Positions 1 through 22,008 of a DNA stretch of 22,008 bases are shown piece after piece (the stretch's first letter is position 1; each line of letters begins with the position of its first letter). The translations under genes and the position numbers were made by a program. The DNA is from Candidatus Hydrothermarchaeota archaeon. GTDB taxonomy: Archaea > CAYFZR01. The DNA lies in assembly GCA_046760505.1 (NCBI GenBank), contig JBHIEG010000025.1:1-22008 (forward strand), given 5' to 3'. The notes below the pieces were generated by a model. The model was not told the DNA's origin. It ran no database searches and saw only the letters and a list, made by a program, of their open reading frames with translations.

Positions 1-100
1 AAGGTAGATGAAGGATCATAAAACTCAATCTAATCCGTCTTTAAATCCTCGATTGTTGCCACAGGTGTTGAGCGAAATTCACTCCGCCCCGCCTCTTAAA

Positions 101-116
101 AGAAAATTTTTAAAAT
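101..116 (+). promoter_or_regulatory. BRE/TATA-like promoter of the cassette ORF
   Basis: AGAAAA-TTTTTAAA; the TATA-like box ends ~24 nt before ATG at 138, consistent with a leaderless archaeal transcript. Confidence 0.5.
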
Positions 117-137
117 GTATAACATTCAAATTTGATT

Positions 138-569
138 ATGAGCAAAATAAACAAGTCAATATATATTGAAGTATCAACAGAAAAAGTTTGGGAACTCCTG
201 ACGGATCTTGATAAATTTCATGAGTGGGCTCCAGTCAAGATGAGATTAACCTTTGAAAAACAAGGTTTAGGTGCAACTTATCATACTACTGGAAAATTTT
301 TTGGAATGAATTTTGAGATAGATCAAAATTGTGTAGAGTGGGAAGAGAACAGGAGATGGAGCTATACTATGTTTTTTGGGAAAAAAGAAGCTAAACTAAC
401 ATGGATTCTTGAACCATATCAATCTGGAACTAAATTAACTGAGATATTCGATTATGAGTTACCTTATTCTTTTTTTGGGAAACTTATCGATAAACTGATA
501 TTCAGAAGATATATTGGGAAAATGATGGAGAAAGAACTGGAAGCTTTGAAATCATTATTAGAAGAATAA
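138..569 (+). CDS. SRPBCC (START-like/polyketide cyclase) family protein
   Basis: SIYIEVSTEKVWELLTDLDKFHEWAP N-terminus, VEWEENRRWSY, and C-terminal helix ELEALKSLLEE are typical of SRPBCC. ATG at 138 preferred over TTG at 132. Confidence 0.85.
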   Translation: MSKINKSIYIEVSTEKVWELLTDLDKFHEWAPVKMRLTFEKQGLGATYHTTGKFFGMNFEIDQNCVEWEENRRWSYTMFFGKKEAKLTWILEPYQSGTKLTEIFDYELPYSFFGKLIDKLIFRRYIGKMMEKELEALKSLLEE

Positions 570-631
570 AATTTTTCGGCGGGGCTCCGTGAACTCTCGT
601 TCGCTATCGGTCACTCGGTGCTATCACATTC

Positions 632-712
632 ACTTAACACGGTGTGTGCAGTTCGTCATGCTCACTCAAGTTGCTCCGCTCCGCAACTTCACATGCACCG
701 ACACCGTTATGC
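632..712 (+). other. attC-like integron recombination site
   Basis: R'' ACTTAAC (632-638, RYYYAAC), 5-nt spacer, L'' GTGTGCAG, variable region with perfect hairpin AAGTTGC(668-674)/GCAACTT(683-689), L' ATGCACC, 6-nt spacer, R' GTTATGC (706-712). L''/L' pair 6/7 after removing one extra base. Length 81 bp is within the usual attC range. Confidence 0.68.
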
Positions 713-754
713 TAAACGACCTTACATTTCGACTTTAATCTTCCTACCTTTTTT

Positions 755-1450
755 CTATTCACCGTATAGTGTTTGGATACCTAGAATGTCACCAGTTCCT
801 AATGTTCGCTTATGAGTTTCTCCCAAGTCACTGTACGCGTACATTGTGAGTGCCCAGTCCTTTGGAGGTCTCAGGTCGCCCAATCCGTTATGACCAAATT
901 CATGGGTTGCTATGTTTTGCAAATCCATCTTTGTTGTATCTGGATTCTCCGGGTCTAAAATCCCCCAATTATAGTTTATATTAAACACTGTATCAAATTC
1001 TACTATTTCCTTTGTTGCTGGATCGTACCAAAGATGAGTAACAGCGATAACTCCAGGATCTAATGCTTCCCACACTACCCTATTTTTGCCATCATAACCA
1101 ACTGAAGTGTTTGCAGTTATACTAGGTGGAGCAAAAAGCTCAAATCCAGTTTCTACATCCCAGGTTTCTGAACTTGCCTCTAAAGCACTTTTTACAACTC
1201 CTGGCGCCAAACCACTTCCAGCAGGATTTACTTCATAGCTGATTGTATGAGACCACTTCACTCCTCCAGATATTAACTTAAAGTCATCCTCTGTATCATC
1301 CCAAGTCGGTTTTGTAACACTAGATTTTATGTAGTGGACAAAAGTCACTTTCCTGATGTCCGGCGGTACGTTATCTGGTTGCTTGGCAACGACAATGATT
1401 GAGGAAAGGAGTATCAATGATACGATTCCGATCAATATTCTCATTTTCAC
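755..1450 (-). CDS. Secreted matrixin-like (metzincin, M10-like) zinc metalloprotease
   Basis: N-terminal hydrophobic signal; DLQNIATHEFGHNGLGD zinc motif; Met-turn LTMY; C-terminal GDILGIQTLYG. Confidence 0.85.
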   Translation of the reverse strand: MKMRILIGIVSLILLSSIIVVAKQPDNVPPDIRKVTFVHYIKSSVTKPTWDDTEDDFKLISGGVKWSHTISYEVNPAGSGLAPGVVKSALEASSETWDVETGFELFAPPSITANTSVGYDGKNRVVWEALDPGVIAVTHLWYDPATKEIVEFDTVFNINYNWGILDPENPDTTKMDLQNIATHEFGHNGLGDLRPPKDWALTMYAYSDLGETHKRTLGTGDILGIQTLYGE

Positions 1451-1510
1451 TCGATCTCCCTCCCCATTCCTATTTTTTAGCTCTCCTGCATTCAGTTTAG
1501 GAACATTCCA

Positions 1511-1527
1511 TTATTTAAAACTTCTCT
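1511..1527 (-). promoter_or_regulatory. BRE/TATA-like promoter of the metalloprotease gene
   Basis: Minus strand reads AGAGAAGTTTTAAATAA ~60 nt upstream of the GTG start; GGGGAGG SD-like sequence precedes the start. Confidence 0.45.
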
Positions 1528-1530
1528 TAT

Positions 1531-1552
1531 TGCAAACAAACTGCAAACAAAC
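1531..1552. repeat. Perfect tandem repeat TGCAAACAAAC x2
   Basis: Seen directly at 1531-1541 and 1542-1552. Confidence 0.9.
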
Positions 1553-1760
1553 CTGAATTTCCACTGAAATCCGGTTATGATCTTTACTCTCATACAACTT
1601 AATAACCTAGGAGATGAGGAAATGTTAGGAAAACTCGGTAGAAGGTATATATCCTCCATCAAAATTGACTCGTAATTCTCCCTTACTTCTCTAATAATAG
1701 GAAAATAAAAATAGAATCAATAAAAAAAATGTGGGATATTTTTTCCTGCGCTAGTTTTTA

Positions 1761-2315
1761 TTACGCTAGTGGTATCACAGTCCTCTGGAATTCTGTATTT
1801 ACAAGTATCGCGCCTGCTATGTAAATCGCTAACAATCCTAGTATGGTTATCTCCCATCCAGTTACCACTGCTGAGAATCCTATGGCGAAATGCAAGTCAA
1901 GCAATATGAATGCCAGGATTAACAGCCAGAACAACAGTGTTAAGAACTTGCCATGTTTGATAACCGCTATACAGAAAGGAATCGTAAAGAACGTCCACAT
2001 CAGGAAGAATCCGAATAGACCCATTGGCTTGGTAGCAACTTCACCCCCCGGAAGGGTAAACAGCAATATGAAGAGTGACCACCAAAATGCCCCGTATGAA
2101 CAGAATGCGGTTCCAGGGAATAGTGCACCTCTCCTGAATTCAATTAGTCCTGCAACGAACTGAGCGGTCCCTCCAAAAGCGAGGGCCATAGCAAGTGTAG
2201 GTCCTATTCCCCAGTAGCCAACGTTATGCAAGCCTGTAGCGGTAGTAGTACAACCGAAACCCATCAGCCCTAGTACTGCTGCAGTTGCCCCAAATGGTTG
2301 CGGTGCTTCTGCCAT
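1761..2315 (-). CDS. Acetate uptake transporter (SatP/GPR1/FUN34/YaaH, AceTr family)
   Basis: About six hydrophobic segments; LGLMGFG, GGTAQFVAGLIEF, TAFCSYGAFW motifs; GGAGGTG SD sequence. Confidence 0.88.
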   Translation of the reverse strand: MAEAPQPFGATAAVLGLMGFGCTTTATGLHNVGYWGIGPTLAMALAFGGTAQFVAGLIEFRRGALFPGTAFCSYGAFWWSLFILLFTLPGGEVATKPMGLFGFFLMWTFFTIPFCIAVIKHGKFLTLLFWLLILAFILLDLHFAIGFSAVVTGWEITILGLLAIYIAGAILVNTEFQRTVIPLA

Positions 2316-2374
2316 CTTTTCACCTCCCTCAAGTTATTCTAAAAATTGACATTATTGAATGTTACTTTTTTAGA

Positions 2375-2390
2375 TATTTAAAGATTTCGG
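2375..2390 (-). promoter_or_regulatory. BRE/TATA promoter of the acetate transporter gene
   Basis: Minus strand CCGAAATC-TTTAAATA about 60 nt upstream of the ATG. Confidence 0.55.
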
Positions 2391-2495
2391 AATTCTTTTA
2401 TTCATCACAAATGGACAAATAAGGAAATAATAATTTAAAAGAAGGTTATTGAAGAAAAATAAGGAAGTAAACATGTAGATAATCAAAAACCAAGA

Positions 2496-2572
2496 TGGTG
2501 GACCCGCCGGGATTTGAACCCGGGGCCTCTGCCATGCCAAGGCAACGCTCTTCCAAACTGAGCTACGGGCCC
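2496..2572 (-). tRNA. tRNA-Ala (GGC), intronless, CCA encoded
   Basis: Reverse complement GGGCCCGTAGCTCAGTTTGGAAGAGCGTTGCCTTGGCATGGCAGAGGCCCCGGGTTCAAATCCCGGCGGGTCCACCA folds as a cloverleaf, with anticodon GGC and the G3:U70 alanine identity pair. Confidence 0.97.
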
Positions 2573-2618
2573 CCTAACCTAAGATTATATATCTTAGATA
2601 AGTGTTTTTCGCATGTTA

Positions 2619-2807
2619 TTATCTAAGTCTCTGTCCTGTCAGCTTTTTATTTTGCCAAGAGTATCTTCTTAACTTTTTGCTTCTTCCAAATCCACATGCA
2701 GCGCAATATCTTTTTTTAATATTGTAGGAAGAATTTCCACATCTCCTGCAAACAGAGTGTGTTCTTTTTTTACCTCTCTTTCCAAAAGAAGAAGTTCCCT
2801 TTGTCAT
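2619..2807 (-). CDS. rpl37e: 50S ribosomal protein L37e
   Basis: [16 protein letters not shown]...CAACGFG zinc finger, RRYSW. Confidence 0.97.
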
Positions 2808-2816
2808 TTAGATCTC

Positions 2817-3038
2817 CTAAGGCGATATAAATACTACGTTATCCCCTCTCACAATTATTTTGCCGTATCTCTTGGAGGCATTTCCTCCTTCAATTTCGTC
2901 TGCGTTCTCCAAAACGAGATTCATGTGCATATCATACCCTTTGAGTCTTCCTCTCAATTCTCTTCCGCCTTTGAGCCTCACAATGATTGGAGTCTCTAGA
3001 GCTTTATTCAGTACATCCAATGGTCTCTGCGAACTCAT
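2817..3038 (-). CDS. Sm-like (LSm/SmAP1) RNA-binding protein
   Basis: [16 protein letters not shown] (Sm1), [12 protein letters not shown] (Sm2); known adjacency to rpl37e. Confidence 0.96.
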
Positions 3039-3122
3039 TTACATACCCCTTTCTCTGATGATTAGGGCTTTTGGAAAGATCAATATTTAAATTTAACGAT
3101 GATAGATTCAAATGGTGACTTT

Positions 3123-3611
3123 ATGGATATAAAAAAAAGGCATGCAATCCAGAAAAAAGATGTTAAAAAATTAATCTATAAGGTCGAGAATTCATGGAAA
3201 ATGCCTGTTACAGACTTATTCAAAAATGCCAAGATGATTGAGATTGCAAAAACTGAAAATTACGACGTGGTAATCGTAGATGGCTTTCCTGTCATGTTTA
3301 CGGATCAAGAATGCATTTTCCCAACAATTAAGCTTTTGCAATCCTTTGATCTTCCATTTAAAAAGGTAACCGTAGATATGGGGGCTGTAAAACATATTGT
3401 TAGCGGAGCAAACACAATGATACCGGGTATAGTCGAGTTAGACGAAATAGAAAGAGGAGAAATTGTCGTCATTGTAGAAGAAAAAAATAAAAAACCTCTA
3501 GCCGTAGGTAGAGCCCTGATGAACAAGGAAGAAATTAAGAGAAAGAAAAAAGGCCGTGCGATCGAGACGGTACATCATATAGGGGATAAAATTTGGAGAC
3601 TCAAACTTTAG
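3123..3611 (+). CDS. PUA-domain RNA-binding protein (DUF1947 + PUA; MCT-1/Tma20-like)
   Basis: VTVDMGAVKHIVSGANTMIPGIV, KPLAVG, HHIGDKIW. Start is probably ATG 3123 (ORF track gives 3099). Confidence 0.9.
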   Translation: MDIKKRHAIQKKDVKKLIYKVENSWKMPVTDLFKNAKMIEIAKTENYDVVIVDGFPVMFTDQECIFPTIKLLQSFDLPFKKVTVDMGAVKHIVSGANTMIPGIVELDEIERGEIVVIVEEKNKKPLAVGRALMNKEEIKRKKKGRAIETVHHIGDKIWRLKL

Positions 3612-3625
3612 TGAGCAGTCTCAGA

Positions 3626-3820
3626 TTAACGGGTTGCGCCTCTAAGGCGTTCTAATCTGTTTCTTAATTGCTCCAGTTCTTCCCTAGTTATTGCAACGCC
3701 GCCTCTTACCCTGTCCACTTCTGCAGTAAGTTGTTTAACCCTAACCCAGAGAAGGCCATTCAACGTAAGGCTAAGTGCGAGCAAGGTTCCAATTACGATA
3801 GCAAGGAAATCCATAATCAT
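3626..3820 (-). CDS. Small membrane-anchored coiled-coil protein coupled to minD
   Basis: N-terminal TM helix followed by TREELEQLRNRLERL. TAATG overlap with the minD stop; GGAGGT SD spacing favours the second ATG at 3814. Confidence 0.75.
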   Translation of the reverse strand: MIMDFLAIVIGTLLALSLTLNGLLWVRVKQLTAEVDRVRGGVAITREELEQLRNRLERLRGATR

Positions 3821-4599
3821 TACCTCCGACCAAATATACCTCTAACAACCCTGTCCACTAGACCTTCCTGCGGCAAAGAAGGTGGCGTGAATTTCTCTCC
3901 TATCAGATCTGCGCCCAACTTCCTTATTGCTATGGAGGCTGGTGAGTTTGGTGCCCGCAATACGATTGGTTGACCATATGCAGCAGATCTCCTTATTTCT
4001 GGATCTTCTGGTACCACTGAAACCACATTGATTTCTAGGATACTCTCCACTTCTTGTCTAGTCAAATCAGTTTTCTCATATCCAACTCGGTTTAAAACGG
4101 CGCCAAGGACATGTCCACCCAATCTTGTGGTTACCATTTTTGTTTTTAAGGCATCCGACATCGATGAGATCTCTGGATTTACGACAAGCAGTGATTCCTG
4201 ACCTACCGCAAGCGCGGTTATGGTATCTCTCCCTAAGCCGGCGGGTGCATCTATCAGTAAGATATCAGTTTCTTTTATCAATTCTATGAGTATTGTCTCC
4301 AACCTCTCGGGATCGGCTTTTCTAAAACCATCCAAAGAGATACCAGCCGGTACAACCTTAACTCCACCAGGACCATCGTATATTGCTTCATGAACATCTG
4401 CTTCCCCGGCGAGAACATCATGTAAGGTTATTGCGCGACCTTCCATTCCGAGTATCAATTCTAGGTTAGCCATGGCAATGTCTGCATCCAGAATAATGAC
4501 ATCTCTATCATATTGGGCCAAGGTGACACCTAGGTTGGCAGATATCGTAGTCTTTCCGGTGCCGCCCTTGCCAGATGCTATAGTTATGGATCTTGCCAT
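3820..4599 (-). CDS. minD: Archaeal MinD/ParA-family ATPase
   Basis: Deviant Walker [27 protein letters not shown]; C-terminal amphipathic helix [12 protein letters not shown]. Start 4599 or 4605. Confidence 0.93.
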
Positions 4600-4696
4600 G
4601 ATCATGCCTCCAAGTGATTCCGAAAGACTACTCGTTCATTACAGTTGTTTTTATTCCATTAGATTTATTCTACTAGAGTTATTTATTAGAGGCTTT

Positions 4697-5266
4697 TTAT
4701 ATTTTTCTCCTTGAAGACCAAATTTCTTTAAGGAGAATAAACAGTTCATTTGCCTCTTTAATATCTAGTTCCACTTTCTCCCAGAGATCGTCTAACACTT
4801 CGCTTGAATATCCTCTCTTACGGAATTCTAAAGCCTGGAACAGCAACTCAAGTTGATCAGCACATTTAACTATTTTGCTTTCTATAGTCTCATTTTTATG
4901 GAACTCATACCAGAGATTTTTGTAGTCAAAAATATTTAATATCTGGCTTGCAGCCTTTAATTCAGCCATTTTTTTATTTTCTTCTCCTATTAACTTCGTT
5001 GAAACATCATCCAAATCTAAAAGGAGGGATTCTGTGATATCGTGTAAAATTGAAATTTTGAGAGTCCTCTCTACGTCTATTTCCTTCCCTGCTTTTCTTA
5101 TTAAATCGCATAAAACCATTGATATAAAAGCAGTACAAAAAGAATGCTCAGCCACTGACTCTCCGGAAACACCTCTCTTTAGCCATCCAGATCTAGGAAT
5201 ATTCTTAAGTTTCACTGAAAATTCGATCAAATCGATTACATTTTTCACCATGATGACACCAAACAA
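4697..5266 (-). CDS. HD-domain hydrolase (YfbR/HDDC2-like 5'-deoxynucleotidase)
   Basis: LKNIPRSGW, ESVAEHSF, ILHDITES, VKCADQLE. True start may be ATG at 5251. Confidence 0.88.
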   Translation of the reverse strand: MFGVIMVKNVIDLIEFSVKLKNIPRSGWLKRGVSGESVAEHSFCTAFISMVLCDLIRKAGKEIDVERTLKISILHDITESLLLDLDDVSTKLIGEENKKMAELKAASQILNIFDYKNLWYEFHKNETIESKIVKCADQLELLFQALEFRKRGYSSEVLDDLWEKVELDIKEANELFILLKEIWSSRRKI

Positions 5267-5350
5267 AAAAGTAGTTACCTCTTATTAATCGTTTTTGAGA
5301 GAGACAAAAAATTTATTACGTAGCCATATGATATCCTAGTGGGAGATACA

Positions 5351-5716
5351 ATGGGCTTGATCGATAAGATATTTAGGAAAGGTAGGATAACCTCAGAGGA
5401 AGAACTTGAAAACTACCTTGAATTGGATATTCATGGATTCGAAGAGTATGCCCCCGAACTCAAGAGAGAAACTTACGTAAAGGTTATGAATTTTAACGAT
5501 GAAACTATGGTCCCTGAGATTATAAAAGACGTTAGAGAAGGCAACATTCTGATACTAAATATTAAGTCTATGGCCAGTAAAAATTTAGAGATGCTGAAAA
5601 AATCTATTGATGAGATAAAAACGAATAGTCTAAATATGGGTGGAGATATCGGGCTTCTAAGCGAAGACCGGGTTATAGTCACTCCTAAAAACGTCAAAAT
5701 TCTAAGAAAGAGATAA
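5351..5716 (+). CDS. sepF: Cell division protein SepF
   Basis: N-terminal amphipathic MGLIDKIF; EGNILILNI, MGGDIG, RVIVTPKNVKI. Confidence 0.9.
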   Translation: MGLIDKIFRKGRITSEEELENYLELDIHGFEEYAPELKRETYVKVMNFNDETMVPEIIKDVREGNILILNIKSMASKNLEMLKKSIDEIKTNSLNMGGDIGLLSEDRVIVTPKNVKILRKR

Positions 5717-5726
5717 TTAAAACATT

Positions 5727-7637
5727 CTATTTGAAACGAAGTATTTCAAAGTTCTGGGGTGCAAAGGTTTCGATTCTAAAGTGTTTATGTAACCAACTTG
5801 CAAGCTTTATACACTTGTTGTTCTCTCCGTGACCTATCAATACTCTTTCTGGTTTTGGACTTATTGCCTTTACGAAATTTATGAGTTGGTTTCTATCTGA
5901 ATGACCGCTAAATCCATCTATTGTGTGAACATCAATGTTTGCCTCAATAACTCTTATTTTGTGATCTTCATCCAAAGTGGAGATTTCTTTCCATCCTTTT
6001 TGCACTCTTCTACCCAGAGAACCCTCTGCTTGGTAACCCACGAATATTATTGAATTTTTTGGATCTTCGCACCACTTGAGGAAGTATTCCACAGATGGCC
6101 CACCGGTTAGCATTCCAGAGGTTGCAAGAACAACGCAAGGTTCGCCCTCTATTATGCTATCTCTTTCATTTTGATTGCTCACCTTCTCAAAAACATCGGA
6201 AAGGAAAGGATTTTCTCCCTGGTGGAATATTTTTTCTCTTAATTCGTTTGAGAGAAATTCAGGATAGGTAGTATGTATCGCAGTAGCATCCCAAATCATG
6301 CCGTCAAGGTAGATTGGAATTTCCTCTAATATATCGAGCCGAATGTACTCTCCCAAAACGATCATGATCTCCTGAGCTCTACCAACCGCAAAGACTGGTA
6401 TCAGAACCTTTCCTCCCCGTTTAACTGTGTCGGAAATTGTTTTTATCAACTCTTTTTCTGCTTCTTGTCTCGGGGGCATAATATCCTCAGAACCGCCATA
6501 TGTACCTTCCATAATCAAGGTCTCTACCCTAGGAAAGCGATGGTGCGCTGGTTGAAACAATCTGGTCTTCTCAAATTTAAAGTCTCCAGTGAAAACAACG
6601 TTGTGGAAACCGTCTCCAATGTGGAGGTGAACGATGGAAGAACCGAGAATATGACCGGCATTGTGTAATGTAAGTCTCATATCGGGAGCAATGTCCGTCA
6701 CGACTCCGTAATCAAGAGTTATTGAGTGCTTGATAACCTCCTTTATCTCTTTCTTCCCGTAAGGAACGTGTTTATTTTCCTTTTGTGCAACATCAATGTA
6801 ATCCATCTGGAGAAGCACCATTAAATCCCTAGTCGGGGATGTGCAATAAACAGGCCCGTCATAACCAAACTTGAAGAGATAGGGCACGAAGCCGCAATGA
6901 TCTAAATGAGCATGGCTCACTATTACCGCATCTAATTCATCCAATATTCTTGCTTCTGGCAAATCCAGTCTTGGATAGGCCAGATTGTTGTCTTCGACAG
7001 CAACGTTTACTCCGCAATCAATCATTGCCTTGGTGTTTGGCGTATGAAGCAGTATAGACGTACGCCCAACTTCCCTGAAGCCGCCAAGAAAAGAAGACCT
7101 TATCCACTCATTTTCTGCAACATCTGTCCTGTGAATCTTTTTTCCAACCCTATGAAGTATTTCTCTGCGCTCTTCGCTTTCGTTTTGGAGGATTGTTCTG
7201 ATACCTTGAATTATGGTAGAAGGTATGGGAGGGGTCCTCACAACCCTAGGTCTCCAGCCTATTTCCCTTGTTATATTGCGCAGGGTTTTTCCATGCTTTC
7301 CTATAACCAGTCCCGGTTTTTTCGCCTCAATTATAACATCTCCGGTATTTGGGTCAAATGTGACGTTTGTCATCTCTGCCTCTTCAGGGACGACCTGTTT
7401 TATCTTTGTCTTAGCCTCTTCGGGATCTGCAAGCACAGACGGATCGGGTCTGATTACTATCCTTTTTCTGATATCTTTCGCTAGTTGTCTTATAATTTCT
7501 CCGTTATCCATCAATAAGAATGGGCTTTTGGAGTAGACAACGATTTCTGGTCCTTCAAATTGTACATCGGTTACCGTACTTCCCTCAGGTGTATCGCTCA
7601 GTGTTAACTTCACATCTGCTAGAAGATCGTTTCCCAT
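5727..7637 (-). CDS. fttA: Beta-CASP ribonuclease aCPSF1 (FttA, transcription termination factor)
   Basis: N-terminal KH domains ([10 protein letters not shown]), [29 protein letters not shown]; 636 aa; directly downstream of proteasome beta. Confidence 0.96.
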
Positions 7638-7673
7638 TACGCTACCTCATTTAATTAAGTCAAAGAGATTTGA

Positions 7674-8270
7674 TCATAATTTACTGATCCCTTTTTCATT
7701 GATCACGCAAATAGAAATTTCATTACCTGAGAAAACATCCCTCCCCATCGCAGCCATGAGGGCACTCCTTACAATATCAATACCTTCCTTTACATTCATC
7801 CTTTTTTTGTATTCGCCCTCTATTATTCCATAGGCTATTGGAGAGCCAGATCCAGTAGATATAACATTTTCTTCAATAACGCTCCCTACGGCGTCTAAAG
7901 AGAATAGACGAGGTCTCTCGTCGTATCCACCTATAACAAGTTGAACCATGAAAGGATAGATCTTGTAGTAGTGGAGTATGTTGGCCATCAACGTAGCCGT
8001 AGCCTCCACTGGCATGGGTCTGCCTGTTCTCATACGGTATAGTTTTGCTTCTGCCTGAGCATACCTCATGAGTCCTTGGGCATCTGATACCACACCGGAT
8101 GTGGTAGCAGCGATGTGTGTATCTATTTCAAAAATCTTCTCGAACTTTTTATGAACTATTAGATTGCCCATGGAAACTCTTGTTTCTGTTCCCAACACAA
8201 CCCCATCATCGCACACTACGCCTACAGTTGTTGTTCCTTTTAGGGTAGGTTTATCACCTACAAAACCCAT
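7674..8270 (-). CDS. psmB: Proteasome subunit beta
   Basis: Short propeptide ending LKG followed by TTTVG (catalytic Thr); GSGSPIAYG, RDVFSG. ATG 8270 preferred to the 8378 extension, which covers a promoter. Confidence 0.95.
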   Translation of the reverse strand: MGFVGDKPTLKGTTTVGVVCDDGVVLGTETRVSMGNLIVHKKFEKIFEIDTHIAATTSGVVSDAQGLMRYAQAEAKLYRMRTGRPMPVEATATLMANILHYYKIYPFMVQLVIGGYDERPRLFSLDAVGSVIEENVISTGSGSPIAYGIIEGEYKKRMNVKEGIDIVRSALMAAMGRDVFSGNEISICVINEKGISKL

Positions 8271-8348
8271 TAAAACACCATCCGTTGCAAGAATGTATGA
8301 TTCATAAGAGAGTATCGTTAGAAGTATACATATCAAGTCACTCTTCTG

Positions 8349-8365
8349 ATATATAAGCCTTTTTC
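8349..8365 (-). promoter_or_regulatory. BRE/TATA promoter for psmB-aCPSF1
   Basis: Minus strand GAAAAAGGC-TTATATAT in the proS-psmB gap. Confidence 0.55.
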
Positions 8366-8378
8366 TCAGGTCTGCCAA

Positions 8379-9794
8379 TTAATATGTTTTTGCAATGAGG
8401 GCTTGCTTTTTTGATGGTTTGCGGCATACTATGCACACGCCATCACTTTCTTTGAGAGGTATGCCTATTATATCTGCATCAGAGATTTCTTCTATCTCCC
8501 TTCCACATTCTTCTGTGTTACACCAGCCTGTTTTTATGACTCCTCCTTTTTTGATTGTTTCGTTTAATTCTCGTATGGTTTCTACCTCCTTTATCATTGA
8601 CTCCATTTTACGCCACGCCTTTTCTTTTAAATCACTTGAAATAGCCTTTAAAAGATTTTTAAGGTTGTTTGATAGGTTAATAGTATCTATTACTGCTTTT
8701 TCTCGCGTATCTCTTCTAACGACGGTTACAACATCGTTTGCTGCATCCTTCGGACCTATCTCTATTCTTAGAGGAACTCCTTTAATTTCCCAGTCGTAGT
8801 ATTTTCTACCTGGGCGAATATTCCTCCAATCTACGTAATATTTTATTCCTGAGTCCCTCAACGTTTTTTCAATCTTTTCGGTATGTTTCCTTATTTCTTC
8901 CTCCGCGTTCTTATAGAGAATGGGTACCAAAACAACTTGATATGGAGCCACCGATGGTGGGAGTATCAAACCGTCTTTATCTCCGTGTATCGCAATGATG
9001 GATGCAATCACCCTGTCTGACATACCATAGCAAGTTTGATATGCATAATCATGGTCTCCGGTCTCAGTCTCAAACACTATGTCAAATGTCTTTGAGAATG
9101 TTTGCCCTAGATTGTGAACCGTTCCTATTTGAAGGGTTCTTCCATCCGGAAATATCGTGTCAAATGCGATGGTGTATATTGCCCCGGGAAACTTGTCCCA
9201 GTCTGGCCTTCTCGTTATCATGTAAGGTATGCACAGTCTATCAAAAAATCTTTTGTAAACCTCTATTGCCTCTTCTACCTGTTTTTCTGCATCTTCCATG
9301 GTAGCATGCGCTGTATGCGCCTCTTTAAATGTCGTAATCTCTCTCAATCTTAGCAGAGGTCTTGTGTGTTTCGTTTCATATCTAAATGTACTTACAATCT
9401 GATAGACCTTTATGGGCATGTCCTTGTGAGATCTTATCCATAAAGAGAACATGGGGTAGATTGCCGTCTCGGAAGTCGGTCTTAGCGCCAGCTTTACGTT
9501 TAAAGGAGTTGATCCACCATGAGTCACCCAAAAAACTTCGTCTTCAAAACCTTTTATGTGAGTGGACTCCTTTCCTAATTCATCTTCAGGAATAAGTAAA
9601 GGAAACAGAGTTTCTTCATGTCCTGTTTCATCCAAAAGCTCCCTTATGATATCCGTACACCGCTTTCTAATCTTAAATCCGTATGGAAACCAAACGTAAA
9701 GTCCTTTGATTGGATATCTCACATCTAAAATTTCTGCGCTTTCAATTATCTTGTTGAACCATTCCCCAAAATTGTTGTTCTCCATTATTTTCAC
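8379..9794 (-). CDS. proS: Proline--tRNA ligase (archaeal/eukaryotic type)
   Basis: [34 protein letters not shown]-terminal CIVC...IAKTY. Start 9794 or 9785. Confidence 0.97.
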
Positions 9795-9809
9795 CGAGTT
9801 GCTAATTTT

Positions 9810-10667
9810 TCATACGCCCATAATGACTCTTAGTATATCCCGCGTTCCCGGTGCGAACCCCAGTGCGAATATGGTTATCTTCACTATATTCTTTAGTTGT
9901 TCATCTTCTTCTAAATCTATTATATAAACTACGGGTAAGATTACTGCTAGTTTTAGGGGAAACATTGTCCATGCACCAAAGGACTCTATGAAGAGTCTAG
10001 GAAGAACATGCTGCTCGATATAACCATAGAATTGAATTCCGATGAACGTTGCACCAGCATCCCACATATGGGCTGATATCAACAGGGTATTTATCCAAGA
10101 AAAAATTCTGGGGACAAAAAATTTTATACTCAAGCAAACTAGGACGGTTAAAACCGCGGTAAGGAGTATTTCTATCCCTAGAGGCATTAAGGTTCGCACG
10201 TTATTAATGATAAGATAGACATTGGGTAAACAAAAGAAGAATCCCAGTAAAAAAGTTGGAATGTAATAATCAGGTATACGGTAAAGCGTTATACTGGAAT
10301 GCGACTTGTAAGATGATTTTTTGGACAATTCTTCAATCGAGCGAAATAATAGGACTGCTGAAACCAAGAGGAGCAGTGTGAGTACGTAGATACCCGGGGT
10401 TACTAGAAGGTAGGAAAATGCATAATACCCTCCATCCACCAAAGCGCGAGTACTGGCTCCAAAAAAAAGAAAGGGAATCACAGAAACAAAAAATTTCTCA
10501 TCAATATTCACTTTGTATCTTTTAAATAGACGAAATACAAAAAATATAGCCAATATGAGAAAGATGCCGTAGGTAAGGGTGTTAACCACGTTGTATCCTG
10601 TGTGATACTTTATCGGGTATACAAAGTATTTATCTAAGAAACTTTCTATGAAACCCAAATCAACCAC
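9810..10667 (-). CDS. DUF63 family multi-pass membrane protein
   Basis: YFVYPI...GYNVVNTLTY, RALVD, AHMWDAGATFIG, YIEQHVLP, LGFAPGTRD. Confidence 0.85.
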   Translation of the reverse strand: MVDLGFIESFLDKYFVYPIKYHTGYNVVNTLTYGIFLILAIFFVFRLFKRYKVNIDEKFFVSVIPFLFFGASTRALVDGGYYAFSYLLVTPGIYVLTLLLLVSAVLLFRSIEELSKKSSYKSHSSITLYRIPDYYIPTFLLGFFFCLPNVYLIINNVRTLMPLGIEILLTAVLTVLVCLSIKFFVPRIFSWINTLLISAHMWDAGATFIGIQFYGYIEQHVLPRLFIESFGAWTMFPLKLAVILPVVYIIDLEEDEQLKNIVKITIFALGFAPGTRDILRVIMGV

Positions 10668-10679
10668 CTAGGGATATAC

Positions 10680-11726
10680 ATGCTTAGTATGCAGTTGCCG
10701 CGCGAAGTACTTTATGGTAACGGAGTTATAGAGGACATAGGAAATTTGTGTAAGAGATTAAATTTTGGAAGCCCCATTCTGGTTACCTCTGGAAGAACCA
10801 CATATAAGGTTGCCGGTGAGAAGGTTACCGAAATACTGACAGATTCGAATTATAAAATATTTGACTGCATAATATCGTCACCTTCTATCCAAGAGGTAAA
10901 TAGAGTGAAGGAAATGATAAGAGAGACTTCTCCTTCAGTTCTCATTGGAGTGGGTGGTGGTAAGGTAATCGATGTCACAAAAATGGCATCAGCCAAGATG
11001 GACATAGATTTCATAAGCGTGCCTACATGCGCTTCTCATGATGGTATAGCTTCTCCTAGAGCCTCAATCAGCAACTACGATGATCAAAAAGTATCTGTTC
11101 ATGCAAGAACGCCCATAGCGATAGTGGCTGATACAAAGATAATTTCAAAGGCGCCTGAACAGCTACTGAAGGCTGGATGTGGAGACATAATAGCAAACTC
11201 AACCGCGGTCAGAGACTGGGAGTTGGCTTACAAATTAAGAAACGAAGAATACAGTGAGTATGCTTCTGCCCTTTCAAAAATGACATCAGAAATCATAATT
11301 AATCAGGCAAAAAATATAAAGAAAGGTCTTGAAGAGAGCGTTAGACTGGTCGTCAAGGCGCTGATATCAAGCGGAGTCGCCATGAGCATTGCAGGAAGCA
11401 GCAGACCCGCAAGTGGCTCTGAACACAAGTTCAGTCACGCTTTAGATATGATCGCCCCAAAACCTGCGCTACACGGAGAACAGTGCGGGGTTGGAACCAT
11501 ACTGATGATGAAACTTCATGGCGGAAACTGGTTGGAGATAAAAGAGGCATTAGATACCATTGGCCTGCCTACCACAGCCAAAGAACTAGGCATTGAAGAA
11601 GAATTCATAATCGAGGCTTTAACGAAGGCTCATCTGATAAGGCCAGAAAGGTACACAATCCTGGGTGACAAAGGAATAAAAAAAGAGGCGGCTGAAAGAT
11701 TGGCGAGAGAGACTGGGGTGATTTGA
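10680..11726 (+). CDS. egsA: NAD(P)-dependent glycerol-1-phosphate dehydrogenase
   Basis: MQLPREV, GVGGGKVID, ASHDGIAS, SRPASGSEHKFSHALD, ALHGEQCG, RPERYTILG. Confidence 0.96.
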   Translation: MLSMQLPREVLYGNGVIEDIGNLCKRLNFGSPILVTSGRTTYKVAGEKVTEILTDSNYKIFDCIISSPSIQEVNRVKEMIRETSPSVLIGVGGGKVIDVTKMASAKMDIDFISVPTCASHDGIASPRASISNYDDQKVSVHARTPIAIVADTKIISKAPEQLLKAGCGDIIANSTAVRDWELAYKLRNEEYSEYASALSKMTSEIIINQAKNIKKGLEESVRLVVKALISSGVAMSIAGSSRPASGSEHKFSHALDMIAPKPALHGEQCGVGTILMMKLHGGNWLEIKEALDTIGLPTTAKELGIEEEFIIEALTKAHLIRPERYTILGDKGIKKEAAERLARETGVI

Positions 11727-11727
11727 A

Positions 11728-12177
11728 TTGACTCAGATAATAACCCTCCTTGGAACTAAGTTGGCAAAACCAGGCATATCCTTCCTTTACTGCGGGTTTA
11801 CAGAAGAGTGTGAGAGATGCAAACTCTTCCACGTATGCCATGAAAATCTGGAGCCAGGGAGGATATACAAGGTCGTGGAAGTTAGGGAATCTCATCACAA
11901 CTGTCCCGTCCATGAAGGAGGAGTTCTGGTAGTTGCCGTAGAAGAATCACCGATAAAGATATTGCTAGACTCGAGAAAAGCAATAGAGGGGAGTGTAATC
12001 TCATACTCAACCATGGAATGTGATTACTCGGATTATTGTGATTTAAAAGAATTGTGCATTCCTGTCGGTCTATTGGACGGTGATAGATGTAGAGTACTGC
12101 ATATAGATGCCGAAGTAACCGAAGAATGTAAGAAAGGCCTTAAATTTGTCGTGGCAGAAGTTATGAGGGTAAGATAA
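11728..12177 (+). CDS. UPF0179 family protein
   Basis: ITLLGTKLAKPG, CERC...C, CPVHEGG; Cys-rich; known adjacency to egsA. Confidence 0.88.
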   Translation: MTQIITLLGTKLAKPGISFLYCGFTEECERCKLFHVCHENLEPGRIYKVVEVRESHHNCPVHEGGVLVVAVEESPIKILLDSRKAIEGSVISYSTMECDYSDYCDLKELCIPVGLLDGDRCRVLHIDAEVTEECKKGLKFVVAEVMRVR

Positions 12178-12178
12178 A

Positions 12179-13747
12179 ATGAAAGAAGATTGCGTAGCCC
12201 TCCTAACTATCTTGGATGGATTTAACACAAAATGGTTGAATCAGGCTGCGATGCCAAACATTAAGGAGATCTTGGAAACAGGTTGTGGCACTTTAAGGTG
12301 TAAATCGGTTTATCCCTCGGTAACCTACACCGCACATTGTTCCCTCCTTACAGGAGAATATCCTAGCGTGCATGGTATAGTTGGGAACTGTTTTTATGAG
12401 AAAAAGGCTCAGCGTTCGATCAACTTCGATGTTGATGACGTGAATGAGTATCTCCAGACAAGTACTATTTTCGAAAAAATCAATGGAATAACCGCTGCAA
12501 TTGGAGAGCCCATAACTCGTGGAGCAGATATTGTGATATCGAAGAGTAAGGTTCAGGAGAAACCTCTGTGGAAACAGGATGAATACTGCACAGAGGAAGC
12601 GATAAGAATTATGGAAAACAACTCTCCCCAACTTCTACTGATAAATTTTACATCCATTGACAGGATTGCTGAAAAATATGGTCCATTTAGCAAAGAAGTA
12701 ATGAAAGCAGTTGAAAATGCGGATAGACTGATAGGTACGCTAAAGACACATTTAAACAGGAATTATAAGGATTACCTACTTTTAGTAACCGCCGACCACG
12801 GAATGACCACTGTTAATAGCAATATCAACCTAAGTGAAATTCTAGGAGGAGTAGAAGCGAATATATTCCCCTCTCATAGATTTGCCCATATTTACTTAGA
12901 TCATGATGAAGTGAGCGACGTCCGAAATATTTTGGAATCGGACGAGAGGATTGAACTGATTTTAACTCTGGAGGAATCGCGAAAGATAAATTTATTTAAC
13001 CAAAGAACAGGTCATCTAATAGTTTCGGCAGAAAAGGGCTATGAGTTAACAGATGAAAGACTGAAGGGGAGTCACGGAGGTATAACGGATGATGAGATGT
13101 ATGTACCCCTCATAATAAATAAGCCCGAATACCACGATGTTTTAGAAAATGCAACCATCTTAGATGTTCAAATGATAATATTTCGATATTTTAACGAAAA
13201 AGAAGCAGAAAAATTGGTGAAAAATAAATTAAAAGACTCCGACCCTGCGCATAACTGGAATCATGTGAAGAGAGTTTTAAGAAGGGCGACTGACCTTGCC
13301 ATGACACAACGAGCTCGAATAGAGATGGTACGTATGAGTTGCATATTTCATGATGTTGAAAGGAAAGAAGTAGAAAATCATGCAAAAAGGGGGGCTGAAC
13401 TTGCAGAAAAATTTCTTAAACAAAAAGGATACTCAGAGGATTTCATAAGGGGGGTGAAGGAATCCATACTTCAGCATCATGAAAAGCCAGAGGAATTAAA
13501 AACTGTTGAGGCGAAAATACTTTGGGATGCAGACAAATTAGATGCATTAGGCCTTATTGGACTGATAAGATGCCTCAAAGAAGCAGAATTTGAGAAAAAA
13601 TCTTTGGAAGATGCTATACTGCATTTTGAAAGAGATAACGAACAATTCAAATTTGCCATGCACTTCGATGAAACTCAAAAGACTGCTTTTGAGGAGGTGC
13701 AAATAGTAGAGGAACTCCTCAAAAAGATTAAAAAAGAGTACACTTAG
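12179..13747 (+). CDS. Alkaline-phosphatase-superfamily (NPP-type) phosphodiesterase fused to an HD phosphohydrolase domain
   Basis: N-terminal ILDG, PSVT (Thr49 nucleophile), LLTGEYPSVHGIVGN, TADHG, GSHGG. C-terminal PAHNWNHVKRV, FHDV, QHH, DADKLDALG. Confidence 0.85.
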   Translation: MKEDCVALLTILDGFNTKWLNQAAMPNIKEILETGCGTLRCKSVYPSVTYTAHCSLLTGEYPSVHGIVGNCFYEKKAQRSINFDVDDVNEYLQTSTIFEKINGITAAIGEPITRGADIVISKSKVQEKPLWKQDEYCTEEAIRIMENNSPQLLLINFTSIDRIAEKYGPFSKEVMKAVENADRLIGTLKTHLNRNYKDYLLLVTADHGMTTVNSNINLSEILGGVEANIFPSHRFAHIYLDHDEVSDVRNILESDERIELILTLEESRKINLFNQRTGHLIVSAEKGYELTDERLKGSHGGITDDEMYVPLIINKPEYHDVLENATILDVQMIIFRYFNEKEAEKLVKNKLKDSDPAHNWNHVKRVLRRATDLAMTQRARIEMVRMSCIFHDVERKEVENHAKRGAELAEKFLKQKGYSEDFIRGVKESILQHHEKPEELKTVEAKILWDADKLDALGLIGLIRCLKEAEFEKKSLEDAILHFERDNEQFKFAMHFDETQKTAFEEVQIVEELLKKIKKEYT

Positions 13748-13945
13748 ATGAATCTTAAGAACATAGAAATCCCTGAGATATCCCAAAGTTCACTTGTTTT
13801 TCAGGTAAATCATTCATCTTTGAATAAATTATTAGAATTCTGTTTAAACCATGAGCATTTTTAACCCGTAAAAGTTAAATTATAAGAGATTTATTTTCAG
13901 ACCTTTCTCCAAAAACTATTTTAACCACATCTTTTAGAGTGAGGG

Positions 13946-14935
13946 ATGGTGGTGAATTTGGAGGAAGTAAGCGTTAATGAATACGCAGCTGAATTGGTGG
14001 AAGGAATGATTGATCAATCTGAGGAGTTAAAGATAGATTGCATTGAGTTAGATAACGGTACGATGGTCATTGATTGTGGAGTTAATGTTACCGGAAGTTA
14101 TGAGGCGGGTGCTATCTTTACAGAAGCATGTATGGGCGGATTGGCGACTGCAACCATCTCTTACGCTACATTCGAAGATCTTTCATTACCTGCTATAAAT
14201 GTACAAACAAATCATCCAGCAATCGCTTGCTTAGGTGCCCAAAAGGCTGGATGGCAGATCAGCGTAGAGAAATTCTTTGCCTTGGGATCCGGTCCTGCCA
14301 GGGCTCTTGCATTAAAGCCCAAAAAAACCTATGAAAAGATAGACTACAAAGATGATTCAGAAGTGGGTGTAATAGCCCTAGAGACAAGAACGATTCCGAA
14401 CGAAGACGTTGCTGATTTCATAGCCGATGCATGTGGTATCGAATCAGAGGATCTTTACATACTTGTAGCTCCAACCGCATCTCTGGTCGGATCCGTTCAA
14501 ATTGCAGGAAGAATAGTTGAGAACGGAATATTCAAGCTTTCAGAGGGGTTGCACTATGATGTAAAGCGCGTGAAGTATGGAGCAGGAGTTTCTCCGATTG
14601 CGCCTGTCTATCCAGACGATACCAGGGCAATGGGAATCACAAATGACATGCCTATGTACGGAGGAAGGACATTTTACGCAATAGAGCCGGAAGAAGGAGA
14701 CAATTTGGAAGAAATCACCAAGAAAATACCTTCTTCTTCATCAAGAGACTATGGAAAACCTTTCTTTGATATATTCAAAGACGCAGGGTATGACTTTTAT
14801 AAAATAGATCCAGGAATCTTCGCCCCTGCAGAAGTTATGATAAACGATCTGAAAACAGGAAAAGTCTACAGAGCAGGAAAAGTGAATGTGGAGGTGCTCA
14901 AACAGTCAATTGGGCTACAGGATTTGGGCATCTAA
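13946..14935 (+). CDS. mch: Methenyltetrahydromethanopterin cyclohydrolase
   Basis: SVNE, IDCGV, CMGGLA, ACLGAQKAGW, GSGPARALA, APTASLVGSVQIAGR, YDFYKIDPGIFAPAEV. Confidence 0.96.
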   Translation: MVVNLEEVSVNEYAAELVEGMIDQSEELKIDCIELDNGTMVIDCGVNVTGSYEAGAIFTEACMGGLATATISYATFEDLSLPAINVQTNHPAIACLGAQKAGWQISVEKFFALGSGPARALALKPKKTYEKIDYKDDSEVGVIALETRTIPNEDVADFIADACGIESEDLYILVAPTASLVGSVQIAGRIVENGIFKLSEGLHYDVKRVKYGAGVSPIAPVYPDDTRAMGITNDMPMYGGRTFYAIEPEEGDNLEEITKKIPSSSSRDYGKPFFDIFKDAGYDFYKIDPGIFAPAEVMINDLKTGKVYRAGKVNVEVLKQSIGLQDLGI

Positions 14936-15289
14936 TCTCTTCTTATCTTTATCCCTCAGTAAGGGTCTCACCGCATCCAGAGCACTTTTCGCAGAACTAA
15001 TACTCATCCTCAGCCACCTTTCCGCTTCCGCTACGGTAATCCCCTGGAGGTATAACCATTTGTCGAAGTTATAATTTTCTTTTCCCTTAGACACCTCAAA
15101 TCCTCTTTTTTTAAATTCATCCACAATTTTTTCGTAGTTATACATGATTTCATCAATATTGAATGGAACATAAAACAGTACTCCCTCTCTTGTCAAAATA
15201 ATGTGGAAAGAATCTCTTTTAAAGTGATACTTGCTGACCTCAACAAAATCCATTTTGGTGAGCAGATGGATTACATCTTCCAATTTCAT
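14915..15289 (-). CDS. Hypothetical protein
   Basis: 124-aa ORF filling the mch-rps8e gap with typical composition; TATA-like TTTAAAAA upstream; no family recognised. Confidence 0.7.
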   Translation of the reverse strand: MKLEDVIHLLTKMDFVEVSKYHFKRDSFHIILTREGVLFYVPFNIDEIMYNYEKIVDEFKKRGFEVSKGKENYNFDKWLYLQGITVAEAERWLRMSISSAKSALDAVRPLLRDKDKKRLDAQIL

Positions 15290-15367
15290 GGATTATAGTT
15301 CTGGCAAAACTTTTTAAATGTTACTGTAGATTTTTACATAGATCTATTGGGGAAAAGAGGTGTTTAA

Positions 15368-15745
15368 TTGACCCAATGGCACGGAAGATCTTTAAGGAAA
15401 ATAACAGGCGGTAGAAAAAGACCTCACAGAAAAAAGAGAAAGTTTGAATTAGGAAGGCCTCCTGCCCAAACAACGATTGAAAAGCCTAGAGTAAAGAAAA
15501 TCAGAACTAGGGGGGGCAATCAAAAGTTAAGGATTCTATCAACGGATCTTGTAAACGTTACAAACACAAAAACAGGTGAATCAAAGGTAGTAAAGTTATT
15601 GAAGGTCCTAGAGAATCCAGCAAATCCGCATTTTGTTACCAGAAACATAGTGACAAAAGGCGCGATAGTGCAAACGGAAATAGGCAAGGCGAAGGTAACC
15701 AGTAGACCGGGGCAGCATGGCGTCGTAAATGCAATTTTAATATAA
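15368..15745 (+). CDS. rps8e: 30S ribosomal protein S8e
   Basis: [39 protein letters not shown]; TTG start after GAGGTG. Confidence 0.97.
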
Positions 15746-15765
15746 ATCATAAATTTTTAGTTAAA

Positions 15766-16293
15766 ATGGAAGCAAGTGATGAAGGTTTTATACAGCTTTG
15801 GAATGTATACTCCAAACTATTTGTTTATCTTCAAAAAAAAGGAGTAGATTTATCTCCCTCCCTCATTGAGGATATAAGAATTGCCAAAACCATAATTCAC
15901 ATGATGAAATATGATCCTAACAAGAACATTAGCCATGTTATGGAGCTAGAAAAAGTCCTCTTTAGAATTAATTCAGAAATGCTCCGCACACTTTATGCGC
16001 TAGATGATGAGGCCAAGAAATTCTGGGAAAAAAAGATAAATAATGCAATGATGGGAAGATTAAAGGAAGACGTATATATTCCAAAACCACCTTCGCTAAT
16101 AAGGAAAGGCAAAAAAAGATGGGTAAGGATCAGGCTTTTGCCTCGAATATCTAGGCATAGAGTGCAAGAGATATGTCTAGCCCATGATTTAGATCTCAAT
16201 TTCGAATCAGAAGACATTATAGTCATAGAAGGCGAAGAAAAAAGGATAAAGGATGCTTTAAATGAAATAAAATTTCTTTACAGCGAAAAATGA
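15766..16293 (+). CDS. DUF2096 family protein
   Basis: QLWNVYSKLFVYLQKKG...EDIRIAKTII pattern and C-terminal WVRIRL...IVIEGEEKRIKDAL. Confidence 0.7.
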   Translation: MEASDEGFIQLWNVYSKLFVYLQKKGVDLSPSLIEDIRIAKTIIHMMKYDPNKNISHVMELEKVLFRINSEMLRTLYALDDEAKKFWEKKINNAMMGRLKEDVYIPKPPSLIRKGKKRWVRIRLLPRISRHRVQEICLAHDLDLNFESEDIIVIEGEEKRIKDALNEIKFLYSEK

Positions 16294-16302
16294 GGTGTCT
16301 CC

Positions 16303-17121
16303 TTGAGGATAGTATTTTTCTTACTCATCATCCTTACTATTTCCACGGGATGTTCCTTCGTGTTAATTGATAACAAGACTGAAATAAGGTTATTTTTAAA
16401 AAATAAGAATTTTTCCATAGTTTATGGAGAAAAATCACCATTAGAAGACCAAAAAACTGCTGAAATAATCTTAAAACAGCTTACAGCAATTGGAAAGAAT
16501 GCGATGATAAACAATCCAAGATACGGAAACATTATAGTGGTTGGGGGCCCGGTGGTCAATTCTCTCGCGAGAGACTTCAACATAAATAACACCTACCCGG
16601 GTTTTGGAAACGGTATTATAACGACTAAGAAAGAGAAATTGCTAGTGGCTGGGTCTGATCGAGAAGGAACAATGAAAGCAGGAATAAAACTTTTAAAAAT
16701 AATGAGATTTATCAAGAAAACGGAAAAATTCATTCCTAAATCCATCGATAATTACTTTCTATGGATAAAAAATTCCACTTCGCCTCCTTATTGCTATGAA
16801 CACGTCAAAGCCTTATATACGAGTAGTTTGGGTGTTCCAAGTAACCTGATACTCACTGTTTTTTATAATTTAACCGATGCCGATGCTTGGTTTGAGAAAT
16901 ACAAAGACCGATTGAAAGAAAGGCTGGAATACCGTGATGTAGTCTACAATGAAACCTCAGAAGGAATTGAGTATAGATTGAACGATGAAAGGTACTACGT
17001 CTGGAAGAGGGAGAACATAGTTTTCGAGATCAAAGTATTCTCAAAGAAAGATCCCTTCTACTCCAAATACAAAAAATATTCCGATCAATTCTTTAATTTT
17101 TCGAAAAATAGCTCTAGATAA
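16303..17121 (+). CDS. Secreted protein or lipoprotein with an S-layer-like (S_layer_C-type) domain
   Basis: Signal peptide with lipobox-like STGC (Cys17); NIIVVGGPVVN and LLVAGSDREGT motifs of Methanococcales/Thermococcales S-layer-type domains. Confidence 0.7.
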   Translation: MRIVFFLLIILTISTGCSFVLIDNKTEIRLFLKNKNFSIVYGEKSPLEDQKTAEIILKQLTAIGKNAMINNPRYGNIIVVGGPVVNSLARDFNINNTYPGFGNGIITTKKEKLLVAGSDREGTMKAGIKLLKIMRFIKKTEKFIPKSIDNYFLWIKNSTSPPYCYEHVKALYTSSLGVPSNLILTVFYNLTDADAWFEKYKDRLKERLEYRDVVYNETSEGIEYRLNDERYYVWKRENIVFEIKVFSKKDPFYSKYKKYSDQFFNFSKNSSR

Positions 17122-17636
17122 GATTTTCTTTCAAAGGATGATTCATCAATTCCAAATTTTTTAAAAATTTTTATGATCTCATTTCTCGCCTTCTCCAAAT
17201 CTTCTTCTTTAGACACTTTGGTTTCTATCTCCAAAAATCTGCCCAACTCATGAACGTTATCATAGTTGATCCAGAAATTGTTAATTTTATAGATTTTTCT
17301 CTCCTTCATTATGGTAAAAACATGATTAAAACCCAATTTTTCTAGAATAATTTCCATTTTTTCCGGATCTCCTATCACTGTTTCGTATTCAACCCTGGTC
17401 TTCGAAAGAGGATCTATCTTTGGTCCTTTGTAAGTAAGTATTGAAAGATCTTCGTTTTCATATTTTCTTATTCTTAGTGCTTCATCTGTGAGTGAGAGGT
17501 CTCTGTGAGGCGCATTGAAATACCTATCTATTTGGATCTCTTTTCTTACAAACTCTGCTTCTTTCTCTATTTTATCTTGAATTATCCTGTCATCTACACC
17601 CTCTTCAACGTAGGCTTTAATCTCTACTTCAATCAT
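17085..17636 (-). CDS. cyaB: CYTH-domain protein (class IV adenylate cyclase-like, triphosphate tunnel enzyme)
   Basis: EVEIK, QIDRYF, DEALRIR, LTYKGPKID, LGRFLEIE, KSYLEL. Confidence 0.92.
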   Translation of the reverse strand: MIEVEIKAYVEEGVDDRIIQDKIEKEAEFVRKEIQIDRYFNAPHRDLSLTDEALRIRKYENEDLSILTYKGPKIDPLSKTRVEYETVIGDPEKMEIILEKLGFNHVFTIMKERKIYKINNFWINYDNVHELGRFLEIETKVSKEEDLEKARNEIIKIFKKFGIDESSFERKSYLELFFEKLKN

Positions 17637-18921
17637 CTCTAATCCTTACTCTGTTATTCAAGATATCAGAAATAATTGATTCCAAATTTCTTTTTGTTTC
17701 ATACCTGTTGTTTTCAAGTTGTACCTTGATTTTTTCGAGTTCTTCAAGTTTCTCTTTTTCTTCGATTAATTTTGATTCAAGCGTATGAATTTTGGATTTC
17801 ATTTTTTCTAAATTTTTTAACACATCTAAGGAGTCCTCTTTCATTTTTTCCTTCATCATTGAACTCAGTTTTTTATGTTCGCTTAACTTAGTTGGAATGA
17901 AGTCGCTTTCTATCAATTTTTCTACCTGAATTATGGTTTTTTCTCTCCTCTTGTCTCCTTTTATGGTTATTTTCCCCTTCTTCATTAGAACAGCAATCTC
18001 TCCGAGAATTTTATTTAAGGTCCTTAAGTTATTCCGGTTGCTCAAAAGAGTCTTAAGGGGGTCTCTTTGAAAATTGGATAAAAATTCCATATTTTCTTTT
18101 GAAACAGACAAATTTCCCTTCTCTGCTAAATATTCGTATTTTTTTAAAGGTTTCTTTAAAAAAGAAAGATGATTTACTATTTCAGATTCAAGATTCTGCA
18201 GTTCTTTTTCCAATGATTCTAAAGAATTTTTTCTTTGAAGCGCTATTTTTACATCTTTACTCTCCTTTAATTCTTTTTCTTTAGTAATTTTTCTTCTGAT
18301 CTCTTCTTCCAATTTAGAAATCTCATTCTTTTTTTCCTCAATTTTTGAATTTGTTCCTGAAATTTTTTCAGTAACATCGGCAAGATCATTCAGCAGGGTT
18401 TGCGCGTCTCTTATGCTTTTTGCTTTCTTCTCTTTTTCCTTGAGTAATTTCCCTAGTTCGTCTATTAAATGCCCCAACTTCAACATTTCTCTGTTTAACT
18501 TCTGCATTTCTTCTTTGTACAGCTGTATGATGAGGAAACTATGTTTTTCGGACAATTCGGTCATCGCAAGCATTGTTTGTAAAAGAGTGGAATAATATCT
18601 AAAAACATCATCGTACCCAAAAGATTCAAGAGAGGTAATTTTATTAATTGAAATCTCAATCGTTTGGATTAAAAGGTATCTTGATTGTTCTATTCTCTTA
18701 AAAAGTCTTTTATCTACCTTTTCTTTTGTTTTTGCCATTTTTAAATCGTACAATCTGGATCTGACCTCTCTTATTTGGTCCTCTATTTCTTTGCATAACT
18801 TCTCCACCACATCGATGTCCAAAATTTCTATCCTGTTGATCCAGTCTGAGAGTTGACTCTCTTTTAATTCAACTACCTGAGACTCCTCTTTCCTTTGAAA
18901 AATTTTTTTGAACAGCCCCAT
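17629..18921 (-). CDS. Long coiled-coil hypothetical protein
   Basis: 430 aa, K/E/L-rich heptad pattern, no Walker motif, N-terminal MGLFKKIF; stop overlaps the cyaB start. Confidence 0.8.
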   Translation of the reverse strand: MGLFKKIFQRKEESQVVELKESQLSDWINRIEILDIDVVEKLCKEIEDQIREVRSRLYDLKMAKTKEKVDKRLFKRIEQSRYLLIQTIEISINKITSLESFGYDDVFRYYSTLLQTMLAMTELSEKHSFLIIQLYKEEMQKLNREMLKLGHLIDELGKLLKEKEKKAKSIRDAQTLLNDLADVTEKISGTNSKIEEKKNEISKLEEEIRRKITKEKELKESKDVKIALQRKNSLESLEKELQNLESEIVNHLSFLKKPLKKYEYLAEKGNLSVSKENMEFLSNFQRDPLKTLLSNRNNLRTLNKILGEIAVLMKKGKITIKGDKRREKTIIQVEKLIESDFIPTKLSEHKKLSSMMKEKMKEDSLDVLKNLEKMKSKIHTLESKLIEEKEKLEELEKIKVQLENNRYETKRNLESIISDILNNRVRIRDD

Positions 18922-19091
18922 TTTATCAACTTGACAATTCTACACCACAGTATCAAATAGTCTGGTTGTTACGATATATTTATTTAATTTCATATTTATC
19001 TATTGATCATATTTCTGCTTTTTTTGACTACTTTCTTGAGGTTAGAAAATCGACAAATTTTATTAACTTGATGGGAAAAGAAATGTAAAAG

Positions 19092-20378
19092 GTGATTGGA
19101 TTGGAATTCATTATCGAGAGTATTCATGCAAGGGAAATTCTTGATTCAAGAGGAAATCCCTCCATCGAAGTGGACGTATATACGCTATACGGTTTCGGCA
19201 GGGCATCCATTCCATCTGGCGCGTCTACTGGAACCCACGAAGCATTAGAACTCAGAGACGGAGAAAAGAGATATCATGGAAAGGGAGTGATGAAGGCCGT
19301 TAATAACGTAAATGAAATTATAGCGCCTGAAATAGTTGGAATGGATGTAATATCGCAGAGAGAAATAGACGAAAAGATGATTGAACTAGATGGAACAGAT
19401 AACAAGTCGAAACTAGGCGCAAATGCAATATTAGGAGTTTCCATAGCAGTTGCCAAGGCTGCTGCATCTTCTCTAGATATTCCCCTCTACAGGTACATCG
19501 GCGGATTAAACACGAACGTACTGCCAGTGCCTCAGTTGAACGTGATAAATGGCGGAGAACATGCAGGAAACGAACTTGACATCCAAGAGTTCATGATTAT
19601 GCCGGTAGGAGCACCTTCATTTAGAGAAGCCATTAGAATGAGTTCTGAAGTATATCATGAGTTAGGAAAAATCCTCGTTAAAAAATATGGGCTGACCGCA
19701 AAGAATGTCGGAGACGAGGGTGGATATGCTCCTCCTTTAAAAAAGACACATGAGGCATTGGATGTTATATGCGAGGCCATAGAAGAGTTTTACGACCTTG
19801 AAAAAGATTTTGCACTTGCATTAGACTGTGCGGCAAGCAGCTTTTTCAAGAAAGGAGAATACATCATCGAAGATAGAGTGTTATCGAGTGGTGAGTTAAT
19901 TGATTTTTACAGAGAACTGGTAGGCATATATCCAATCGTATCGATTGAAGACCCATTCCAAGAAGAGGGTTTCGAGGATTTTGCGGAGCTAAACAGGGAA
20001 ATTGGAAACAAAGTTCAAATCGTAGGAGACGACCTTTATGTTACAAATGCGAAAAGATTTGAGACAGGTATAGAAAAAGGCTCCACCAACGCGATTCTGC
20101 TTAAGGTAAACCAGATAGGCACATTAACCGAGGCATTAGATGTTGCGAACTTAGCCTATAGAAACAATCACTCCGTTGTGGTTAGCCACAGATCTGGTGA
20201 AACCGAGGATACATTCATTGCCGATTTAGCTGTAGGAATATCATCAGGTCAGATAAAAACAGGGGCACCTGCAAGAAGCGAGAGAACCGCCAAATACAAT
20301 AGGCTGCTAAGAATAGAAGAATACAATCCTGGTGCATACTATCCCGGAAAAGATTTTAGGAAACTTTTCAGGAGGTAG
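19092..20378 (+). CDS. eno: Enolase (phosphopyruvate hydratase)
   Basis: [50 protein letters not shown]. Confidence 0.98.
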
Positions 20379-20382
20379 TTGA

Positions 20383-21297
20383 TTGCGAAGAAGAAGGTCC
20401 TTTATTTTACTAATCTTTATACTATTGCTTATAACATCGATGGCGACTCCTGCCTTCTCCAAGTTTCAGATCTACATTTCGAAGTTCAAGGGCCTTGAAG
20501 TAAAACCTGGAGAGTCGTTAGAATTTTCCGTTGGTTCAAATGAGCCTTGTACAGTGGAATTAATCTTGCCAGAAGAACTCGTATCTGATAAAATTCGGAA
20601 AGAAATAGGAAAGATACCAAATAACTATGTTACATTCATTCTCAAGGCGAAAAAAGATGCAAAGCCAGGGTACTACAGAGTGGATGTCATTTGCTATCAA
20701 AATGGAAATGAAGTTGGAAGGGACTATGCACTTGTAAACATCAAGGGAGTGAAAGAAAAGGTAGTCGAAAAAAGAAAAACGCTGGAAATCTTTCCAGAAT
20801 CATTCCTGCTAGAAGGTAAAATCAACACAAAAATAGTAATCGGTAGCGGCGCTCCCGCGCAAGATTTAGTCAGCGCCATTGACCTATCTACCTATCTGGG
20901 ATCCTTTGCTAAGAGAGGAGAATTTTCATCCTCAAGCACGGACAAGGATGTTTCAGATGCGATTTTTGCCAACAATAATCTAGTAGTAATCGGGGGTCCA
21001 GCGATAAATACAATCTGTGCAAGAATAAACGAGAATCTGCCGGTGAGGTTTTCTAAGAACAAAGACTGGAGCATAGTTTCAGAGAAAGGAAAATACTACG
21101 AACCAGGCACAGGAGTCGTAGAAATAATAACCAATCCAAAGAATCCAGAAAAGACCATCTTAGTCGTTGCCGGACTCGACAGATGGGGTACCTACGCAGG
21201 AGTGAGGTACCTTATCTCTTCCAAAACCAAGATATCAAAACAGTACTTGATAGTAAAGAAGGAAAAGGGTTCCATAAGGATTCTAGAATCAGGATAG
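20383..21297 (+). CDS. Secreted protein with an Ig-like domain and a compact S-layer-like domain
   Basis: Signal peptide; [10 protein letters not shown] beta-sandwich motif; [18 protein letters not shown] (S_layer_N-like); [11 protein letters not shown] and [12 protein letters not shown] (S_layer_C-like). Confidence 0.72.
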
Positions 21298-21795
21298 CTC
21301 CTCAACATCGATGCTACATGGCATGGGCATCTTCATGGATGCTCTTTTCAGGGCTTCCTTTCCAACTTTAATGTCGCTTTTTTTCAATCTAACTGTGATT
21401 ATGGCTTGATTTGCCTTAACTCGCGCAGCAGTACCGACAGGTTTTCCAAAAGCCCTTCTCATACCATCCTGTACCCTGTCTGCTCCTGCCCCGACTGCCA
21501 TTTTGTTTTCCCTGAGAACATGATGAGGATATATCATCACCTTTAGGTGATAGTTCATTCTCCCGAGTTTTGCATGAAGATACCTATTGGACGCTACCCT
21601 AGCTGCTTCCAGCGCCGTATGTCTTACTTGAGCACTTTCGTCTGCTATAAGACTAACTAAGGCATCAAATTCTCCAGAGACATTTCCCATATTGTACTGG
21701 ACTATCTTGCTCCCTGGAATTCCCTTCATGTAGTGTCTCTTAGTGTAAGCAGGTCCTTTTATCTCTCTGTACATCCTTCCTGGCTTTCTTACCAT
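21289..21795 (-). CDS. rpl10e: 50S ribosomal protein L10e (uL16)
   Basis: [42 protein letters not shown]. Confidence 0.97.
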
Positions 21796-21806
21796 TTTGA
21801 TCCCAC

Positions 21807-21830
21807 CTGATATACTCTGCTGATATACTC
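21807..21830. repeat. Direct repeat CTGATATACTC x2 upstream of rpl10e
   Basis: Seen directly at 21807-21817 and 21820-21830. Confidence 0.85.
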
Positions 21831-21838
21831 CGAATACG

Positions 21839-21846
21839 TTTATAAA
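21839..21846 (-). promoter_or_regulatory. TATA box of rpl10e
   Basis: TTTATAAA preceded on the minus strand by an A-rich BRE-like sequence, ~45 nt upstream of the ATG. Confidence 0.5.
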
Positions 21847-21891
21847 GTTTATGTTTAGAAGGGGGTCTTAAAGTAATTTATTCTGAATTTA

Positions 21892-21985
21892 TCCTATCTT
21901 ACCCTATCGCCCCCTTTTTAAACCCCCATATGAGAAATGGAGCGGTTAAGATGTCTCAGTCCAAATTGTCCTATCTTACCCTATC
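21892..21985. repeat. Perfect 17-bp direct repeat TCCTATCTTACCCTATC x2, 77-bp period, with imperfect extensions
   Basis: Copies at 21892-21908 and 21969-21985; each is followed by a similar C-tract/TTTA/CCCC/ATA tail. Confidence 0.9.
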
Positions 21986-22008
21986 ACCTCTTTACACCCC
22001 TTATAAAA

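Follow-up and report, generated by a model that had tools for sequence, protein, structure and literature searches.

The window, i.e., the whole stretch of DNA analysed here, comprises 22,008 nucleotides (positions 1 to 22,008 of the forward strand) of contig JBHIEG010000025.1 in the Candidatus Hydrothermarchaeota archaeon assembly GCA_046760505.1. The contig carries tRNA-Ala, L37e, Sm and MinD genes, in agreement with the archaeal chromosome assumed in an initial annotation of this DNA. At the left end of the window lies an ORF encoding a 143-amino acid protein of the SRPBCC superfamily, with a GTT-type core on its left and a folded, attC-like element on its right, an arrangement that the initial annotation had read as an integron-type gene cassette. 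The features of the locus are listed below; the cores, the inverse core and the T-run were read directly from the sequence.

67..73, + strand: GTT-type core GTTGAGC, left cassette boundary and presumed crossover point
71..93, + strand: start module, 3' strand of the outer stem, whose partner is the end of the same cassette (578-605)
94..137, + strand: A/T-rich leader, kept among cassettes of this sub-type (alignment A5), putatively promoter-like
138..569, + strand: cargo ORF, 143-aa SRPBCC protein (Polyketide_cyc2, Pfam PF10604), ligand-binding fold
572..576, + strand: T-run right behind the stop codon, possible archaeal terminator
578..605, + strand: end module, 5' strand of the outer stem, pairing with 71-93
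606..631, + strand: partly decayed remnant of small hairpins H1 and H2 (alignments A1, A2 and A6)
624..729, + strand: full match to the family covariance model (R2, 54.5 bits, E 3.5e-10)
632..638, + strand: inverse core ACTTAAC, which fits RYYYAAC
639..650, + strand: main stem, 5' arm (folds of the window)
650..670, + strand: 21-nt conserved box within the hairpin (degenerate pattern matched with 0 mismatches)
668..689, + strand: inner hairpin H3, 668-674 with 683-689 (fold of the window)
694..707, + strand: main stem, 3' arm, with a 2-nt bulge at 699-700 (folds of the window)
706..712, + strand: GTT-type core GTTATGC, right cassette boundary

GTTGAGC (67-73) is a genuine left boundary. BLAST homology with a paralogous cassette on contig C126 of the same genome begins at base 67, and when C126 was inspected by eye the same core was seen to be preceded by the 3' half of a family site. 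In alignment A5, the start module is conserved behind the GTT cores of contigs from two other genomes (G247:C39 and G006:C15) and of C94 and C126 from the window's own genome, and the A/T-rich leader at 94-137 aligns with the cassette starts of the same four contigs. The 66 nt to the left of the front core gave no match to the family model and no match elsewhere in the same genome. Judged from sequence, it is possible that the leader serves as promoter and the T-run at 572-576 as terminator.

The cargo ORF runs from an ATG at 138 to a TAA at 569. Its membership in the SRPBCC superfamily is established by the Polyketide_cyc2 profile, which matches over its full length and exceeds the gathering cut-off (67.9 bits, cut-off 27.4, E 1.5e-18), with residues 1-142 aligned to profile positions 1-142. 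Other contigs of the bin also carry a paralog of the SRPBCC gene and related modules. No relative of the SRPBCC protein was found in the metagenome scan, and none was returned from the 11 carrier genomes, where the empty answer of that search is uninformative. The sister species (G001/G401) has no ortholog, its best matches being only 29-30% identical.

The site downstream of the ORF belongs to a family of structured sites. Covariance model R2, derived from 49 sites that all lie in other genomes and thus excluding the window, matched 624-729 with 54.5 bits (E 3.5e-10 for the window, 3.5e-8 for the whole genome) against 8.8 bits for the next-best match in the window; R2 is not fully blind, because the family was seeded from two genomes that had been found by similarity to the window, although its 49 members came mostly from arrays found after seeding. 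Covariance model R1, in which the window is included, gave 80.7 bits. The consensus of the family has a main stem of 12 pairs, 10 of which are changed on both sides, and an inner hairpin H3 in which 4/5 pairs are changed on both sides, i.e., 14/17 pairs overall (12-bp stem plus 5-bp inner hairpin). Across the 49 sites, 90.0% of the pairing cells are paired, compared with 65.2% after shuffling and 31-54% with the partners slid, and 205 cells are double-changed compared with 63.4 in shuffles (0/500 shuffles reach 205), in an alignment (A4) that was fitted to the model and favours the model's structure.

The 21-nt box at 650-670 is the most sequence-conserved part of the family. Full-length members possess the two small hairpins H1 and H2 ahead of the AAC box, and hairpin loops of the UUCG type are common among them. 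The AAC box is found in 43/47 sites (strict RYYYAAC in 18/47) and the GTT box in 42/47 (strict GTTRRRY in 11/47), and in the family register the stem lies ~1 nt from the AAC box and ~4-5 nt from the GTT box. A strict 21-nt degenerate pattern produced 24 matches in 21/401 genomes, compared with 8 matches of the reversed-pattern control; on inspection about a third of the matches were due to chance, and covariance models were therefore used instead. Rfam, at its gathering thresholds, and ARAGORN reported nothing at 570-730, the tRNA-Ala at 2496-2572 being their only match.

In the window itself, the hairpin is formed by pairing of 639-645 with 701-707 and of 646-650 with 694-698, with the bulge at 699-700 and the inner pairing of 668-674 with 683-689. 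Single-sequence folding gives a weak signal overall (z -1.7 to -2.4): the fold of the element at 632-712 only modestly beats shuffles (z -1.7 and -1.9), and the RNA fold of 565-730 on the + strand has a z of -2.43. Several of the 17 model pairs are non-standard at this site in the family register, and a slipped register restores 12 pairs. The stem is thus degenerate in the family register, and it is possible that the site is in decay and has lost its activity.

The functional site is larger than the 81 bp that follow from the cores at 632-638 and 706-712. Within the window, 86-93 pairs with 578-585, 78-82 with 589-593, and 71-76 with 600-605, and the stretches 78-93 and 578-593 constitute an inverted repeat (I8) with 81% complementarity. 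The duplex of these two modules has -19.7 kcal/mol; in the comparison of starts, the end module of the window scores -20.4 with the start of its own cassette and -7.6 with the adjacent one. The same comparison was made with 32 cassettes that are each bounded by two sites. The mean own end-start pairing was -13.27 kcal/mol (n = 32) versus -8.37 with the adjacent next start, permuted partners gave -8.36 ± 0.44 kcal/mol, and the observed own-end mean was reached by 0/20,000 permutations. The own start was the best of the 32 candidate starts in 11/32 cassettes. Complementarity between own start and own end runs ~25 nt beyond the core. Homology that starts at the core, taken together with the pairing of a cassette's own ends, thus implies that the site is split by the crossover, with ~25 nt of it lying past the core. 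The functional site comprises ~578 to 712 plus the first ~25 nt of the cassette.

A near-identical end module precedes family sites on C94 of the same genome, on G247:C39, and on six distinct metagenome contigs with other cargo. A 16-nt word from the end module was found in 118 stretches of metagenome contigs, 80 of them as loci; among the 80 listed, a family site lies beside the word at 9 loci (6 distinct sequences), and the rest are chance matches. Own-end complementarity provides a simple computational signature that delimits cassettes and their crossover points, and the identity of the enzyme is not needed to apply it.

Matches to the family at E ≤ 1e-7 were obtained in 22/151 archaeal genomes, and the family is common to distant archaeal families. 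ORF-site units on the same strand occur in series, with 8 sites each on G006:C15 and G247:C39, the maximum per contig. The element is always located 3' of an ORF, and in different phyla and metagenomes the same pair of modules, end and start, is found with unrelated cargo. The window's own genome contains five more sites at or near at least 40 bits on C74, C65, C94 (two sites) and C40, and weaker sites on C52 (two) and C4; these other sites are mostly on separate short contigs of 2.7-12.6 kb. By eye, the sites on C74, C65, C40 and C52 have a ribosome-binding-like stretch and an ATG shortly downstream. Tandem, co-oriented arrays are seen in other genomes, and the window holds one unit at the contig end.

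We interpret 67-712 as one mobile gene cassette with a structured recombination site of ~135 nt, and assign this reading a probability of roughly 0.7. Several elements of the initial annotation are retained in it. The motifs GTTGAGC (67-73), ACTTAAC (632-638) and GTTATGC (706-712) were confirmed in the sequence, as were its counts of complementarity (the reverse complement of 67-76 matches 629-638 at 8/10 positions, and that of 706-715 at 7/10). The reading as a gene cassette, with a folded attC-like site behind the ORF and a GTT-type core ahead of it, is upheld by the R2 score, well above the next-best match in the window, and by the homology that starts at base 67, and family sites exist elsewhere in the same genome (C74, C65, C94 and C40) and in 22/151 archaeal genomes. 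The suggestion of a divergent or decaying site agrees with the non-standard model pairs. A canonical pattern of extrahelical bases is not evident; the initial annotation had placed such a base at L'' position 2. Two further claims were revised. The architecture is not that of a canonical attC, since the supposed spacers are base-paired at the family level and the 5/8/7/6 parse is not the covarying register, and the 81-bp site gives way to the longer, split site described above.

No recombinase gene is present on the window's contig, in keeping with the earlier statement that no integrase was in view. The dependence on IntI implied by the term integron did not find support: the IntI profile TIGR02249 (cut-off 265 bits) gave no match above its cut-off in any of the 28 carrier genomes (the own genome, 11 and a further 16). 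In the own genome, the best single stretch scored 81.3 bits and the whole protein encoded on contig C5 scored 154.9 bits. Every best match to the profile came in two pieces that skip approximately profile positions 180-232. When compared with VchIntIA (PDB 2a3v), the array-adjacent enzyme of genome G002 has 20 residues where IntI has 60.

The recombinases that adjoin family sites are instead of the XerA type. All seven that were tested, five array-adjacent and two not, pass NF040815 with 225-264 bits (cut-off 220). XerA-type genes adjoin sites at 9/19 loci in total. In the first 11 genomes, 6/9 full-length XerA-type genes are within 0.2-4 kb of a site, and in the replication with 16 further genomes 3/10 XerA-type loci are near a site and 7/10 are not; by our own estimate, the chance expectation for each of those three replicated loci is ~0.01-0.03. 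A XerA-type match at E ≤ 1e-15 was missing from 8/16 of the replication carrier genomes. The only XerA of the window's own genome, encoded on contig C5, scores 266.6 bits with NF040815, and its 154.9 bits with the integron-integrase model compare with 187-230 bits for the array-adjacent enzymes. No family site was found on contig C5.

At 2/7 recombinase loci, the first start module follows the stop codon by ~100 and ~170 nt and is a perfect 15-nt or 14-nt complement of the end module, and at the other 5/7 the search for a complement to the end module of the first site gave nothing convincing. At some loci, the interval from the XerA-type gene to the first core contains dif-like palindromes (arms ~9-11 nt, 6-nt spacer), as judged by eye. 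Inspection by eye of 1-66 in the window recognised no dif-like palindrome and no similarity to recombinase-proximal regions. Because XerA-type enzymes without the IntI insertion stand beside family sites elsewhere, a XerA-type partner is proposed for the cassette, and it would be either the own XerA on C5 or an enzyme supplied by a donor. By analogy with those neighbouring genes we consider the chances of such an activity to be about even. In the literature on XerA with attC and on archaeal integron-like cassettes we found no report of XerA-linked arrays, and XerA is not known to act on folded multi-helix sites.

It is unlikely, although far from negligible, that 67-712 is an ordinary IntI-dependent cassette, either a CALIN remnant or a last cassette, whose IntI is unassembled, lost or in another cell, with the XerA genes being bystanders or cargo. 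The family shares integron hallmarks, namely its boxes (AAC and GTT), its imperfect hairpin and its arrays of ORF-site units, and because most of the genomes are fragmented MAGs, an IntI could be unassembled. In the study of Ghaly et al. 2022 (PMC9668308), 75 archaeal MAGs carried integrons, and among the Hydrothermarchaeota 3-4% of genomes did so. CALINs made up the majority, and only 6 IntIs were found; nine archaeal attCs, of unstated sequence, were recombined by bacterial IntI1, and archaeal attI sites are immediately downstream of intI, which matches the layout beside the XerA-type genes. The 539 attCs of that study may include the present family. Against dependence on IntI stand the TIGR02249 result (above its cut-off in 0/28 carriers), with the gap at ~180-232 in the best matches, the ~40 residues of the IntI insertion that site-adjacent recombinases lack, the adjacency to XerA replicated at 3/10 loci of an independent set, the extension of the site ~25 nt past the crossover, and its non-canonical spacer geometry.

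Several features are shared with integron cassettes. A single promoter-poor ORF is followed by an imperfect hairpin with inverse AAC/GTT cores, the structure of the site is conserved more than its sequence, units are co-oriented and in tandem, and the cassette boundary is at the GTT core, with the first bases complementary to the cassette's own site and not to the preceding one. Most arrays have no integrase on the contig, as in archaeal integrons. The insertion point lies just downstream of a recombinase gene, here of the XerA type, as do the archaeal attI sites reported in PMC9668308.

The differences concern the geometry of the site and the enzyme. Among the features of canonical attC sites, the inverse cores RYYYAAC...GTTRRRY are present, the GTTATGC of the window departing from the strict form at one position because its fifth base is T, and the hairpin is imperfect and conserved in structure. 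The central spacers of ~5-6 nt on both sides and the two bottom-strand extrahelical bases are not found, nor does the site end 6-7 nt past the crossover. Unlike attC, the family has own-end complementarity ~25 nt past the core rather than 6 nt, an outer stem and two extra hairpins, and a stem that abuts the AAC box with ~1 nt in place of an unpaired spacer of 4-5 nt. The family exhibits no canonical extrahelical-base pattern, the window having the 2-nt bulge at 699-700, and the strict core forms are confined to the 18/47 and 11/47 sites noted above. Unlike IntI, the recombinases adjoining family sites are without the IntI-specific insertion, and an intI encoding that insertion was found neither in the own genome nor in the 27 other carriers.

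The long, homogeneous attC repeats of Vibrio cholerae belong to sedentary chromosomal integrons, are served by IntIA with its extra domain, and end a few bases after the core. The family sites resemble these repeats in being longer than 100 nt, similar within a lineage, and arranged in long chromosomal arrays with cargo of mostly unknown function, but differ in spanning distant archaeal families and in carrying a split outer stem. IMEX elements at dif and the pdif modules of Acinetobacter plasmids are Xer-dependent mobile modules, and known modules of this kind have duplex 28-bp dif-like sites. The cassettes would resemble Xer modules in being small, integrase-less and moved by the chromosome-dimer resolvase, with a Xer-family gene beside the insertion point, whereas the family site is folded and multi-helix with covarying arms. 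XerA/dif of archaea is described in a review (PMC8371274).

A non-mobile element of the transcript, i.e., a 3'-UTR, a terminator or a pairing of 5'- and 3'-UTRs that acts in RNA stability or regulation, is very improbable. It could explain why the element is always behind an ORF and why UUCG-type loops are common, it is compatible with the RNA fold of 565-730 on the + strand, and pairing of the ends within an mRNA is possible in principle. However, the start module is upstream of the promoter-like leader, directly behind the GTT core, and would therefore be outside the mRNA. Furthermore, the core is exactly the point where homology of paralogous and foreign cassettes sets in, the same modules are found with unrelated cargo in different phyla and in metagenomes, the sites cluster beside tyrosine-recombinase genes, and no Rfam family matches.

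The cassette is absent from the sister species and is accessory. The sister genomes G001/G401 are syntenic with the contig from base 2499 onward, with 88% identity, and beyond the tRNA-Ala they carry other genes and no site (best R2 match 9.6 bits). Until the breakpoint at the tRNA-Ala was located, a search for DNA synteny within the same genus had returned only a 30-nt match in a ribosome-binding region. The entire region up to 2495 is variable, and a direct repeat of the 3' end of the tRNA-Ala was looked for within 1-2700 and not found. Stable synteny of the SRPBCC gene, which would speak against a cassette, was not seen in the sister species, which has neither the cassette nor the ortholog.

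In public data, the stretch is present as contigs in four hydrothermal-vent runs. No joint skipping 67-712 and no circle junction was found in these contigs, which drop rare variants and are therefore silent on excision. Loose ends at base 625 correspond to a paralogous site of the C94 type and not to an alternative allele. The vent-run contigs show several breaks between 791 and 2527, and none of the pieces listed covers the full stretch; the evidence that links the cassette to core genes is the MAG contig. That the first ~800 bases come from another organism (e.g., a small DPANN archaeon) and were misjoined in assembly or binning is scarcely probable: the MAG has an estimated contamination of 5.67% and 142 contigs, its family sites are mostly on short contigs, and the vent-run breaks begin at 762-791, but runs X1-X3 (3/4) hold the contig over 1-791 or 1-609 with zero differences, the break has a 30-base overlap with the next piece at 762-791, as at a strain-variable branch of an assembly graph, the SRPBCC paralog and related modules are on other contigs of the same bin, and the variability extends over the whole region to 2495.

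As a mobile cassette, 67-712 would exist in free form as a circle, in which the end and start modules would pair and close a four-helix structure around the site, with the site probably folding as single-stranded DNA. A tyrosine recombinase would cleave the DNA at the GTT core or beside it and join the circle into the chromosome, so that after integration the start module would be found at the opposite (5') end of the cassette.

The textbook example of one-by-one gene capture is the integron, which was taken to need a dedicated integrase whose extra domain reads the extrahelical bases of the folded site. We tentatively suggest, at somewhat less than an even chance, that the family represents a second archaeal platform, with split four-helix sites of ~160-190 nt, a XerA-type recombinase without the IntI insertion and possibly dif-like docking. 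Under such a platform, each integrated cassette would be bracketed by its own complementary ends, because the site is split by the crossover, and the chassis of the cassette (start module, promoter-like leader and end module) would circulate between distant lineages. The window would then record an arrival in a 2.2-Mb, non-reduced vent archaeon with only a housekeeping XerA. For this organism, the cassette itself points to a path by which genes pass between small symbiotic archaea and a larger vent archaeon. If the cassettes are driven by XerA, cassette capture would have arisen, or would persist, on the housekeeping machinery of dimer resolution. This would bear on the origin of integron integrases from Xer recombinases, and would account for most archaeal "integrons" being without an integrase.

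The cassette is positioned at the edge of the variable region beside the tRNA-Ala, and is either a solo insertion or the last unit of an array that continues past the end of the contig, the two options already considered in the initial annotation. To the left, one contig of run X4, whose last 194 bases cover 1-194, reaches 2249 nt beyond the window. The R2 scan found no second site in the 22 kb to the right of the cassette.

The initial annotation's observation of an ORF lying between a GTT-type core and an attC-like site is confirmed, and the three core motifs and the ORF between them were all found where that annotation had placed them. The features of the left part of the window are as follows.

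67-73, plus strand: GTT-type core GTTGAGC (read in the sequence)
138-569, plus strand: cargo ORF, from the ATG at 138 to the TAA at 569 (ORF call between the cores)
632-638, plus strand: inverse core ACTTAAC (read in the sequence)
706-712, plus strand: GTT-type core GTTATGC (read in the sequence)
Right of the site and before the tRNA-Ala, strand opposite to the cassette: matrixin-like peptidase (profile search)
Right of the site and before the tRNA-Ala, strand opposite to the cassette: YaaH-family transporter (profile search)
2496-2572: tRNA-Ala(GGC) (ARAGORN)

The cargo protein gives a full-length SRPBCC/Polyketide_cyc2 match of 67.9 bits in a profile search. The G+C content of 578-712 is approximately 0.5, compared with 0.3-0.35 in the flanking sequence, and neither Rfam nor ARAGORN produced a match within this stretch. 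Folded singly, 625-715 forms the hairpin originally described, at 1.7-1.9 standard deviations better than shuffled sequences, an advantage so small that a single sequence cannot decide the matter. We regard the reading of 67-712 as a gene cassette as well supported, with a probability of roughly 0.7-0.8; the site itself shows some degeneracy and may no longer be active.

The element is a member of a large family. A BLAST search of its own genome (142 contigs, 2.17 Mb, in which the window makes up the first 22 kb of contig C25) with window 1-760 detected a partial copy of 583-639 on contig C94 and the remnant of an SRPBCC paralog on contig C126, with homology from base 67 onward, and in a search of 40 relatives 614-709 was matched at 75% identity in two distant archaeal genomes. 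When the window site is aligned with those two, the layout is common to all: the AAC box comes first and the GTT box last, and between them lie a stem, a 21-nt box that is conserved and an inner hairpin. The stem arms differ in sequence between copies while complementarity is kept. A degenerate pattern of the 21-nt box was matched in 21 of 401 archaeal genomes, approximately 13 of which contain clear family elements on reading, and a covariance model built from nine copies (R1) detected many diverged copies in the pattern-matched genomes. With a second model built from 49 copies, none from the window (R2), window 624-729 scores 54.5 bits (E 3.5e-10) and the runner-up in the window 8.8 bits. 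The other matches to R2 in the same genome are on contigs C74 (61.3 bits), C65 (47.7), C94 (42.8) and C40 (40.0), with weaker ones on C52 and C4, and 22 of 151 genomes have a family match at E<=1e-7. In the 49-sequence alignment, which was fitted to the model and so favors the structure, and whose family was seeded by similarity to this window, 90.0% of paired cells are complementary, compared with 65.2% after shuffling and 31-54% with slid partners, and changes on both sides occur at 14 of 17 pairs.

In other genomes the family sites are arranged serially on one strand, separated by one or two ORFs that are mostly on the same strand, and the cargo varies unit by unit. Eight sites are present on each of two contigs (G006:C15 and G247:C39), five on G247:C28 and three on G224:C14. 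On contigs C74, C65, C40 and C52 of the window's own genome, an RBS-like stretch and an ATG were seen by eye soon after the copies. The family copies are marks of cassette boundaries. One cassette, the first past a XerA-type gene (G002:C32, 1988-4388, minus strand; locus L068), contains a complete restriction-modification pair of an N6/N4 DNA methylase and a CfrBI-type endonuclease. Pairs of sites approximately 100 nt apart without an intervening ORF were also detected (G127:C25:2460-2580, G307:C1:641-966, G307:C45:33673-33986 and G247:C28:3856-4184); their sequences are nearly the same in three genomes that belong to different families, XerA-type genes are nearby, and in each pair the second site is without a matching 3′ arm.

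The left cassette boundary at 67-73 is real, and three observations agree on it. First, the homology of the C126 paralog starts at the GTT core, which on that contig is preceded by the 3′ half of a family site (by eye). Second, conserved counterparts of the 25 nt past the core and of the leader rich in A/T follow GTT cores in G247, G006 and the window genome's own C94, with unrelated cargo. Third, the two ends of the cassette are complementary to each other (−19.7 kcal/mol; 86-93 with 578-585, 78-82 with 589-593, and 71-76 with 600-605), and the same arms were reported independently by a repeat finder. For 32 family cassettes with a site on either side, the mean energy of pairing between the end module and the cassette's own start module is −13.27 kcal/mol, compared with −8.37 kcal/mol for the start module following its own site and −8.36 ± 0.44 kcal/mol for permuted start modules; the observed mean was reached in none of 20000 permutations, and the own start was the best partner of all 32 in 11 cassettes. 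Own-end pairing of this kind is the classic mark of a cassette, whose first bases are derived from its own site, although it extends over approximately 25 nt in this family and 6 nt in classic cassettes. Such complementarity suggests a circular stage, with an outer stem formed by the end and start modules enclosing two small hairpins and the core hairpin, and it would put the crossover at the GTT core or directly beside it.

The window's end module is found nearly unchanged before family sites on C94, on G247:C39 and in six distinct metagenome sequences with other cargo. A second site on C94 (2483-2560; locus L026) matches the window's end module and hairpins at 88% over 57 nt, also matches the C74 site in its 5′ arm, and loses similarity abruptly after that; it is truncated or rearranged, and the same variant also occurs on contigs of two public hydrothermal-vent runs (X1 and X4), with loose ends at window base 625. 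The broken paralog (locus L025, minus strand) occupies the whole 1885-nt contig C126, in the order 75-aa SRPBCC N-terminal piece, 254-aa UbiE/COQ5-type methyltransferase, SRPBCC remnant (residues 101-142, 69% match) and second methyltransferase gene. The middle of this SRPBCC gene seems to have been replaced.

A same-genus genome (G001, identical to G401) is syntenic with the window from base 2499 on, at 88% identity, and the synteny stops at the 3′ end of the tRNA-Ala (G401:C42; locus L118). Past its tRNA-Ala, that genome holds three unrelated, unannotated ORFs (229, 286 and 347 aa) in place of the transporter, peptidase and cassette; the peptidase and transporter are absent from it, its best R2 score beyond the tRNA-Ala is 9.6 bits, which is no family site, and its SRPBCC proteins are just 29-30% identical to the cargo. 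Window 1-2495 is thus a variable region with the cassette at its outer edge. No repeat of the tRNA-Ala end was found within window 1-2700, and the 66 nt left of the core resembled nothing in the own-genome BLAST or under the family model. The proposal that this is the last cassette of an array or a solo cassette fits, as R2 detected no further family site to its right in 22 kb. Ends of contigs C98, C100 and C7 from the window's own genome bin match parts of the transporter gene region (window 1664-2332) at 87-94% identity, and contigs from the public runs break on the window at 791, 1685-1830, 2013-2093, 2237 and about 2500; the transporter region seems to be present as several strain variants in the samples. 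Because the contigs of the public runs are interrupted several times from 791 to 2527, it is the MAG contig that ties the cassette to the core genes.

The implied dependence on IntI was not supported. A search of the window's genome found no integron integrase, the best match to the IntI model TIGR02249 being a 274-aa XerA on contig C5, which scores 154.9 bits as a whole protein (cut-off 265); under the archaeal XerA model the same protein reaches 266.6 bits (cut-off 220). None of 27 other carrier genomes has an IntI above the TIGR02249 cut-off, and the best match in each carrier is split in two, skipping roughly profile positions 180-232. XerA-type genes adjoin family sites at 0.2-4 kb for six of nine full-length genes in the first 11 genomes, and in a replication set of 16 further genomes, examined only afterwards, at three of 10 loci, two of the three being decayed genes; we estimate the chance expectation per locus from hit density at approximately 0.01-0.07. 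Seven tested enzymes, five array-adjacent and two not, all pass the XerA model (225-264 bits) and score 187-230 bits on the IntI model, above the housekeeping XerA of the window's own genome. Among solved structures, the G002 enzyme is closest to the integron integrase of Vibrio (2a3v, 161 bits), but it lacks the IntI insertion, having 20 residues in place of the 60 of 2a3v. At two loci, the start module of the first cassette was located by its perfect complementarity to the end module over 15 or 14 nt, and it lies approximately 100 and 170 nt past the recombinase stop codon. On replicated gene neighborhood, XerA has about an even chance of being the recombinase of the family sites.

Palindromes with arms of approximately 9-11 nt and a 6-nt spacer, dif-like by comparison with the architecture presented in PMC8371274, were seen by eye between some XerA-type genes and the first core (L064, L066, L067 and L092). 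One XerA-type gene with a downstream palindrome lies on a contig without any family site (G247:C62). The window's genome also encodes several non-Xer tyrosine recombinase genes or fragments, on C30 (at its end), C35, C37, C48 and C58; some have internal stops, one runs off the contig end, and none shares a contig with a family site.

Ghaly et al. 2022 (PMC9668308) describe integrons in 75 archaeal MAGs from nine phyla, including Hydrothermarchaeota, with 539 attCs and with six IntIs that have the IntI-specific domain; most of these integrons are CALINs, attI sites lie just downstream of intI, and archaeal attCs were recombined by the bacterial IntI1. The window element would work like those archaeal attCs, and it may be among the attCs of that paper. 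The canonical attC architecture initially assigned to it was not supported: compared with canonical attCs, the split site of this family reaches far past the core and its spacer and bulge geometry differs, and the recombinase beside the sites is XerA-type, of another kind than that of classical integrons. Our literature search turned up no report of a connection between XerA and either attC-like sites or arrays of cassettes. The window contributes a carrier from hydrothermal-vent samples whose genome measures 2.17 Mb, and the nearest named relatives of its MinD are just 58% identical.
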